A stretch of 64,000 nt of DNA, from positions 35,341 through 99,340 of the forward strand of contig JAGRNF010000008.1 in assembly GCA_020440865.1 (NCBI GenBank), in the 5' to 3' direction. The DNA is from Leptospiraceae bacterium (GTDB lineage Bacteria > Spirochaetota > Leptospiria > Leptospirales > Leptospiraceae). This document shows, piece by piece, positions 1-64,000 of the stretch (positions are counted from its first letter, which is position 1; the number at the start of each line of letters is the position of its first letter). Below the pieces are notes generated by a model. That model was not told the origin of the DNA, searched no databases, and worked only from the letters and a program-made list of their open reading frames with translations. The translations under genes were made by a program, and so were the position numbers.

Positions 1-275
1 GGATTCAATTTACCGGATGGAAAAAAATTTTTGTACCAATGCTCTCCATTCCGCATGAAGACTTTGTACTAAACGAAAAAAAACCAATCAAAATCACAGG
101 ATTCCTTCTCAAACCTCCTCCGGAGTCAGAAAAATCCAGAGAATTCCTTGTAGTTATTGACAACATTCTTCTTCATCACTTCAATAAATATAAAATTCGA
201 CCGTAAGTAAAATATTGCAAATTTACCCAAGTCTAAAAGTTTGTAATCAATTAGATCGAGTCAAAAGGAGTATTT

Positions 276-881
276 TTGGAAGACGAAATCGAAAAAACAG
301 TAGCCGAATACAGAAATCAAATGAAAGAAGCTGAAGGATCCTATGCGTTCAGACTACTAATGCTAGATTTTAAAGAAAAAGCCCTAAATGATGAAATAGC
401 AGTATGGTTTTTATTTAAGAGCATCATCAAAGAATGTATAGAGTCTCCGGACTATTTTGAAACCAACCCTAGTGCTATAGTCAGTACATTCTATATCTTA
501 AATGATATAGACAATGAAAAATCCTTCGCACTCCTGAAATGGTTCATTCAGAACTGCAATGAGAACACTCCTAACGGAGCCATAGAATTGCTCTCCACTC
601 TGATCACCAGTTTTTCCAATTTGGATTTCAAAGAATTTCATACTTACTCCAAATCCCAAAACCAGGCCATCTCCGGAATTGGCTATCTAACGATCTACAA
701 TCTCTTTATGGAAGGCAGACTTTCAAAAGAAGAAGCAGAAAAGGTATTGGAAATTTCTAAAAATTACAACAATAATAGATATCATATCAGTGACACCCAT
801 GAAACTCTGAAATTCAGATTTCGTGAACTCTATTCAGATGAAAACTACGACAATTCAGAAATCGACTTAAACTTACTCTAA
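276..881 (+). CDS. hypothetical protein
   Basis: 201-aa ORF with a TTG start at 276-278, preceded by AAAAGGAG about 6 bp upstream. No motif I recognise. Confidence 0.5.
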   Translation: MEDEIEKTVAEYRNQMKEAEGSYAFRLLMLDFKEKALNDEIAVWFLFKSIIKECIESPDYFETNPSAIVSTFYILNDIDNEKSFALLKWFIQNCNENTPNGAIELLSTLITSFSNLDFKEFHTYSKSQNQAISGIGYLTIYNLFMEGRLSKEEAEKVLEISKNYNNNRYHISDTHETLKFRFRELYSDENYDNSEIDLNLL

Positions 882-900
882 AAGGTACACAATACAATAA

Positions 901-2604
901 ATGAAGACAGATCTAAACAGAAAGTATTCACGATTCTTCCTTCCCTCGGACTTTGACCCCAAAAACAAAGATAGTCTGATCAATAACTACAAAAGAATTT
1001 TAGAATATCCTATTGAATCCTTAGAAGACCTTCATATTTTTTTAAAGTTTTGGTCTGAATTGGGATCTGTTGTGGATGAGACCGGTTCTCTTGCCTATGT
1101 AGAGATGACATGTGATACAAAAAATGAATCAGCAGAGAAAGCCTACCTTCATATGGTAGAAGAAATCTACCCGGTCTGTCAGGAATATGAAGACAAACTC
1201 AAAGAAAAATTTCTCAATTCTGAGTTTCTTTCTTCCCTGGATGAAAAGTACTACGGGTTGTTTATCAAACAAACCCGAACCGACAAAGAAATCTTTCGAA
1301 AAGAAAACATCGAGCTCTACAGTAAGGACTCGGTTCTCAGTCAAAACTACCAGAAAATCACCGGTGCATGGATGATTGACTTCGATGGAAAAAAACAAAC
1401 TGCCCAGCAAATGCAGGTCTACCAGGAAAACACTGATCGAAGTATTAGGGAAGCTGCCTATAGAGCGAGAGTGGAGGTCCATCTAAATGATGCCGACAAG
1501 CTCGATGACCTATTCGATGAAATGCTTACTGTTCGAACTCAAATCGCAAAGAATGCGGGATTTTCCAATTACCGTGATTATGTCTTCAAAGAAAAGAATC
1601 GATTTGATTACTCTCCCGAAGATTGTTTGAATTTTCATGAAGCGATAGCCGAAGAACTTGTCCCCTTACTTACCGAATGGAGCAAGAAAAAATGTGAAAA
1701 ACTTAAAATCGACTCCCTTCGACCCTGGGATCTCTACGTCGACCCCGACAGCAAAGGATTGATCAAAGCCTTTGAAAACGAAAATGAATTCACCGAAAAA
1801 GCGCAAAAAATTTTTGATGAGGTTCATCCTTCTGTGGGTCAATACTTTCGCTTTATGCGTGAAAACAAACTTTTGGACCTGAACAGTCGTGAAGGCAAGG
1901 CACCCGGTGGATACATGACAGAATTGTCTGAAAAACGTGTGCCTTTTATTTTCATGAATGCAGTAGGAACGAAAAGAGATGTGGATACCCTGCTTCATGA
2001 GGGAGGTCATTCCTTTCATGCATTTGAAGCCAGAGATCAGGTTCTGAAGAGCTATCGATCCTCTCCTCTCGAATTTGCAGAAGTAGCCTCTATGTCTATG
2101 GAACTTCTCGGTAGAAAGTACTTTCACTATTTTTACTCTAAAGATGATTTGAATCGAGTTCTGAATGAACAATTGATCAAGATTGTAGAATTTTTCCCGT
2201 TTATGTCGATGATTGATTCCTTCCAACATTGGGTCTATACAACCGAAACTCCGGATAGAAAAGCAAGGGGCGAGAAATGGAAAGAATTGAATAAAAAGTT
2301 TCAACCTTTCCTGGATATGACAGGCCTCGAAAGGATAGAAGAAACCCGATGGCAGTACCCTCATGTCTTCACTGTACCTTTTTATTATATCGAATATGGG
2401 ATCGCACAAATTGGAGCACTTCAAATTTGGAAAAATAGTTTGAATGATGAAAAGAAAGCTGTGGATTCTTATTTACATGCCCTAAGTTTGGGAGGCTCCC
2501 GTCCGATCCCCGAACTCTTTCAGGAAGCAAATATTGAATTTTCAATGAACAGACAAATGCTTTCGGGTCTTGTTGATCTAATTCAAAAAAACATTCAAAG
2601 CTAA
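901..2604 (+). CDS. pepF: oligoendopeptidase F, M3B zinc metallopeptidase
   Basis: 567 aa; HEGGH zinc-binding motif (LLHEGGHSFH); length and layout typical of M3B PepF. Confidence 0.8.
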   Translation: MKTDLNRKYSRFFLPSDFDPKNKDSLINNYKRILEYPIESLEDLHIFLKFWSELGSVVDETGSLAYVEMTCDTKNESAEKAYLHMVEEIYPVCQEYEDKLKEKFLNSEFLSSLDEKYYGLFIKQTRTDKEIFRKENIELYSKDSVLSQNYQKITGAWMIDFDGKKQTAQQMQVYQENTDRSIREAAYRARVEVHLNDADKLDDLFDEMLTVRTQIAKNAGFSNYRDYVFKEKNRFDYSPEDCLNFHEAIAEELVPLLTEWSKKKCEKLKIDSLRPWDLYVDPDSKGLIKAFENENEFTEKAQKIFDEVHPSVGQYFRFMRENKLLDLNSREGKAPGGYMTELSEKRVPFIFMNAVGTKRDVDTLLHEGGHSFHAFEARDQVLKSYRSSPLEFAEVASMSMELLGRKYFHYFYSKDDLNRVLNEQLIKIVEFFPFMSMIDSFQHWVYTTETPDRKARGEKWKELNKKFQPFLDMTGLERIEETRWQYPHVFTVPFYYIEYGIAQIGALQIWKNSLNDEKKAVDSYLHALSLGGSRPIPELFQEANIEFSMNRQMLSGLVDLIQKNIQS

Positions 2605-2622
2605 ATTCGGGGCGATTTTCTA

Positions 2623-5259
2623 ATGATAAAACGAATTGTACTTTTAGTTTGTCTGTTTTTTTTCTATATTTTTCCTATCCACTCAAAAGCAAATCTCACT
2701 TTCTGGGATATCAAAGGGAATGTTCAGGAGCTTCATATCAATGAGAAAACTGTATTCAGCTCCAAAACCCCCCTCACTGAAATTCCAAAAAATCTGAGTC
2801 CATCCGATAAAATTGACTTTGGATTCTATGTAGGTGAGTACTTTATCCTGAAGTCCGAGAGCGAAAATTTTTCTAATCTCCTCACCCTTTTGAATTCAGA
2901 GGGGAAAGAGTATCAACTCCTAACCAATCTTCTGGTTTACTATTGGGAATTAGAAAAAGGAGAGTCCAAAAAAGCAGAAGCTCAGCTGGATTCTTACATT
3001 CAATCCGAATCTTCAGAAGCCCATTCACACATGGCAGCTCTGATCAAACAATTTACCGACAAAAAAACCAATTATTCACTGAATAAATCTGACATCCAAA
3101 AACTGAGCTGTTTAAAAGCTGAAAATTATATGAATCTTTGCCGGGTCATCAAATTTCGACTGGGTCTTGAGTTAGTAATCGAATCGGATAGCAATACTCA
3201 TAGGCACTACACAGACCTGGACAGAGCTCTAGCTCCATTTTTTGAAGAATCAAATCTGGGATATGTCCCTTTCTTGGAAAAAGTCATCCCGGATGTATCC
3301 GCAAAATTAGCTTACATCGGAATGGCAGGTGAAGCGATTCATTTCCAAAAAATGCAATTAGAAAACGAAAAGTTATCCAATCGCTTTGAAATCATATCCT
3401 ATGAACGACTATCATTTTATCATATGTTGAATGGTGATCTCGAATCAGCTGAATCTACCCTAGATGAAGCCCTTCAAAATTTAAAAGCCACAAGCATTTT
3501 AAAAAACTCCATACTTCTCAAAGCGGGTTCTATTGCCTATCTCAGAAAAGATTACAAAAAATCCCTTAAGTACTTTACAGATTTGAATATGAAGTATTGG
3601 GGTAGGACTATGAGACATCCAATCAATGATGAGAACATTTCTCCTTATAGCGCTCGAAATCTAATTGCTTATGTCATATCCAAAGCAATCAATCCTGCCA
3701 CAGCCATCAAAGCTCTCAATAAGCTCAAAACCAAAAAGCCGGATGAAGAAGATCTTTTCATCCAATTGCGTATCGCACATATCTTATTTCCCGAAAGACC
3801 TAAGATAACCGAAAAAATCACAGACGACATTATTTACATAGCTCAGAGTAAAGGATGGAAGCGTGTTGAGTATGCAGCGACCCTCCTGAATGGCTACACC
3901 AATATCATCAATAGAAAAAATCGACGTTCTGTAATACAATTCACAAAAAGCTATGGAATTTTGGGAAAATCCGATCATAAGTTCCGATCTGAATGGATTC
4001 GACAGTCGGGAATGCTTCTCGGAAGACTCCAGGGGAAAGAAAGAGGAAGACATGACAAATCTTTCCATTCCCTCATCGAAATGATGAGAAAAAATGAATA
4101 CGACTATGACATTCTATCAGTGAATATGTTCCTGGATCGAAGATTTGGTCCGGAAGAAGTTACAGAAAAAGCCTTAGATTTTTATAGATCCAGACAGGAC
4201 TATTCTTCATTTCTATCAACTCTGTACTACAGTCAGTACATTCATTCCAGAGATTCCTTTCACAATAGTAGTCTTCTACAAATTCCTAGTGTTTTGAGAA
4301 GGCTAAAGGTTTACAAAGGTTTCCGACCTTCTATCGACAATCTTTACTTCAAGAGCAAACAGATTAAAAACCTAAAAATAGAAGCAAAAGAAATCTCAAA
4401 AAATTACAACAAGTTTGACGATAAAGTATTAAATAAGATCAAAACTCCTTTTCTGGCAGTAATTCCTTTCAATGGCAAGGTTTATGTAGTCGCTTACAAA
4501 CCGGATAGAAAAGCAAATTATCGGTGGAGTATTCTAAATTTTTCTGAAAAACAATATGGAAGTGTAGAGTACTACGAAAAAATTATTTCTTCATTTCCAT
4601 GGATAGAAGGTGACAACTCATTTCAAATTTATTTGAATCAACAGGGAGCAGAACTCTATCAAATCCTCAGAAAGAATAAGATTTCCTATAATATCAAACT
4701 GTTTTATAATTTTCAAACGAATTCAGACTCTTCTGAGACTCAATTGAATCCGGTAACTGCCGAGTGTTCTCAAACAGATAAACTTGAAAAAATCCAATAT
4801 CTCCCTTCGGATTATTTTGAAGGAACCAAAACTTTGAATCTTTCCAACACTCTCCAAATTTGGAATTTTCAGGAGTTTGATTCTAAAATTTCGGGAAGTT
4901 CAAATTCTATCGAATCCTATTCCTGGAAGTGTGGAAATTCAAATGTCCGGTTTGAAAAGTTGCAGAGAAGAGTTGATGATCGCAATCTGCCCAATGCTAT
5001 CCTGATTACAAATACCATTCTTAAGGAATCGACAAGCAGGGTTCTGGCGAAAGATTATATGAAATGGACAGATTTCTGGATGAAAAAAGGAGTCTCTACT
5101 ATTTACTTTATTGATAGATTAGAACAGGATGAAATAGGAAATGAAATTCTGGAACTCATTTCGGTAAGCAATCCGGGAAGTTCAAACTTGAACAAACTAT
5201 CCAAACTCTTAAAACAAAATAGCAGAGAAGGTGTGGTTCTAAACAGAGGACCGATCTAG
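2623..5259 (+). CDS. large secreted hypothetical protein (878 aa)
   Basis: N-terminal hydrophobic signal peptide (MIKRIVLLVCLFFFYIFPIHS). No catalytic motif recognised. Starts 19 bp after pepF. Confidence 0.55.
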   Translation: MIKRIVLLVCLFFFYIFPIHSKANLTFWDIKGNVQELHINEKTVFSSKTPLTEIPKNLSPSDKIDFGFYVGEYFILKSESENFSNLLTLLNSEGKEYQLLTNLLVYYWELEKGESKKAEAQLDSYIQSESSEAHSHMAALIKQFTDKKTNYSLNKSDIQKLSCLKAENYMNLCRVIKFRLGLELVIESDSNTHRHYTDLDRALAPFFEESNLGYVPFLEKVIPDVSAKLAYIGMAGEAIHFQKMQLENEKLSNRFEIISYERLSFYHMLNGDLESAESTLDEALQNLKATSILKNSILLKAGSIAYLRKDYKKSLKYFTDLNMKYWGRTMRHPINDENISPYSARNLIAYVISKAINPATAIKALNKLKTKKPDEEDLFIQLRIAHILFPERPKITEKITDDIIYIAQSKGWKRVEYAATLLNGYTNIINRKNRRSVIQFTKSYGILGKSDHKFRSEWIRQSGMLLGRLQGKERGRHDKSFHSLIEMMRKNEYDYDILSVNMFLDRRFGPEEVTEKALDFYRSRQDYSSFLSTLYYSQYIHSRDSFHNSSLLQIPSVLRRLKVYKGFRPSIDNLYFKSKQIKNLKIEAKEISKNYNKFDDKVLNKIKTPFLAVIPFNGKVYVVAYKPDRKANYRWSILNFSEKQYGSVEYYEKIISSFPWIEGDNSFQIYLNQQGAELYQILRKNKISYNIKLFYNFQTNSDSSETQLNPVTAECSQTDKLEKIQYLPSDYFEGTKTLNLSNTLQIWNFQEFDSKISGSSNSIESYSWKCGNSNVRFEKLQRRVDDRNLPNAILITNTILKESTSRVLAKDYMKWTDFWMKKGVSTIYFIDRLEQDEIGNEILELISVSNPGSSNLNKLSKLLKQNSREGVVLNRGPI

Positions 5260-5267
5260 GAAGAAAA

Positions 5268-5528
5268 CTAGAGAGAAAAAGCTGATGAAATCACATTTCT
5301 AAGATCAGATTCGATTTCTTTGGGATCAATGTTTGTATTCAGGCATTGTTGCATATGCTCTTCCACATAAGCCTGTCCGAATTTTTTAAGGGCGTTGGTA
5401 GCAGCTTTTAATAATTGAATGTTTTTCTTGCAGTCAGATGGCTGATCGATCAAATTTCTCTTGATTGCTTCTATCTGCCCTTGGATTCTGTTTAGTCTAT
5501 GGATGAGTTCTGTTTGATTCATGCACAT
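5268..5528 (-). CDS. CsoR/RcnR-family (DUF156) metal-sensing transcriptional repressor
   Basis: 86 aa. The family signature LIHRLNRIQGQIEAIKRNL matches. Cys around residue 33 plus H-x3-C (HMQQC) is arranged like the Cu(I) ligands C36/H61/C65 of CsoR. Confidence 0.65.
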   Translation of the reverse strand: MCMNQTELIHRLNRIQGQIEAIKRNLIDQPSDCKKNIQLLKAATNALKKFGQAYVEEHMQQCLNTNIDPKEIESDLRNVISSAFSL

Positions 5529-5595
5529 ACCCTAAGGGGTATAGGTATCCTGTCAAGCGAAGTTTGTTGAATGTAAAAAAAAAGGAGAGATTTGA

Positions 5596-6519
5596 TTGAG
5601 TACTGCAGATACATCTGAAAAACTATCCAGATTGTCCTCACCTGATCTGGATGAGGTTCTGGGATTGCCGTTTCGGGTACTGGATGATGGTTTCATTCGG
5701 GTAATTGATTATATGGGCACAGACGAAGCTATAGTTCAGGCCGCCAGAGTTTCCTATGGAAAGGGAACCAAGAAAGTCAATGAAGACAGAGGACTGATTC
5801 GCTACCTACTCCGCCACAAGCACACAACTCCTTTTGAAATGTGTGAAATCAAATTGCATGTTCGCGTTCCCATGGACACCTGGAGACAATGGATCCGACA
5901 TAGAACAGCAAATGTGAATGAATACAGTACAAGATATTCAGTGGCAATCGATTCTTCTCAAAAAACTTCCCCCTCAGAATGGAGAAAACAATCTTCAGAC
6001 AACAAACAGGGAAGTTCCGGATTTTTCTCTCCTGAAGATGGAAAACTACTGACTGACCAGGAAAAAGAATTCCACAATCTTTCACAAAAAATTTACAACG
6101 AACGAATAGAAAAGGGAATCGCCAGAGAACAGGCAAGAAAAGATCTTCCCCTTTCCACATACACAGAAGCCTACTGGAAAGTTGACCTTCACAACCTCCT
6201 GCATTTTCTTGCTCTGAGAATGGACTCCCACGCTCAACTAGAAATCCGACAGTACGCCAGAACAATTGGTGAAGAAATTGTAAAGCGTTGGTGTCCTATC
6301 GCATGGGAAGCCTTTCAGGACTATGTTGTACATAGCTCCAGCCTTACCCGTATGGAAATGGAAATTCTCAAAGAAATCACTTCGGGAAATACTGAATCCG
6401 CCATTCAAAAAGCAATCGGTTTCGGAATGTTAAATTCTGATCGATCTGTAAAGAAAAATCGGGAACGGGAAGAACTTGAGGAAAAGCTAAAAGACCTAAA
6501 TTTAAATATTCCCTGGTAA
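5596..6519 (+). CDS. thyX: FAD-dependent thymidylate synthase ThyX
   Basis: ThyX RHR-x7-S motif (RHRTANVNEYS). TTG start with AAAGGAGAGA ribosome-binding site upstream. Confidence 0.85.
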   Translation: MSTADTSEKLSRLSSPDLDEVLGLPFRVLDDGFIRVIDYMGTDEAIVQAARVSYGKGTKKVNEDRGLIRYLLRHKHTTPFEMCEIKLHVRVPMDTWRQWIRHRTANVNEYSTRYSVAIDSSQKTSPSEWRKQSSDNKQGSSGFFSPEDGKLLTDQEKEFHNLSQKIYNERIEKGIAREQARKDLPLSTYTEAYWKVDLHNLLHFLALRMDSHAQLEIRQYARTIGEEIVKRWCPIAWEAFQDYVVHSSSLTRMEMEILKEITSGNTESAIQKAIGFGMLNSDRSVKKNREREELEEKLKDLNLNIPW

Positions 6520-6530
6520 GAATGTACTAA

Positions 6531-6622
6531 TTCTCATAAATAATTACAGATTTCCTATTTGGGTATGTAGCCATTTTATAGCTGAGTTCTTTATGAAAGT
6601 GAAAATATTTTTGATATTGACT
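6531..6622 (-). repeat. copy D of the ~95-bp interspersed repeat family (minus orientation)
   Basis: Plus-strand tcataaataattacagatttcctatttgggtatgtagccattttatagctgagttc...ttgatattgact aligns with copy C (49288-49380) at about 65-70% identity. The TATAAAATGGCTAC core is on the minus strand. Confidence 0.7.
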
Positions 6623-6629
6623 TTAAGTA

Positions 6630-6697
6630 ACTCACCTTATGCACTTCATGCGAAAGGTGAGTAGATTTCCGTGGATCCGTCGACAGAATGGGAAATC
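6630..6697. terminator. tandem hairpins between convergent thyX and hydrolase genes
   Basis: ACTCACCTT (6630-6638) pairs with AAGGTGAGT (6654-6662). GATTTCC (6664-6670) pairs with GGAAATC (6691-6697). A T-run, ttatttttatt, follows about 15 nt downstream. Possible bidirectional terminator; no canonical U-tract touches the stems. Confidence 0.35.
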
Positions 6698-6785
6698 ATC
6701 ATCTCCGAATCCTTATTTTTATTGATTTATAAGTAAAATATAATTTTGAATAAAAAAAAACCAACTTCAAGTTTTCTCAAAGCAT

Positions 6786-7601
6786 TTAAAATTCCAAATT
6801 TAAAAATTCCTTTCTTGCCTTCAGTGTATCACGAAAAGTGGAAAGATTATTGTGATACCCTCCTTTGACTTCAACATACCTAATTCTTTCAGACAACCTG
6901 CCGATTTCCCTTCCCATTTCCACAGGAATGATTTCATCACGATCTCCGTGTAAGATTAACGTATTACCACCATAACTATCGACATATTTTTTAGTCTCCA
7001 GGCGATATGACAGTATCACACCTGGGACAAAAGGAAAGTATTTCTTTGCGATAGCGGGAAAATCAGTGTAAGGTGTCTCTAATATTAATCTCTTTGTTTT
7101 TTTATGATTGGCAAGGTAGGCGGCAATCGCTGTTCCTATAGATCTTCCATAGGGAATGATTTCCTTACCCGGATATTTTTGAACTAAGTATTCATAGAGT
7201 TCCAATGCATCCGAATACAATAAGTCTTCATCCGGTTTTCCATCACTTTTTCCATAACTTCGATAATCGGTGATAAATAGATCCCAATGATTGGGGAGAA
7301 ATTCTCTGTACACATCTCCCCAGGAACGCAGACTTCCAGCATTTCCATGGAAATAGAGTATGATCCCCTTTGATTCCTGTGAATTGAAATATAAAGAATT
7401 GATTTTCGTCCCATCCTGCATAGCTAAAGTAATCTCTTCAAAGGGAGAATCATATTGAAAAGAATGCTCCGGAGGAAGTTTTTCGGGATAAAAAATCAGT
7501 GATTGTTCCAAAAATTTTAACAATTTCAAGATACCTCCGAATAAAATTAAAAAAAGAACTAGAGTAAAAAGATATTTTTTCATCGCAAAATGCTCAGGCA
7601 C
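6786..7601 (-). CDS. alpha/beta hydrolase
   Basis: GRSIG nucleophile elbow (G-x-S-x-G). HGNAGS-type oxyanion region. N-terminal transmembrane anchor. Confidence 0.7.
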   Translation of the reverse strand: MPEHFAMKKYLFTLVLFLILFGGILKLLKFLEQSLIFYPEKLPPEHSFQYDSPFEEITLAMQDGTKINSLYFNSQESKGIILYFHGNAGSLRSWGDVYREFLPNHWDLFITDYRSYGKSDGKPDEDLLYSDALELYEYLVQKYPGKEIIPYGRSIGTAIAAYLANHKKTKRLILETPYTDFPAIAKKYFPFVPGVILSYRLETKKYVDSYGGNTLILHGDRDEIIPVEMGREIGRLSERIRYVEVKGGYHNNLSTFRDTLKARKEFLNLEF

Positions 7602-7742
7602 CCGTAATTTGATTTTCTTTTTGATTTCTTGAACAATCCATTTATCGTCAGAGAACCGATGTGAATTGGAAAGAAAAGTGAATCTTCCTCAAATTGAAGT
7701 TCCTCCAATCAATTGCAAAAGATATAGTGAACTTAAAAAAAT

Positions 7743-9338
7743 TCACAATCCGAGTGCTTTTCTCCAAAGCTTATAATCCTTTAAGATTTTATCCTTCTTC
7801 AATTTGAATTGTTTCTGATCGGGATCGAGTTGAACCAATACATACTTATCGCAATCCATTTTTTGAATTGGCTTTCCCCAATCCCCCACTGAAAATTTTA
7901 AATCTTTTTTTTCGAAGACCAATACTTCCGGATTTTCCTTTTCCAGTTTTAGTGCCTTACTATGCTTACCGAGCCAGATCATCTGATCTCCTTTTTCTGT
8001 AAGAGGGATAGTTTCGAGTGAAAATTGAGAATAGACAAACAACTCCCTTGATGTCCAGTAATCACTCAGGACCAAACCACTGTAGTAAGGCACAAATTCC
8101 TGGATACAGGATAAAGATTTTGGTGTGTAGTACATAAAATCTTTAAATGAATTTTTGAAATTAAAAAATATAAATATTGGTAAGAAACCTAAGGATAGAT
8201 AATTCAATTTTTTGGGAATCAAAATCACCAGAAGAATCAAAAATGAGAAATAAACACCAAATTCATAACGTACCGAATTCAAATTGAAAAATATTTTTGA
8301 AAAGAGAATAAGTAGAGAACTCAAAACAAATTGAACAATAAAATAAAGAACCAGGGTACCATCAATTTTTTGTGAATGCTCACTGACTTCAGCCTTTTCG
8401 GTAGGAGAGACAATACGTATCCATTTTTTAAAAACTAAACCTAAAAAGATCAATAAAAGAATAGAAATCATAAATAATGTAGATCCATCTAATATCTGAG
8501 TGAGATCGGAAGGCAATTGAATCCCTGAAAAAAGTATCCTCTCTGTAAGAAGATAAGAAGATCTTAAAATATTTAAATCCTTTGGAATCCGATAGGAAGA
8601 ATAAAAGACAAAAAGCAAGACAAGAATCCTGAGCAACCAATCTTTCAACTTAAGATTTTTCCATTGAGAAAATAAATCTACTACAAAGACAGGAAAGATT
8701 CCCCAGAAAAAAAAGAAGGAAGAGGATGCAAGAGAAAGTATTGAATGAAAAACTAATAGATAATGTTTTCCTTTAAACTCAGATCGATACAAACAAAATA
8801 AGATTAAAGAATTTACATAAGCACCCATGTGATGACCGGGAGAGATAGAATTTAACATCAATTGATTTTCCAGGAAATATTGATCTAAGATCAAAAAATA
8901 AAATAAGAAGGGGAATAAAAAAGAAAGAAGAATCTTTTTAATCCGGAAAGGTTGAGAGTGATCCTTCCCATTCAATAAAATCAATGATCCAAAGAAGAGA
9001 GAAAGCATGAAAACAGAATGAAAGTAAAGATAAAGATTGGGATTCCGAACGCCGGTAGTGAGAATAGCAATCAGGATATCGGGCAGACTACTCATCTGCG
9101 GCGCAAATATCCACTCACGGAAGTTCAATGGGAAATCATTCACCACTTCCCAAAAAAGCAGAGAATCTGAGTTTTGAAGGAGAATCGGGAATTTTTCCTG
9201 AGAGTTTAGAATAGAAAAAACAAATAGAAAGTTGAACCCGAAAAGAAAGATCAAACTTTTCAAAAATTGCAAAAATAACCCTCCCTGATTCCATGAGTAA
9301 ATCGAAAATACATGCTTTCGTTCTGATGAATTGCTCAA
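7743..9338 (-). CDS. polytopic integral membrane protein, function unknown
   Basis: 531 aa with many hydrophobic helices and a soluble C-terminal domain of about 130 aa. Confidence 0.5.
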   Translation of the reverse strand: MSNSSERKHVFSIYSWNQGGLFLQFLKSLIFLFGFNFLFVFSILNSQEKFPILLQNSDSLLFWEVVNDFPLNFREWIFAPQMSSLPDILIAILTTGVRNPNLYLYFHSVFMLSLFFGSLILLNGKDHSQPFRIKKILLSFLFPFLFYFLILDQYFLENQLMLNSISPGHHMGAYVNSLILFCLYRSEFKGKHYLLVFHSILSLASSSFFFFWGIFPVFVVDLFSQWKNLKLKDWLLRILVLLFVFYSSYRIPKDLNILRSSYLLTERILFSGIQLPSDLTQILDGSTLFMISILLLIFLGLVFKKWIRIVSPTEKAEVSEHSQKIDGTLVLYFIVQFVLSSLLILFSKIFFNLNSVRYEFGVYFSFLILLVILIPKKLNYLSLGFLPIFIFFNFKNSFKDFMYYTPKSLSCIQEFVPYYSGLVLSDYWTSRELFVYSQFSLETIPLTEKGDQMIWLGKHSKALKLEKENPEVLVFEKKDLKFSVGDWGKPIQKMDCDKYVLVQLDPDQKQFKLKKDKILKDYKLWRKALGL

Positions 9339-9656
9339 AATCTGTATACAGTTTTATGAAATATCAAAAGAGTAGAGTCATTTGTATAAATAAATATAAT
9401 AAGACATAATATAATATTTATTTTTTATATCGCGTTAACATTTACTCTCTATTTTTATAACTCATAGCTCTTTTTATATTTTCGAATATTCTAATTTGTT
9501 AATTGTCTAAGTATTCCTGAGAAAAATCATATTCTTTCCCGGATCAATTCCTCTCTTTCACTGTTACTGTGAGAAAAAAGACTTTTCCTTATCAAGCACT
9601 TCCAGAAATCGTATTATTAGACCCAAAATAAGAAAAGCGAAGAGGAAACGAGGATT

Positions 9657-10418
9657 ATGAAAGTTGTAGTTCTAGTTAAGCAGGTTCCTGATACAGAAAC
9701 CAGCATCAAACTCGGTGATAAATCTATTAACGAAGCGGGAGTTAAATGGATTATCTCTCCCTATGATGAATTCGCCATTGAAGAAGGAATCAAATTAAGA
9801 GAAAAAAACGGCGGTGAAGTCATTGCTGTTACAGTTGGACCCGATAGAACTCAGGAAGCCCTGAGAACTGCTTATGCAATGGGTGTTGACAAAGCTGTTC
9901 AAATCAAAGTTGATAGTTACAATAATTTTGATTCAGCTTTTACCTCAGAATTAATCGCAAATTTTATTAAATCTGAAAACCCCGACATCGTTATTTCAGG
10001 TAGACAGGCGATTGACTCCGATAGCTCACAAACAGGAGTTCAGGTTGCAGAACGTCTCGGATGGGCTCATGTTTCTCTTGCATTGAAACTGGAAATCAAT
10101 GGAACCAGTGCAAAAGTAACCAGAGAAGTGGAAGGTGGAACAGCAGTTGTTGAAGCTTCTTTACCTTTACTTTTAACAGCTCAAAAAGGTCTGAATGAAC
10201 CCAGATATCCTTCCTTGAAAGGCATTATGACAGCTAAGAAGAAACCGATCACTACAGTAAATGCAGCAGATCTCGGAAATCCTTCTGGAAAATTAGAAAT
10301 TGTCTCTTTAGAACCTCCTCCGGCTCGTATAGCAGGAAGGAAGCTTGAAGCAGGTGATGCTGATGGTTTTGCACAACAGTTAGTAAAAGCACTCAGAGAA
10401 GAAGCGAAGGTTATATAA
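9657..10418 (+). CDS. etfB: electron transfer flavoprotein beta subunit
   Basis: MKVVVLVKQVPDTE N-terminus typical of EtfB. An alpha-subunit gene follows immediately. Confidence 0.85.
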   Translation: MKVVVLVKQVPDTETSIKLGDKSINEAGVKWIISPYDEFAIEEGIKLREKNGGEVIAVTVGPDRTQEALRTAYAMGVDKAVQIKVDSYNNFDSAFTSELIANFIKSENPDIVISGRQAIDSDSSQTGVQVAERLGWAHVSLALKLEINGTSAKVTREVEGGTAVVEASLPLLLTAQKGLNEPRYPSLKGIMTAKKKPITTVNAADLGNPSGKLEIVSLEPPPARIAGRKLEAGDADGFAQQLVKALREEAKVI

Positions 10419-10429
10419 GGAGATAAGTT

Positions 10430-11389
10430 ATGTCTAATGTATTAGTTGTAGGTGAAATCAAAGACGGAGCTCTAAAAAAAATCTCTAAAGAGATTACATC
10501 CGCAGGTAAGAAGATTGCTTCCGAATTAGGATCTCAGGTAGAAGTTCTCCTTATCGGAGCCGGAGCAGATGGATTTGCTAGCGAATTAGCAGCAGTTGGT
10601 GCAGATAAAGTCATTACTGCCAATGTAGCAGATTTCAATCCGGAAGGATATGCCAATCTAATCGCGGCTGTAGCTAAAGAAAAAGGTTCCAAAGTTGTTC
10701 TCATGCCACACACAGGTATGGGAAAAGATTACTCTCCAAGAGTTGCTGTAAAACTGGATGCAGGTATCATAGCTGATGCAGTAGGTCTTTCAGTTGACGG
10801 TGGTAAAGTAGTAGCTAAAAAGCCAATTTACTCCGGTAAAGCATATGCAAATATCAAAGTCACAACAGACATTCAGGTGATCACAGTTCGTCCCAATTCT
10901 CAAGAAGTCACTCAAACAGCCGGAGCTGGAGCAACAGAAGCTACCTCTCAGGGTGTGGGTGAGACTAAATCCAAGATCACTTCAACTGAAATGTCAGGTG
11001 GCAACAAAATCCAACTCACAGAAGCATCAATTATAGTTTCCGGTGGTAGAGGTATGAAAGGTCCAGAAAACTTTCCTATGCTTCAGGAACTCTGTGACAC
11101 GATTGGTGCCGCTATGGGAGCTTCCAGAGCCGCAGTGGATGCAGGCTGGATTTCTCACTCTCATCAGGTTGGTCAAACAGGAAAAACTGTATCACCAAAT
11201 TGCTACATAGCATGTGGTATTTCAGGTTCCATCCAGCACATGGCAGGTATGGGATCCTCTAAATACATTGTAGCCATTAACAAAGACGGCGATGCTCCAA
11301 TTTTCAAAGTTGCCACTTTTGGGGTTCAGGCTGATCTCTTTGATGTAGTTCCCGCTTTGACAAAAGAATTTAAAAAAGCTCTGGGATAA
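10430..11389 (+). CDS. etfA: electron transfer flavoprotein alpha subunit
   Basis: 319 aa. FAD-binding C-terminal region (SGGRGM...[10 protein letters not shown]) typical of EtfA. Confidence 0.85.
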
Positions 11390-11432
11390 ATTTTTCCTTT
11401 ATTTTTTCTTCGGAAGGTCATTTCTTAGCTTT

Positions 11433-12041
11433 ATGACTTTCCGAAGTTTCCTTATATTTCCTTTAAATATTAAGAAAAAAATTCCGATAATTTTTATTGG
11501 TTTTTTATTCTCTTTTCCCTTATATTCACAATCCGGAGAAGAATTGCTCTCTGTATTATTGAGTACTATGAATAGTTTTGAAAGCATTCGTGCAAATATC
11601 ACTATAAATGGCACTTCCGGACTTATGTCTTATAAAAAGCCTCACAACCTTTATTTAAAACTTTCAGATGGAAGAATTCTATCAGCCAATGGCAAACATC
11701 TCTGGTTTTACAACCCTTCCAGTGCAATTGCCGGCAAGCAGGATTTAAAAGGCGGTTCGGGAGGATTGTACGGTTTGCTATCAGGCTATGAAAATGTAAG
11801 TGCTACAGGAACCACTATTCGTCTAACTTCAGAAAAAAAAGCATATGAGGAAATTATTGTATCCATGACTCCTAACAATATTTTACGAAGTATTCGAATG
11901 AAACCCAGGGGGAGGGATTCATATACAGAAATTTCTTTATCGGGTGTTCAAACAAATATTGGATTGCCGGCGAGTATTTTCAATTATCACCCTCCATCCA
12001 GCGCACAAATAGTTGAAAATCCATTGAACCAGAGGGAATAG
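11433..12041 (+). CDS. LolA-like outer-membrane lipoprotein carrier family protein (tentative)
   Basis: Signal peptide; size and beta-rich composition with a GKHLWFYNP-type segment resemble the LolA fold. Confidence 0.4.
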   Translation: MTFRSFLIFPLNIKKKIPIIFIGFLFSFPLYSQSGEELLSVLLSTMNSFESIRANITINGTSGLMSYKKPHNLYLKLSDGRILSANGKHLWFYNPSSAIAGKQDLKGGSGGLYGLLSGYENVSATGTTIRLTSEKKAYEEIIVSMTPNNILRSIRMKPRGRDSYTEISLSGVQTNIGLPASIFNYHPPSSAQIVENPLNQRE

Positions 12042-12043
12042 TT

Positions 12044-13915
12044 TTGGATGAAAATGTAAGTAGAACCGAAGCACATAAAATCTTTGCCAACCTATATCGT
12101 AAAAGTCGTTCTGCAGAGCATCAAGCCAAAGTAGACGAAATCATTACCAGATCGAATGATGTGTTCATTCGAATTGATATGATCAAAAAACTAGATGAGG
12201 AATTTGAAAAGAACGAAAGAAAAGAACGGGTGCTTGAAAAAAGAAAAGCTCCTTCCGGAGGAGGAGGTGGATCTACCGGTTCGGGTTCTTCAAGATCAAA
12301 TTCCGGATCTGAAGCAGTAGCCAACCCATCCTCTGAAATTGCAAAAGCCGCCATCCAATCTGAAGCCCAGAAACAACCTCAGAAAAATGATGCCAGTTTG
12401 ATCGATAGAATTTTTGGAGGAAGCAATCTCATCGCTAAATTTGCAAAAGAATCTAAGTCTTTGGACCTAGGTTTATTGGGTAGAAAACCAACACTCTCAG
12501 TGAATGTTGAGAAAATTTTCAAGTTCCTATCTGAGGAAGAAATCATCGGTACTGCTCAGGCTCTAAAGTTTTGTGAACAGGCAGGCTGGAGATTCTGGAC
12601 ACCCAAAGAGTACAATGTAGTAGTGAACTTTGGGAGGTTTTTCAATGCGTTTATCTCCCTCGATTCTCTCTTTAAAGATGAAATTTCCCCTGAAGTATTC
12701 TTGGGACGATCTTTAAAGATGCAAATGTACTACGTACGCATTCTTCAGAGACCCGATACCAAAGACATTGTCATGGAAAAGATTCCCAACCTTGTCAAAA
12801 TGGAACCCAAATTAGTAGGTAAATTGGAACCGATCGTAAGAGGGTTGACTTATATTTTAACCCTGGAAACCCGTCGTCCTACCTTGAAAGATTCAATCAT
12901 AGCCATTCATGTAGTTATGAACAAAAAATTGATCACCTGGGAAGATATAGAAAAAAAATTAGCAGTCACTCCTATCGATGAATCCAGATTTTCAGCTTCA
13001 CCGGAGATCATGAAGCAAATCGAAATGGCTTCCACAAAAATATCCAATGACATTTACGGAAAATTAGGTAGTCTTGAGGAACTGGTAACTGTTAGAAAGA
13101 ATTACTTTACTTTCAAAAAAGAAAATCAAATTTCTTTAGATTTCATTGATGCGATTCTCACAGAACACATCAATCGATTTTATCCTGACAATTCCCAGCT
13201 GGATACGATCAAACAGTCTATCAGACAATCCCCTCCAAAATTGCTTCAAGCGCTCTGTAGGGACATCCAAACCCAATTCCTACCAATTTTTGAAGGATAC
13301 ATCAAAGTAGAAGATAAAGGAAATATGTCGGATGTACTGGTTTTCCAAAATGGACTTTTCTTTCCGGAAATAGACAAAACCAATCAAATTCTTCGTTCTC
13401 TAGATGCTTTCAATAGAAAATTCCCAAGTTTTAGTTATAGTTTTAAAAAATACAACGATGATCTCACCAAGGGAACGACCGACCAGATAGAAATGTCTCT
13501 TGTCAAATTGATCAGTGATGCGGCAGACTTTTTTGGTAAATTTGCTAAAAAACTTGCTGTAGTCGTAGAAAATGATCGTTTAGCAAAAGAACTGGAAAGA
13601 AGTGGAGAGCTAAATGAAAAAACCTACGCTACAAGGGAAAAGACTCTTGAAGATTTGAAACCCATGCAAAGATTTATACCCTACGGAACTGCTAAGATCG
13701 TCACTCAAAATCGAATAGAGAATAGAACTGTTCAGGATGCAGTGTACGACCTAACCAAACTTCTATTCAACTACGCTGTTTTGTTCAAGGATCAAACGAT
13801 TTCTAACCTATTGGTAGGCTACAATAAGCTAGAAAATGATCTCAATAAACTCAAAGGTGAGTACTTCAGGCTTACCGGGAAAGAATTTACATCTGGATCA
13901 AGAGAAGAAAATTGA
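12044..13915 (+). CDS. hypothetical protein with Gly/Ser-rich low-complexity linker
   Basis: 623 aa with a [19 protein letters not shown] tract; overlaps trpS by 4 bp, so probably in the LolA-like to trpS operon. Confidence 0.45.
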
Positions 13916-14886
13916 AAAGAATACTAACAGGTCTTCAACCTTCCGGAAAACTTCATCTGGGCAACTACTTTTCCGTTATGCGGAAAATGATCAAATATCA
14001 AGATAATTTTGATCTTTTTTTGTTTATTGCCAATCTGCACTCATTGACTTCCATTTCATCAAGGGATGACCTGATCAACAATACCTACGATGCTGTTGCC
14101 GATTTTTTGGCCCTGGGATTGGATCCGGACAAATCTACATTTTGGATTCAGTCGGATGTTCCTGAAGTGACAGAATTGACCTGGTACTTGAGCAATTACA
14201 TAACTGTGAATCAGCTTTCTCTCGCTCATTCCTATAAAGACAAGATCTCAAAAGGTCTACAACCCAATGCATCCCTTTTTATTTATCCTATTCTTATGGC
14301 AGCAGATATCCTTGCCTTCGATTCAAATGTGGTACCTGTAGGCAAAGATCAAAAACAGCATTTAGAATTCACCAGAGACATGGCAGGAAGGTTCAATCAG
14401 GACTATGGAGATGTTTTTGTAATACCAGAACCCGAAATCGATGAAGACAGTGCAGTAATACCGGGAACAGACGGTCAGAAGATGTCCAAATCCTATAAAA
14501 ACACTATCAATTTGTTCGATTCAGAAAAGGACTTAAAAAAAGCAGTTATGTCCATCGTCTCAGATTCTGCCGGAATCGATGAAGCAAAAGATCCGGATAC
14601 CAGTACAATATTTGCCATTTACAGTTTGTTTCTCAATGAAACTGAAACCCAAAACCTCAGAACCCGTTTTTTGACACCGGGACTCAGATATGGAGACATA
14701 AAAAAAGAATTATTGGAATGCATTATGGAGTACTTTCAGCCTTATAGAAAAAAGAGGGAAGAAATCATTAGCAATAAGGATTACATCGAATCTGTTCTAA
14801 AAAAAGGAAAAGAAAAAGCCGGATGGATTGCTCAAAAAAATCTGGAGAAAGTTCGTTCTGCTTTGGGAATCAAACGAATCTCTTAA
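13912..14886 (+). CDS. trpS: tryptophan--tRNA ligase
   Basis: Class I aaRS motifs: HIGH-like LHLGNY and KMSKS. Confidence 0.9.
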
Positions 14887-15839
14887 TTTATCAATTCCTC
14901 AATTTTTTCAATAAACAATTTTCTAATATCACTTTCTGGCAATTCACTCAGATATTGAATTAGGGAATTTCCATCATTTTTTAGCATCGTCAATAACTCT
15001 GATTGTATATTGAATGCTTCCAGGTAATGTAAGATCATTGCCTTGTCTTCGGCGGATTTCATTTCTTTTTTCAATAGATCATGAATTATTTTCAGATCAT
15101 TTTTCTTTAACTTCTCCTGAAGCAATAAAATTGGATAGGTATAGAGACCATTCATAAAGTCTTTCAGAGGAATCTTTCCCGATTTTTTTGAATCATCAAA
15201 GTAATCGATGTAATCATCCTTTCTCTGAAACAAAAGTCCCATCTGAATTCCAAAATTATGAATCTTTTCCAGAGGTTTGCCCTTCAATCCGCTCAGAATA
15301 CCTGCAGAAATAGATACAGCTCCAAATAAGGAAGCAGTCTTTCCGTAGATTACTGATTCATAAATAGCAAGAGTGATTTTGGGATTCTTCTCCCATTCCA
15401 TTTGGATCAATTCACCCACACTCAGATCCCGAATCACTTTTGTGTATGCCGCCATAATCTCCGGCTGATTCAATCGATTCAAATGGTCGATTCCACAAGC
15501 CAGAAGATAATCTCCTCCGAGAATTGCGGTTTTGTTCCCATAGAGGGCTCCCACTGTAGGCTTGCCACGTCTCAACTCAGACAAATCGACTACATCGTCA
15601 TGCAGCAAACTGGCACCATGGATCAACTCAGCAATTGCTCCGACGTCCTTCCAGATACTACCTTTGTAATCGTGAAGTTGACAGAGAAAATAATGGGTAA
15701 GAGGTCGAATTCGTTTTCCACCGGATTGGATGACATGTTTCTTTATCTTCTTTAGGATAGGTAAATCTTCCTGAATGATTTCATCCAGTTTAGAATCAAA
15801 ATTTTTAATGAGCCTGGGAAGCAAGACAGAAGGACGCAT
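14883..15839 (-). CDS. trans-polyprenyl diphosphate synthase (IspB-like)
   Basis: First aspartate-rich motif LLHDDVVD and a second one further down. Confidence 0.8.
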
Positions 15840-15959
15840 ACTCTTTAATTGAGAAAGCCTTATAGAAAATCAATAGATAATTATTTTTTCATTTATTATT
15901 CTATTGACATATGGTACAATGGTATTAAATATCCTGTAAACTTACTCAAGATCGATTTT

Positions 15960-17348
15960 ATGCAAAAAAGTGAATCTGAAGAAAACTATATAAACAAAGA
16001 CCAGGATGAGATCGAAAAAGAAACACTTCAGGATCTTCAGGATCTGGAAAGTTTCAAGAAAACGTTCATTGATCTCAATCGCGGCAGACCTATCTATCTC
16101 ATCAGATTCGAAAACATCCATGGCAAAAGCTTAATAGATTTTATCAACATCCTAAAAAGAGACATAAAAATCATTTTGGAATGTAAGGACATTGATACCG
16201 GTTTCTATTTCATAGAAAGCAAACAGAGTCTTTTGATGGGTTTAGTAATACAATTGGAATCTTCTATTGAGCAGATGCCGAATGTAGACAACTCCCTGGG
16301 GAAGTTCCATCAGGAATGCAACAAAAAGAATGTTTGTACATTTGATTATGGCATTTCGCGTACACAGAGTAATTTTATATCCACTACTAATGAAATTTTT
16401 AACGATCTCTTCCGGACTGCTGAAAAGAATCTAAACGACAATCTGGTTCGATGGAGTTGGACATATTTCAATAAGGCCAATTCATACATTTCAGGAACCT
16501 TTCATGAGGCTATGATCCAACCGACTGTATACTATGATCATAAGAAAAAGACTTTTTCAGTAAAGGGTGGAGAAGTTTTTGTTGGTGGGGGTGCTTATAA
16601 AGGTTACAAAGATCTTATCAGTGACATTCCCAACGACCAGGATCTCAAACGAATAGAATTACTCATCCTAGAAAAACTTATCATTGCCTGCGACCATGCA
16701 CCGGGACTCTTAAAATTCAATATTTCACCCCAATCTCTCATCGATACCTTTGCAAACTTTGAAAAGGTCAGTAGATTCAACACTCTGATTCGATCCAAAG
16801 GTTTGCTCCCACAAAATGTGCGATTTGAACTCATAGAAAAACATTACGAAGAAACCGAAATTCAACTGAAAGATGTATGCCAGTGCTTTTGGGACTACGG
16901 TTTTAGTTTTGCAGCCGACGATTTTGGGGTAAAGAGCTCCAGCCATCAGGTTGTACTTGATCTGGGTTTGATGATTCAGGAGTTTAAGTTAGATCCAATT
17001 AGTTTCAAATTCAAAGTGAAAGAAGACAAGGTGAAGTTTCTCGACAATCTAGCTTTCATAGACTATTGCAAAAAATTAGCAGACAACCGGGAAGCAGTCA
17101 TCACTGCTGAAGCGGTAGAAGATATTGAAACTCTTAGATTCCTACTCGCACATCAAATTTGGCAATTTCAAGCTTTCATTTTATTCAATAAGATTAGCGT
17201 ATTGCAATACAGGGATGAGTTTGAATCAATGAAAGACCTGCATGAAGATATCGTCTTTGAAATTCTTTCAAACCCCGAATTGATCAAAGAGCAAAAAAAA
17301 GTTGGACATATCTTCAAAGTTGCCAGGAGCAACGGTCTCTTAACCTGA
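15960..17348 (+). CDS. EAL-domain protein with uncharacterised N-terminal region
   Basis: The C-terminal region contains FELIEK and FAADDFGVKSSS, matching the EAL signature DDFGTGYSS. The ORF track starts at 15849. The ATG at 15960 is more plausible because 15849 leaves only 9 bp between divergent genes. Confidence 0.5.
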   Translation: MQKSESEENYINKDQDEIEKETLQDLQDLESFKKTFIDLNRGRPIYLIRFENIHGKSLIDFINILKRDIKIILECKDIDTGFYFIESKQSLLMGLVIQLESSIEQMPNVDNSLGKFHQECNKKNVCTFDYGISRTQSNFISTTNEIFNDLFRTAEKNLNDNLVRWSWTYFNKANSYISGTFHEAMIQPTVYYDHKKKTFSVKGGEVFVGGGAYKGYKDLISDIPNDQDLKRIELLILEKLIIACDHAPGLLKFNISPQSLIDTFANFEKVSRFNTLIRSKGLLPQNVRFELIEKHYEETEIQLKDVCQCFWDYGFSFAADDFGVKSSSHQVVLDLGLMIQEFKLDPISFKFKVKEDKVKFLDNLAFIDYCKKLADNREAVITAEAVEDIETLRFLLAHQIWQFQAFILFNKISVLQYRDEFESMKDLHEDIVFEILSNPELIKEQKKVGHIFKVARSNGLLT

Positions 17349-17356
17349 GACAGTCT

Positions 17357-17992
17357 TCATTTCTTTCTTTCAACTTTTCCAATTGCAGACAAAACCTTCT
17401 TCACAGTTACTTCTGAAATAAAATCAGGATGAGAGGATTGTACCAGAAGGTCAGATTTGTTCCAAATATAAGTAAAGCCTACGATGTATTTAAAAACCAT
17501 CCCCGGAGTCCATTCAACACCCGGATTCTTGATGACTCCGAGTATGATCACTCCATTTTCAACATTTATCAATTTTAATTTAAACTTATTTACTATATCT
17601 TTCGATTCTCCAAGAGTCATGGCTTCCCCTTCACCGATCAGGATTGCATCTACTCCCAGGATTTTACCCATTTCTGCTGCGGTATCTTCATCTATCAGTC
17701 CGGATCTGGAAAACTTTTGCTCCTGTATGATTTTATCCAATTGATTTTTGTTTCTCTCCACGATTTCTATTCTATTGTTTTGAATGAAGTAAATCGATAA
17801 GGAGTTTGCAAATTCATAGCCAATATTTTCTTTTCCTTTAAAGTCAAAGGGAATGATAGCTACTTTATGGATGGATTGGATTTGTTCTTTGTTTTCAGCG
17901 ATACTCACACTCACGGTGGAGCAATTTGATAACAAAAGAATAGAGATAACAAACAAAGTATTTATTAGAAAATATCTTTTTAAGATTTTCAT
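17357..17992 (-). CDS. CsgG/LpoB-like periplasmic lipoprotein (tentative)
   Basis: Lipobox LSNC. The IEIVERNKNQLDKIIQEQKFSRSGLIDEDTAAEMGKILGVDAILIGE segment resembles the CsgG-family core. Confidence 0.4.
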   Translation of the reverse strand: MKILKRYFLINTLFVISILLLSNCSTVSVSIAENKEQIQSIHKVAIIPFDFKGKENIGYEFANSLSIYFIQNNRIEIVERNKNQLDKIIQEQKFSRSGLIDEDTAAEMGKILGVDAILIGEGEAMTLGESKDIVNKFKLKLINVENGVIILGVIKNPGVEWTPGMVFKYIVGFTYIWNKSDLLVQSSHPDFISEVTVKKVLSAIGKVERKK

Positions 17993-18016
17993 ATAGTAAG
18001 AATTCCTCTCATTGAA

Positions 18017-19048
18017 TTATTTTGCATTTAGCAAAAGTTCTTTTCTTTTTTCTTCCGGTACAAGTTCTAACTTTTTAATTTCATTATGGAAGGCAGTAAA
18101 TTTTTCATCAACATCACTAAAAACCCTCTGAAAGTACTCTTCACCTGATTCATATCTCAAAAATCCAATAAATGTTTCATTATTGATTTCAGAGTGTTCG
18201 AGTCTTTCTAAAATTTTAGAGGGATTGCTTTGATTCATTTCATGAATTTTTGATTTAAAAGAATCCAGTATAGTCTTTTTAGCCTGATATTTTTCCTCAT
18301 CTGACTTTTCTGAGTTGTACTCAAATTCTAATTTTCTTCCTGTAATCAAGAACTCTTCCACCAATTTTTTTTTAAGCTTTTTTCTTTCTTTCCATATCTT
18401 TAGTATCGACTCTGATCTTTCGGGAAAAGTTGTATTATAAAAAATTTCTACTCCCTTATCCTCCACAAATGAAGCGTATGACTCATTGAACAGAGAATCC
18501 CCCGGAAAGTAGATCGTAGAATGGGACATTTCATGAATGACCAGTCCCACCAGGTCAGGTTCACTCAGCTTCAATTGCGGAGAGAGGACCGGATCGGAAA
18601 ACCAACCCAGGGTAGAATATCCTGCGGTGATCCTCAGTTTTGTATCCAAACCTTTTTCTTTTAGATCTTCCTGCAATTGGATAGCCTTTTCTCTTTGGAA
18701 AAATCCTTTGTAAGGCACTTCCCCAACAATCGGGAACCACCATGTATAGGATTGCATTTTTAAAGGGTAAGACGCTGTCACATGCCAACCGATTTCTTCT
18801 CTATCCAATTGTGTATAGTACTCAAACCCTCCTCCCGGATTTAGACCCAATTGATCAATGGAAAATTGCCTTACTGATTGGATCAATTTCAGTTTCTCCT
18901 GAATAGTGGGATCCTCGCTACTTTCAATCGCAAGTTCTAATTTTTCTCTTTTGGCTAAGATCTGCAATTGACCGATCGCCAGATGACCTAAATAAGAAAG
19001 ACAATTTTCCATCAAAAGACAGGAAAGAATCAATATCAATTTCTTCAT
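18017..19048 (-). CDS. putative zinc metallopeptidase (HExxH)
   Basis: Signal peptide/lipobox; HEMSH motif. Confidence 0.45.
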   Translation of the reverse strand: MKKLILILSCLLMENCLSYLGHLAIGQLQILAKREKLELAIESSEDPTIQEKLKLIQSVRQFSIDQLGLNPGGGFEYYTQLDREEIGWHVTASYPLKMQSYTWWFPIVGEVPYKGFFQREKAIQLQEDLKEKGLDTKLRITAGYSTLGWFSDPVLSPQLKLSEPDLVGLVIHEMSHSTIYFPGDSLFNESYASFVEDKGVEIFYNTTFPERSESILKIWKERKKLKKKLVEEFLITGRKLEFEYNSEKSDEEKYQAKKTILDSFKSKIHEMNQSNPSKILERLEHSEINNETFIGFLRYESGEEYFQRVFSDVDEKFTAFHNEIKKLELVPEEKRKELLLNAK

Positions 19049-19228
19049 ATTTTACAGGTTCTTTCAGGATTCTCCAAATTCAAGTAAGGTACACGATTTT
19101 ACTCTTTAAATTAGAAAAACGGAAGGTAGAACCAAAAAACTTGATTTCCACCACCTTAGGTCAGGAGATTTTTTATTTGTCCAGAAACCTATGAACTCCT
19201 ACCTTGTCTGTAAAGGAGTATTAGGCTA

Positions 19229-20500
19229 ATGTCTCAAAAAGCAGAATTGATTATCAAAGGAAAAAAATACGAACTGGACATTTTCACCGGAACAGACGGA
19301 AGAAGTGGTATAGACATATCCAATCTTTATAAAGAAACTGGATATGTAGCAGTAGATCCCGGATTTTTCAATACTGCTGTCGGAAACAGTCGGGTCTCCC
19401 GTAGAGATGCTTCCGAAGGTACCTTAACCTATCGGGGATACGATGTAGGTGACCTGGTAAAAAACTCTACATTCGTAGAAACCGCATATCTTTTGATCTA
19501 TGGAGATCTACCCAAGAAGGAACAATTAACTGATTTTTCCAAAAGACTCTCCAAACATTCATTGATCCATGAAGATATGGTGAACTTATTCGATGGATTT
19601 CCCGGAAAAGCCCATCCTCTGGCAGTTCTATCAACCATGGTTATGTCTCTTTCAAGCTATTATTCAGAGGAATACGAAGAATCGATAGATAAGGGAGTGG
19701 ATCAAGTATCACGGCTTCTTGCAAAAGTTCGAACAATCAGTGCATTTTCCTATAAAAAAATGATCGGTCAACCATTCATCTATCCTTTGGATCGATTGCC
19801 TTATTGTTCAAATTTTCTTCACATGCTTTTCTCTGTACCTGCTGAAAGTTATAATGTTGACCCGTATTATGAAAAACTTTTGAATCAACTCTGGATTCTA
19901 TACGCAGAACACGAACAGAATGTAGCAGCTACTACAGTTCAATTGGTGGGTTCCACAAAAGCCAATCTTTTTGCCTCGATTAGCGCTGGAATTTCCGCTC
20001 TCTGGGGTTCGCGGGAAGGTGGTCAGAGTGTTGCGGCAGTAGAATTATTAGAAGAAATCTTGGAAAACAATGGTGATTTTGAAAGAATCATAGAAGAAAT
20101 GAAAAATTCTGATATGGTTCCTACTTTCATCGGACATTCAGCATATGAAAAGACCAGTCCGAGAGCCTTAGTAGCCAGAGAGATTTTTAAAGAGTTCTGT
20201 GGAAATTACATCTCTCCTATTTTAGATGTTGCTAAAAAAGTTGAGAATTATTTCCTTAACGATCCCTATTTTATTGAAAGAAATTTGTATCCCAACCTGG
20301 AGTTCTATAGCGGAGTCATGTTCTATAGTATGGGTATCCCTAAAAACATGTTCACACTAATGCAGGCTATCGGGAAATTACCCGGATGGTTGGCTCACTG
20401 GAGAGAATTGAGAGTCAATAATAATTACAAAAAAGCTCGACCCCGCCAAATTTATACCGGTGAAATGAACAGAAAGTATGTAGGTATAGACAAAAGATAA
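19229..20500 (+). CDS. gltA: citrate synthase
   Basis: LTYRGYDVGDL and the conserved C-terminal catalytic region; 423 aa. Confidence 0.85.
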   Translation: MSQKAELIIKGKKYELDIFTGTDGRSGIDISNLYKETGYVAVDPGFFNTAVGNSRVSRRDASEGTLTYRGYDVGDLVKNSTFVETAYLLIYGDLPKKEQLTDFSKRLSKHSLIHEDMVNLFDGFPGKAHPLAVLSTMVMSLSSYYSEEYEESIDKGVDQVSRLLAKVRTISAFSYKKMIGQPFIYPLDRLPYCSNFLHMLFSVPAESYNVDPYYEKLLNQLWILYAEHEQNVAATTVQLVGSTKANLFASISAGISALWGSREGGQSVAAVELLEEILENNGDFERIIEEMKNSDMVPTFIGHSAYEKTSPRALVAREIFKEFCGNYISPILDVAKKVENYFLNDPYFIERNLYPNLEFYSGVMFYSMGIPKNMFTLMQAIGKLPGWLAHWRELRVNNNYKKARPRQIYTGEMNRKYVGIDKR

Positions 20501-20507
20501 AAAAAAA

Positions 20508-20546
20508 TCCACGGTTTGCTAATGCTTACCGTGGATTCCTTTTTAG
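20508..20546. terminator. bidirectional rho-independent terminator between convergent gltA and the HEAT-repeat gene
   Basis: An A8 run, then AATCCACGGT...ACCGTGGATT (10-bp stem, 12-nt loop), then CCTTTTT. Confidence 0.7.
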
Positions 20547-20577
20547 ATAGTTAAAAAGCCGAATTTATTAAATAACC

Positions 20578-22065
20578 TTATTCATCTTCTAGATCATTTA
20601 GTTCCTGATTTTTCTCTTCTACTTTTTCTACTTTGTCTGATTTAGTCTCAATTTTTATAGCTGGTTGCTTTTGTTGTTTAGTAAAAATATCACCGGGAAT
20701 GATTTCATCTTCACTATCTTCATCCTCTGAATTTTCACCTTTACCTTTTTTCTGGTAGTACTCTTTTCCTGGATTGTTCAAGGAGATTACTTCAATCTTC
20801 GGTCCGAATACCCAACCCTGAACGATACTTCGCTTTGATTGATTTGTATCACGGTTCACAGCCAAAAGCTGAAAGTATCTATCTTCTACTATCTGATTGT
20901 TCATTTTAGCTTTGAAATACTTACTGGTTATATTCTTAACTTTGGCTACATCACCCATTCTTAGGATAGTTACTTTTTTTGAATTGGGTCTGGGGCTGTA
21001 TCTCATAGAAGCCAATTGATTTGATACGATTGCATATTGACCGAATGCCTTTCTTCTATAGAGTTCTTTCTTAATTAGATTTTGATAATTTTCATTTTTT
21101 ATAGCGTGGAGAAGTTTTATCAAAGCTAGAGTTCCCGCTAGATTGGTTTTTTGGTTCAAGGCAATGATTACTTCAGGGGCTAGATCCGGATTGTTCTCAT
21201 AAGCTGTCAGTAATAAATCTACAGATCCATTTTGTTTTGAATTTCCGAGACCGGCTATTGCTCCGCTTCGTAAAGCAATCACATCAGATTGTAAAAACTT
21301 GCGAAATACATCCAAGTCTTCAGATCTGGAATAATTTCCCAGACCTTCCAATGCTGCTGAAATGATTTTGGAATTGTCAGAGTACAGACCGTATCTCAAA
21401 ATCAAATCTCTTCCCTGGCTAGTTTTAGACTTTCCTAATCCTTTAAAGGAAGAAATTCGGATATCTTCATCGGAAGAGTTGATTCCGGCACGAAAGTACT
21501 TTAAAGACTTTCGTGAACCAATTCCTTCTATCGCTCTGTATGCCTGCTGCTTGACTTCGTAGGCGTCATTCTCTATTGCTTTATGTAAGTACTTCAATCC
21601 GGATTTGAGTCGACCGAGGGATCTGGCGGCTTCAGCTCTTACTTCAGGATATTTGTGCTTTAATAAGATTCTGGAAATTTGCTTTATAGATGAACTATTT
21701 CCCCGTGCTGAGTATTCTCTTAGCTTTTTTAGAGAAGATTCAATTTCTATTCGCTTAGCTTCAGTATCTATTTCTTCATTTGAATTCTTCCAATCACCTA
21801 CACTGTCAGAAGGTAATTTGGGAGCATTTGTTTCTTTTGAGCTTTTGGGTGCAGTAGGAACAGTGACATTGTTTAAGCTTGTTTTAGGAGAAGTTTCATC
21901 GACATCATCATCGTCATCTTCTGAATATAAAACTTCTTCAGGGCCGTTTTTCAAAAAATTTGAAAACTTCCCATTTTCATTTGATTCCTTATTTTCTTTT
22001 ATATTATCTTTCGAATATAAGGAAAAAGTAAATATCGATAAGATTAAACAGAGAAGAAATTTCAT
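20578..22065 (-). CDS. HEAT/PBS-lyase repeat lipoprotein
   Basis: Signal peptide. Repeated Ala/Leu-rich motifs (RAEAARSLGRL, ALEGLGN, AIAGLGN). Acidic, disordered C-terminus. Confidence 0.5.
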   Translation of the reverse strand: MKFLLCLILSIFTFSLYSKDNIKENKESNENGKFSNFLKNGPEEVLYSEDDDDDVDETSPKTSLNNVTVPTAPKSSKETNAPKLPSDSVGDWKNSNEEIDTEAKRIEIESSLKKLREYSARGNSSSIKQISRILLKHKYPEVRAEAARSLGRLKSGLKYLHKAIENDAYEVKQQAYRAIEGIGSRKSLKYFRAGINSSDEDIRISSFKGLGKSKTSQGRDLILRYGLYSDNSKIISAALEGLGNYSRSEDLDVFRKFLQSDVIALRSGAIAGLGNSKQNGSVDLLLTAYENNPDLAPEVIIALNQKTNLAGTLALIKLLHAIKNENYQNLIKKELYRRKAFGQYAIVSNQLASMRYSPRPNSKKVTILRMGDVAKVKNITSKYFKAKMNNQIVEDRYFQLLAVNRDTNQSKRSIVQGWVFGPKIEVISLNNPGKEYYQKKGKGENSEDEDSEDEIIPGDIFTKQQKQPAIKIETKSDKVEKVEEKNQELNDLEDE

Positions 22066-22274
22066 GAATTAGTTTGTTCCTTATAATAACTATTGACTTT
22101 ATATATAGCCTTTTATTATAGCATTAAATTTTCAATAAGAATTATAAAAAATGGAGAAAATCTATCAATAAAATAAGCGGAAGCTTCAGTAATCTGAAGC
22201 CTAATCAAATTAAAAAGTTAAAATCACTATCTGAAAAAAGGAATCGGGAAGATAGTATTGTATCTATTGAATTA

Positions 22275-23792
22275 TTGAAATATATTTCTCAACTTTCTCA
22301 CGAAATGTATCGACAATTAGGCATAATTTTAAATCGCTCCGGTGAAATTGTGCATGTAGTACTTGGAGATAGCAAATCCATCGAAATACCCCACCTTGAA
22401 AGAACAAGATCAACTTCAAATCGTCTACGGGGTCTAAGATTAATTCATACGCATTTATTTGATGAAGGTCTTTCAGAAGAAGACTTAACTGATTTAGTAC
22501 TACTACGACTGGATTCTATTTCAGCTGTAACCATAGATGATGAAGGATTTCCGAAATTTTTATATTCAGCACACATAAATCCCGATCCCGAAGCAGAAAT
22601 TCCATGGATTTTACAGGAAAAGAAACATTTTAGCCAATTGCAATTTGATTTTTCAGAAGTTTTGTATGCTTTAGAAGATGAATTCAATAAACATGCGACA
22701 AAAATAGTTAATTTCCAAAGAGAAAATAGAGCTTTTGTTTTAGGAGTTTACAAACAGAATACTCCCCAGAGAAGTATAGATTTTTCAATTTCTGAAATAA
22801 AAGAGTTATGTAAAACTGCCGATATATTCGTTGTAGGTGACTTTATCCAAAAAAGACAATCGCTGGATCCAACCACAGTAATGGGTAAAGGAAAACTTAA
22901 AGAAATCCTTCTCAAAGCCGTACAAAAAAATATTGAACTTCTTGTCTTTGATTTGGAACTAACCCCTTCTCAGGCTAAAAAAATTTCTGACTATTGTGAT
23001 GTAAAAGTAATTGATAGAACACAATTGATTTTAGACATATTTGCACGAAATGCAAAAAGTAGAGATGGGAAATTTCAAGTTGAATTGGCACAATTAAAAT
23101 ATCTCAAAGGTCGCCTTTCCGAACTCGATGACAATATGTCAAGACTGACAGGGGGAATAGGGGGAAGAGGACCGGGTGAAACAAAACTTGAAATTGGGAA
23201 AAGAAGAGTAGAAGATAGAATCAATAGACTCGAAAAAGAACTTAAGCAATTAAAAAAAAGAAGAGAATTGAATCGAAAGAGACGAAACAAGAATCTTATC
23301 CCTGTTGTTGCTATAGTAGGATATACAAATGCAGGAAAATCGACTTTATTGAATTCGTTAACTAATTCAGAAGTGATAGCTGAGAATAAACTATTTGCTA
23401 CTCTGGACCCTACTACAAGAAGAATACGTTTTCCAGAAGAAAGAGAAATTATTTTATCAGACACAGTCGGGTTCATTCAGGATCTCCCACCTGAACTGAC
23501 CAATGCCTTCAAAGCTACATTGGAAGAACTGGGAGATTCGGATCTATTATTGCACGTTATAGACGCATCTAACCCAAATTATTTGGAACACATTAAATCT
23601 GTGGAAAAGATTCTTTTTGAGTTGAATTTGTCGAATATAAACAGAATTCAAATTTATAACAAAATTGATATTTTGAATGAAAATGTAATTATTCCTGAAA
23701 ATGAAATAAAAATTTCATCGTTGAACAAAACCGGATTGGATGACTTGTTAAACCTAATTGAGACTACCCTATGGAACGCTAAACTACAATGA
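22275..23792 (+). CDS. hflX: GTPase HflX
   Basis: G1 motif GYTNAGKST; HflX-specific [23 protein letters not shown] linker; DTVGF G3 motif. Confidence 0.85.
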
Positions 23793-24152
23793 TTTTAACG
23801 CTTCCTCAACTGAATTGAAGATCCTGACTTTTTCAGAAATTTCAACTAATTGAATGATTGTATTCAGGACTCTACTTGTCCCACCTATTCCTAGAATACC
23901 ATCAGATTCTTCTACCCTCTTAACGATTGTGAGGAATAGAGCAAGCCCCAAACTATTTATGTATTCTAATTTTACAAGATCAACAATGATTCGGTTAGTA
24001 GAAGCATCCAAAATAGCATCCAAATCGTCACTTATCAAACTAACGTTTTCATGATTGATTACCCCCCGAAAAATCAGGATAATTATTTCTTTTCCATCTT
24101 TGAGCTGAGTTTCATGCTCGAGTTCTAATTTTTCATATGAATGAATAGGCAT
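23784..24152 (-). CDS. STAS-domain anti-sigma-factor antagonist
   Basis: 122 aa with the STAS fold pattern ([19 protein letters not shown]). Confidence 0.65.
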
Positions 24153-24161
24153 AAGCTTCCT

Positions 24162-24491
24162 TTAGTTTTTTTCCGCGCATACTCTTAAGAATAACTCAAA
24201 TTTTTTTCTTTGTATACAGATTTTTTTAAAATTTTCAGAAATTTGACTCCAATATTCTCCTTTCTCTACTATTTTAACAAAACCTCTACCATCGGAGATA
24301 TCCCCTTCGAAATCCAGATACTTCAATCTGTGATTTTCTTTTTTTGAAGCTGAAATTTCTTCCCCCCGCAAAAAATTTAAAAACAACTCAGTCCGGAACT
24401 CATAGGTATACAGAGAATCACCTGAATTTTCTAAAAAAAGATCAAAATGGTCACCGATTTCTGTATTGTGATAGGATATTGTGTATCTCAA
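24162..24491 (-). CDS. hypothetical protein
   Basis: 109 aa. Overlaps the hom stop by 4 bp, so it sits in the yebC-hom-STAS operon. Confidence 0.4.
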   Translation of the reverse strand: MRYTISYHNTEIGDHFDLFLENSGDSLYTYEFRTELFLNFLRGEEISASKKENHRLKYLDFEGDISDGRGFVKIVEKGEYWSQISENFKKICIQRKKFELFLRVCAEKN

Positions 24492-25765
24492 TGCAAATCT
24501 TCTAATCTCAGCATTACAGATTTCTTTAAAATGATAGATAAATTATCAATTACCTCTATGGATCTATGAACATCCTGCTCTTTGCATCTATGAGTAAGAA
24601 TTATGACCTCAATCGGTTCTGATTCCGATTCATCCTGTCGGACAGAAGCAATGGATACATTATTTTTACCTAAATGGTTGGATATTTCAGCAATTACACC
24701 CGGTTTATCAACAGTATTGAATCTAATATAGTACCTGGAAGTCTCCTGACCGTGAGGAATTATATTCCCTTTATCGAATATATTGTCTTCAAAACAATCA
24801 TGATTCCCCCGTCTACTACCATAATAAACCAAATCCGATGCCACTGCACTCGCTGTTGGCAATGATCCCGCACCTTTTCCGGTAAACATTAGCGATCCCG
24901 CAAAATCGGATTCAATATAGATCGCATTCATTTCATTCATAACGCTGGCAAGGGAATGCTTAAGAGGAACCATCGTAGGTTGCACTCTTGCTTCAATATT
25001 CCCTGATATCATTTTGGATATCCCTAAGAGTTTGATTCTGTAGCCCAATTGCTTGGCTGTTTGAATTTCAGATTGACTGATCTTTGTTATCCCTTCGATG
25101 TAAATATCTTTGATATCAATTCTTTTACCGAATGCAAGACCCGTGAGTAATGAAACTTTGTGAGCCGCATCAATACCTTCAACATCAAAAGTGGGATCTT
25201 TTTCTGCAAATCCCAAATCCTGTGCTACTTGCAAAGCTTTTTCATAATCCCAATTTTCTTTCTCCATCTTAGAAAGTATGAAATTTGTAGTACCATTCAA
25301 GATACCGTAGACTGCTTTAAATTCATTTGCTACCAAACCTGTTTTTAATGAGCGAATGATAGGGATTGTTCCGGCAACAGCCGCTTCGTATCCTATTTCA
25401 ACAGAATTTTCTTTAGCAAGAGAAAACAACTCATCCCCTTTCTCTGAAAGAAGTGCTTTGTTTGCTGTGACAACAGTTTTTCCGGCTTTTATAGAATCTT
25501 TGACAATATTGTAGGCAATTCCGGTCCCACCAACTAACTCGACTATCAAATCAATATTTTTATTTGATATCAATTCTAAATAATCGGATGTAAAACCCAA
25601 TTGTGGATATGTTTGTTTTATTGAATTCTTTTTATCACAAACAAAGAGTAGTTCCAAATCTACACCGGAACGTTTTGCGATATCCTGCCTTTTTTCCAAA
25701 AGGATTTGTATCAGACCGGATCCAACTGTTCCGGCTCCAACGATCCCAACCCCGATTTTTTTCAC
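24488..25765 (-). CDS. hom: homoserine dehydrogenase
   Basis: NAD-binding GIVGAGTVGSG; catalytic domain; C-terminal ACT domain. Confidence 0.85.
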   Translation of the reverse strand: MKKIGVGIVGAGTVGSGLIQILLEKRQDIAKRSGVDLELLFVCDKKNSIKQTYPQLGFTSDYLELISNKNIDLIVELVGGTGIAYNIVKDSIKAGKTVVTANKALLSEKGDELFSLAKENSVEIGYEAAVAGTIPIIRSLKTGLVANEFKAVYGILNGTTNFILSKMEKENWDYEKALQVAQDLGFAEKDPTFDVEGIDAAHKVSLLTGLAFGKRIDIKDIYIEGITKISQSEIQTAKQLGYRIKLLGISKMISGNIEARVQPTMVPLKHSLASVMNEMNAIYIESDFAGSLMFTGKGAGSLPTASAVASDLVYYGSRRGNHDCFEDNIFDKGNIIPHGQETSRYYIRFNTVDKPGVIAEISNHLGKNNVSIASVRQDESESEPIEVIILTHRCKEQDVHRSIEVIDNLSIILKKSVMLRLEDLH

Positions 25766-26508
25766 TAGGATAACTCCAGATCTGAAGAAGGCTCAAAGTT
25801 TGAATTTACGCTCTGGACATCATCATGGGATTCTAACAAATCTAATATTTTAATTACTTTCTCTGCTGTAGATTGATCATTCACGTCAGCTTTTACCATG
25901 GGGATGTACTTAATTCCGGACTCAACCACTTCGAGTTCCTTTTTGCTGATCTCAGAAAGAACATTTTCAAAATCATCAGTGGAAGTAGTTACAGTAAATA
26001 GCTCATCTTCCAGTACTACATCTTCCGCTCCTGCTCCGGCAGCCAAATCTATCAATTCTTCTTCGGAGATCTGCTCATTTTTTAAAGTGATCACTCCTTT
26101 TTTGTCAAACAGGCGGCTGACCGAACCCGGATTTCCCAGAGAACCCCCACCTTTTGTCAGGATATTTTTGATTTCGGGAGTTGTTCTGGATTTTTTATCC
26201 GTAACCACCTGAACCATTATCCCTACTCCTCCGGGCGCAAAGCATTCATAGAGACATTCTTCATAGGTCACTCCTTCCAGCTCACCCGCTCCTTTTTTTA
26301 TAGCCCTTTCAATATTGTCTTTAGGCATGTTTGCGGATTTGGCTTTCAACACGGCTAGTCTCAATCGGGGATTGGTTTCCGGATCAGAGCCCCCCATCCT
26401 GGCTGCTACTGTTAATTCTTTAGCAACTCTAGTAAAAACTGCCCCTCTTTTGGCATCCAGAGCTTCTTTTTTTCGTTTGATTGTCGCCCATTTTGAGTGT
26501 CCAGACAT
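25765..26508 (-). CDS. yebC: YebC/PmpR-family transcriptional regulator
   Basis: [15 protein letters not shown]-terminus is diagnostic. Confidence 0.85.
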
Positions 26509-26622
26509 AATTATCCTCTATTGAAAAGTACAGATTAGAATTTGATCAATTTCTCTAACCAGATTTATCAGTAGGATAAATTTATCGAATTTTTTTTTTC
26601 AATTTGTTTTTTCCGAATTTAT

Positions 26623-26716
26623 AGTCATTTTCAAAAGTATTTGCTCACTCACTGAAGAATCAGCTATAAATCGGCTACGTAATTTCAGAAGAAATAGGTA
26701 AGTATTTCGAAAACCA
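26623..26716 (+). repeat. copy A of the ~95-bp interspersed repeat family, forming the gyrB promoter region
   Basis: agtcattttcaaaagtatttgc TCACTCACTGAAGAATCAGC TATAAATCGGCTAC ...gaagaaataggtaagtatttcgaaaacc. -35-like TTGCTC, an 18-bp spacer, then TATAAA. Aligns with B, C and D. Confidence 0.75.
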
Positions 26717-26793
26717 TCATATGTCGGTTCATTGAGAATAATAAAGAGAAAACAGCTGAGTATTGGGAAATCACTTGCGTTCAAATAGCTATG

Positions 26794-28732
<1,939 letters not shown>

Positions 28733-28755
28733 ATTCGGGTTTTGGCAGTTTAGAT

Positions 28756-29334
28756 TCAGGGAAGTACTTTCTTTTCAATCAAGTCCAAAGTACTTGCAGA
28801 AAATCTTAAGAAATATTTCTTTTGGTTTTCTGATCCTCCATCCATAGAATAAATCCAAATCAAATCAACCTGAATTTCTCCATCCTTAATCTTCCAGTTC
28901 TTTTTATAATCTTGAATCAAAGTGGAATTGTAATTTAATTTTTCAGTAACTGATTGATGAACTGCTCGATTTAGTTCTATTCCGGTTATCCATTTGTATC
29001 CCGGGAAAAACTTTTCAAGGCTGGATTTCTCTACCCTATAGAGAGTCTCCATATACATAGATTCATGTGAATCTCCCTTTGTGTATCCAAAGTACACATA
29101 TTGGCCATCTTCATATATGATTTCCCAGATTCGTCCCAGGATTTTTTTTATCCTATTTTCCATTCTTTTCTGGAAAAAAAAATCAGGATCTACCAACTCT
29201 GAAGTATTGATATTTTTTCCATTTTTCACTTCAGAAACCATGTACTTTTTCGAACAAGAAATCAATGTCATAATCCAGAGGAGTGGTATAATTATAAAAT
29301 ATTTCATATTCATTTTTTGAAATCTTTCATTCAA
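28756..29334 (-). CDS. hypothetical lipoprotein
   Basis: Signal peptide with lipobox LISC. Confidence 0.45.
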   Translation of the reverse strand: MNERFQKMNMKYFIIIPLLWIMTLISCSKKYMVSEVKNGKNINTSELVDPDFFFQKRMENRIKKILGRIWEIIYEDGQYVYFGYTKGDSHESMYMETLYRVEKSSLEKFFPGYKWITGIELNRAVHQSVTEKLNYNSTLIQDYKKNWKIKDGEIQVDLIWIYSMDGGSENQKKYFLRFSASTLDLIEKKVLP

Positions 29335-29535
29335 ATTGCAATGAATTTTTATAGTATATTGAAGAGTCTATTTTATCGAGTTGATAATTATTAGTTCTCA
29401 GATAAAATTTAATTTTTCAATTTACAAAATTTATTCTTTTTATTACTGATTCACTACTGCAAATGTAGATCTTTTTGAAAATTAATAGAGGTTTTTATTC
29501 ACTCAAATTTTTATTTTATTTGTTTTTCAGCTTAC

Positions 29536-29625
29536 AGTCACTTTCAAAAGTATTTGCGTATTCACAAAAGAATTATTTATAAAATGGCTACATTGCAAAA
29601 TATGAAAAGTATATATATTTAAGAG
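29536..29625 (+). repeat. copy B of the ~95-bp interspersed repeat family, forming the ruvC promoter region
   Basis: agtcactttcaaaagtatttgc GTATTCACAAAAGAATTATT TATAAAATGGCTACATTGC. Same TTGC-N18-TATAAA layout as A. The 3' part is more diverged. Confidence 0.7.
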
Positions 29626-29661
29626 AATTTGTATAACAATAATAATGAAAAAAGAGAAGTT

Positions 29662-30165
29662 ATGAATCAATCAAAACATTCCAGAATCATAGGAATAGAT
29701 CCGGGATCACATCGCATTGGTTTTGCGATTTTAGAGAAAAATGTATCTAAAAAAATACAAATCCTAAAGTACGGTACAATTGAAATTCCTCCCAAAACTG
29801 AGTTTGGCGAAGCAATGATTCAACTCAGGAAAGAATTGATTTCTCTTGTTGATGACTTCAAACCCCAGCTAGCTAGCGTTGAAGACTTATTCTTTAGTAA
29901 AAATGTAAAAACAGCAGCAAAAGTTTTTCAATCCAGAGGTGTGATTTTACTTACTCTTGCAGAGAGAGCGATCCCGATTCTTGAACCTACTGTGAGTCAA
30001 ATAAAGAAAGGTGTCACAACCTCAGGAAAAGCGGATAAGAATCAAATAAAATCATCTTTAAAACTTCTACTTCAAATTGAAGATCTCAAGGGATTGGATG
30101 ATTCATGGGATGCTGTGGCCTGTGCCTTTGTGGGATTTTCGATGCAGGGATCTAAATTATTTTAA
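29662..30165 (+). CDS. ruvC: crossover junction endodeoxyribonuclease RuvC
   Basis: [17 protein letters not shown]-terminal RNase-H-fold motif with catalytic Asp. The ORF track starts at 29629 (MYNNNN...). The ATG at 29662 ([15 protein letters not shown]) is more plausible. Confidence 0.8.
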
Positions 30166-30218
30166 TGCTTATGGTATTATTATACATTTATTATATTCGA
30201 TTTTAATAATACGATCAA

Positions 30219-30656
30219 TTAAAAAACTTTAATTAGAGACAAAAGTTTTTTTCTTGTTGTTTCATCTTTTTCTCTTTCCGTGATACAGATTAAATTTTCC
30301 TTCCCATCTAGATGATTTTTCTTACTTTCAACAACTTTTGGAATAATGATATTTGTATCCAAATCCAATCTAATTTTTGAAATTCGATTTTTGGAATATT
30401 TATTTATATTTTGAATCAATAAATTGGATACAAACTGAAGTTCCATCTTATAAGCTGAATTATAAACACCTATGTACAATGTATCACGAATAATTTTCTT
30501 TGGCTTAGAAAATTTATAAAACTCCAAACCAACTATATCTTTCCAGTGATCGGATATCGCACGAAATTCTACCTCAGATTTTAATTTCTCAAAATCTATC
30601 TCTAATTTACTTAATAAACTAGAAAAATCATCAGATTCCATATCAAACGAATTCAT
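30219..30656 (-). CDS. DUF721 (DciA-like) protein
   Basis: 145 aa directly downstream of recF with overlapping stop and start. DUF721 proteins conventionally occupy this position. Confidence 0.55.
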   Translation of the reverse strand: MNSFDMESDDFSSLLSKLEIDFEKLKSEVEFRAISDHWKDIVGLEFYKFSKPKKIIRDTLYIGVYNSAYKMELQFVSNLLIQNINKYSKNRISKIRLDLDTNIIIPKVVESKKNHLDGKENLICITEREKDETTRKKLLSLIKVF

Positions 30657-31752
30657 AATGATTCTCCTTTACCTTACCCTTATTAATTTCAAATATAGAA
30701 ATCTGGTTTCGGAAGTTTTTTAAAAAATCATCCAGACCGTCTAAATCAGTAGTTGTAAAAAAAGATTGTCCGCTTTCCATTAACAATTCCAGAAAGTAAT
30801 TTCTCCTTTTTATATCCAATTCTCGTATGACATCATCAATCAAAAGCACAGGTGTTTGATTTCTTATTTTTTTTATGTGTTTAAATTGAGCTGTTTTCAT
30901 GGCTATCACAGAACTTCTTTTTTGTCCCTGGGATCCAAATTCAGTAATATCTTTAGAATCTTTACCAATGAATAAATTGTCCCTATGAGGTCCGACTGTT
31001 GTATATCCCAATTTTAAATCCAGATGTTTTCGCTTTTGTAATTTATCCCTAAAGGATTCTTCTGAATTTACATTAGGATTGTATATGATTTCAAAAATAT
31101 CTTTCTCACCGCTTAGTATTTTGAGATTTTCCCTATAAATTTCATTGAGAGAGGCAATCACCCCGATTCTCTCTGAAATAAGAAAAATTCCTTTTTCCAC
31201 CAAAAGATTGTCCCAGGTAACCAGTTCAACTTCAGATTTAGCTTGTGATTTCAATAAAGCATTTCTATGTTTTAGTATTTTATTATATTCCAATAAATTG
31301 ATTAAATATTCACGGTTATAGATCGAAAGGAACGAATCTATAAACTTTCTCCTTTCCGCAGGACCTCCATCGATAATTTTTAAATCTATAGGGGATAGAG
31401 TAATTGTTATGAAATTTCCTATAAAATCTAATTTTCGGTTTATTTCTTTCTCGTTAAGTTTGATTTTCTTTTTCTTGGTGCCTAATTTTGTAAAGCCTAT
31501 CTCGAATTCGTCTACATCATCAGCATTCTGAATCTCTGCTTTGAGGTAATACGTATCCTTATCCCAGTTAAGTATTTCATCATCTGTATTGTCCCGAAAA
31601 CTTTTCAATGTAGAAAACATTTGAATCGCTTCCAGGAGATTTGTCTTACCTTCTCCATTCTCACCAATGAAAAAATTTAATCTGGAATTAAACTTTAATT
31701 GCACAGACTCATAATTTCTAAATGAATTGATGAGAATAGAGTTTATCTTCAT
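30643..31752 (-). CDS. recF: DNA replication and repair protein RecF
   Basis: Walker A GENGEGKTNLLEA. SMC-like signature. Overlaps dnaN by 4 bp. Confidence 0.85.
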   Translation of the reverse strand: MKINSILINSFRNYESVQLKFNSRLNFFIGENGEGKTNLLEAIQMFSTLKSFRDNTDDEILNWDKDTYYLKAEIQNADDVDEFEIGFTKLGTKKKKIKLNEKEINRKLDFIGNFITITLSPIDLKIIDGGPAERRKFIDSFLSIYNREYLINLLEYNKILKHRNALLKSQAKSEVELVTWDNLLVEKGIFLISERIGVIASLNEIYRENLKILSGEKDIFEIIYNPNVNSEESFRDKLQKRKHLDLKLGYTTVGPHRDNLFIGKDSKDITEFGSQGQKRSSVIAMKTAQFKHIKKIRNQTPVLLIDDVIRELDIKRRNYFLELLMESGQSFFTTTDLDGLDDFLKNFRNQISIFEINKGKVKENHYEFV

Positions 31753-32870
31753 AATTTCATTGGCATAACAACTGAAATATATTGTGGATCTGATGGATCT
31801 TTAAAGACAACCGGTGCATTAGAATTATTGAATTCAATTATGATTTCTTGATCTTCTATAGATTTTACTATATCTAATAAAAAATCACCTTTGAAAGCAA
31901 TAGTAGTATCTTCACCTGAATAATCCACAGGAATATTGATGTTTGCCTCAGTAGTCCCCGGAGTTGACGCATTGATATGTAAGTTATTATCATTGAATCT
32001 TAATCTTAATTGTCTGGATGGTTCTTCTGCAGCTATCAGAGCCTGACGTAGAGCTACCAAGAATTTATCTTTTGGCATCTTGATATTATTATGAGTTTCT
32101 TTGGGAATTACAGCTTCGTAGTCAGGATAATTTCCATCTATCAATTTACATAATAACTCAATCTCATTAATTTTAATATAGATTTGGTTATCAATTAAAC
32201 CTATTCTTCCTGATTCATTATGATCTATTATTTTTAAAATCTCTTTTATAGCCTTGTGAGGAATAATCACACCATTTTGAAACGGTAAGTTATTAGTAAA
32301 TTCTCTTTCTACTCTAGCTAATCTTCTACCATCTGTTCCAACTACAACTATTTTGTTTTCAAAGCTTTTGACATACAGTCCATTAAAAACAAACCTGGTG
32401 TCTTCTAGAGCAACAGAAAAAGATGTTTTCTTAATCATACTGGAGAGTGTATTACACTGAAATCCTGATGTTCTTGAATCATCTATCGTAGAGATCGTTT
32501 TGATTTCTTCTCCTCCGATTCCATTGATCATCATTTTGAAATCAACCTTGTTTTCAGCATCGGTGATTATAGTCTTAGCTGAATTTTCACCTTCATTCAC
32601 ATTTTCTAATGATGTTTCACTGAAATTAATTGCTTTCAAAATATTGCTCAACTGCTTAGCGGGAATGGATCCACTTCCAACAACATGAGTATTTGATGCT
32701 ATAGATGTTTTAATAGAGATTTCCAAATCTGTAGCTGAAATAGAAACTCTGTTTTCCTCAGCCTCCAGTTTCAAATTAGAGAGGACAGATTTTATTTCTC
32801 TAACAGTGATTACCCCTTCTACTGCAGAAATAGCTTTTTGAAAATCTCCAGTTTTGACATGGAACTTCAT
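31749..32870 (-). CDS. dnaN: DNA polymerase III beta sliding clamp
   Basis: 373 aa with the three-domain beta-clamp pattern (MKFHVKTGDFQKAI... N-terminus); operonic with recF. Confidence 0.85.
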   Translation of the reverse strand: MKFHVKTGDFQKAISAVEGVITVREIKSVLSNLKLEAEENRVSISATDLEISIKTSIASNTHVVGSGSIPAKQLSNILKAINFSETSLENVNEGENSAKTIITDAENKVDFKMMINGIGGEEIKTISTIDDSRTSGFQCNTLSSMIKKTSFSVALEDTRFVFNGLYVKSFENKIVVVGTDGRRLARVEREFTNNLPFQNGVIIPHKAIKEILKIIDHNESGRIGLIDNQIYIKINEIELLCKLIDGNYPDYEAVIPKETHNNIKMPKDKFLVALRQALIAAEEPSRQLRLRFNDNNLHINASTPGTTEANINIPVDYSGEDTTIAFKGDFLLDIVKSIEDQEIIIEFNNSNAPVVFKDPSDPQYISVVMPMKL

Positions 32871-32927
32871 AGCAAAACTCCTTATATATTTAATTTAACT
32901 TTCTTATATAGTAATAATAATTAGCGG

Positions 32928-32936
32928 TGTGTATAA
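32928..32936 (-). promoter_or_regulatory. DnaA-box-like 9-mer upstream of dnaN
   Basis: Plus-strand TGTGTATAA equals TTATACACA on the minus strand and fits TTATNCACA. It lies 58 bp upstream of the dnaN start. Confidence 0.35.
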
Positions 32937-32979
32937 GTAACTAACCCCAAGAAACTACATTTTTTTATAGAAAATATGC

Positions 32980-33067
32980 GACATATTTTTTGAAAATAAC
33001 TTTTTCAATAAACGACATAATTCGTAATCAGTATTATGTCTAAGAGACAATAAATCTTAATTATGTC
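32980..33067. repeat. four GACATAAT-type 8-mers (two per orientation) in the dnaN/pgk divergent region
   Basis: GACATATT 32980-87 sits inside the palindrome AAATATGcgaCATATTT. GACATAAT is at 33014-21. ATTATGTC is at 33033-40 and at 33060-67. Sites 2 and 3 form GACATAAT-N11-ATTATGTC. Confidence 0.45.
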
Positions 33068-33442
33068 CTATTAACACTTTGTTCACTAGAAATTTACCTA
33101 TTACAATACTTGTTTACGGACTTATTTACAGGTAAATAAAATATAACTGATATTTTCCTCTAAAATCTCTCTGAATTCTATAGGAATTAATTTAGGAAAA
33201 TCTAATGATTCTAAAAAATTATAGATTATCTGTAATATTTTTTAAGATTCAATTCACCGATATTTTTGTTTTTTTTGTCTTGTACTTAGATTCATTTTTC
33301 ATTTACTAAAATTTGAACCCGAGTTTAGAGTAATTGCTTTTCTTTTTTAGGTCATTTTTTTTACTTTGAAAGAAGAAATTTCATAACTTTTCTTATCAGA
33401 AGAAAAATAATTATTTCGAATCTTAAGGAGGATGGGAATAGG

Positions 33443-34711
33443 ATGTCCATTTCAAAAAAAACGATAAAAGATATAGATGTAAGCGGCAAAAGAGTTTTGA
33501 TGAGGGTTGATTTCAACGTACCTATAAAAAATGGAGTGATTCAGGATGATACCAGAATCAAAGCTGCTCTACCTTCGATTCAATACTTATTAGACAATGG
33601 AGCGAAATCCATAGTTTTGATGTCACATTTAGGAGATCCCAAAAAAGATTCTAAAAAAAATAAAGAGAAAGCTGAAAAATCCGGCAAAGAATTTGATGAA
33701 GCATCTTATATTGATGGTCATCATCGATTGGCCCCTATCGGATCCCATCTTTCCGGTTTGTTGAAAAAACCGGTCGAAGTTACCAAAAGTTGCATCGGGG
33801 AAGAGATAGCTCAGCTTGTAAATAATTCCTCTAATGGAGCGATTATTTTACTCGAAAATACTAGATTCCATAAGGAAGAAACTTCTAAGGAAGCGTCAGA
33901 ACGGGAAACACTAGCAAAAGAATTGATCAAATATGGTGAAGTGTATGTTAATGACGCTTTCGGAACCGCACACCGTGCACACGCTTCCACAGAAACTGTA
34001 GCCAAATATCTTCCTGCAGTAGCCGGGTTTCTAATGGAAAAAGAATTAGAATTCCTGGAAGAAAAAATTGTTAAATCACCTGCTAAACCATTTGTAGCAA
34101 TTGTTGGAGGAGCGAAAGTTTCTTCAAAAATTACAGTTATTGAAAAATTATTAGAAAAAGTCGATCGTATTATCATTGGAGGAGGAATGGCGTTTACTTT
34201 TCTCAAATCTATGGGAAAAGAAATTGGTGGTTCCCTCTGTGAAGATGATCAACTGGATGTCGCAAAGACTACATTAGAAAAAGCTAAAGAAAAAAATGTC
34301 GAATTCATTCTTCAAACTGATGCTATAGTTGCTTCCGAGTTTTCTAATGATGCAGAAACAAAAACTGTCGATATAGATAGTATCCCTTCTAACATGATGG
34401 GTTTGGACATCGGACCAAAATCTATTGAACTATTCAAAAAAGCTCTCTCCGATGCAAAGACTATTTTTTGGAATGGACCTGTAGGAGTATTCGAATTAGA
34501 GAAATTTTCAAGAGGTACTATAGAAATTGCTAATACGCTAGCAGGTGCATCCGGTGCTATCACTGTGATTGGTGGTGGGGATTCAGTTTCAGCTGTGAAC
34601 AAAGCAGGTGTTGCCGATAAAATGTCCCATATTTCTACCGGAGGAGGAGCATCTATGGAATTAGTTGAAGGTAAAGTTCTTCCGGGTGTTGCGGCTCTTA
34701 ACGACAAATAA
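33443..34711 (+). CDS. pgk: phosphoglycerate kinase
   Basis: The PGK signature regions run through the protein. A Lys/Glu-rich insert of about 25 aa sits near residues 68-95. TAAGGAGG ribosome-binding site. Confidence 0.9.
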   Translation: MSISKKTIKDIDVSGKRVLMRVDFNVPIKNGVIQDDTRIKAALPSIQYLLDNGAKSIVLMSHLGDPKKDSKKNKEKAEKSGKEFDEASYIDGHHRLAPIGSHLSGLLKKPVEVTKSCIGEEIAQLVNNSSNGAIILLENTRFHKEETSKEASERETLAKELIKYGEVYVNDAFGTAHRAHASTETVAKYLPAVAGFLMEKELEFLEEKIVKSPAKPFVAIVGGAKVSSKITVIEKLLEKVDRIIIGGGMAFTFLKSMGKEIGGSLCEDDQLDVAKTTLEKAKEKNVEFILQTDAIVASEFSNDAETKTVDIDSIPSNMMGLDIGPKSIELFKKALSDAKTIFWNGPVGVFELEKFSRGTIEIANTLAGASGAITVIGGGDSVSAVNKAGVADKMSHISTGGGASMELVEGKVLPGVAALNDK

Positions 34712-34776
34712 AAATAATAATATCAATCGGATTTGTACAATCCGATTGAGTCTCCTTCATAAACTTAAGGAATGAA

Positions 34777-35697
34777 TTGATGGATTTCAAAGAATTATCA
34801 TACTTTGAGGGAAATATTGTTCCCTCGGACCAGGCAAAGCTTAGTATTCAAACTCACGCATTACAATATGGTACTGCTGTATTTGGTGGAATACGTGGGT
34901 ACTACAATAAAGATAAAAAAAATCTATATATTTTCAGAATTTTAGATCATTATAAAAGATTAATCAACTCAACTAAAATTATGCAATTGCAGTTTTTTAA
35001 AAAACCCGAAGAATTGGTTGAAATCACTCTGAAGTTAGTTAAAGAATCAAATTATCACGAAAATATTTACATAAGACCTTATATTTACACATCTGCTCTT
35101 CAGCTATCACCCCGGTTTCATGATGTCAAAACAGATATTGCAATCTATATTTTGAAATTAAATGATTATTTAGATACGAAAAAAGGTCTAAAAACTATGG
35201 TATCCAGTTGGAGGAGAATAGAAGATAATATTATACCTACTATGGCTAAAGCTTCCGGTGGATATGTGAATTCAGCATTGGCTAAATCTGAAGCAGTTCA
35301 AAATGGACTTGATGAAGCTATATTTTTAGACTCCAATGGATTTGTATCAGAAGGATCTGCAGAGAATATTTTTCTGGTAAGAGATGGTGTTCTTTATACC
35401 CCCCAATTGTCTTCATCGATTTTAGAAGGTATTACGAGACGTTCTATTATCCAAATTTCTCGAGATTTGGGTTATACAGTAGTAGAAAAAACTATCTCCC
35501 GAAGTGAATTGTATGTAGCTGATGAATTATTTTTTTGTGGAACAGGTGTTCAGGTAGCATGGATTAGTGAAGTTGATAAACGAACTATTGGAAATGGTAC
35601 TATTGGTCCTATCACTGAAAAGATTCAGAATGCATACTTCCAAATTGTTACCAACCAAAGCAATTCATACAATGACTGGGTCACTCAAATTTACTAA
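34777..35697 (+). CDS. class IV (branched-chain/D-amino-acid) aminotransferase
   Basis: 306 aa; fold-type IV PLP pattern with catalytic Lys in ...PTMAKASGGY... Confidence 0.7.
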   Translation: MMDFKELSYFEGNIVPSDQAKLSIQTHALQYGTAVFGGIRGYYNKDKKNLYIFRILDHYKRLINSTKIMQLQFFKKPEELVEITLKLVKESNYHENIYIRPYIYTSALQLSPRFHDVKTDIAIYILKLNDYLDTKKGLKTMVSSWRRIEDNIIPTMAKASGGYVNSALAKSEAVQNGLDEAIFLDSNGFVSEGSAENIFLVRDGVLYTPQLSSSILEGITRRSIIQISRDLGYTVVEKTISRSELYVADELFFCGTGVQVAWISEVDKRTIGNGTIGPITEKIQNAYFQIVTNQSNSYNDWVTQIY

Positions 35698-35703
35698 AGG
35701 TTA

Positions 35704-37104
35704 TTGATGGTTCAATATGATTTAATTATTATCGGTGGGGGTCCGACAGGCGAAAAAGCAGCCAGAAGAGCAGCTGAACTTAAGAAGAAAGTAGCTCTGG
35801 TGGAATTCAATAAAGAACTCGGTGGTGCTGTAGTTACAAATGGTTCTTTAGCTTCAAAAATCCTTAGAGAAACGATTTTATTCTTCAACTGTGGAGGAAA
35901 ATCGAATCGATTCGAAGCCGATAGTACAGATAATTTAGAAGAAATCAATGACCTGTATTATAGGAAAAAATTTTCAATAAACTCTGAAACAAAGTCAATT
36001 TTAGAAGAAATACTTCTTAAAGGGATTAAGCATTATACCGGATGGGCAAAGCTAGAAAATCAGAATACGATTTCCATAGACAACCGTGGAAAATTGACTA
36101 AGATAAGAGGAGACTATATTTTAATCGCTACAGGTTCATATCCTTTTCATCCTTCCAATATTCCTTTTGATTTTGAAAAGATTCATGATTCAGATTCTAT
36201 TTTAAACTTAAAAAGATTTCCTAAATCACTAAGTATATTCGGTACAGGAATCGTTGGATGTGAATTTGCATCCATGTTTGCTCTAAAAAAAATTCCGGTA
36301 ACCCTTATGGATTCCGGTAATACTATTTTGCCTTTTCTTGATAATGAGGTTTCCAATGAAATGCTTCATATTATGAAGAAATCAGGTATTAAATTTTTAT
36401 TTAATGAGGAAATCAAAGATATATACAATCCTGAAGCATCAGAGACTAATCTAAAAATATATTTCCACTCCGGTAGAGAAATAAGTTCTGATATGTTTCT
36501 ATTTGCCAATGGAAGAAATGCAAAAATATCCGGAATGAATCTGGATAAATTAGGCATTCAAACGGGAGATAGAAACAATATATTAGTAAATTCTAATTAT
36601 CAAACAAATATCCCAAATATATTTGCTGCTGGAGATGTAATCGGTTTTCCTGGGTTAGCGAGTACAGGAATGAGTCAGGGAGTTTCTGCGGTGAATAATA
36701 TTTTTTCAGTAACTAAAAACGAAACAATTACAAGTATCTTTCCTTACGGTGTATATACAGTACCCGAAATTTCTATGGCAGGATTAACTGAAGATCAGGC
36801 AAAGAAATCTAAAATTAATTATGGAATAGGGAAAGCCTATTATAAAAATATACCTAAGAGTAAAATCCAGGGAATTGAAGATGGATTTTTAAAAATTTTA
36901 TATGATAGAAATTCAAGATACCTCTTGGGTGTTCATATTATAGGTGAATTAGCTACTGAATTGATACATTTCGGTGTACTTATGATAGAAAGTAAGATGA
37001 CACTGGAAAAGATTCACTCTATGATTTTTAATTTTCCAACATTTCACGAGTTGTATAGATATGCTATTATTGATGCATTAAATCAGACGGATTCAAATGA
37101 ATAA
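35704..37104 (+). CDS. SthA-like FAD/NAD(P)-binding class I pyridine nucleotide oxidoreductase lacking the redox-active cysteines
   Basis: GGGPTGE and [11 protein letters not shown] dinucleotide motifs. [23 protein letters not shown] aligns with GGGCTHWGTIPSKALR of SthA, but no Cys is present. C-terminal dimerisation domain. Overlaps the next permease gene by 8 bp. Confidence 0.6.
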
Positions 37105-38107
37105 TTATTTTTTAAAACGATTTTTATTACTCTTTCCCACTTTACTTGGTATTACATTTGTTGTTTTCTTGATCTCTCATTTGGCTCCCGGGGGTCCTTT
37201 AGAGGCTGAATTGTCTAAATTGAAAGCTCTGAGTAGTGAATCCGGAGCTAGTCAAAAGCAAATCAGCCAGGAAGAGATTGACCTAATTAAGAAGAGATTG
37301 CATTTAGATAAACCTATTCCTATTGCATATTTATATTGGTTAGGTCAAATCATACAGTTTGATTTGGGAGAATCAAGAATCAATTATAAAAAAGTAAGTG
37401 ATTTAGTATTAGAAAAATTACCCATTTCCCTTTCATTTGGCCTGTCAGGGTTTATTTTATCTTATTTAATCTGTATACCTCTCGGGATAATGAAAGCTAT
37501 GAAAAACGGAGAAAAGTTTGATATCATTTCAAGTTTTATTATTTTCTTTACCTATTCTATTCCAACTTTTGCTCTGGCTATGCTATTATTGTACTTTCTA
37601 GCTTCAGGTAATTTTTTCTCCCTTTTTCCACTCGGTCATGAAGTTTCTGACTATTATGAAAGTCTGGATACCTGGGATAGAATAGTAGATCGTTTGCATC
37701 ATATGTTCTTACCAGTGTTCTGTTATACTTTTCATTCTTTTGCGGTGCTGACAATTTTGATGAAAAATTCTCTACTTGAAGAAATAAGCAAAGATTATGT
37801 TCGCACTGCTCTCTCGAAAGGTATGAACTTTAAAGAAGCAGTTTACCGTCATGCATTTAGAAATTCTCTGATACCAATAGCTACCGGCTTTGGAAGTAAT
37901 CTAGGACTGATCATGGCAGGGTCATTGATCATTGAATTAGTTTTCAATATTGATGGAATGGGACTTCTGAGCTTCACTGCGGTTAAGCAACGTGATACTG
38001 ATTTGATGATGGGATTATTGCTAATTCAAAGTTTTCTCTCTCTATCCGGAAATATTTTATCGGATTTATGTTATGTTTTAATTGATCCCAGGATAAAATT
38101 TGAATGA
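37097..38107 (+). CDS. ABC transporter permease, OppB/DppB family
   Basis: Six transmembrane helices; the ABC permease EAA-like motif region. Confidence 0.8.
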
Positions 38108-39141
38108 ATATTTTGAATCCAACAACCAAAAGAAGACTCCTTAAATTTAAAAATAACAAGAGAGCTTATTATTCATTTTTAATTATAATGGTTACCTATA
38201 TTATTTCAATATTCGCACCATTACTTGTAAATGATGTTCCTCTGCTAATTAAATATGATAATAAACTATATTTTCCGGTACTATTTTTCTACCCTGAAAA
38301 GAATTTTGGTGGAGAGAGATTAACGGAGCCGAACTATAAAAAATTAAGCCAAAGAGAAGATTTTCAATCAGGTAAAAATACAATTTTATTTCCTATAGTT
38401 CCCTATGGCATAAATGAAAGTCATCTTGAAGATTTTAAAGAAAATGAATATCCTCCAACTGCCCCGGACAAAAAACATTGGATGGGCACTGATGATCGTG
38501 GAAGAGATGTGTTTACCCGGATTTTTTATGGTTATAGGATTTCTTTAACATTTAGTTTTATACTAATATTTTTTGAAATTCTAATCGGAATAATGATTGG
38601 TGGGATCCAGGGATATTTTTCCGGCATTGTTGATTTAACTATGCAAAGGTTTATCGAAATTCTCTCATCAATTCCATTTTTGTATATGATTTTAATTATG
38701 GGATCTTTCTTCGGTAGAAGTTTCTTCATATTACTAATTACTTATTCTGTATTTGCATGGATAGGAATTAGTTTTTATATGAGGGGAGAGTTTTATAAAC
38801 TAAGAAATTCTCAATTCGTTGAGGCAGCAAGAGCTCTTGGAGTTCCTACTTATAAAATAATTTTTAAACATATTTTGCCTAATGCCCTGACTCCTATTGT
38901 TACCTTTCTTCCTTTTTCAATCATAGGATCTATTTCAATCCTTTCAGCCTTAGATTTTCTCGGATATGGCATACCTGCTCCCAATCCATCCTGGGGAGAA
39001 TTGATCGGGCAGGGTAGAGAAAGATTATCCGCCTGGTGGTTGATTGGATTTCCATCATTAGCATTATTTTTAACCATTCAACTTACATCTTTTGTTGGTG
39101 AGGGGCTGAGGGATTCTTTTGATTCGAGGAAGGTAGATTAA
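38104..39141 (+). CDS. ABC transporter permease, OppC/DppC family
   Basis: Permease with a long N-terminal periplasmic loop typical of OppC. Confidence 0.8.
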
Positions 39142-40121
39142 TGAATATATTAGAAATAAAGAAACTATCAGTAGATATACTTTCTCAATCTATTTACCTT
39201 CCGATTTTACAAAATATAGATATATCTATTCAAAAAGGTGAAGTTTTATCAATCGTAGGAGAATCAGGTTGTGGAAAATCCTTAACAGCTTTATCTATAA
39301 CAAAACTATTACCTGAAAAGATTACCCGATACACTAGTGGATCTATTAATTTTCTAGGTGAAGATATTCTGAATTATACCAACGAACAATTAATGAATGT
39401 ACGGGGAAAGGAAATTTCTTATATATTTCAGGATCCATTTACTTCATTAAATCCAATTAAAAAAATCAAAGATCAGATCATTGAGTCTTTTATCATTCAC
39501 ATTTCTAAGAACAAAAAGGAAGCTATCGAGAAAGCGGAGTTTTTGTTAAATAAAGTTGGAGTTAACGATATAAAAACTCGTTTAGAATCCTATCCCGGTC
39601 AAATGAGTGGAGGAATCCTCCAACGTATTTCTATAGCAATGGCGTTAATGTGTGATCCTATTCTTCTGATTGCGGATGAACCAACTTCTGCTCTGGATGT
39701 GAGTGTCCAATCGCAACTCATTGAACTATTGATGGATATAAAAAATGAGAATCAAATGTCGATTCTTTTTATATCTCATGATATTGGAGTAGTTTCAAAT
39801 ATAGCTGATAAAATCGTTGTTATGTATGCAGGACAGGTTATAGAAGAATCAAATTACTTGGATATCATCCAAAATCCTTTGCATCCTTACACTCATGCAT
39901 TGATAAACTCCATACCATCCTTAGATAAAATCAAAGATGGATCAAAACTAGAAAGTATACAGGGTATTGTTCCTGCTCCCCAGGACTACCCTCAGGGATG
40001 CCACTTCCAGGATAGATGTTCTAAATCTATAGATATATGTTCTCACAAAAAACCTGAGTATCTGTCCATAAAACATCGAAAAATTCGTTGTTTCTTGTTT
40101 GGAGATAAAAGCCATGATTAA
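39141..40121 (+). CDS. ABC transporter ATP-binding protein, OppD/DppD family
   Basis: Walker A GESGCGKS; LSGG signature; C-terminal oligopeptide-type extension with Cys cluster. Confidence 0.85.
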   Translation: MNILEIKKLSVDILSQSIYLPILQNIDISIQKGEVLSIVGESGCGKSLTALSITKLLPEKITRYTSGSINFLGEDILNYTNEQLMNVRGKEISYIFQDPFTSLNPIKKIKDQIIESFIIHISKNKKEAIEKAEFLLNKVGVNDIKTRLESYPGQMSGGILQRISIAMALMCDPILLIADEPTSALDVSVQSQLIELLMDIKNENQMSILFISHDIGVVSNIADKIVVMYAGQVIEESNYLDIIQNPLHPYTHALINSIPSLDKIKDGSKLESIQGIVPAPQDYPQGCHFQDRCSKSIDICSHKKPEYLSIKHRKIRCFLFGDKSHD

Positions 40122-41073
40122 AATTCAAAATTTATCCACACAATTTTCTCTAAAATCCAAGAATTTATTTAAAAAAAATATACTGAAAGCTGTTGAAAAA
40201 GTAAATTTAATAATTCCTAAAAATTCAGTAATGGGTTTGGTAGGTGAATCTGGATGTGGAAAATCAACCTTAGGAAGAAGTATACTTCGATTGATTGAAC
40301 CGTCAGAAGGGGAAGTTTATTTTTATGATAATGATATTCTAAAATTTACAAACAAAGAGATGTCTAGCCTAAGAAAAAAACTTCAAATTGTATTTCAGGA
40401 TCCATATTCATCTTTAAACCCTAGAATGACTATTTTTGAAATCCTTAAAGAAGGTTTGGACATTCACTATAATTATTCAAAAGCGGAATCAATAGATAAA
40501 TCTATGGATATTATAACTAGAGTTAATTTAAAAAAAGACATTCTTCAAAGATATCCGCATGAATTTTCAGGTGGTCAAAGACAAAGAATTTCCATAGCAA
40601 GGTCATTAATCTTAAATCCAGAATTTTTAGTTTGCGATGAGGTCACCTCAGCTCTAGATGTATCCAATCAAGCACAAATAATTAACCTATTAAATGAATT
40701 TAAGAAAGAGTTAAAATTATCTATATTGTTTATTAGTCATGATTTAAATATAATAAGCTATTTCTCCGATTATATTGCAGTTATGTATTTAGGAAAAATA
40801 TTAGAAGTTGGAACTAAATCAGATATTATTAATAATTCCACTCATCCATATACAAGAGCTTTGTTTTCAAGTATATTTGACATTTCTAAAAGAGGTCAAA
40901 AAGTCAATTTATTGAAAGGTGAAATACCGGGATCAATAAACAAACCAACAGGTTGTTATTTCCATACCAGGTGTCCTTATGCCAAAGAAAGATGCAGTCA
41001 TGAAGTTCCCATAGAAACTAAAATTTCAGGAACTCAATCTACTTACTGTCATTATCCTCTTAATTCTAAATGA
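40099..41073 (+). CDS. ABC transporter ATP-binding protein, OppF/DppF family
   Basis: Walker A GESGCGKST; FSGGQRQR signature; C-terminal Cys-containing extension. Confidence 0.85.
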   Translation: MEIKAMIKIQNLSTQFSLKSKNLFKKNILKAVEKVNLIIPKNSVMGLVGESGCGKSTLGRSILRLIEPSEGEVYFYDNDILKFTNKEMSSLRKKLQIVFQDPYSSLNPRMTIFEILKEGLDIHYNYSKAESIDKSMDIITRVNLKKDILQRYPHEFSGGQRQRISIARSLILNPEFLVCDEVTSALDVSNQAQIINLLNEFKKELKLSILFISHDLNIISYFSDYIAVMYLGKILEVGTKSDIINNSTHPYTRALFSSIFDISKRGQKVNLLKGEIPGSINKPTGCYFHTRCPYAKERCSHEVPIETKISGTQSTYCHYPLNSK

Positions 41074-41414
41074 AGCATTTTATATCTCTATTTATACTAT
41101 CCTTTTCAATCCTATATTCTCAGCCGTCTGTTCAGGAGAAGCAAAAAATTGACTATTTGTTGAAGTCAATTTCGGAATCTAATCTTATTTTCATTAGAAA
41201 TGGAATTGAGTATGATTCCCAAAAAGCAAGAAGCCATCTCGAATCAAAATACAATTATTATGAATCAAAAATAAATTCAGTAGAAGACTTTATTGAGATA
41301 TTAGCTACAAAATCTTCAATCACCGGAATCTATTACAAAATAAAAACAAAGGACAACCAAACTATATTAGCAAAAGATTGGTTAGAAAAAAAGTTAAAGT
41401 TATATGAAAAATAA
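41070..41414 (+). CDS. small secreted hypothetical protein
   Basis: 114 aa with signal peptide; overlaps flanking genes on both sides (4 bp and 11 bp). Confidence 0.4.
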   Translation: MKHFISLFILSFSILYSQPSVQEKQKIDYLLKSISESNLIFIRNGIEYDSQKARSHLESKYNYYESKINSVEDFIEILATKSSITGIYYKIKTKDNQTILAKDWLEKKLKLYEK

Positions 41415-42219
41415 AAGAAAAAGTAAACTTCGAGAGTGGTCTACTTACCTACCTATTTCCAAAAAAGAATATTTCTTTCATATTTTATTGATTATTGATT
41501 TGCTTCTTCTCTTATTGAAAACATCATATGAATTGTATTTTCCTAATAATCTAAACTTGTTCATATTTTTCTTTGATTTCATTGTAGCTTCTATTTGGGG
41601 TATAGAGTTTATAAAAAGAATTCATGGACGGGAAGAAAAATTTAGATACATTCAGGATCGATGGTATCATCTTCTTGGGATATTTCCTATTCCAATCTTT
41701 AGATTTTTCTTATTTTTAATCACATTAAAACAATCTATTCTCATTTATAAATTTATAAGAAGAGGAGAGAAAAATGCAGCTATCTTTATAGATAAAGAGA
41801 TTAATTTCTCATTTATGGATTTATTTATAGATACAATCTCTGATGCAATATTTTTAAGATCCTTAGAACGTGTTAATGAGGTCGTAGAAAGATTAGATTT
41901 TTCTAAACTCTCCGGACCAATCTTAGAATCAAATAGAGAAAATCTTAAAATAGTAGTTAAAGATTCATTAGATAATAAAACTTCTATAGGTAAAATAACT
42001 TCCAATCCTTTATTCAATGGATTATCCGATCAGTTGTCAAATGACATCACTAATGTAATAATTGAAACCGTAGAAAATGAAGTAATTGGTAAAATATCAA
42101 GAGAATTGAATATTAAGCTTTTAAAAGAAATGGAAAAACATGTAAAAGAATTAGATTTAGATCGTATTACTGCTCAGACTCTTGAAGAGGAAAATCAGGG
42201 TAATGATATATTACCCTGA
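41404..42219 (+). CDS. hypothetical membrane protein
   Basis: N-terminal helices with an IWGIEF-type segment faintly like ion-channel transmembrane helices, plus a soluble C-terminus. Weak call. Confidence 0.35.
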   Translation: MKNKRKSKLREWSTYLPISKKEYFFHILLIIDLLLLLLKTSYELYFPNNLNLFIFFFDFIVASIWGIEFIKRIHGREEKFRYIQDRWYHLLGIFPIPIFRFFLFLITLKQSILIYKFIRRGEKNAAIFIDKEINFSFMDLFIDTISDAIFLRSLERVNEVVERLDFSKLSGPILESNRENLKIVVKDSLDNKTSIGKITSNPLFNGLSDQLSNDITNVIIETVENEVIGKISRELNIKLLKEMEKHVKELDLDRITAQTLEEENQGNDILP

Positions 42220-42230
42220 AAATTAAAAAA

Positions 42231-43160
42231 TTATTTTTTCTTTAGATATGCTTTGATGGAGTTGTGGTAAGGAATTCCGATATCAATTTGTTTGAGAGCA
42301 ATTTCTTTACCTCTAGAAAGAAACGTATTACTTTCTTCATCCATTGCGTCATCATTTTCATATATCAACTTACCTATAGCTTCAAGTTTTTCAGGAGTTA
42401 CAGTTTCATTTACTAAAAGGAAAGATGCAGTAACGGGTACTTCAATCTCTTCTTTCAACCATGGATAGGTTCCATTATTGATAGTCATAGCAATGTATCT
42501 GGAAGCTAGAGTGTTAGGAATTTCAGCTTTTGTGTAAGATAAAAGTCTGATTTTCTCACCTGCGTCAGCATCAACTGATTTGAGTAGAGGAGTTCCCATT
42601 GCAGAAACCAAGAACATTGCATCAATTTCACCATCGATGAGTTTCTTGAGAGCTTCAGCATCTTCCATGTATTGAAATCCGGATCCTTCTGCATTTACAT
42701 CAACATCAAGAATAGTTTTAGCTATAATTTTTGTAGTTATCCAAGTTCCGGATTTTTCTTCACCCATAGCTACTTTCTTTCCAGCTAAATCAGCCAGACT
42801 ATTGATTCCTGAATTATTGTTAACTAGTATATGAACAGTTTCGTTGTCTATAGGGGCAACAGCCAGACATTTATTGACCTTATCTTTGTACTCACCACCC
42901 ATACCAACAAAGACTAGAATTGTATCAAACTGAGCAAAAGCAAAATCAGCTTTTCCTGCACTCAAATCCTCAATGTTTTGAAAGGAACCATTTGATTCCA
43001 TCACTTGCAAATCAAAGTTCTTATCTAAAATCTTTTTAAGTACCATACCACCTTTGTAATAATTTCCATCCGCACTACCGGTTAGAATGGTTACCTTTTC
43101 CTTTGCTTTACAATAGGAAAAGAACATTAATAAAATGAAAAGTGTAAGAATTTTTTTCAT
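42231..43160 (-). CDS. TAXI-family TRAP-type solute-binding protein (tentative)
   Basis: Lipoprotein signal FFSYC; the N-terminal TILTGSADGNYYKGG motif resembles the TAXI/immunogenic-protein family. Confidence 0.5.
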   Translation of the reverse strand: MKKILTLFILLMFFSYCKAKEKVTILTGSADGNYYKGGMVLKKILDKNFDLQVMESNGSFQNIEDLSAGKADFAFAQFDTILVFVGMGGEYKDKVNKCLAVAPIDNETVHILVNNNSGINSLADLAGKKVAMGEEKSGTWITTKIIAKTILDVDVNAEGSGFQYMEDAEALKKLIDGEIDAMFLVSAMGTPLLKSVDADAGEKIRLLSYTKAEIPNTLASRYIAMTINNGTYPWLKEEIEVPVTASFLLVNETVTPEKLEAIGKLIYENDDAMDEESNTFLSRGKEIALKQIDIGIPYHNSIKAYLKKK

Positions 43161-43274
43161 CTTTACTCCTTGATTTTTGTGAATTTAGTCTCTAAATGAA
43201 GTTTTTAAGAGTCTTATAATATCTGAGTTTTTTGGAATATTTATACAAGAAGAATATTTAAATTAAGAAAAAAA

Positions 43275-44369
43275 TTAAGTTTGAATATCAAGTTTTGAAT
43301 TATCATAGTACTCACATTGATACTTTTCATAAAAGAAATTGTCCATCTCATCAGCTTTTAAGGCTAAATTAACAAGATTTTTCTGGATTTTTGACTTATC
43401 TTCTCCCTGAATATCAGAAAGATTGATACGATAAGATATATAGATGACTGAATCGCTTATACCTAATAAAAATGGCTCAACCTTATTACTTAATATGTAC
43501 TCATAAAGTTCTAATAATCTATTCTTTGGGAGCTTATTGAGAGGACTCACAGCAAATAAATAATTATTTCTGTAAACAAAATACCTTACCTGAGCACTAC
43601 CCTGGTAAAATTCCCAGTAATCCAATCCCTTTCTGGCTATCACTGGATCTAAATTTAGATCCTTAAAGACTTCTTCTACAAATACAGCGATATATGTCTT
43701 AGGAGTTTCTTTAAAGAGATTTTCGATATCTAATTCATTTCCACAGTTTGGACAATATTCAGTTTCCTCATAGAGGGGAAAATTACAGGAAGGACATTTT
43801 ACTGAATAAATATAGTTTGGGTTTTGATCTAAAGCATCTAGTTCATCAATGACTCTGTCAATAGGTAGAGCAAATCCCATATTGTCAGCATTGCTAAATT
43901 TAGAAGTTGTAATACCGATAATTTTACCATTATTATTGACTAGTGGTCCTCCACTGTTACCTGGATTGACTGCAGCATCTGTTTGGATGTACTTTTGCCC
44001 GCCTAAAAGTTGGTTAACTGAAGAAATAATCCCCTCAGTAATCGTAAAAGGCATTCCATATGGATATCCTAGTACCGAAACTTTGTCCATATTTTTTAAG
44101 TACTTATGTTTTAAAAAAGAAACTTCCGGCATTGAGTCTAAATGCTTATGAGGTTTTAAAATGGCTATATCTATCAGTGGATTTACTATTATTACATCAG
44201 CAGAAATTGTTTCCTTCGATTGTGTTTCAAAAGCTACACGTCGAAATCCGGATATAACATGAAAATTAGTTATGATAAGATGTAATTTTTTGTAATACAA
44301 TCCACTTCCGCTACCCTCGGATGTATTTATTTTTATAATTGCAGGGAATATGGATTCTAATTCATTCAT
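43275..44369 (-). CDS. cytoplasmic trypsin-like (S1) serine protease with zinc ribbon and C-terminal domain of unknown function
   Basis: No signal peptide. The catalytic triad is all present: His in the NFHVI segment, Asp in the IDIAILK segment, Ser in the GNSGGP segment. A C-x2-C-x14-C-x2-C ribbon (CPSCNF...CPNCG) follows, then about 150 aa that I cannot place. Confidence 0.65.
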   Translation of the reverse strand: MNELESIFPAIIKINTSEGSGSGLYYKKLHLIITNFHVISGFRRVAFETQSKETISADVIIVNPLIDIAILKPHKHLDSMPEVSFLKHKYLKNMDKVSVLGYPYGMPFTITEGIISSVNQLLGGQKYIQTDAAVNPGNSGGPLVNNNGKIIGITTSKFSNADNMGFALPIDRVIDELDALDQNPNYIYSVKCPSCNFPLYEETEYCPNCGNELDIENLFKETPKTYIAVFVEEVFKDLNLDPVIARKGLDYWEFYQGSAQVRYFVYRNNYLFAVSPLNKLPKNRLLELYEYILSNKVEPFLLGISDSVIYISYRINLSDIQGEDKSKIQKNLVNLALKADEMDNFFYEKYQCEYYDNSKLDIQT

Positions 44370-44390
44370 TATATAAAAGTCCTCTAGACA

Positions 44391-45602
44391 TTATTTGAAA
44401 ATATTTCGGATTTTTGAAAAAATCGAATTCATTTTACTTTTCTTCTCTTTGCTTGTCTCAAATATATCGAGTGTACCTGAAGTGATATTTCCTTCCTCAT
44501 CTAGTTTAATAATCATAATATTATTAATTAATTTTAATAAATAATCAGATGTAAACTTCCAGTCTTTCTGTGAAACATCTGATAGAGCATGCTCTATGGA
44601 ATCCTGAAGGTGAGAATTTATCGAGTATCCATCTAAGATATAGTACAAATTGTAGAGAATATAGATTCCTGATTCCTGGTAGGCTTTATTCCCTATAATC
44701 TCTTGAGTTTTTTCTTGGATGGGTTTTAGTATTTCCTGCAATTTAATCAAATCTAATCGCGGTTTGATAGGTATAAAGAATTTTGGATGAAAAAGACTGT
44801 CTTTGAATTTGGATTCTTCAATTTCTATTAATTTTTTAATTTTCAATCTGGTGTTGTTTAGTATTGTATTAACACCTTCATTAGAATACATATAATTTAA
44901 GATTTCTTGAATTTCTCTTCCTAAAATTCCCTGAGGAAAAATCACATATTTTATCTTAAATAAACATAGAGCCAAATAATCACAGGCTGAATTATAATTT
45001 CTCTTACCTTCAAAGTATTCCGAACCTGCAATACTATCATTCAGAATAGTATAGAAGAGTTCTTTTGATTTCTCATATTCTTCGCTGGTAAAATAATCTA
45101 AATCAGGTTTAATGATATGTTCCAGATTGAATCTATCTATATAATAGTCATCTGTGTTGTCAGCTTCAGTGGACATCTCATCAAGAGTAAAATAGATTTT
45201 ATAAGGCTCTGCATTATAAATATTATCTTCATAGTGAAAATACAATTCATCCTCACGTAGCACTATCTGACTCAATATCAAAGATGAAAAATTCTGCTCA
45301 ATCATTCTGCGCATAGCCGCTATTCGATTCGAATCTTTAGTGAACTTCAAAAATGGAATTGAAAATGAATACTTCTCTTTATCTGCTTTGATACGAAGAT
45401 AGACAGAACCCTGGGGAACTGTTAGATCAAGAGTGTCTGAATCCGGTATATCTATTGGAGCATTAATGTATTTTAGTAAGTATTTAAACGAATTGTAATA
45501 ATCTTTTTTCTCAAAGTATTCTGTTGAGAGAAACCAATCTTCATAAGATACCTGGCGGGTATATCTAGAAATAGGAGGGATGTAAGGGATTGACTTATCC
45601 AT
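44391..45602 (-). CDS. hypothetical protein, upstream partner of the protease
   Basis: 403 aa with no recognisable motif. It ends 21 bp before the protease gene on the same strand. Confidence 0.45.
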   Translation of the reverse strand: MDKSIPYIPPISRYTRQVSYEDWFLSTEYFEKKDYYNSFKYLLKYINAPIDIPDSDTLDLTVPQGSVYLRIKADKEKYSFSIPFLKFTKDSNRIAAMRRMIEQNFSSLILSQIVLREDELYFHYEDNIYNAEPYKIYFTLDEMSTEADNTDDYYIDRFNLEHIIKPDLDYFTSEEYEKSKELFYTILNDSIAGSEYFEGKRNYNSACDYLALCLFKIKYVIFPQGILGREIQEILNYMYSNEGVNTILNNTRLKIKKLIEIEESKFKDSLFHPKFFIPIKPRLDLIKLQEILKPIQEKTQEIIGNKAYQESGIYILYNLYYILDGYSINSHLQDSIEHALSDVSQKDWKFTSDYLLKLINNIMIIKLDEEGNITSGTLDIFETSKEKKSKMNSIFSKIRNIFK

Positions 45603-45608
45603 TGTAAA

Positions 45609-46055
45609 CTATGAAATCAAAGATTTAATAGAAGTCATTATATCATCTTTGTCTTTGTAAAATATTGGGAGTACCGTGTTTTCAAAAATGATTTTACTTT
45701 CTTCATCAATTAAGTAAGTAGTCCTATTGACCCCAATGAGTCCTAATGCATTGTATGTTTTGCATACCTTTCCATCGGGATCACTCAATAGATTTAAATT
45801 CAATTTGTATTTCTCTTTAAATTTTTTATGAGATTCTACACTATCTTTATTGATACCCAGAATCTCTATGTTTAAATTTTGAAATTCTTCAAATCCGCTA
45901 CTATAAGAGCAAAGTTGTTTGGTGCAAACAGCTGTATCATCTCCGGGATAAAACACTAAAAGAACTTTTTTTCCTTTAAAATCTGATAAAGATACCTTTG
46001 CTCCTTCTGAATTTATTAAGGAAAAATCCGGTGCCGGTTTATTGAGTAAGCTCAT
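45609..46055 (-). CDS. bcp: peroxiredoxin, Bcp/PrxQ type
   Basis: AhpC/TSA fold; peroxidatic Cys in AVCTKQLC. 148 aa. Confidence 0.7.
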   Translation of the reverse strand: MSLLNKPAPDFSLINSEGAKVSLSDFKGKKVLLVFYPGDDTAVCTKQLCSYSSGFEEFQNLNIEILGINKDSVESHKKFKEKYKLNLNLLSDPDGKVCKTYNALGLIGVNRTTYLIDEESKIIFENTVLPIFYKDKDDIMTSIKSLIS

Positions 46056-46902
46056 TAGATATCTTTGCCATCCTTATTTTATTGCTATAGTCTTTTTTAA
46101 ATACGATATGTTTATTGCTTTGTAATACAATTTTCTTCAATATGGGTTCCCAATCAGGATGAATTTCCATAAACAAATTTCCTGTGTCTTCTATGTAATT
46201 ATCGAGATTTTTAATTAATTTCGTAAGAAATTCTTCATGATGATCCAGGAATAAAGCTAGATGGGGTTCATATTCATACACACCCGCTGATAGAAGTTCC
46301 TTTTCGGTACTGGGTATATAAGGAGGGTTGATAGTGATAAGGTTAAATTTTTTAATAGGGATGCTATCAAATAAATCTGAAATATAAAAATTATTGAACG
46401 AATCATCTTCTATTATACTGAAATAGTTTTTTTTGCAAACTTCAAGCGCTTCCATAGATAGATCAGAAAAATGCAGTATCCAATTGGGTCTTTCTCTCTT
46501 TAAAGAAATCCCTAAACAACCCGATCCGGTGCACAAATCTAAGACGGTGTATTCTTCTATTGATGGAGTATCTTTAAGAACCCATTCTACAAGTTCTTCA
46601 GTCTCGGGTCTTGGTATCAATACGGAAGGATCTACATAAAATGTAGAATTATAAAAATTTTTCTTTTTAGTGAGATAAGCAATAGGAACCTTTTTAGCTC
46701 TCTCTTTTAATAATTTTCTATAATTGTCTTTTTGCTCTTCTGTAAGTTTGTATTCAAAATGTGTGTAGAGTTTAACGCGATTGAAGTTCAAAACTTCTGA
46801 TAATAAAAGTTCAGCATCCAATCGAGAAGATTCGATTCCGTTATCTTTCAAGAAAGCTTGGGATTTTCTTAAAACATAAAGTATAGAGTCTTTTGGATGC
46901 AT
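46039..46902 (-). CDS. prmC: release-factor glutamine N5-methyltransferase
   Basis: NPPY motif (ITINPPYIPS); SAM-binding LDLCTGSG. Confidence 0.8.
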   Translation of the reverse strand: MHPKDSILYVLRKSQAFLKDNGIESSRLDAELLLSEVLNFNRVKLYTHFEYKLTEEQKDNYRKLLKERAKKVPIAYLTKKKNFYNSTFYVDPSVLIPRPETEELVEWVLKDTPSIEEYTVLDLCTGSGCLGISLKRERPNWILHFSDLSMEALEVCKKNYFSIIEDDSFNNFYISDLFDSIPIKKFNLITINPPYIPSTEKELLSAGVYEYEPHLALFLDHHEEFLTKLIKNLDNYIEDTGNLFMEIHPDWEPILKKIVLQSNKHIVFKKDYSNKIRMAKISNELTQ

Positions 46903-46999
46903 GGATAATCTGTTGAGATTAGTTCAGGTTTGAGTAACCTCAACAGTGTTTTTTATTTCTCATTGGAGGTGGTAAGGGGGAGGGGATTTCAATTTAATA

Positions 47000-47022
47000 A
47001 AACAACCCCTTTCGGGGCTGTT
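47000..47022 (-). terminator. rho-independent terminator of the 47048-47953 gene
   Basis: Minus strand: AGCCCC-GAAA-GGGGTT followed by GTTTTATT. Confidence 0.6.
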
Positions 47023-47047
47023 CTATTAAAATTGAAAGAGCAAGTTA

Positions 47048-47953
47048 TTAAGGAGTGACAGAAATTACTTCGTCTCTATTCACCATGTCTACAATGTGTT
47101 TGTATTCTACAGAACCTTTGCCATACTTCAGCTCAGTTGCTCTAAGAAGGTGAACGTTTTTCTTGTTCTTGAGTTTTTGTACTTGGTCATCGCTACCGGC
47201 TTTGTATTTTTTCAAAGTGTTTTCTTCGAAAGAATAGCAGCTAGCCAGGTATTTATGAGCAGGGTACTCTTTTTCGTTAAGATCAAGCTCGAGGTAAAGC
47301 TCTATGATAGGAATACACTGAGGATAATTCTGTGTATCATATTCAGCCATAATCCATGCTCTGTAAACAGAAGAAAGAAGTGTTTTGTATGCTTTCTCTT
47401 CTCTGAGGTCAGGATTTTTTATTTCATCGAGGTGATTGATCGCTTTAGTGAAATAAGTAACTGCAGCTAATTTAGCAGCCATTTTTTCACGTTGAATATA
47501 TCTTTCTTCGTTAGCTTTTCTATCGATTTTTTGCCAGTACCATTTTTCATCAAGACGCTTCTTTTCAGATTGCTCTTTTCTGTATTGCTCGATGTTTTCT
47601 CTCATCTTGAGAATAGTGTTCATACCAGACTGGTAAGCGGAAAGTGCAAGTCTGTATTTATTGTTAGCAAAAGCTTTGGAAAGTTTGTGTAAATCCTCGA
47701 ATGCTTTGTTGTAACCAGCAAAGTCGGGGTTCTTCCACATAGCTTCTTGCTTAATGATTTCTTTCTTTCTTGCTTTTTCTTCATCGGAAAGATTAGCATC
47801 ATCATCCGGAACAAGCTCGCCCTTAATGGTAACTTCTTCTTCACTATTTGCTGCAGCTTTGTCTGGTTGTCCTGCAGGAGCTGGATCCTGAGCATATAGA
47901 ATACCAAAGTTGATCAGCACTAAGAGAATGACTAGTCTATTGAAAATCTTCAT
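47048..47953 (-). CDS. hypothetical secreted/lipoprotein
   Basis: 301 aa with a signal peptide and an alpha-helical, coiled-coil-like, Lys/Glu-rich body. Confidence 0.45.
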
Positions 47954-49287
47954 CTTGTTATACCTTTAACTCTCTTTCAATATTTAAGACAGACTTATAA
48001 ATAAATCTATCCCGTAATTAATATCGGAAATGCCCTATGCAAGGTCAATCCAATAAATAATATTTTTTTAGAATGTGTACTTTTTTTTAATGAGACATAG
48101 TAAAAATATGGGAAAATATTGAGTTTTTTACTAAAAAATCTAATTTAAATTCTTTTCAATCAGATTGATTTTGTGCTTAAACTCCATTATTTCTTTAAAA
48201 TCTTCATGCTTCTGGTACAAACCTTCATTAGGCTTCTATTCTGTTGATAGGCAAGTATTCTATCTAAAATTGAGAAAAAATGAAGAAATTTATTTTTTCG
48301 GAATGTATCTTTTTTTTAAAATCACGACCCATTTGAAAATTTTTTAGATGTATGCACATATAGATAAGATGGTTTAAATAAAAAACAGAATGAATTTCGG
48401 TTTTTCAAAAGATCAAAAAGAAAATAATTCCAAACGGTTTGTTCAATTCATTCAAAAGTTTCTATTTGATATCCTTATTTCTTATAATTCAAATCCAGTA
48501 GCCTTTTAAATTTTCATTTTATTTCTATGCCTGTAATAGAGTGAGGTTTGGGGAAGGGTCGCTGAACTGTTCTTCTGGACCTTCCGGTTGTCTGTGAATT
48601 TCAGTTTTAGCAATTGTATTCTTAAAACTTATTGAGAGCGGGTGGAACAATCTTTTTAACACCATTCAGGTTTCATTTTAAACAGGAGAGATTTCTTCAG
48701 AATGCAAAGTCCTACTTCATCGGAAAAAATAGGATTCAAGCATTTCCATCTACTTTAGATTATTTTTCTAAGTATTGATAGTTATCCTTTTTTCTAAAAA
48801 TTCCTTCCTTCCCAATTCAGTTTCTCTCTTTTTAGCAAAATATGAATTCCTCAGTACTACCTCAAAATGGATATAGGGTGTCTTCTAAGTCGATGTACTC
48901 ATATTTTCCTTTCTGCTTTTGTAAACTAATGAAGCAATTCAATTCATCCATATTTATTTTCAAGCACTCAAAAATGAAACTTGGGTTCTTATCTGAAATC
49001 CTATTGTATTTTTCTTTAAAAGATTCGGTTACGAAATCAAGGGTCTAAAGTTTCCAATCAAAGTAGTCTCCGGTTTGGAGTGGGTGGGTTGCGTACTATT
49101 TTCTAGCTATACATCAACTTTGAATTGAATATGCAATTTGTATCTTTCTAAAGTAATCTATTATCAAGACTCCTGGAATTTTTTGTTTTTCATCACTCAG
49201 CTCCTAAAAATCCATAGAATGAAATATTTTTTGGATGTTCGGAAAGTAAAGTTCGAATGAAAGAGTGGATTTGAGTTTCTTCTATAC

Positions 49288-49380
49288 CGGTTTTCATAAA
49301 TACTTACGTATTTCTTCGTAAGGTTTGTAGCCGTTTTATAGATGATTCTTCTGTGAATGCGCAAACCTTCTGAAAATGAC
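49288..49380 (-). repeat. copy C of the ~95-bp interspersed repeat family (orphan, in non-coding gap)
   Basis: Minus strand: agtcattttcagaaggtttgcGCATTCACAGAAGAATCATCTATAAAACGGCTAC aaaccttacgaagaaatacgtaagtatttatgaaaacc. About 80% identical to copy A over about 95 bp, including the downstream leader. Confidence 0.75.
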
Positions 49381-50129
49381 TATAAATAAAAATTTTCATC
49401 TCCCTGAAAAATCATAAGATCTATTCCATCAGTCACGAATGCTTGATCTCTTCTATTATTGCAATTTGGGAATTGGTGTTTAATTTTTTTGAATTGTATC
49501 CTCTTTGTGATTTGAGGAAAATTATTTCCTCTTCTTTATTTAATGAGCAAAGATCTCTTCTGTGTTTACTCTAAAATCTTAGTTCAAGGTCAGAATGGCT
49601 GATGAAACCTAATTAGAGGCTAGGATATTTGTTCTACTAGAGAAAAGTCCTAATGCCCCTTTGCAATGAATTAGTAACTCATCCTACGCAGTATTTTATT
49701 TTTCAAATTTTTTTTAGTTTAAAATCAAAATCATTTTTTGCTAATAAATCAATAAAAATATGGGTTTAGGCGATAGCCCAAGCTGTCCGCAGGCTCCCTG
49801 CAACCTCACATTTCACTTCTTTGCGTAATGTGAGTTAGTAAACTATTTGCTGAAATTTTCGTTTCTCCGTTGATATGAGAATACCCAAAATTTGGAAAAT
49901 TTTGATATTTCGGCCTGTAGTACCCACAGGGTAGATTTTCAAGATTTTCTCTTTTTGGGGCCTTTCTCTGGAGATGGAATCTTTACTAAGAACATAAGTT
50001 TCTATTTTAAATAGAGTGAAACATAAGACTATTTCTTCCGGATGTTTCAAATCTATCAGGTTCTTTAAAATAACTCATTGGAAATTTCAAGTTCTACCGA
50101 AATTAAAAATAAAACGGTGGTGACCAGCA

Positions 50130-50450
50130 ATGCCCAAAAATACTCCAGCCAATGCAAAGGGAAAACAGGTATCCAAGAAGAGAGTTGCCCAAAAATCCAA
50201 AGTTAAGAAAAAACCACAAACAGTATCTGCTAAGAAAAAGACTATCGGGCAGGGTCTTGTGAATGTGATGTTGGATACCAAAAAAATCAAGATTCAAAAC
50301 GTTGAAGTCTCCAAGCAAGCATTCGAAAATTTAGCTATTTTTGCCTCCAACCTCAAACCTGCTATGACAATTGAACAAGCGATATCCAGTTTGCTCGAAC
50401 AGGGGTTTAACCCCAAATTCAATCCTAAAAAAATTCCACTCCTTCCGTAA
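50130..50450 (+). CDS. small lysine-rich basic protein (possible nucleoid-associated protein)
   Basis: 106 aa. The N-terminal 45 residues are a Lys/Ala/Pro-rich tail (KGKQVSKKRVAQKSKVKKKPQTVSAKKK), followed by a globular C-terminal half. GGTGGTGA ribosome-binding site. Sits just upstream of rsmG. Confidence 0.45.
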   Translation: MPKNTPANAKGKQVSKKRVAQKSKVKKKPQTVSAKKKTIGQGLVNVMLDTKKIKIQNVEVSKQAFENLAIFASNLKPAMTIEQAISSLLEQGFNPKFNPKKIPLLP

Positions 50451-50538
50451 TATATACGACATAATATGTTTCACGTGAAACGCATTGTGTCGTCTTCAAG
50501 CTATTCTCTTTTTAAACTTAACTTACCAAGGTAGAACT

Positions 50539-51267
50539 ATGCTCACTGTTAAATATGAATTCATTTCCCGTTTTCCCGGTCTTAGCGAAGAATCCCAAAA
50601 AGAGGAATTTTGGATTCACCTCCAAAATTTTTATGAATTTTTAATTCTAAAAAATCATGAAGGTGGGTTCTTTTCTAAATCCGATTCAGATTTAATTTTA
50701 GAAAGACATATCATGGATTCCTATTTCTTTGCTGCTAAGGTTCTGGATGTTCTTCGTGTTTCACGTGAAACAGAATTCGCGGATGTAGGAACTGGACCCG
50801 GATTGCCCGGATATCTATTTTTCTTAATAGGAAAGTTTAAGAGTGTTTCCTTTATCGATTCTCAGAAGAGAAAAATGAAACATCTGGAAGAGTTTGCTAG
50901 AAATCAGAAATTACCCGGTGAACCTAGGTTTATCTATGACAGAGCAGAGAATGTAAAAAAGAAATTCGATCTTGTGAGTATGAGAGCTGCTATCCCATAT
51001 CCGTGGTCGGTGGAAGTTTGCTCTGGTTTGGTCAAACAGGGTGGATGCTTTGTTCCATATTTAGGAAAATTGAAAAATCTAGATCGTATAGAAGGTGAAA
51101 TTTTAGAAAGAATGGGATTTGATAAGCAGAGTGAATTTTCGATTCCTGAATTGAATTTTTTGGGGGAACGAAATGTAAAAGTCTTGAAAAAGAGAGTTCA
51201 GAAAGAGACAGGTAAAGCTAGACTTTGGAAAGTCATTCAAAAGGAGATTCGGGAATACAATGGGTAA
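50539..51267 (+). CDS. rsmG: 16S rRNA (guanine527-N7)-methyltransferase RsmG (GidB)
   Basis: SAM-binding VGTGPGLPG. Conserved context upstream of parA. The ORF track starts at 50485. The ATG at 50539 (MLTVKYEF) with an AAGG ribosome-binding site is more plausible. Confidence 0.8.
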
Positions 51268-52024
51268 AATTATTGCAATCAGTAATCAAAAAGGGGGCGT
51301 TGGGAAAACGACAACTTCTATAAATCTTTCCTCGAATCTCGCATCGATGGGGAAGAAAATTTTGGTAGTCGATATTGATCCTCAGGGCAATGCAGGTTCC
51401 GGTTTGGGAATCGATGTAAATCAAATTCAAAAAACAACCTATGAGGTTCTATTGAAGGAAATCTCAATAAGAGAATCAATCATCAAAACTGATTATGAAA
51501 ATTTATTTATACTCCCGGCAAATATCAATTTGAGTGGAGCTGAAATAGACCTGGCAAATGTAGAGAGAAAAGAATTTGCCCTTAAGGATGCTATTCAATC
51601 TATTAAAAATGATTTTGATTATGTTCTCATCGATTGTCCTCCATCTCTCGGACTTCTTACCTTGAATGCACTTTCCTCTGCTGATAGTGTCATAATAACT
51701 TTGCAGACAGAATACTTTGCCTTAGAGGGGCTAAGCCAACTGATGAAGATCATTTCCCTGGTTCAGGAGAATTTGAATTCCGGATTAGAGTTGGAGGGAG
51801 TTCTTCTTACAATGTATGATAAGAGGACTAATCTAGCCAACCAGGTTGCTTCAGATGTTAGACAGTACTTTCAGGAAAAAGTATTTGAAGCAATGATTCC
51901 CAGAAATATAAAACTGGGGGAAGCACCTTCGTTTGGAAAGCCTATCAATGTGTATGATACGGATGGAATAGGAGCTAAGAGTTACTTAGCTTTTGCAGAA
52001 GAGTTTATTAAAAAGAATCAGTAG
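51260..52024 (+). CDS. parA: chromosome partitioning ATPase ParA/Soj
   Basis: Deviant Walker A KGGVGKTT; 254 aa. Confidence 0.85.
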
Positions 52025-52033
52025 GAGAAAGGA

Positions 52034-52933
52034 ATGACAAAACCAAGTGTGTTGGGTAGGGGTCTGGGCAATCTCATACCGGGTGGAAATAAAAATACTT
52101 CTACTGGAATCTCGGATTCCGGATCAGGGGAAGTCAAAGATTCGAATTCTATAGAAATAAAAATATCAGAAATTCAAATGAATCCGAATCAACCCCGGAA
52201 AACTTTTTCAGCAGAAACCATTACAGAGATGGCTGAGACAATCAAAGTTCATGGATTGATACAGCCAATCATTGTGAAGAAAATCGAAAATGGTTATGAA
52301 CTGGTTGCAGGAGAGAGAAGGCTACGGGCCTGTAAGGAAGCAGGATACATTAAAATTCCCGCGATCATAAAGAACTATTCTGAGAAAGAATCAATAGAAA
52401 TTGCTCTACTGGAAAATATTCAAAGAGAAGATTTGAACCCAATTGAGCAGGCCATGGCTTACCAAACAATCTCAGAAAGATTGAATTTGAAAATTACTGA
52501 AGTGGCTACCAGACTAGGAAAGAATCGATCTACCATCGCTAATCTGATCAGACTTCTTCAACTCCCTGAAAGCGTAAAAAATTTAGTATCCTCAGGTAAG
52601 CTATCGGAAGGTCATGCCAGACCACTACTTACCATCGGAGATAAAAAGAAACTCGAAGAAGTAGCCGGAATGATCGTGGAAAAACAGATGACTGTTCGGC
52701 AAGTAGAGGATTATGTATCCGAATTAGTTGATGGCAAAAATCAGGAGAATAAAAAGATCCAAATCGATAAAGATCCATCCATCCTTGATCTAGAAGGAAA
52801 AATTAGAAATAAATTTTCGATCAAAGCTATGGTTCAGCACAATTCTAAAACTGGAAAAGGAAAGATTTCTTTGAGTTATAATGATATGGATGAATTGGAA
52901 AGGTTGATGGAAAAGATGGGAATAAAGATTTAA
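52034..52933 (+). CDS. parB: chromosome partitioning protein ParB/Spo0J
   Basis: ParB box GERRLRA; HTH; C-terminal dimerisation region. Confidence 0.85.
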   Translation: MTKPSVLGRGLGNLIPGGNKNTSTGISDSGSGEVKDSNSIEIKISEIQMNPNQPRKTFSAETITEMAETIKVHGLIQPIIVKKIENGYELVAGERRLRACKEAGYIKIPAIIKNYSEKESIEIALLENIQREDLNPIEQAMAYQTISERLNLKITEVATRLGKNRSTIANLIRLLQLPESVKNLVSSGKLSEGHARPLLTIGDKKKLEEVAGMIVEKQMTVRQVEDYVSELVDGKNQENKKIQIDKDPSILDLEGKIRNKFSIKAMVQHNSKTGKGKISLSYNDMDELERLMEKMGIKI

Positions 52934-52934
52934 A

Positions 52935-53402
52935 TTACTTTTGAAGATCCAATAGTAGGCCTCGAATTTTTTCTATTTGTTTCAAAAGATGAAAGGCCGA
53001 ATTGTTTGGACTGAGCATTGTCTTGGCTAGAATTTGAATGTTTTCATCGATGATTTTGATTGTCATCAATACTTTTTTGTCATTCCTTCCTCTCTGTCTG
53101 GCTTGAACCAATTCCACATTATTCTTTAAAATTGCATTGGTGATATTTTTGATTAAAGATTTATAAGATTCTAAATTTTTCTTACTGGGTTCTCTTAAAA
53201 AATCTTTTTCAGCATCCGGTAGAAGTTGCCAGTATTCATTGATTTCCCGTGTCGTTTCGTTAGTAGATGGTACTATTGATTCCAGAATTTCCAGGAAGGT
53301 TTGGTCCTTGCCTGAAACAGAGGCACCTCCCTCAGATTTTCTGGTGGGAGTTTTTCGATCTCTTGTACTTTTGATGGGTTCGTTTGTATTGAATATTTTC
53401 AT
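52935..53402 (-). CDS. hypothetical protein downstream of bactofilin
   Basis: 155 aa. Its start overlaps the bactofilin stop by 4 bp, so probably co-transcribed. Confidence 0.4.
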   Translation of the reverse strand: MKIFNTNEPIKSTRDRKTPTRKSEGGASVSGKDQTFLEILESIVPSTNETTREINEYWQLLPDAEKDFLREPSKKNLESYKSLIKNITNAILKNNVELVQARQRGRNDKKVLMTIKIIDENIQILAKTMLSPNNSAFHLLKQIEKIRGLLLDLQK

Positions 53403-53752
53403 GGATTAGGGGTTACAGTACATTTGCCGTGAAAAAGTACTCCATCCTCTAGAATTAAATTTGGAGTGATCAAATCTCCGTAAAGTTTGCAGGTAGAGAG
53501 CAAGATAACTCGTTCAGATGCATAGATGTTTCCATTGATATGCCCGCCTGAAACCACGATTCTGGCTTTGATATCAGTATCCACAACTCCGGTTTTGCCT
53601 ATCAGGACCTTACCGTTAGTTTGAATCAAACCTTTGAATTTTCCATCTATTCTAATGAGTCCATCTACTTTAAACTCACCTTCGAATTCGGATCCTTCAC
53701 CTATGATACTATTGACTATGAATTCTTCAAAATATTTGCTATCTTCTTGCAT
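53399..53752 (-). CDS. bactofilin
   Basis: 117 aa. Right-handed beta-helix repeat pattern typical of DUF583 bactofilin (GEFKVDGLIRIDGKFKGLIQTNGKVLIGKTGVV...). Confidence 0.75.
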   Translation of the reverse strand: MQEDSKYFEEFIVNSIIGEGSEFEGEFKVDGLIRIDGKFKGLIQTNGKVLIGKTGVVDTDIKARIVVSGGHINGNIYASERVILLSTCKLYGDLITPNLILEDGVLFHGKCTVTPNP

Positions 53753-53759
53753 TGTTTTC

Positions 53760-54773
53760 CTAGTTTTGAACCTGATTTAAAAATGAATGGGGGTTGAGCG
53801 GACTTGTTCCTACGTGAACTTCATAGTGCAAAAGATAGGTAGGATTTAATGAAGTCTTTCCGGCAAAACCAATAGTTTCACCCTTTTTTATAATCTGATT
53901 TTTTTTAACCTGAATCCTTTCTAAATTTGAATAGATCGTTTTCCAACCATATTTATGTGAGATTTTAATAAAATAACCAGTACTTTGAGAATACCCCAAT
54001 TCATAAACTTCACCTGGAGCTGTAGCTATTACCTGTGCTCCGGGAAATGTTCCGATGTCTACTCCATAATTGATGACTTCACCTCCGGCAACCGGGGAAA
54101 AGTATTTTCCAAATGGATACAGAATGTATCCTTTGGTCGGCCAGAGAGAGGGAGTGTTTTGGATTATATTGTTTTTATCTTTTATAATTTTGATGATTTC
54201 TTTTGTAAGTAGATTAGCGGTATTGAGATTGTAAATATCAGATTGAAGTCTGTATGTTTCCGGAAAGACATCCGAATTAGGCTCCAAGAACCCTATGATC
54301 TCACGATCCGGAAGGTGGTAAATTTTTTGGGGATCTCCTCCCAATTTGATATAGAGATTTAAAATTTTTTCGTAATAGAGTGATGAATGTTCGTGGAGGG
54401 TTTTCATTTCAGTCTTCAATCTCTTTGATTGGATAATAAAATCTTCATTAGAAATTTGAAGTTCATTGAGTTCATGATTCATCCCGCTAAATTTCAGTAC
54501 AATGAAAGCACTAAAAAAAGTTAGAAGTCCAATGATAATACCAAATAGAGTAATCGAGCGATAAGAGATGCTAATTTTAATAGATTTTTTTTCAGAATGA
54601 GGAATGATCATGAAGGTAAAATGTGAATTACCCCGTTTTCTCAGAAGCTCTCTATGTTCTTGAATCCAAACAGCTATTGCCTTGTTCTGGTGTTTTACAT
54701 GATTGTATGATTCTATAAATAAAGATTTGAATTTGTTTCTTTTAGACATACGTTTGGGGAGTTCTGAACTCAT
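53760..54773 (-). CDS. M23-family peptidoglycan metalloendopeptidase
   Basis: N-terminal transmembrane and coiled-coil region. C-terminal LytM domain with the HxxxD...H motif region (VDIGTFPGAQVIATAPGEV...HYEVHV). Confidence 0.7.
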   Translation of the reverse strand: MSSELPKRMSKRNKFKSLFIESYNHVKHQNKAIAVWIQEHRELLRKRGNSHFTFMIIPHSEKKSIKISISYRSITLFGIIIGLLTFFSAFIVLKFSGMNHELNELQISNEDFIIQSKRLKTEMKTLHEHSSLYYEKILNLYIKLGGDPQKIYHLPDREIIGFLEPNSDVFPETYRLQSDIYNLNTANLLTKEIIKIIKDKNNIIQNTPSLWPTKGYILYPFGKYFSPVAGGEVINYGVDIGTFPGAQVIATAPGEVYELGYSQSTGYFIKISHKYGWKTIYSNLERIQVKKNQIIKKGETIGFAGKTSLNPTYLLHYEVHVGTSPLNPHSFLNQVQN

Positions 54774-54868
54774 TTCCTTCCTTCATATAATTTCATTTTG
54801 ATGAGTAAACAAAAAAAGTGTATAAAAGAATGAATAAAAGGGATTGATTTTCCGTTCCTATATACTAA

Positions 54869-55660
54869 TTGTCTAGATTGAGGAAAATTATGCACTCATT
54901 TGAAGATTCAAATAAAAAATCAGAAATTCAGAAAATAGTCCATTTACTTCATTCAAGTGAAGAAACTATGGAATACTTGAATTCACACACTCATGAACAA
55001 TTGACCGATCTGAGATTAAAAATTACCCATGCAATATTGGAAGAACAATCTGAGACTTGGGAACCATTGGCAAAAGTGACAAAATTTATGCCGAATTTTT
55101 TGAATGCAAAAGTATCAGAAGACATCTTGGGACCAAGTATCACTGCAAACATAACCTACCATGTACCACCCAAAGAAGCCATTAGTATAGCTAATTATTT
55201 TTCTACGAAATTCTTCTGCGATGTACTGGAGCATGTAATACCTGAAAAAGTGGAACCGATCATCAGAGAGTCAAATGCTGATCTTATTCGCAAAGCTGTC
55301 CATGAATTACGGAAAAGAAAAAATTACTACCTAATTGGTGCTTTGATCGATTACACACCTATGCAGCACATCCATAAAATATCTATGGAAGTAGACAATC
55401 CTGATATGGTACTGATCCTTGAATTCATTACCAAAAGAGAAAGAATGTCCGAGCTATTGGATCTCTATATTGATACAAAAATTTTAGGGTTGATCCGAGC
55501 TTCAGTAGATATGAACAAAATGGATGATCTTTTGGATGTTTTTTCTCTAACAACAGGAAAAACGAGAGAAAAAGTAATTGGTTTGATTAAGAATAAACTA
55601 GAAGATTCTTATCGGGAAAAATACAGAGAACCTGCAAAAGAATATGATATACTTTTTTAA
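54869..55660 (+). CDS. hypothetical protein
   Basis: 263-aa soluble protein with no motif recognised. Confidence 0.4.
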   Translation: MSRLRKIMHSFEDSNKKSEIQKIVHLLHSSEETMEYLNSHTHEQLTDLRLKITHAILEEQSETWEPLAKVTKFMPNFLNAKVSEDILGPSITANITYHVPPKEAISIANYFSTKFFCDVLEHVIPEKVEPIIRESNADLIRKAVHELRKRKNYYLIGALIDYTPMQHIHKISMEVDNPDMVLILEFITKRERMSELLDLYIDTKILGLIRASVDMNKMDDLLDVFSLTTGKTREKVIGLIKNKLEDSYREKYREPAKEYDILF

Positions 55661-55662
55661 AA

Positions 55663-56619
55663 ATGAAAAAAGAAATCTCCGGTATAGATTTTTCAAAAAT
55701 TGAATCTGATTTACTTTTCAGGAAGATTCCTTTTGCGAAAGACTTTGACCTTTCAAAACTCTGTTCTTTTAAAATCGGAGGAATAGCTCCCTTACTGGTA
55801 GAACCGGAAAATGAAGAAACCCTGATTTCATTCCTATCTTATTCTAAAAACTTTGGAATTCCCTACAAAGTGTTGGGGGGAGGATCCAATGTATTGATTT
55901 CAGACTACCCGAATGATTTCATAACTCTTCGTTTGGGAGGGGTATTCAAAGAATTTCATGAGAAATCTGAGGGAAGATTTGAAATAGGCTCCGCTATCAA
56001 CACAACACCTACTTTCCGCAAAATATCTAATTTAGGTTATGAAGGTGTAGAGTTTTTGAGTACGATTCCCGGATGGGTGGGAGGGGCTGTGATTCAAAAT
56101 GCCGGTTGCTATGGAGGAGAAATCTTTGATTTTATTCAATCGGTTGATGTAATACAAAATAATAATTATACCTCCTTACCTGTCGAAAAAATTAAGTACG
56201 GATACAGGAGTACAGAGTTTTTAAAAAACAAAAATACTATAATTACCAGGATTGTAATGAATCTAAAGCAAGGTGATTCAAAAGAAATCGAGTTTAAATT
56301 GAAAGAATTTCGAGAAAAAAGAAATTCATCACAACCGGAAAACAAAAAAAGTGCAGGATCTGTTTTTAAAAACCCGGATTCTATCAAAGAAAAAGACAAG
56401 AAATGGAAGGCTTGGGAATTGATAGATTTAGTCGGAATGAGGGGAGCTGTCTCAGGTGATGCTCAGGTTTCAGAAAAACATTGTAATTTTATAGTAAATA
56501 ATGGAAATGCTCTTTCCCGGGATGTAAAAATTTTAATTGAAAAAATTGAAGATTTAGTATTTAAAAAATTTAACATTCAATTAGAGAAAGAAATTGAATT
56601 TTTTGGTAGCATGGATTGA
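55663..56619 (+). CDS. murB: UDP-N-acetylenolpyruvoylglucosamine reductase
   Basis: FAD-binding GGGSN motif; MurB C-terminal domain; 318 aa. Confidence 0.8.
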   Translation: MKKEISGIDFSKIESDLLFRKIPFAKDFDLSKLCSFKIGGIAPLLVEPENEETLISFLSYSKNFGIPYKVLGGGSNVLISDYPNDFITLRLGGVFKEFHEKSEGRFEIGSAINTTPTFRKISNLGYEGVEFLSTIPGWVGGAVIQNAGCYGGEIFDFIQSVDVIQNNNYTSLPVEKIKYGYRSTEFLKNKNTIITRIVMNLKQGDSKEIEFKLKEFREKRNSSQPENKKSAGSVFKNPDSIKEKDKKWKAWELIDLVGMRGAVSGDAQVSEKHCNFIVNNGNALSRDVKILIEKIEDLVFKKFNIQLEKEIEFFGSMD

Positions 56620-57275
56620 GGGCAAAATCTATGAAATTATTTAAGGGAGAAAATATGGGAATTAGCAAAAAAAGAGTTGGTTTGATCGGATTATTAATCA
56701 TTGCAATGCTCTTGAATACAAACTGTTTCGGAAAATTTGCATTAGTTAAGAAAGTATATGAATTTCATGAAGGAATAAAAGTTTCAGATTCCAATGAAAA
56801 ATTAAATGGTGTAGTGAGAAGTTCTCTTCTCTGGCTTTTTTGGATGACACCTCTTCTTGCATTCAATCCATACGCTTGGGCATATGTAGGTGATTTTTTC
56901 ATCGCTAACCTTTTAGAATTTTGGAATGGCGAAAATCCCATAGGTTATAATGAATATGATAAAAATGGGACATATGTTAGAGTATTCGAAAATGAAAATG
57001 AAAAGTTAAAATTAACATATTCAAACTTTGGAGAAAGATTGGATGTAGATTTTATCAATAATCAATCTTTGAATACAATCGTCTTTTTAAGGAACCAACC
57101 AGGAAAAATTTTTCTACCATACGAAAACAGTTTAAAAGAAATCTCCATCGAAGAGAGTAAAGTAGAAGATAAGATTGTATTAAAAATGCTCCAAAATGGT
57201 AGAGTAAAGTCTTCTGCTATAGTACAATTTAAAGATTACAACCAATTTCTCACAGATACTTCCAGAAGATTCTAA
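56616..57275 (+). CDS. hypothetical membrane-anchored/secreted protein
   Basis: Signal/transmembrane segment and one internal hydrophobic helix. Confidence 0.4.
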   Translation: MRAKSMKLFKGENMGISKKRVGLIGLLIIAMLLNTNCFGKFALVKKVYEFHEGIKVSDSNEKLNGVVRSSLLWLFWMTPLLAFNPYAWAYVGDFFIANLLEFWNGENPIGYNEYDKNGTYVRVFENENEKLKLTYSNFGERLDVDFINNQSLNTIVFLRNQPGKIFLPYENSLKEISIEESKVEDKIVLKMLQNGRVKSSAIVQFKDYNQFLTDTSRRF

Positions 57276-57287
57276 TTTTTTTTCAAA

Positions 57288-57345
57288 AATTACACGTTAG
57301 AATTCAAAAACCAAACTAACGTGTAATTAGAAATTTTCTTTTTCC
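57288..57345 (+). terminator. rho-independent terminator
   Basis: Perfect 13-bp inverted repeat AATTACACGTTAG-N15-CTAACGTGTAATT followed by agaaattttcttttt. Confidence 0.65.
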
Positions 57346-57400
57346 TTTACACTTCTATACATATCAAGACATTACATATATCTTATATAGAGAAAATGTA

Positions 57401-58186
57401 ATGAATATTGAAGAAAGACTAAATATAACTTTAAATAAATTTATCAGAAGTGGAGAGATCGAGGATTTCAGGAATACTGTAAGTCATTGGTTGATAGAGG
57501 AAGCAAGATACAAAATCCAAATCAAAGAAGAATGCATTTCTGAAGTTTACATCCGACTCTCCGAGAAACTACAAAGGTTTGTTGAACTTTATCAGGAGCG
57601 AGAAATCAAATCCCTTATTGGATTTCTTTATATATTTACAAAAAATATCTATCGAAATGTCAGAAAGAAAATGGAAGTGGAAGAAAGTGATGATTTTCTA
57701 AAACTCTGGAATGAACCGGGTCAAAAAAATTTAATAACAAATATCCAGGAAGAGAAAGTATGGAGTCTTTTGAGGCAAACTCGTCCCATCACCCGCTTAC
57801 TTGTTTACTTAAGATACAATATAGAGATTGATCCGGTTGCCTATAGATATTTGAATAAATATTTGAAAAGATACAATCTCTCTCCTTTAGAGTTTAGAAG
57901 AGAATTACTCATCCGAAAAGAAAACCTGAAAACCAAACAAAAGAAAATTATAGGGGATATCGTAAAGTACAATCGATCCTTGTTCAGAGTCAATGATAAC
58001 GAGAAATACAAAAATTTAGTTCAGAGAAAAAAACTCTTGAGTCGACGTTTGCGGAAGAGAGAAGTCTTGTTTACAAGTGAAGAACTGAGTAAGGTATTTA
58101 GGATAAAAAGAGAGAGAATTCTCAGGGATACCAATGAATGCATAAGAAAAATGGAGAGAAAGGGAAATGACAACCATGCGGCTTGA
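57401..58186 (+). CDS. hypothetical basic protein
   Basis: 261 aa, Lys/Arg-rich. The N-terminal region is faintly sigma-factor-like. Not assignable. Confidence 0.35.
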   Translation: MNIEERLNITLNKFIRSGEIEDFRNTVSHWLIEEARYKIQIKEECISEVYIRLSEKLQRFVELYQEREIKSLIGFLYIFTKNIYRNVRKKMEVEESDDFLKLWNEPGQKNLITNIQEEKVWSLLRQTRPITRLLVYLRYNIEIDPVAYRYLNKYLKRYNLSPLEFRRELLIRKENLKTKQKKIIGDIVKYNRSLFRVNDNEKYKNLVQRKKLLSRRLRKREVLFTSEELSKVFRIKRERILRDTNECIRKMERKGNDNHAA

Positions 58187-58212
58187 ATAAAAATTGACTT
58201 CGGGAGTCGCTA

Positions 58213-58938
58213 ATGGAAATCGTTTTTATCCGTCATGGAAAGGCTAGTTTTGGTGAGGACAACTATGATGAACTCTCCACCATAGGGAAAAAACAATCAG
58301 AGAAATTGTCTGATTATCTTATCCAAAAGTACAGAAAATCCGTTCTCATATGTACCGGCTCCCTGATCCGACACAAACAGACAATGTTCCCATACTTGGA
58401 TAAACTTTCTATGGTGGATGAAGAGGATTTTGAAAATATTTCCTTTGTTGAAACTGATGATTTAAATGAATTCTCACCTGACCTTTTCGAAAAAATAGTC
58501 TCCAAACTCACAGTCGAAGACAAACCAATCCAAAAAATCTATAAAAAGTATTCAGAAATTAACGAAAAAAATTCAATTCTTAAACACACATACTTTTTTA
58601 AATTAATGGAAAGATGTATTCTTGAATGGAAAAATGGATTCACTCCTTATGGAGAAGAATCCTTTTTCGATTTTAAAGAAAGGGTTGTACATTTTGCAGA
58701 TTATCTTAATAGTTTGCGGGGAGATAAAAAATCAGTATTGGTATTTACCTCTGCGACTCCAATAAGTATATTGCTATCTTATTTCTTGAAAATCAACGAA
58801 GAAAATGAATTGTTTTGGATACCTTCCCTATGGAATTCTTCGATCAGTACAATTCTAAAAAAAGGAAGGGTGTACTATCCCGGGGAAATCAATACAATTC
58901 CCCATTTGTTTGATAAACAATTGAGAACTTTGATATAA
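58213..58938 (+). CDS. histidine phosphatase superfamily (phosphoglycerate-mutase-like) protein
   Basis: N-terminal RHG catalytic motif (IVFIRHGKASF). Confidence 0.65.
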   Translation: MEIVFIRHGKASFGEDNYDELSTIGKKQSEKLSDYLIQKYRKSVLICTGSLIRHKQTMFPYLDKLSMVDEEDFENISFVETDDLNEFSPDLFEKIVSKLTVEDKPIQKIYKKYSEINEKNSILKHTYFFKLMERCILEWKNGFTPYGEESFFDFKERVVHFADYLNSLRGDKKSVLVFTSATPISILLSYFLKINEENELFWIPSLWNSSISTILKKGRVYYPGEINTIPHLFDKQLRTLI

Positions 58939-58993
58939 TCTTGATAGAACTGAAATATAGGATGAACTTTTAGATTTTACTAGGAAAATTCGT

Positions 58994-59845
58994 ATGAAAA
59001 AACAAAAAATTCAATTCATAAAAATGGAAGGGATCGGCAACGATTACATCTATATCGATGCGACCAAGGAAGATCTAAGGTTGACACCGGATCAAATCGT
59101 ACACTTATCAAATAGAAATTTTGGAATAGGAAGTGATGGAGTAATTTTTATTCGCAAGAGCAAAATAGCAGATTTCCAAATGGATATGTACAATTCAGAT
59201 GGTAGTTCCTCGGAAATGTGCGGTAATGGAATTCGATGTCTGGGAAAATTTATTTTTGATGAAGGACTTACAGATTCCCTGAATCCTAAAATAGAGACCG
59301 GAAAAGGTGTCCTGGAATTAAAATTTGATTTGGATGATGAGAAAAAAGTATCGTACGTAACTGTGGATATGGGGGAACCGATTCTGGATGCTGAAAAAAT
59401 TCCCGTTCTGATCGATTCGAAAAATCCTATTTTGGACAAAGAGATCGAGATTTCCGGACAAAACTTAAAAATGACCAATGTAAGTATGGGAAATCCACAT
59501 ACCGTAATTTTTGTTGAAGACTCTAATTCCTTTCCTGTGAGAGAAGTCGGTCCTATTTTAGAAAATCATAAACTCTTTCCCAGGAGAACTAATGTTGAAT
59601 TTGTTAGTAAGATAGGTGAGAATCATTTTTTTCAAAGAACATGGGAGCGAGGAGCAGGAGAGACTCTAGCCTGCGGTACCGGAGCCTGCTCGGTGGCAGT
59701 AGCGGCTCACCTTACAGGAAGATCAGGAAGGTCTGTACGAATAGATTTATTGGGCGGTACTCTATACATAGATTGGCTGGAATCAGGAAATATTATTATG
59801 AAAGGACCGGCAACAACTGTTTTTAAAGGAGAAGTTTGGGTTTAA
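58994..59845 (+). CDS. dapF: diaminopimelate epimerase
   Basis: GNDY N-terminal motif; the two catalytic Cys regions (CGNGIRC and ACGTGACS). Confidence 0.85.
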
Positions 59846-59864
59846 ACCATTCTTATTTGACTAA

Positions 59865-61565
59865 ATGAAAAATCCATTTTCAGGGATTCTTATAGTATTC
59901 TTTTTTTACCTCTTAAAATTCTTTTTATCTCTGACCTTCGATTTGATTCCGGATGAAGCTTATTATTGGGAATGGTCAAGAAAATTGGATTTTTCCTATT
60001 ATGATCAGGGTCCTGGAGTTGCGTATTACATATACTTTTTTACTAAACTTTTTGGTGACAATCTGATTGCACTTCGTTTAGCATCCAACTTTGCGGGGTT
60101 CTTAACAACAATATTCATTTTCTTGACTTCAAGTTTGCTAAATTTTTCTAAATTAGCTCAGACTTTCCTCTTGTTCATTCTATTCCTGATACCCGGATTC
60201 TTTACAGGAAGTATGCTTATCATGCATGACTCACCTCTATTGATCGCATGGTCTGGTGGAATATATTTTTTTTCCAAATACATAAAAGAAAGAAAAGATT
60301 TCGATCTATACCTATTGTTTCTTTTTGTGGGCCTAGGTGCTCTCTCAAAGCATACAATGGTCTTTTTCTTAATAAGTATTTTTATCTGGTTAATTCTATT
60401 TCGGGATGAATTTGCAATATTCAAATCATATCAATCTTACTTAGCCATATGCATAACGGCCTTGGTTATATCACCTATAATCATCTGGAATACTCAGAAC
60501 AATTGGGATAATATCGACGCTATCATTAATTTGCGTTCTGCAGGTGGAGTGAATGTCAAGAAGTTCAATACAGGTTCCTATCTAGCCGGTCAGATCCTAA
60601 CCTTATCCCCGGGTTTCTTCCTCATAGGAATCGGATTGTTTTTTCAGTCTTTAAAGAATTTGATTCAATTTCCTTCAATTGAGATCAATGCTAGCACAAA
60701 GATTCGTTATTTTTTAGGCATAAATGCATTAGTTCTACCAATATTTTTCTTGATTCTTTCGATTCAGAAGGTCATTCAGGCAAATTGGGTTTTTGCTTCC
60801 TATCTACCCCTTTCTATATTCATGGCTGAATTTTTAGAAAAGATCATTTCTAAACATCAAAAAAAATATAAAATTTTAATCTATATCACTTTCCTTATTT
60901 GCGCATTGATGAACGTATTTTCTATTCTATCAGTACCTATAGTGAAAAATTTTAATATTCCTCTCAATTCCCATTATGTTCCGGGGTATAGAACTGAAGG
61001 ATTCAAAGAAATAATTAAAGAAATTGAAAATTTTCGTAATACAAAATATTCTGACGCCGAACTTATCGCAAATAGATATCAGGATGCCGCTATCGGTTCC
61101 TGGTTTGCAGATGGAAAGCCCTTCATTCAAAGTTTCAATATTTTGCAAAAGAACCAATACAATTATTGGTTAGATATCAAAATAGGTAAAAATTATCTAT
61201 TGTATTACATCGAAGAAAAGCCCTGTCAGAAATCTTTTATATTTTTCCAAACTTTTTTAAAAATGATGTTTGAAGAAGTCATAGAATTCCCGGAGAAGGA
61301 TATAATAGTAGATGGTAAGGTGATAAAGAGATATCAGGTATGGTATTTAAAGAACTACAAAAGATCCTGGGTGAATCCGGTTAGAGATATCCTACAGAAA
61401 GATATAATTAAAAATTCTTTACTCATTGGATTACGGGATTCAGAGGAAGAATACTTGGAAAAATTGAAAAGTATGAAAGAATATGGAGATACGCAAATAG
61501 ATTTTACAATTTTGGATTCTTATATGAATCGAAAGGGAGAATTGGAATGCAATATCTTCGATTGA
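59865..61565 (+). CDS. GT-C family 39 glycosyltransferase (ArnT/PMT-like)
   Basis: DEAYYWEWS-type first-loop motif and about 12 transmembrane helices. Confidence 0.7.
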   Translation: MKNPFSGILIVFFFYLLKFFLSLTFDLIPDEAYYWEWSRKLDFSYYDQGPGVAYYIYFFTKLFGDNLIALRLASNFAGFLTTIFIFLTSSLLNFSKLAQTFLLFILFLIPGFFTGSMLIMHDSPLLIAWSGGIYFFSKYIKERKDFDLYLLFLFVGLGALSKHTMVFFLISIFIWLILFRDEFAIFKSYQSYLAICITALVISPIIIWNTQNNWDNIDAIINLRSAGGVNVKKFNTGSYLAGQILTLSPGFFLIGIGLFFQSLKNLIQFPSIEINASTKIRYFLGINALVLPIFFLILSIQKVIQANWVFASYLPLSIFMAEFLEKIISKHQKKYKILIYITFLICALMNVFSILSVPIVKNFNIPLNSHYVPGYRTEGFKEIIKEIENFRNTKYSDAELIANRYQDAAIGSWFADGKPFIQSFNILQKNQYNYWLDIKIGKNYLLYYIEEKPCQKSFIFFQTFLKMMFEEVIEFPEKDIIVDGKVIKRYQVWYLKNYKRSWVNPVRDILQKDIIKNSLLIGLRDSEEEYLEKLKSMKEYGDTQIDFTILDSYMNRKGELECNIFD

Positions 61566-61963
61566 TTTTATTTTCAATACTGGTATTTTCTTCCTGCAAA
61601 GAGAAAGTACCGGATCTAAATAAAATGAATTATCCGGAAATGCATTCAGTGGTATCTGAAATCACCTGTAAGAAAATGCAAACTTGCTTCAATTATATCT
61701 ATAGAACCTTTCCATCGGATATTTTACAGGAGAGTGGATTAGAAGATTGTAAAAAAAATATTCTGAAAGGATATGAAAAAAAGGTAAATTCACATTCTAT
61801 AGAAATCCAAACTGCTGCTATTTCATGTTACTCAGAAATAATTCAGGCAAATTGTTCGGAATTGATTATGATACCAATAATCAGTCTTTCCTGCATTCAT
61901 CTGAGAGAGTTGCTGGATAGAGACATAATATTCGAAAAAAACCTCGAGAAGAAAGAATTATAG
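61547..61963 (+). CDS. Cys-rich hypothetical lipoprotein
   Basis: Lipobox VFSSC. Eight Cys in 138 aa. Overlaps the glycosyltransferase gene by 19 bp. Confidence 0.4.
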   Translation: MQYLRLILFSILVFSSCKEKVPDLNKMNYPEMHSVVSEITCKKMQTCFNYIYRTFPSDILQESGLEDCKKNILKGYEKKVNSHSIEIQTAAISCYSEIIQANCSELIMIPIISLSCIHLRELLDRDIIFEKNLEKKEL

Positions 61964-62006
61964 TATTTGATCATTCAAAAAAAGTCGTAATTAGTAAGGA
62001 GTACCT

Positions 62007-62492
62007 ATGAAATATATTATTGTCCTAATTACAATATTATCAGGTCTTCTGGCTTCAGAAGATAAATCTTCTATGAAGGAAGTTTTTAAAGAAAATCGAA
62101 TTTCTCAAGGAAATCTATATTTTGAACAGGCTTCTAAGTACTTTTCAGAAAAAAATTACAAAGCTTGCATCGAAAAGAATAGAGATTTTTTACTCCTGTA
62201 TCCCAATCATCAATTACGAATGAAAGTCATGAAACTATTGAGTGAAGCTTATTGGGAAGATGATCAATCATTGAAATCAATCGAAACTGATATTGAAATT
62301 TACAGAAATTATCCAACAATTGAAGAAGGTTTGAATTCCTATTTGAATGCAGCTAGAAAGTATATTAAAATGGGAAGGGTAAAAAAAGGAAAAAAAATAT
62401 TAGAAACCATACAGAACCAAATGTACTCAAAAAAATTAGCAAAAGATGCGGAAATTGAAATCGAACAAATAAAAATCCTTGAAATAGAATAG
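62007..62492 (+). CDS. hypothetical secreted protein
   Basis: Signal peptide; helical, TPR-like composition. Confidence 0.4.
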   Translation: MKYIIVLITILSGLLASEDKSSMKEVFKENRISQGNLYFEQASKYFSEKNYKACIEKNRDFLLLYPNHQLRMKVMKLLSEAYWEDDQSLKSIETDIEIYRNYPTIEEGLNSYLNAARKYIKMGRVKKGKKILETIQNQMYSKKLAKDAEIEIEQIKILEIE

Positions 62493-62577
62493 GCTTTCTT
62501 AAAAAAATAGAAAATAGTAAAAAAAAATTATGATCATCTATCCCACATTAAAAAATAAATCTACAGGGAGACTGTAA

Positions 62578-63798
62578 ATGGCTGCTCCCAGCTTTAATAT
62601 TGTAAATTATCAAGCAAATTCATATATCATAGTAGAAGGCAAGAAAGAAGCTTATAACTTTTTTATCATTCGGGAAGGAAAAGTAAAAGTAAGTCGGGAA
62701 AATCCAGTGGTAGGAGAAGATCCTAACCAGGTTTTGGGACCGGGTGATTTTTTTGGTGTAGTTGCAGCAATGAGTCAACACCCTCAGATTGAATCAGCCA
62801 GTGCCATGACAAATGTCTCCCTCATCCAGGTTAGTTATGATCAATTTGGAACCTTGATTCAGAGAAATACCCCGGTTGCGATGAAAATCATTCGTTATTT
62901 CTCGATGAAATTGAGACAGTTTGATCAAACCATAACACGTCTTTCTTTTAAAAATACTGTAAGTGAAGATTTAAATCAGCTTTATAGTATGGGTGAGTTT
63001 TACTTCAATACCGGTAAAATAGATCATTCCGTTTATGCATATCAAGCTTATTTAAAATATCTGCCCAATGGTCAATTCTCACCATTAGCGAAGAAAAAAT
63101 TAATGTCTTTGGGTCAACCTGCAGAAATGGCTGAGGTGGATGAGACAAAATTCAACCGTTTTTACAATGACAATCAGGTTATTTTCTGCGAGCATGAACC
63201 AGGAAAGGAACTTTACATCATCCAATCCGGAAAAGTAAAGATTTCCAAGATCGTAAATCAAAATGAAGTTATGCTGGCTGTATTGGAAAATGGTGATATC
63301 TTCGGAGAAATGGCAATCCTGGACAATAAACCCAGATCAGCTTCAGCTGTAGCATTTGGTGATGTGACTGTTCTTGCTATCAACAAGGCAAATTTTGAGG
63401 GAATGGTAAAGGCTCAACCTCAACTTGCAACCAAGTTGATCACTCTCCTTTCTGAGAGAATTTGGATAGCTTACAAACAATTAGCCAATTTGATGATCAA
63501 CGATCCGGGTGGAAGGATTGCTGATACTCTGCTTACTCTCGCTGAGAAAAATAGAGCAAAAATTGCTCCTAAAACCCCCTATACATTCCAGGTTAGTGTT
63601 CCGGATGTTTTGAAAATGGTGGGTTTGGCTGAAAACCGTGATGAAAAAATTGTCTATAAATTATTTGAAACGAATAAATTTCTCCGAATTGAAGGTGATG
63701 TAATTCGTTGTGCTGACCTGGGACTTCTTGAAAAACTAGTTCAGTACTATCAAAAAATGACAGCCAAAGAAACCAAGATATCCAGTGGAAGAAGATAA
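62578..63798 (+). CDS. tandem cyclic-nucleotide-binding-domain protein
   Basis: Two cNMP-binding cassettes (FGVVAAMS... and FGEMAILDNKPRSASAVA) with no DNA-binding HTH evident. Confidence 0.65.
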   Translation: MAAPSFNIVNYQANSYIIVEGKKEAYNFFIIREGKVKVSRENPVVGEDPNQVLGPGDFFGVVAAMSQHPQIESASAMTNVSLIQVSYDQFGTLIQRNTPVAMKIIRYFSMKLRQFDQTITRLSFKNTVSEDLNQLYSMGEFYFNTGKIDHSVYAYQAYLKYLPNGQFSPLAKKKLMSLGQPAEMAEVDETKFNRFYNDNQVIFCEHEPGKELYIIQSGKVKISKIVNQNEVMLAVLENGDIFGEMAILDNKPRSASAVAFGDVTVLAINKANFEGMVKAQPQLATKLITLLSERIWIAYKQLANLMINDPGGRIADTLLTLAEKNRAKIAPKTPYTFQVSVPDVLKMVGLAENRDEKIVYKLFETNKFLRIEGDVIRCADLGLLEKLVQYYQKMTAKETKISSGRR

Positions 63799-63817
63799 GT
63801 TCTAAATTTTTTAATGA

Positions 63818-64000
63818 AAGAAAAAAACTTAGCTGCAATTGATTTAGGAACAAATTCGTTCCATTTGATCATTGTAAAGGTAAAAGAAGACGGCTCCTAT
63901 GAATCTCTCGGAAAAGAAAAAGAATCTGTCCGATTGGGAAGTGGAGCCGGAACTCAAGAAATCATTACACCTGACGCTATAGAAAGGGGAATCAATTGTT
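63818..64000 (+). CDS. Ppx/GppA-family phosphatase, N-terminus (truncated by window end)
   Basis: LAAIDLGTNSFHLIIVK, the actin-like ATPase fold motif of Ppx/GppA. Confidence 0.55.

Follow-up and report, generated by a model that had tools for sequence, protein, structure and literature searches.

Probable relics of two MITE-like repeat families in the thyX–hydrolase spacer of an uncultured Leptospiraceae bacterium

Correia elements (CREE/NEMIS) of Neisseria are ~100–155 bp long, insert at TA with duplication of this target and lie in intergenic DNA in either orientation; promoter-like boxes may arrive with them, neighbouring transcripts can be affected, and they carry good 26-bp TIRs, hairpins that are cleaved by RNase III and an IHF site. 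The repeat family described here, F1, one copy of which (copy D) lies between the convergent genes thyX and an alpha/beta-hydrolase gene of a Leptospiraceae bacterium, is likewise TA-duplicating and intergenic, but is devoid of a stable fold and belongs to another host phylum; the two are likened by description and no homology is claimed.

Bacterial MITEs are defined operationally as small, non-coding, multi-copy sequences with TIRs and a TSD, and in the survey that uses this definition no other bacterial order was as rich in MITEs as the Leptospirales, which had a median of 154 per genome (PMC11602168). F1 resembles bacterial MITEs (PMC11602168) in its length of ~99 bp, in being non-coding and intergenic, in its tens of copies with a TIR and a TSD and without a transposase of their own, and in the way in which these copies are nested and clustered in repeat islands. 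It differs from them in a TIR that is unusually imperfect (53–72%), in a centre that is conserved above the 3′ terminus, in that no partner IS was found in ~216 kb, and in its occurrence, with the patterns used, in one species-level genome only.

A further comparison is offered by the 'putative mobile promoters', conserved blocks of 50–100 nt that precede non-homologous genes (Matus-Garcia et al., 2012; PMC3488235), among which families with tens of copies were suggested to be non-autonomous mobile elements (PMC3488235). F1 also forms a block upstream of non-homologous genes (gyrB, ruvC and fcpA), but while putative mobile promoters are defined by their position upstream of coding sequences, half of the F1 copies, including copy D, are not upstream of a gene in the sense orientation, and promoter activity of F1 is unsupported by a consensus scan. 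REP and REPIN sequences are, like F1, short, intergenic and multi-copy and are often located between convergent genes, and the hairpin of a second repeat adjacent to copy D, F2′, resembles them; F1, on the other hand, has no hairpin, no RAYT-type gene was seen, and F1 duplicates TA, whereas REPINs make no such duplication. F1 is not a member of the Correia elements or of the putative mobile promoters, although it is functionally similar to or overlaps with them, and it is neither a REP/REPIN nor an RNA family.

Copy D and the thyX–hydrolase spacer

The stretch of DNA that was analysed, referred to here as the window, comprises 64,000 nt of a Leptospiraceae bacterium (contig JAGRNF010000008.1, positions 35,341–99,340). 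It probably derives, as judged by sequence, from the genome of the Leptospiraceae MAG HK-STAS-SPIR-4 or of a near-identical sister; the second repeat family of the window is 92–95% identical to copies in this MAG. Its relevant features are as follows.

5596–6519, plus strand: thyX, FAD-dependent thymidylate synthase (Pfam Thy1, PF02511, E = 1.5e-52)
6525–6623, minus strand: F1 copy D, probable decayed TA-targeting MITE of ~99 bp (leave-window-out profile; ends from nested insertions and end alignment)
6567–6596, minus strand: F1 core as it stands in copy D, the best-conserved central part of the element, TCATAAAGAACTCAGCTATAAAATGGCTAC, including the −10-like TATAAAAT (exact core-pattern match)
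6628–6756, plus strand: truncated F2′ copy, starting with the terminal motif TAACTCACCTTATGCA, far-end TIR missing (alignment to L020, L008 and L018; TIR motif matches)
6630–6662, unstranded: hairpin 1, stem of 9 + 4 bp, formed by the F2′ terminal motif and its adjacent inverted copy (fold)
6664–6697, unstranded: hairpin 2, 7-bp stem GATTTCC/GGAAATC and 20-nt loop containing GGATCCGTCGAC (fold)
6786–7601, minus strand: alpha/beta-hydrolase gene, convergent with thyX (Pfam Abhydrolase_1, PF00561, and Hydrolase_4, PF12146)
26618–26724, plus strand: F1 copy A, sense, 95 nt upstream of gyrB in the divergent yebC–gyrB spacer (nhmmer; GyrB and YebC domains)
29531–29636, plus strand: F1 copy B, sense, directly upstream of ruvC; the most diverged window copy (nhmmer)
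49279–49386, minus strand: F1 copy C, better preserved than the other window copies, in an island of repeats without ORFs (2.5 kb) that lies upstream of fcpA (nhmmer)
49675–49837, plus strand: full-length F2 MITE of 163 bp, TA-flanked, with 16-nt TIRs (TAACTCAYHTTACGCA) and GC-rich internal palindromes (alignments; TIR motif matches)

The thyX gene ends in TAA (6517–6519) and encodes an intact ThyX of 307 aa, which is the normal length (homologues have 305–308 aa) and is 100% identical to the NCBI Leptospiraceae MAG proteins MCB1142459.1 and MCP5513055.1. The start of the hydrolase gene varies with the gene caller (6786–7523 or 6786–7583 in contigs L001–L003). The spacer between the two convergent genes measures 266 nt, of which ~230 nt are filled by two juxtaposed mobile-element relics, F1 copy D and F2′. 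An initial annotation of this region had placed copy D on the minus strand of the convergent spacer, 12 bp past the thyX stop; the strand and the convergent setting are as described, while the distance is 5 nt according to the TSD-defined ends. Copy D is flanked by TA at 6624–6625 and by a degenerate dinucleotide at 6523–6524, which reads CA on the element strand, giving a degenerate TSD of its own (TA/CA).

Within the window, copy D (6525–6630) aligns by BLAST with 29531–29633 in reverse orientation (75%, E = 1e-14), with 49291–49389 in the same orientation (74%, E = 2.5e-10) and with 26619–26707 in reverse orientation (73%, E = 4e-8). With a GC content of 30–40% in the window, and with window copies that are only 73–75% identical to each other, such alignments could be thought to reflect nothing other than chance similarity of AT-rich intergenic DNA. 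This reading is refuted by an independent profile built from 27 copies, all of them outside the window, which matches copy D at 6523–6626 with 65.3 bits (nhmmer, E = 2.7e-19), compared with a best score of 11.2 bits in 50 dinucleotide-shuffled windows (3.2 Mb), and by the 30-nt F1 core pattern, which has four exact matches in the window against 0.05 expected. The alignment on which the initial annotation had built does not, in other words, drop to the level of AT-rich background.

The identical ThyX is present in several activated-sludge-type metagenome assemblies, in which the spacer is base-for-base that of the window. Comparison of related strains for presence or absence of the repeat, as proposed in the initial annotation for this spacer, revealed no F1 polymorphism: 20 strain-level contigs are colinear with the window wherever copies A, C and D lie, with 99.8–100% identity and no indels, so that these copies are fixed, which is not proof that the family is immobile. 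The nearest ThyX relatives (from other Leptospiraceae, P0031 and P0002) lack the F1 element, but their identity does not exceed 77% and synteny is lost downstream, so that they provide no orthologous empty site for copy D. Upstream of thyX in the window lies a divergent gene for a CsoR-type metal-sensing repressor (PF02583, 5268–5528). In L033, which encodes a 77%-identical ThyX relative, an H-NOX and hybrid histidine-kinase pair is located between the CsoR-type gene and thyX, and a short-chain dehydrogenase takes the place of the hydrolase downstream of thyX; the thyX neighbourhood is accordingly not conserved within the Leptospiraceae.

Ends, target site and spread of F1

In an end alignment, the conservation of F1 begins and ends sharply (tTA/TAGTCA...GGTA/TA, with slashes at the element boundaries), and head-to-tail F1 pairs have one TA in common, the junction GGTATATAGTCA being seen in L023 and again in L021. 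In L029, a single F1 copy, exactly 101 columns long, interrupts a complete F2 MITE, and three unsplit F2 paralogues read AGTT-TA(T/A)A-ATC at the point of insertion. In L022, an F1 copy lies within another F1 copy, the outer of which reads ...ACT-TA-[F1]-TA-TGAGAA, compared with ...ATT-TA-TGAGAA in the consensus; deleting the inner F1 plus one TA restores the outer sequence. These two nested cases, in which the empty sites are paralogous and not orthologous, indicate a TA target-site duplication and an element of the form 5′-TAGTCA...GGTA-3′ of ~99 bp.

The two ends of F1 form a TIR that is recognizable in register, where the first and last 29 nt have a mean identity of 0.53, compared with 0.28 ± 0.014 for shuffled sequences and 0.13–0.375 at other offsets. 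In subfamily 2, which includes copy D, the inverted repeat matches at 19 of 24 positions (p ~0.0005), while in subfamilies 1 and 3 the TIR is not significant when each is taken alone. This imperfect TIR spans 24–29 nt, where MITEs have at least 10–15 bp, but with an identity of 53–72% it is poor for a MITE. When a single-copy minimum-free-energy fold is mapped onto the alignment, only the arm complementarity expected of a TIR appears, with 88% of the cells of the arm helix paired. From one subfamily to another, a change in one arm is accompanied by its counterpart in the other (TTGCG/CGCAA to TTTAC/GTAAA and vice versa), as is expected of two transposon ends recognized by one transposase. At ~99 bp the element falls within the ~50–800 bp of MITEs and has no coding capacity, its only ORF-like frame (ATGGCTACA...) being broken; a small ORF at this position was considered and rejected, with stops or frameshifts in many copies and no ATG in copies A and C.

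Taken together, these sequence features make F1 a MITE in the operational sense given above, albeit one with an imperfect TIR. The initial annotation had proposed that the element is mobile and that it spreads or is retained independently of promoter function, and both suggestions are borne out, the former by the TA-duplicating insertional unit seen in the nested insertions, the sharp ends and the many copies, the latter by the same insertions together with the location and orientation of the copies. All F1 copies are intergenic and none lies inside an ORF, and among ~35 scorable copies 17 are in sense to the gene at which they point and 18 are tail-on or antisense (convergent); several lie 2–12 nt past a stop codon, as does copy D.

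The window contains four F1 copies (A, B, C and D), no more being found in it by the profile, which gives at least 40 matches in 19 8-kb loci of HK-STAS-SPIR-4. A scan with the core pattern, covering one genome per GTDB species, returned 23 stretches, 19 of which (with 21 exact matches) are in this single MAG; the remaining four belong to unrelated taxa and are taken as chance matches because they occur in no family profile match. Copies A to D of the window are not among the stretches returned. With the patterns used, the collections scanned gave no F1 family member in a further species: the JGI metagenomes yielded no further members and three pattern-level chance matches, IMG/VR yielded one F1 pattern match, on a contig that has the length (35,081 bp) of the Salinisphaera contig with a chance match in the genome scan and is taken to be that one, and none for F2, and the PLSDB plasmids gave no F1 match.

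Identity between F1 copies ranges from 59 to 100%, and the occurrence of identical copies at different loci points to recent transposition. Copy D is nearest to L019 (83.8% identity) and, with a best match of only 84%, is regarded as old; the best matches of copies A and B are at 80 and 77%, respectively. Copy C is 91.8% identical to L020 and scores 100 bits with the all-copy profile and 94.7 bits with the leave-window-out profile. These identities portray F1 as a family that has been active recently, though all window copies but C are old.

F1 would have been moved by a transposase supplied in trans. TA is the target and is duplicated on insertion, the behaviour looked for in an IS630/Tc1-mariner-type element, and this target suggests a transposase of that type, the autonomous partner IS of which would then be expected to end with TA followed by TAGTCATTTTC or ACTCATCTTACGCA. 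A search of ~216 kb (MAG loci and window) yielded neither an autonomous element nor a transposase whose ends match; an all-against-all comparison of the ORFs of the loci and the window revealed no high-identity multi-copy ORF save for a DUF1016-type pair, and the window ORFs sampled are housekeeping genes. The 5′ end of F1 (for example L014 339–350) and the ends of F2 (49675–49690) have TA followed by A(G/C)TCAT(T/C)TT in common, and one transposase may mobilize both families, the terminal match being too short for statistical security. Copy D would have been inserted 5 nt past the thyX stop codon, abutting the truncated F2′, and would now be functionally neutral 3′-UTR or spacer DNA; at most, the F2′ hairpins might help to end the convergent transcripts and the −10-like box might give weak antisense transcription.

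Hairpins, promoter-like boxes and the small-RNA reading

Two stem-loops beside copy D, at 6630–6662 and 6664–6697, had been noted in the initial annotation, and both are recovered at exactly these positions: the segment 6626–6700 folds into them with a dG of −15.6 kcal/mol (z = −4.6), and none of 200 shuffles is as good. They do not, on the other hand, constitute an independent local feature, as they belong to a second repeat family, F2′, which is present at three other, unrelated loci. The F2′ copy beside copy D (6628–6756) is 74% identical to L020 3141–3271 over 131 nt (E = 3e-15), and the family alignment has four members, those of the window, L020, L008 and L018; the copy in the window is considered truncated because it lacks the far TIR. 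In all four, TAACTCACCTTATGCA comes first and its inverted copy directly after it; the pair is hairpin 1, and this hairpin is kept in four of four members (86.5% of cells paired, seven of 13 pairs invariant). Hairpin 2 as drawn is peculiar to the copy beside D, with 57% of cells paired across F2′; the other members have a GGGGA...TCCCC hairpin in this region. The loop of hairpin 2 (6673–6684) contains adjacent BamHI and SalI sites (GGATCCGTCGAC) and is thereby polylinker-like; it is identical in five independent metagenome assemblies and is hence natural, the likeness to a polylinker probably being due to chance.

The terminal motif of F2′ is the one that forms the 16-nt TIRs of F2, to which F2′ is related. 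The full-length F2 of the window (49675–49837) is 92–95% identical to copies in L007, L010, L029 and L021, and F2 is present in at least five MAG loci at this level of identity. Since the TA flank of copy D is 2 nt from the F2′ terminus, one of the two elements was inserted at the edge of the other.

The favoured reading, which is probable, is that copy D is an aged and mutated member of a non-autonomous MITE family specific to the lineage, F1, that inserts at TA, and that the hairpins are a second MITE-like repeat. For the hairpins, the alternative is a bidirectional terminator for thyX and the hydrolase gene that evolved locally and is unrelated to any repeat. Their position between convergent genes, their strong stability (z = −4.6) and the lack of another terminator-like site in the spacer speak for it, but the recurrence of 6628–6756, as a member of F2′, at three unrelated loci refutes the clause 'unrelated to any repeat', hairpin 1 is the F2′ terminal palindrome, and no T-run follows either of the hairpins, whichever strand is read, so that this alternative is very unlikely. 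No intrinsic-terminator-like site was found in the spacer; a terminator role of the F2′ hairpins is nevertheless possible, and they may have been put to such use secondarily, after insertion. That F1 is a multi-copy small-RNA gene or a structured cis-regulatory RNA, as implied by the 'sRNA-like' label of the initial annotation, is suggested by its length of ~100 nt, its multiple conserved copies and a weak complementarity of the arms (88% of the cells of helix 1 paired, with some double changes), yet covariation of the arms is also what two ends under one transposase would show. RNAalifold predicts 0 consensus pairs over 35 F1 copies, and on neither strand is the fold of copy D or of a consensus-like copy more stable than those of shuffles (z from +0.6 to −0.7). 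Rfam finds nothing over the whole window at gathering scores, and a relaxed threshold over 6450–6850 returns only noise with E of at least 0.78; there is no terminator, and stops and frameshifts exclude a short ORF beginning ATGGCTACA. The sRNA label is thus not sustained, and an RNA-based identity of F1 is extremely improbable. No tRNA or tmRNA was found, and subterminal hairpins of the IS200/IS605 or REP type, sought in F1 by consensus and single-copy folding, were not present.

A different possibility is that F1 is a portable promoter or regulatory cassette, in which TTGCGC, at a spacing of 18 nt from TATAAAAT, and GGCTACAT would constitute an outward promoter/operator reading from copy A into gyrB, from copy B into ruvC and from copy D antisense over the 3′ end of thyX. 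Conservation peaks, also in old copies, at the columns of the −10-like TATAAAAT and its neighbour GGCTACAT; gyrB, ruvC and fcpA are the genes that copies A, B and C face; an internal direct repeat, CATTTTCA.AAG and CATTCACAGAAG, 21 nt apart, can be read from the sequence; and promoter-bearing MITEs are known (Correia and ERIC elements; also 'putative mobile promoters', PMC3488235). Against this, the −35 equivalent of the consensus (TTGCGC, 18 nt from the conserved −10-like box) agrees at only three of six positions and that of copy D (TTTCAC) at two of six, a simple sigma-70 scan finds no site in copy D and none that uses the TATAAAAT box in copies A or B, gyrB has a better sigma-70-like candidate downstream of copy A (26780–26808, TTCAAA-17-TATAAT, 10 of 12), and half of the F1 copies are directed into a convergent gene from its 3′ side. 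The premise of the initial annotation that a promoter might fire from copy D into thyX is weakened by the same −35 scores and by the empty scan of D, and the cassette reading as a whole is unlikely. Fits to the sigma-54, sigma-28 and IHF consensus sequences were sought in F1 by eye and rejected.

The F1 core columns are 86–95% conserved across copies, and in old copies conservation amounts to 86% in the core, 86% in the 5′ arm, 74% in the 3′ arm and 68% in the variable segment. The retention of the core and 5′ arm over the 3′ arm, a bias that neutral decay does not predict, is the sole hint of a retained function. On the basis of the centre CTATAAAATGGCTACAT and the 5′ arm (two direct CATT..CA.AAG repeats, 21 nt apart), which outlast the 3′ terminus in old copies, it is conceivable, though quite unlikely, that F1 was co-opted as a portable regulatory cassette with a promoter and one host-factor site, which would wire gyrB, ruvC and fcpA to a common response and produce a regulatory antisense RNA at thyX. 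If the core were an active promoter/operator, F1 would represent MITE-mediated rewiring of spirochaete housekeeping genes.

Repeat islands and the meaning of F1 and F2

The region upstream of the flagellar-coiling gene fcpA (47048–47953, minus strand, PF28277) is a 2.5-kb ORF-free repeat island (47953–50485), which holds F1 copy C and the complete F2; its remainder, the 1.3 kb from 47953 to 49279, lies outside both. L010 1555–3304 and L021 6665–8000 are intergenic and consist almost wholly of F1 and F2 copies. Nested or tandem loci (L029 5004–5272, L022 4816–5011, L023 6484–6690, L021 5644–5850 and L025 980–1185) show F1 in F2, F1 in F1, head-to-tail F1 copies sharing one TA and a head-to-head pair, and L024 2149–2278 is a chimera of the first 74 nt of F1 joined to an internal GC-rich part of F2, which is attributed to a deletion or recombination event that joined neighbouring elements. 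L009 2105–3014 is a tandem-repeat region that has no relation to either family; it carries internally repetitive ORFs on both strands, with tandem segments that are 60–87% identical.

Elsewhere in the window, the cumulative GC skew has its minimum at 32–34 kb, where gene orientation flips (32870–33443; context 26819–34711), dnaN (31749–32870) and recF (30643–31752) being on the minus strand and the plus strand carrying pgk and the genes after it. The interval 32870–33443 is a probable replication origin, with no dnaA beside dnaN. The gyrB gene (26819–28732, plus strand) is inverted relative to dnaN–recF, and rsmG–parA–parB occupy 50485–52933.

Seven short-read contigs from independent metagenomes end in or at the edge of F1 copies, three of them at 49372 (L038, L039 and L043), two at 26614 (L049 and L050) and two near 6583 (L005 and L006); short-read assemblies of the organism break at these copies because of the F1 and F2 repeats.

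MITEs as such are already known, and F1 and F2 are two families that had not previously been characterized; one of them, with its weak TIR and TA target, joins the other as an addition to a MITE-rich order, and the nested insertions are clean examples that define the F1 ends. F1 and F2 are ordinary repeat litter in the genome of an uncultured Leptospiraceae bacterium and not a dedicated promoter or small-RNA gene. They account for most of the thyX–hydrolase spacer and are also invoked for the 2.5-kb 'empty' region upstream of fcpA, and they are worth masking ahead of searches for promoters, small RNAs or terminators in this genome.

Follow-up and report, generated by a model that had tools for sequence, protein, structure and literature searches.

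Nezha and some other cyanobacterial MITEs have been proposed to be derivatives of IS630-family insertion sequences (ISs) with which they share their ends, and they show TA duplication and high copy number. In S. pneumoniae, the 107-bp MITE RUP has a TA target and ends like those of IS630-Spn1, with a tendency to land in other mobile elements (PMC2229807). The resemblance of its inverted repeats to those of an IS630-family IS is the basis for inferring mobilisation in trans. The Correia/NEMIS elements of Neisseria are about 105-155 bp long, carry inverted repeats of roughly 24 bp beginning with TATAG, duplicate TA and are located in intergenic regions (PMC2229807). They contain internal promoter-like hexamers and form a long hairpin on transcription (PMC2229807). 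IS630-family elements themselves insert into TA and duplicate it (PMC2170065). Leptospirales have been reported among the orders which are richest in MITEs (PMC11602168).

Here we describe an interspersed repeat in a stretch of 64,000 nucleotides from a Leptospiraceae bacterium, in the following called the window. The repeats are very probably decayed copies of a non-autonomous MITE that was derived from an IS of the IS630/Tc1-mariner type, and they were presumably mobilised in trans by such an IS. A sequence-only reading of the same DNA had recognised no likeness to a MITE or an IS end, which was wrong: the repeat has terminal inverted repeats, three comparisons with TA duplication and IS630-like ends. 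Among the three identities suggested there, the mobile cassette came nearest; neither the small-RNA gene family nor the shared leader of gyrB and ruvC held up. A limited literature search found no published description of this MITE family.

Like RUP, the Leptospiraceae element is intergenic, multi-copy and non-coding, is nearly the same size (101 nt plus TA compared with 107), inserts at TA and has IS630-like inverted repeats. RUP enters other mobile elements; the Leptospiraceae element has entered its own copies and a second repeat family. The two differ in that their hosts belong to unrelated phyla and their sequences, judged from the descriptions, are seemingly unrelated. The candidate parent ISs of the Leptospiraceae element, in addition, come from other, related genomes and from metagenome contigs. 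The Correia/NEMIS elements are similar in size, TA duplication, intergenic position and internal promoter-like hexamers, but they carry an IHF site and have experimental support for an influence on neighbouring transcripts, whereas the promoter-like core described here is poorly conserved; host and sequence also differ. With ISY100 and IS630 the element shares the TA target and the 2-bp duplication. Among the relatives of these ISs found here, the one in L117 is ~1.1 kb long, encodes a 343-aa transposase with HTH and DDE_3 domains and has ends matching those of the MITE at 24-25 of 31 positions, whereas the window element would be a 101-nt derivative which contains no transposase gene. For Nezha the same origin has been proposed, and the lineage and the sequence, by description, set it apart. 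REP/BIME elements, which are RAYT-mobilised and consist of an imperfect 20-40-nt palindrome with a conserved GTAG-like head and no target duplication, were considered and rejected in view of the 101-nt unit, the TA duplication and the IS630-like ends.

Repeat copies in the window

Four copies were identified in the window, all of them within a few bases of the places given in the sequence-only reading. With a profile of the four copies (nhmmer), each was found at an E value of 1e-25 to 1e-29, while the next best match in the 64-kb window had an E value of 0.36. Their pairwise identity is 66-82.5%, close to the 70-80% estimated before. The unit, earlier put at ~95 bp, is longer (about 102 nt with both flanking TAs) and has sharp ends. 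The motif TCAY-N12-TATAAANNGGCTAC-N12-GAAA has four matches in the window and none in 100 dinucleotide-preserving shuffles. Pairs of copies were also recovered independently by a general repeat search of the window (D2, I1 and I2). The copies and their neighbours are:

26620..26721, plus strand: copy A (TA 26620-26621, element 26622-26719, TA 26720-26721), 79% identical to the family consensus, with a degenerate 3' end (GAAAACCATCA-TA); in the spacer between yebC (25765-26508, minus strand) and gyrB (26819-28732, plus strand)
29533..29635, plus strand: copy B (TA-CAGTCAC...TTTGTA-TA), 78% identical to the consensus; neighbours are a hypothetical gene (28756-29334, minus strand) and ruvC (probable ATG at 29663)
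49283..49384, minus strand: copy C, 85% identical to the consensus, both TAs kept, the best preserved of the window copies; in an ORF-free 2.2-kb region with fcpA (47048-47953, minus strand) on one side and a small ORF followed by rsmG-parA-parB on the other
6523..6625, minus strand: copy D, 80% identical to the consensus, 5' end TAAAGTCA, 3' TA mutated to CA; neighbours are a thyX-like gene (5596-6519, plus strand) and, convergent with it, an alpha/beta hydrolase gene (6786-7601, minus strand)
29393..29482, minus strand: candidate fifth copy, heavily decayed and uncertain (matched by nhmmer to positions 8-97 of a profile of 33 copies, E 0.048)

The candidate fifth copy, the only additional one in the window, would stand head-to-head with copy B. 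Three further degenerate fragments, suggested earlier at about 48440-48510, 22100-22135 and 185-230, were recovered by neither profile, even with that of 33 copies at E<=1.

The four copies sit in AT-rich spacers as old insertions, with 78-85% identity to the family consensus, and overlap only short spurious ORFs of up to about 55 aa. As had been noticed before, copies A and B precede gyrB and ruvC, each in a spacer between divergent genes. All strain contigs recovered for the window organism carry copies A and B. Around copy C, the strain contigs either carry this copy or break at the neighbouring second repeat. Among the contigs recovered, neither a presence/absence difference nor an empty site was found for any of the four copies. 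The region 47954-50129, which contains copy C and the second repeat, extends over 2.2 kb without an ORF of more than 71 aa, and most metagenome contigs of the window organism end inside it, at the second repeat.

The cumulative GC skew has its minimum at ~32-34 kb (in the surroundings of 32871-33442), adjoining dnaN (31749-32870, minus strand), recF and a DciA-like gene. Across a 572-nt spacer from dnaN lies pgk, not dnaA, and no dnaA was found among the ten window ORFs scanned against Pfam. This may be the origin region, with a gene order that is unusual for Leptospiraceae.

Distribution of the family in other genomes

The strict core motif was scanned against one genome per species, covering 185,579 species. 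This gave 19 matches at 18 loci, all in a single MAG, Leptospiraceae bacterium HK-STAS-SPIR-4 (JACKPB01); the repeat is thus a genuine interspersed family with copies far beyond the window, as the sequence-only reading had supposed. The HK-STAS-SPIR-4 loci overlap the window nowhere and the window therefore belongs to a different genome. A profile search of the 8-kb loci from HK-STAS-SPIR-4 (144 kb sampled) revealed about 40 copies, roughly half of which lack the strict motif. Some of them stand in tandem and some are nested. Outside this MAG, the scan yielded three single matches, all in Bacteroidota (L012, L014 and L016). These are chance matches, none of which reaches E<=1e-3 with the family profile (best L016, E 0.39).

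All copies are intergenic and occur in both orientations; based on crude ORF calls, none overlaps an ORF of at least 90 aa by more than 15 nt. Orientation could be scored for 33 copies with simple ORF calls: 14 of them face the start of a following gene, 19 run into a 3' end, and the family has no orientation bias.

In a third organism, with 90% identity to the window in gyrB, two diverged copies adjoin the downstream side of this gene (L026 11958-12057 and 12815-12917). Its yebC-gyrB spacer is without a copy. This spacer aligns to the window only over the first ~120 nt beside yebC and is therefore not a clean empty site for copy A. Downstream of gyrB, an acetyltransferase gene replaces the window order of hypothetical gene and ruvC. 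The change in synteny may mark a rearrangement breakpoint associated with the MITE copies.

These data bear on the idea that the repeat is a shared operator or leader, through which one regulator or nucleoid protein would coordinate gyrB and ruvC near the replication origin. In its favour, the genes that follow copies A and B both serve DNA metabolism, and the distance to the minimum of the cumulative GC skew is 4-7 kb. However, copies C and D are found beside unrelated genes or in convergent spacers, and the roughly 40 copies in HK-STAS-SPIR-4 adjoin unrelated genes in both orientations. A common leader of the two genes is unlikely, given the dozens of copies with unrelated neighbours and the lack of a copy in the orthologous yebC-gyrB spacer of the third organism (gyrB 90% identical). 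The sequence within copy A, moreover, changes faster than its flanks (see below). Taken with its evidence on both sides, we give coordination of gyrB and ruvC by such a leader practically no credence. The position of the copies beside gyrB and ruvC is incidental.

Structure of the element and its folding

The element consists of 101 nt between TAs and reads TA-TAGTCATTTTC...GAACTGGTA-TA. Alignment of 33 full-length copies gave the family consensus TA-TAGTCATTTTCAAAAGTATTTGCGCATTCATAGAAGAATCAGCTATAAAATGGCTACATACCTTAATAGGAAAAACGCAATTATTTATGAGAACTGGTA-TA, in which conservation begins abruptly at TATAGTCA and stops abruptly at GGTATA. The 5' flanking TA is kept in 28 of the 33 copies; of the two TA bases on the 3' side, one is kept in 29 copies and the other in 31. 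A T precedes the 5' TA in 24/33 copies, and the 3' TA is followed by T in 24/33 and then by A in 27/33. These base preferences suggest TT[TA]TA as the preferred insertion target. Among the 18 copies which were found by the profile and not by the search pattern, conservation is highest at the termini.

The terminal inverted repeats are imperfect and weak: the 5' end of the consensus and the reverse complement of its 3' end agree at 20 of 31 positions, which is weaker than in many MITEs. The family comprises two subfamilies that differ in the 3' half, and this accounts for the extra downstream block shared by copies A and C. In being short (under about 300 bp) and non-coding, with imperfect terminal inverted repeats, TA duplication and many dispersed intergenic copies, the element agrees with the bacterial MITEs. 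TA insertion with a 2-bp duplication and IS630-like ends place it with those derived from IS630/Tc1-mariner elements.

Conservation that runs on downstream of TATAAA would also fit a family of paralogous small-RNA genes, as had been proposed, in which the promoter of each copy directs synthesis of a regulatory RNA that is structured and ~50 nt long. With the four window copies, RNAalifold proposed a long-range stem including G-U pairs, but this stem is the pairing of the terminal inverted repeats, and with 32 copies the program found 0 consensus pairs. A near-consensus young copy can form one long hairpin from end to end (z -3.07), whereas folding of the window copies is not more stable than that of shuffled sequences (z -0.15 to -1.46). 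There was no Rfam match at the gathering score in the whole window, nor at E<=1 in the region 47900-50200 around copy C, and no terminator-like sites were found. In addition, copies stand in tandem, are nested in one another and are interrupted. The small-RNA reading is therefore highly improbable.

Insertion at TA dinucleotides

One of the insertions described below lies in a copy of another interspersed repeat, the second family, whose unit is about 173 bp long. The ends of this unit are inverted (TAACTCATCTTACGCA...TGCGTAATGTGAGTTA), and an internal segment is rich in G+C. Copies of the second family are:

49670-49842, window: copy of the second family
6708-6749, window: inverted fragment
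L005 6697-6869: copy
L013 5758-5924: copy
L019 7064-7234 and 24-125: copies
L010 3804-3908: copy
L025 7427-7598: uninterrupted copy
L025 5004-5276: copy holding an insertion of the 101-nt element

The copy of the second family in the window is 92-95% identical to those in HK-STAS-SPIR-4, compared with 78-85% identity of the window copies of the 101-nt element to their own consensus. The second family had no Rfam match. It is probably another TA-bounded MITE.

In L025 (5004-5276), the element is located inside a copy of the second family and the junctions read AGTT-TA-[TAGTCA...CTGGTA]-TA-TAATC. The empty counterpart in the same genome (L025 7427-7598) reads AGTT-TA-TAATC, and comparison of the two shows an exact 2-bp duplication of TA. 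Two independent nested insertions were found in L007 (3693-3880) and L013 (5520-5722). They belong to different subfamilies and are both inserted in inverted orientation into the same site of another copy, CAGCTA[TA]AAATGG, with duplication of TA. This site is the "-10" of the sequence-only reading. In total, three comparisons of filled and empty sites show TA duplication, two for insertions into other copies and one for an insertion into the second repeat family. Abutting tandem copies (L019 and L020) have a single TA in common, and the head-to-head pair in L021 shares TATA. A model with a 4-bp TATA duplication was also considered; it fails at the nested junctions, which it leaves with an extra unexplained TA, and was rejected.

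The promoter-like core

In the sequence-only reading, copy A was thought to drive gyrB. The repeat would accordingly contain a mobile or exapted promoter of the sigma-70 type (TTGCGC-N18-TATAAA), by which copies A and B drive or modulate gyrB and ruvC. The two copies are co-oriented with these genes and precede them by about 100 nt (gyrB) and about 27 nt (ruvC), and the hexamers with their 18-nt spacing are present in the family consensus. Putative promoters have been reported within Correia elements (PMC2229807). Nevertheless, a sigma-70 consensus scan called the core in neither A nor B, since TATAAA does not end in the T of a -10 hexamer (position 6). For gyrB, the scan picked a better site, TTCAAA-17-TATAAT at 26780-26808; this lies outside the element, is a consensus match only and coincides in part with the probable ribosome-binding site. 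Of 18 unbiased copies, only 4 have kept TATAAA, and the -35-like hexamer varies; that the core looked invariant is due in part to the use of four copies and to a core-based search pattern. In 19 of 33 copies, the element faces the 3' end of a gene, and the TATA of the core is a preferred insertion target for other copies.

Strain variation at copy A speaks against the promoter as well. The contig L001 comes from a strain which is 99.5% identical over 5.9 kb, and its copy A scores 17 bits lower than that of the window. Between L001 1799-1905 and window 26617-26723, there are 6 substitutions within copy A compared with 2 in about 170 nt of flank, and both TATAAA and GGCTAC of copy A are changed. 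The substitutions indicate that constraint is relaxed locally, or mutation elevated, within the element. The claim that copy A drives gyrB thus found no support, and a mobile or exapted promoter is, in our judgement, unlikely to explain the repeat. It is a similarly slim chance that some copies, e.g., those at gyrB and ruvC, have been co-opted by the host, with the central palindrome TAGCTATAAAATGGCTA and the flanking hexamers acting as a weak promoter or protein-binding site that modulates the genes nearby, a role which has been argued for Correia elements. For the copies in general we infer that they have no host function. The element belongs to an ordinary class of genomic parasites and is not a family of promoters or small RNAs which couples gyrB and ruvC.

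Relationship to IS630-family insertion sequences

A link of the MITE to ISs was met via the gyrB region of the Leptospiraceae MAG GCA_033762425.1, whose gyrB is 85% identical. The locus began inside a transposase gene, and the DNA just past the stop codon of this gene matches the 3' end of the MITE. Full-length ISs were reached by a metagenome scan together with a full-length protein query. The IS of GCA_033762425.1 is:

L117 1426-2541: IS of 1116 bp with TA on both sides

It encodes a protein of 343 aa with HTH and DDE_3 domains, which is named "IS630 family transposase" at NCBI. At predetermined positions, its left end agrees with the 5' end of the MITE in 25/31 bases (binomial probability about 7e-8) and its right end with the 3' end in 24/31 (about 5e-7), while its own two ends match each other in 25/31. 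A TGA in the MITE stands in the same register as the stop codon TGA of the L117 transposase.

An IS of the same architecture was found on a metagenome contig (L029). Its ends match the MITE in 23/31 and 21/31 positions, and its transposase was assigned to NCBIfam NF033545 (IS630) with 211.6 bits against a cutoff of 100, and to Pfam DDE_3. A further relative, L119-L121, also has this architecture; in L120, the ends match the MITE in 22/31 and 21/31 positions. The L029 IS sits inside an IS5-family transposase gene (flanks 1-187 and 1305-1931), the right flank of which matches NCBIfam NF033581 with 172 bits. Joined by a single TA, the two flanks keep the reading frame (KKYLLILQKLYNLSD), and this supports the IS boundaries as they were inferred.

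Beyond about 30 nt at each end, local alignments between the interior of the MITE and the subterminal DNA of the ISs were unconvincing. The ISs found, with ends that are about 70-80% identical, are therefore relatives of the parent and not the parent itself. No IS630-family transposase gene was detected by tblastn in the 64-kb window or in the 18 loci of HK-STAS-SPIR-4 (144 kb). A trace at window 48952-49038 was non-significant (tblastn E 0.18), gave nothing with the full-length query and was dismissed. A protein-database search with a 125-aa C-terminal fragment of the transposase returned only relatives with no more than 54% identity and did not reach the parent.

Based on the IS630-like ends, we infer that the MITE was mobilised in trans by an IS630-type transposase in the window organism. 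In the proposed pathway, the small non-coding element would have arisen from an IS of the IS630/Tc1-mariner family. The transposase would act on it in trans by cutting at the imperfect inverted repeats of about 26-31 nt and inserting the element at TA, which would thereby be duplicated. The window copies would then have decayed as old insertions in AT-rich spacers.

Significance for Leptospiraceae genomes

The results add a defined IS630-type MITE family, with its consensus, ends, target and candidate parent ISs, to a MITE-rich bacterial order (PMC11602168). Four conserved intergenic blocks of the window, and probably many more in the genome, are explained as transposon relics, and their annotation as promoters, leaders or small-RNA genes should therefore be avoided. 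The MITE family also helps to explain why metagenome assemblies of the window organism break in repeat-rich spacers. If the co-option of some copies were true, it would give an uncultured Leptospiraceae lineage a regulatory module that was distributed by a transposon.

Follow-up and report, generated by a model that had tools for sequence, protein, structure and literature searches.

The 259 base pairs of the pgk-dnaN spacer that lie next to dnaN (32875-33133, minus strand) very probably serve as the functional chromosomal origin of replication (oriC) of an uncultured member of the Leptospiraceae. This segment would represent the ancestral dnaA-dnaN intergenic origin, still attached to dnaN. 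Other bacteria are already known to have origins next to dnaN in the absence of dnaA. The first-pass annotation of this DNA had offered a relic or relocated oriC, or an array of operator sites controlling dnaN, as candidate explanations. The oriC part of that proposal is well supported by homology, by a basal unwinding system (BUS) layout and by strand asymmetry, but the qualifiers relic, relocated and local operator array are not. The layout of the origin is apparent from homology, and from this layout we infer that DnaA binds, that the DNA unwinds and that replication starts at this location.

The window (the whole 64-kb stretch of DNA that was analysed) carries pgk (33443-34711, plus strand; Pfam PGK, E=4e-152) as the divergent neighbour in the place of dnaA. 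On the other side of the spacer, dnaN, encoding the beta sliding clamp (31749-32870, minus strand; three DNA_pol3_beta domains, PF00712, PF02767 and PF02768), heads a dnaN-recF-dciA series in which recF (30643-31752, minus strand) matches Pfam SMC_N and dciA (30219-30656, minus strand; Pfam DciA) encodes the DciA/DUF721 helicase operator, a DnaC/DnaI antecedent. A tblastn search with a Leptospiraceae DnaA query detected no dnaA in the 64-kb window, and a search of the spacer for a decayed dnaA recovered no remnant. These Pfam calls and searches agree with the initial description of an intact dnaN-recF-DUF721 series preceded by pgk, not dnaA. The arrangement therefore departs from the canonical dnaA-oriC-dnaN order in that the origin block has no dnaA immediately upstream.

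The spacer (32871-33442) is long and AT-rich, as had been noted, with 572 bp at 23.8% GC compared with 34.6% for the window, and it ranks second in length among the intergenic gaps of the window. The pgk-dnaN arrangement is not an assembly artefact, because the pgk-572 bp-dnaN junction recurs in five independent metagenome contigs (L001-L004 and L006, >99.5% identical to the window). These contigs carry 0-3 SNPs in the spacer, and a sixth contig (L005) comprises dnaN-recF-dciA-ruvC only. Scans for Rfam families and tRNAs found nothing in the window or the spacer, with no Rfam match in the spacer at E<=1. Genes that neighbour the corresponding loci in relatives (the 71-aa and 290-aa genes of L015, a 106-aa gene beside dnaA, and OmpA) were sought in the window, and none was present.

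Homology to other Leptospiraceae is confined to the dnaN side of the spacer. An nhmmer profile prepared from 12 other Leptospiraceae dnaN-upstream regions, with the window left out, matches the window once, from 33133 to 32875, directly upstream of dnaN (E=2e-24, 85 bits). The same profile yields one match each, again directly upstream of dnaN, in 59 of 65 Leptospiraceae dnaN loci. It yields no match in the Leptospira-level loci L032 and L041, in the distant loci L058, L060 and L063, or in any of the 13 loci that carry a separated dnaA (L067-L079). Similarly, blastn of the origin block gives E values of 1e-24 to 7e-32 with L014-16 and of 1e-10 with L. interrogans (L043), and an alignment of 13 Leptospiraceae sequences (A2) contains blocks common to L. 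interrogans, L. borgpetersenii and nine other lineages. These comparisons indicate homology between 32875-33133 and the region that separates dnaA from dnaN in canonical Leptospira.

This intergenic region is the predicted oriC of L. interrogans and other Leptospira (DoriC ORI10010077; BUS in the supplement to Pelliciari et al. 2021, PMC8287927). The reference oriC is itself a computational prediction, and no functional study of it was found in the literature searched. The window and the Leptospira oriC share one order of elements, comprising distal TTATnnACA boxes, a TGTnAATAA-GACATAAT composite, GTTATTTTC, GACATATTTC, tandem boxes, trios and an AT-rich stretch, and in both the block ends ~40-60 bp before the dnaN ATG. 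They differ in the left neighbour, which is pgk on the opposite strand in the window and dnaA in Leptospira, and in the ~300 bp of lineage-specific sequence that has been added on the pgk side in the window. This T-rich half of the spacer (33134-33442) has no homologue in any other locus compared and carries only consensus-level promoter matches. Presumably, the promoter and leader of pgk are located there.

The dnaN end of the block contains the elements of a putative unwinding module. The DnaA-box-like site TTATACACA that had been pointed out on the minus strand near dnaN is indeed present at 32928-32936, 57 bp from the ATG, and is the trio-proximal box. It has one mismatch to TTATCCACA and two to the Leptospira motif TTATTTACA, and it aligns with the published L. 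interrogans Lai BUS (3'-AATACATGT ATAAATGT C CATGATGAGGAT-5', species box TTATTTACA; PMC8287927 supplement), in which the proximal box is TATTTACA. Many of the scanned Leptospiraceae loci, including the canonical L009, L036 and L043, have a TTATNNACA box on the dnaN strand at -63 to -84. A degenerate upstream tandem box, TTAGTTACT (32936-32944, minus strand; two mismatches to TTATTTACA), aligns with L. interrogans TTATGTACA, the first box of the published tandem pair. Direct reading of the sequence reveals a GC-rich spacer, CCGC (32924-32927, minus strand), between the proximal box and the trios, analogous to the CCGG of B. subtilis and Deinococcus (PMC8287927 supplement).

The DnaA-trios, 5'-TAG TAA TAA TAA-3' (32909-32920, plus strand), read 3'-AAT AAT AAT GAT-5' away from the box, and an alternative frame (32912-32923) reads 3'-GAT TAA TAA TAA-5' after a 3-nt GC spacer. 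These AAT/GAT trios, which follow the box after 3 or 7 nt, align with the L. interrogans trios CAT GAT GAG GAT, which follow after 1 nt (PMC8287927 supplement). The pattern YTAx4 occurs twice in 64 kb compared with 0.2 expected, and the trio copy is on the correct strand, 7 nt downstream of the box; however, the trio pattern is low in information in AT-rich DNA and is poorly retained in some relatives (the L007 group and L009). Beside the trios is a candidate DNA-unwinding element (32875-32908), which overlaps the dnaN 5' leader and its ribosome-binding site AAGGAG (32878-32883). By composition, the AT-rich element next to the boxes includes the GC minimum of the spacer, a 40-bp window at 32880-32919 (GC 0.125) that abuts the trios. 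The position of 32875-32908 relative to the boxes and trios fits the published BUS layout, as would be expected if unwinding begins there. That layout is defined by a box with <=2 mismatches, an optional second box with <=4, a spacer of 0-16 bp and at least 3 NAN trios on the strand complementary to 5'-TTATCCACA (PMC8287927). The window conforms to it, with four NAN trios that follow a 3- or 7-nt spacer, the trio rule being permissive in AT-rich DNA.

A distal DnaA-box cluster (33110-33139) comprises three boxes, partly head-to-head. These are the weak box TTGTTTACG (33110-33118, plus strand) and the head-to-head pair TTATTTACA (33122-33130, plus strand) and TTATTTACC (33131-33139, minus strand). 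Across the Leptospiraceae, the strand opposite dnaN has conserved boxes at ~-205 to -260. A second, leftward-facing box-trio module beside TTATTTACA at 33122-33130 is absent. A lone TTATNCACA-type DnaA box is not significant by itself, as there are two in the window compared with 2.7 expected (P ~0.024 for at least one in the spacer). Exact TTATNNACA occurs twice in the spacer compared with 0.13 expected (P ~0.008); canonical boxes are few and their enrichment by itself is modest. The box cluster characteristic of an oriC is represented here by TTATACACA, TTAGTTACT, CTATTAACA, TTATTTACA, TTATTTACC and TTGTTTACG, at positions that the family conserves.

Between the box groups are repeats of a different kind. 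Four GACATAAT-type copies, two per orientation, had been reported from the spacer, and all four are found within 88 bp. One exact copy (33014-33021, plus strand) aligns with the conserved block GAATTATGTCG, two further exact copies are on the minus strand (33033-33040 and 33060-33067), and the variant GACATATT (32980-32987, plus strand) is inside a palindrome. A degenerate fifth copy, GACAATAA (33046-33053, plus strand), aligns with the conserved block ATTATTGTCTC. The dyad GACATAAT-N11-ATTATGTC and the palindrome AAATATG-CGA-CATATTT (32972-32988) are likewise present as originally described. The palindrome is a species variant of the conserved block AATGaGACATATTTC, whose columns ATG..CATATT are invariant in alignment A2. 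Another block, GTTATTTTC within AAAAAGTTATTTTCAAAAAA (32992-33000, minus strand), is largely invariant among the 13 aligned sequences. The minus-strand copy at 33060-33067 forms part of a composite element, TGTTAATAG-GACATAAT (33060-33076, minus strand; family consensus TGTnAATAAGACATAAT), in which it abuts a DnaA-box-like 9-mer, CTATTAACA (33068-33076). In this element TAnGACATAAT is invariant in 13 of 13 aligned sequences, and the consensus is given as ATAAGACATAAT because the A preceding the G is replaced by G in the window alone (AATAGGACATAAT). Within the species, a SNP at 33074 affects the variable N of the box in this composite.

The clustering of these repeats far exceeds expectation, with three exact GACATAAT copies in the spacer compared with 0.026 expected (Poisson P ~3e-6) and four copies of GACATAWT (Poisson P ~3e-7). 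Moreover, no other 8-mer upstream of dnaN is as widely shared as GACATAAT (49 of 57 Leptospiraceae loci), which is better conserved than the DnaA boxes and occurs in both orientations inside oriC, with the extended consensus A-T-[A/G]-[A/C]-GACATA[A/T]T. Its presence in the origin regions of L. interrogans and L. borgpetersenii, and family-wide, is at odds with an operator array local to this species. Nearly all Leptospira also have one copy at 135-405 bp upstream of dnaA. In the window, the element additionally precedes several other genes in co-directional orientation, and one copy adjoins a parS site. Searching the literature for GACATAAT and ATTATGTC returned primer noise only. The element was rejected as a canonical DnaA box, since it shares with TTATNCACA only the TTAT/ATAA half, and as a palindromic operator of fixed spacing, since the N11 observed here compares with ~N40 in pathogenic Leptospira. 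The distribution of GACATAAT-type elements suggests that they are conserved, family-wide components of the origin. More tentatively, GACATAAT might be the site of an undescribed Leptospiraceae origin-binding activity, either a lineage-specific second protein or a non-canonical mode of DnaA binding.

Strand asymmetry places an origin-type transition at the same location. When the cumulative skew check, recommended for the whole replicon, was run on the 64-kb window, the G-C minimum fell inside the spacer, at 33320 in its T-rich half. GC3 skew (plus-strand reading) on the left is -0.164 for plus-strand genes and -0.105 for minus-strand genes, and on the right it is +0.044 and +0.122, respectively (sign by gene, left versus right, Fisher P=2.6e-5). 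The polarity corresponds to an origin rather than a terminus, and the switch characteristic of an oriC is thus observed within the 64-kb view; with 64 kb of the replicon in view, it might, less probably, mark a rearrangement breakpoint. On the left flank, the head-on strand carries more coding sequence (17.8 kb compared with 12.5 kb). Genes for replication and partition are close by, with dnaN-recF-dciA adjacent to the spacer, gyrB 4 kb away and now inverted on the left flank, and rsmG-parA-parB with two parS sites 17 kb to the right. A 2.2-kb ORF-free stretch (47954-50129) was rejected as an alternative origin, as boxes, GACATAWT and a skew minimum are all absent from it. The same stretch gave no tblastn signal as a decayed mnmG, a weak negative given that the query sequence was approximate.

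In close relatives whose dnaN likewise has no dnaA upstream (L007, L013-L017), skew also passes from negative to positive across the block. No local skew switch occurs at dnaN in L019 and L022, split lineages that are more distant. Separated dnaA genes retain their ancestral left neighbours and are followed, after 9-107 bp, by unrelated genes without boxes; the regions upstream of them hold 0-2 boxes, and these loci lack a skew switch. The dnaA of the window species was sought via metagenome samples, with no confident match. One dnaA locus (L075, P0128) and two contigs of the window species derive from a single study series, although the assignment of this locus to the species is not confident, and the other dnaA candidates from matched samples belong to other lineages. 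In the distant MAG L060, pgk is next to dnaA. An ancestral pgk/dnaA/oriC order, prompted by this case, was rejected because the separated dnaA genes hold L009-type left neighbours, not pgk.

We propose that dnaA and the origin were separated by a rearrangement that cut between the dnaA stop codon and the origin block, and that the block stayed with dnaN. DnaA encoded in trans would then bind the distal cluster (33110-33139) and CTATTAACA (33068-33076), along with the tandem boxes TTAGTTACT/TTATACACA (32928-32944). From the tandem boxes, an ATP-DnaA oligomer would grow over CCGC onto the plus-strand trios at 32909-32920 and open the stretch of 12.5% GC that immediately precedes the dnaN start codon. 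Loading of DnaB could be aided by DciA, encoded two genes downstream. Located between the box groups, the GACATAAT-type elements might act as low-affinity or non-canonical initiator sites, or as sites for a second origin-binding factor.

This arrangement resembles the incC/basal unwinding system of B. subtilis, as outlined in PMC6669920 (citing Richardson et al. 2016) and PMC8287927, in its tandem 5'-TTATCCACA-oriented boxes, 4-nt GC cluster, complementary-strand trios and AT-rich region directly upstream of dnaN, as well as in distal boxes a few helical turns away. However, there is no sequence homology between the two, and the B. subtilis origin has dnaA adjacent and lacks a GACATAAT-type element. 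Helicase loading in B. subtilis uses DnaD, DnaB and DnaI, whereas the window organism encodes DciA. As at E. coli oriC (gidA-mioC), the origin is unlinked from the initiator gene and DnaA would act in trans. [quoted passage not shown] Parallels in gene context are origins beside dnaN with dnaA elsewhere, determined experimentally for Synechococcus elongatus PCC 7942 and also known from Microcystis, other cyanobacteria and Sorangium cellulosum, those of Microcystis and others being predicted (PMC2650636, PMC7198777). They share with the window an intergenic position beside dnaN, a distant dnaA and a location at the skew shift point, but they belong to unrelated phyla and use other box motifs (TTTTCCACA, TTATCCCCC).

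The block might instead be a promoter or operator of dnaN only, bound by DnaA and/or another regulator, with replication starting elsewhere, for example beside the relocated dnaA. A dnaN promoter must reside in the spacer, as there is no co-directional gene upstream, and a consensus-level promoter (TTAAGA-16-CATAAT, 33060->33033) uses one GACATAAT as its -10. The occurrence of GACATAAT upstream of dnaA and of other window genes likewise fits a transcription-factor site or promoter element. Nevertheless, we consider this explanation improbable, given that the skew switches inside the spacer independently of gene orientation and that the separated dnaA loci have neither box clusters nor a skew switch. 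Furthermore, the order of tandem boxes, GC spacer, trios and AT-rich stretch resembles an unwinding module, not an operator, and the presence of GACATAAT in both orientations, at spacings that vary among species, is unlike a fixed dimer operator or a single promoter. An origin in the spacer may also take part in the transcription of dnaN, since dnaN transcripts must now originate there.

It is very unlikely that the block is a recently active origin conserved by inertia or for dnaN expression after initiation moved to a new site. The absence of dnaA from the locus and the partial view of the replicon would be compatible with such a history, and skew, being slow to re-equilibrate, reflects history as much as present use. 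However, the inverted gyrB has already equilibrated to the left replichore (-0.16), parS and parAB are still nearby, and there is no other box cluster in the window or at the examined dnaA loci. Every origin block, including the boxes and spacer, is retained in deeply diverged split lineages whose DnaN proteins are only 55-69% identical, which suggests long-term purifying selection after the split. This conservation and the skew switch inside the spacer, evident for both gene orientations, argue that the origin is not a relic. Nor has it been relocated, because the dnaA genes of relatives keep their left neighbours and lose the origin block; the block is still fixed to dnaN, and it is dnaA that became unlinked. 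Chance accumulation of motifs in AT-rich intergenic DNA would accommodate the unenriched TTATNCACA box, but is effectively refuted by the Poisson probabilities of the GACATAAT/GACATAWT cluster, by the profile match and by positions conserved in 50+ genomes.

The preferred reading, an active origin beside dnaN, places a probable origin for an uncultured Leptospiraceae lineage, and it implies that dnaA-anchored origin finders would search the wrong place in this clade. The dnaA/oriC-dnaN junction has been cut more than once in the family, and each time the whole block, ending ~40 bp before the dnaN start, went with dnaN. Since the separation of dnaA and origin in the Leptospiraceae is recent and recurrent, loci with and without the split lend themselves to comparison at the level of single bases, and the family provides a natural experiment on dnaA-oriC linkage. 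GACATAAT emerges as the most conserved origin motif in the Leptospiraceae, pathogenic Leptospira included. The repeated co-movement of the block with dnaN supports the view that the conserved core of bacterial origins is the box-trio unwinding module and not linkage to dnaA. On the more tentative reading of GACATAAT as the site of an undescribed origin-binding activity, the repeated breakage of the junction would indicate that the indispensable cis-partner of the origin is dnaN with its leader, rather than dnaA.

The gene map of the window (GC ~35%), drawn from Pfam matches, agrees with the first-pass annotation that dnaN (31749-32870, minus strand) lies next to pgk (33443-34711, plus) without dnaA. 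A tblastn search with a Leptospiraceae DnaA query found no dnaA in the 64-kb window, nor was a dnaA remnant found in the spacer between the divergent dnaN and pgk genes (32871-33442), which at 572 bp and 23.8% GC is the second-longest intergenic gap of the window. The pgk-dnaN junction is also spanned by five independent metagenome contigs with >99.5% identity to the window, so this arrangement is not a misassembly. On the other side of dnaN lie recF (30643-31752, minus), dciA (DUF721; 30219-30656, minus), ruvC (29629-30165, plus) and gyrB (26819-28732, plus, inverted relative to dnaN). Within 26819-30165, gyrB is parted from dnaN-recF-dciA by ruvC and a 192-aa ORF without Pfam match (28756-29334), and gyrA is not next after gyrB. 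The best named relatives of the window's DnaN are 'MAG: Leptospiraceae bacterium' (69% identity) and Leptospira species (53-56%), which places the organism among the uncultured Leptospiraceae.

For comparison, dnaN loci were gathered from 56 GTDB species and several metagenome contigs. The order dnaA-dnaN-recF-(dciA)-gyrB ('canonical') is that of every Leptospira species and of certain uncultured lineages (loci L009, L021 and L053); in the window species and in a group of its relatives, dnaA is not upstream of dnaN ('split'). The upstream neighbour of dnaN is a divergent pgk operon in L014-L016, as in the window, OmpA in the L007 group, and other genes in L017-L020, L022 and L034. As a whole, the ancestral dnaA-dnaN-recF-dciA-gyrB-gyrA cluster is broken up in the window lineage. 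A distant Leptospiraceae MAG (L060, 2965-5739; DnaN 38% identical to the window's) has pgk divergently upstream of dnaA-dnaN, a pgk/origin-region adjacency as in the window, yet with dnaA in between; since dnaA genes that became separated retain different neighbours on their left, this adjacency is probably coincidental.

When the 330 bp preceding dnaN were aligned across 13 lineages, L. interrogans and L. borgpetersenii among them, ordered, partly invariant blocks became apparent. In the direction of dnaN, these are distal boxes (block 1); TGTnAATAA-GACATAAT, with TAnGACATAAT invariant in 13/13 and AATAGGACATAAT in the window versus AATAAGACATAAT in the others (block 2); ATTATTGTCTC, GAATTATGTCG, AAAAAGTTATTTTCAAA and AATGaGACATATTTC (blocks 3 to 6); two tandem boxes (block 7); a short GC spacer (block 8); a trinucleotide-periodic run (block 9); and an AT-rich stretch with the dnaN ribosome-binding site (block 10). 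A profile HMM of the other 12 sequences, with the window left out, has a single match in the window (33133-32875, minus strand, E=2e-24). Of 65 Leptospiraceae dnaN loci it finds 59, each with one match immediately upstream of dnaN. No match was obtained in Leptospira-level L032 and L041, in the distant L058, L060 and L063, or in any separated dnaA locus, and the pgk-proximal 300 bp of the spacer have no homologue in the other loci. In a DnaA-box scan, canonical and split genomes have TTATNNACA sites at corresponding positions, near -66 on the strand of dnaN and near -205 to -260 on the other one. The motifs listed in the first-pass annotation are thus not confined to this species: they make up the dnaA-dnaN intergenic region of Leptospiraceae, without dnaA. 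Within the window species, a SNP at 33074 (L002, L003; T to A in dnaN orientation) hits the variable N of a box-like 9-mer, TGTTAATAG, adjoining GACATAAT; the remaining four spacer SNPs lie outside conserved blocks.

The basal unwinding system (BUS; DnaA boxes, spacer and DnaA-trios) of L. interrogans Lai has been given as 3'-AATACATGT ATAAATGT C CATGATGAGGAT-5', with the species box 5'-TTATTTACA (supplement, Pelliciari et al. 2021, PMC8287927). This BUS is exactly block TTATGTACATATTTACAGGTACTACTCCTA in our L. interrogans locus (L043), which aligns with TTAGTTAC-TTATACACA-CCGC-TAATTATTATTACTA in the window. The B. subtilis row of that supplement (PMC8287927) sets the geometry, with the box as 5'-TTATCCACA and the trios downstream on the complementary strand. 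In the window, the plus strand, complementary to the box, reads 3'-AAT AAT AAT GAT-5' after a 7-nt spacer or, in the other frame, 3'-GAT TAA TAA TAA-5' after GGC. The YTAx4 pattern occurs only twice in 64 kb versus 0.2 expected, and the trios are directly followed by the spacer's least stable 40 bp (32880-32919, GC 12.5%). By the search criteria stated in PMC8287927, the window contains a candidate BUS. Because some relatives (L007 group, L009) have a weaker trio run or one that is out of frame, we take the trios as supportive, not decisive.

Computed over the 64-kb window, the cumulative G-C curve reaches its global minimum at 33320, within the spacer; the first-pass annotation had named cumulative GC-skew of the whole replicon as a check. 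To part replication-linked from transcription-linked skew, G-C skew was calculated at third codon positions on the window plus strand. Left of the spacer it is -0.164 for plus-strand and -0.105 for minus-strand genes, and right of it +0.044 and +0.122, respectively; per gene, negative and positive values number 23 and 5 on the left, and 8 and 22 on the right (Fisher P=2.6e-5). Whichever way the genes point, the skew changes sign at the spacer, with the polarity that is expected of an origin. Among split relatives, the closest ones (L007, L013-L017) also change from negative to positive across the block, as in canonical Leptospira, over flanks of only ±6-8 kb; skew is equivocal in more distant split lineages (L019, L022), and separated dnaA loci exhibit no change (+0.041 to +0.038 in L067; -0.063 to -0.079 in L068).

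The classical origin-proximal markers rsmG-parA-parB and parS are likewise present. rsmG(gidB)-parA-parB lies at 50485-52933, ~17 kb from the spacer, with two parS sites: TGTTTCACGTGAAACG at 50467-50482, which departs from the consensus at one position, and a perfect one, TGTTTCACGTGAAACA, at 50757-50772, inside rsmG. The segment 47954-50129 (2176 bp, GC 0.31), which borders a 106-aa ORF and rsmG-parA-parB on their upstream side, has no ORF of at least 80 aa (longest stop-to-stop frame 79 aa), an unusual length for non-coding DNA in bacteria. It contained no repeats, Rfam match, DnaA boxes or GACATAWT, and tblastn with an approximate query detected no mnmG remnant.

In split relatives, the genes to the left of dnaA are still those of canonical L009: first a 106-aa gene of opposite strand, next DUF8198. 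This 106-aa gene, without Pfam family, lies divergently upstream of dnaA (L009 5829-6149; L067 5180-5500; L068 7233-7553; L074 1247-1567) and is conserved there in canonical and split uncultured Leptospiraceae. The right neighbour of separated dnaA is unrelated: MlaE in L067, and in L068 and L074-L077 a conserved ~440-aa unknown protein, found after dnaA in split lineages whose DnaA is 444 aa. The gap from the stop codon of separated dnaA to this neighbour is only 9-107 bp and holds no boxes, and upstream of dnaA are 0-2 TTATNNACA and 0-1 GACATAWT. Retention of left but not right neighbours, with no boxes after the stop codon, places the breakpoint between that codon and the origin block. The block travelled with dnaN when the junction broke. 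In a neighbour-joining tree of DnaN, a rough one based on distances and lacking support values, split lineages interleave with canonical ones, and the new neighbours vary on either side of the broken junction. Repeated breakage of the dnaA|origin junction is therefore probable. Among the loci examined, the dnaA of the window species itself was not found.

GACATAAT is shared by more loci than any other 8-mer of the 340 bp preceding dnaN (49/57 loci, versus 30/57 for TTATTTAC), and its extended consensus is A-T-[A/G]-[A/C]-GACATA[A/T]T. Exact copies number 172 in 677 kb of loci, 93 of them in the 320 bp that precede dnaN. Fusion of GACATAAT to a box, as TGTnAATAA-GACATAAT, is frequent; on the other strand this composite reads ATTATGTC-TTATTTACA and resembles the tandem pair TTATGTACA-TATTTACA. 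Since it shares only the TTAT half with the DnaA box, and its orientation and spacing differ between species, GACATAAT does not qualify as a canonical box or as a fixed dimer operator. Most Leptospira have one further copy 135-405 bp upstream of dnaA, and no TTATNNACA box was found there in the two regions scanned (L043, L028), which hints that GACATAAT may also act in dnaA regulation. Copies upstream of dnaA (L023-L065; for example, L043 position 2639 and L067 position 5885) have the same orientation as dnaA. Elsewhere in the window, extended-consensus copies occur at 9403 and 50458, the latter (ATATAC-GACATAAT, 50458-50465) immediately before the first parS.

The spacer motifs listed in the first-pass annotation were all recovered where it places them. 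The lone TTATNCACA box statistically means little (2 in the window versus 2.7 expected), and the three exact GACATAAT and one GACATATT inside 88 bp are far beyond chance (P ~3e-6 to 3e-7); a chance origin for the motif cluster is scarcely credible. Two DnaA-box-like 9-mers 60 bp apart, TTATGGACA (40063-40071, minus) and a perfect TTATCCACA (40132-40140, plus), sit inside ABC-transporter ATPase genes and may be due to chance. That the block serves only to regulate dnaN is improbable beside the sign change of skew. A relic origin would match the loss of dnaA from the locus, and is somewhat less probable still beside a block kept across split and canonical lineages.

We conclude that the spacer is very probably a functional ancestral oriC working in trans with DnaA encoded elsewhere. 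The origin proposed in the first-pass annotation is well supported by homology, layout, skew and gene context, from which we infer binding, unwinding and firing; its relocation is not, because the block stayed with dnaN. DnaA would bind the distal and tandem boxes and oligomerise onto the plus-strand trios, the oligomer would open the dnaN leader region, and DciA would help to load DnaB.

Cyanobacteria provide known cases of an oriC beside dnaN and unlinked from dnaA, that of S. elongatus determined by experiment, and another is predicted in Sorangium (PMC2650636, PMC7198777), so the window origin is a further case of a known arrangement. Its wider interest is modest and lies in the conserved GACATAAT and in the recurrent breakage of a junction that always leaves oriC with dnaN.
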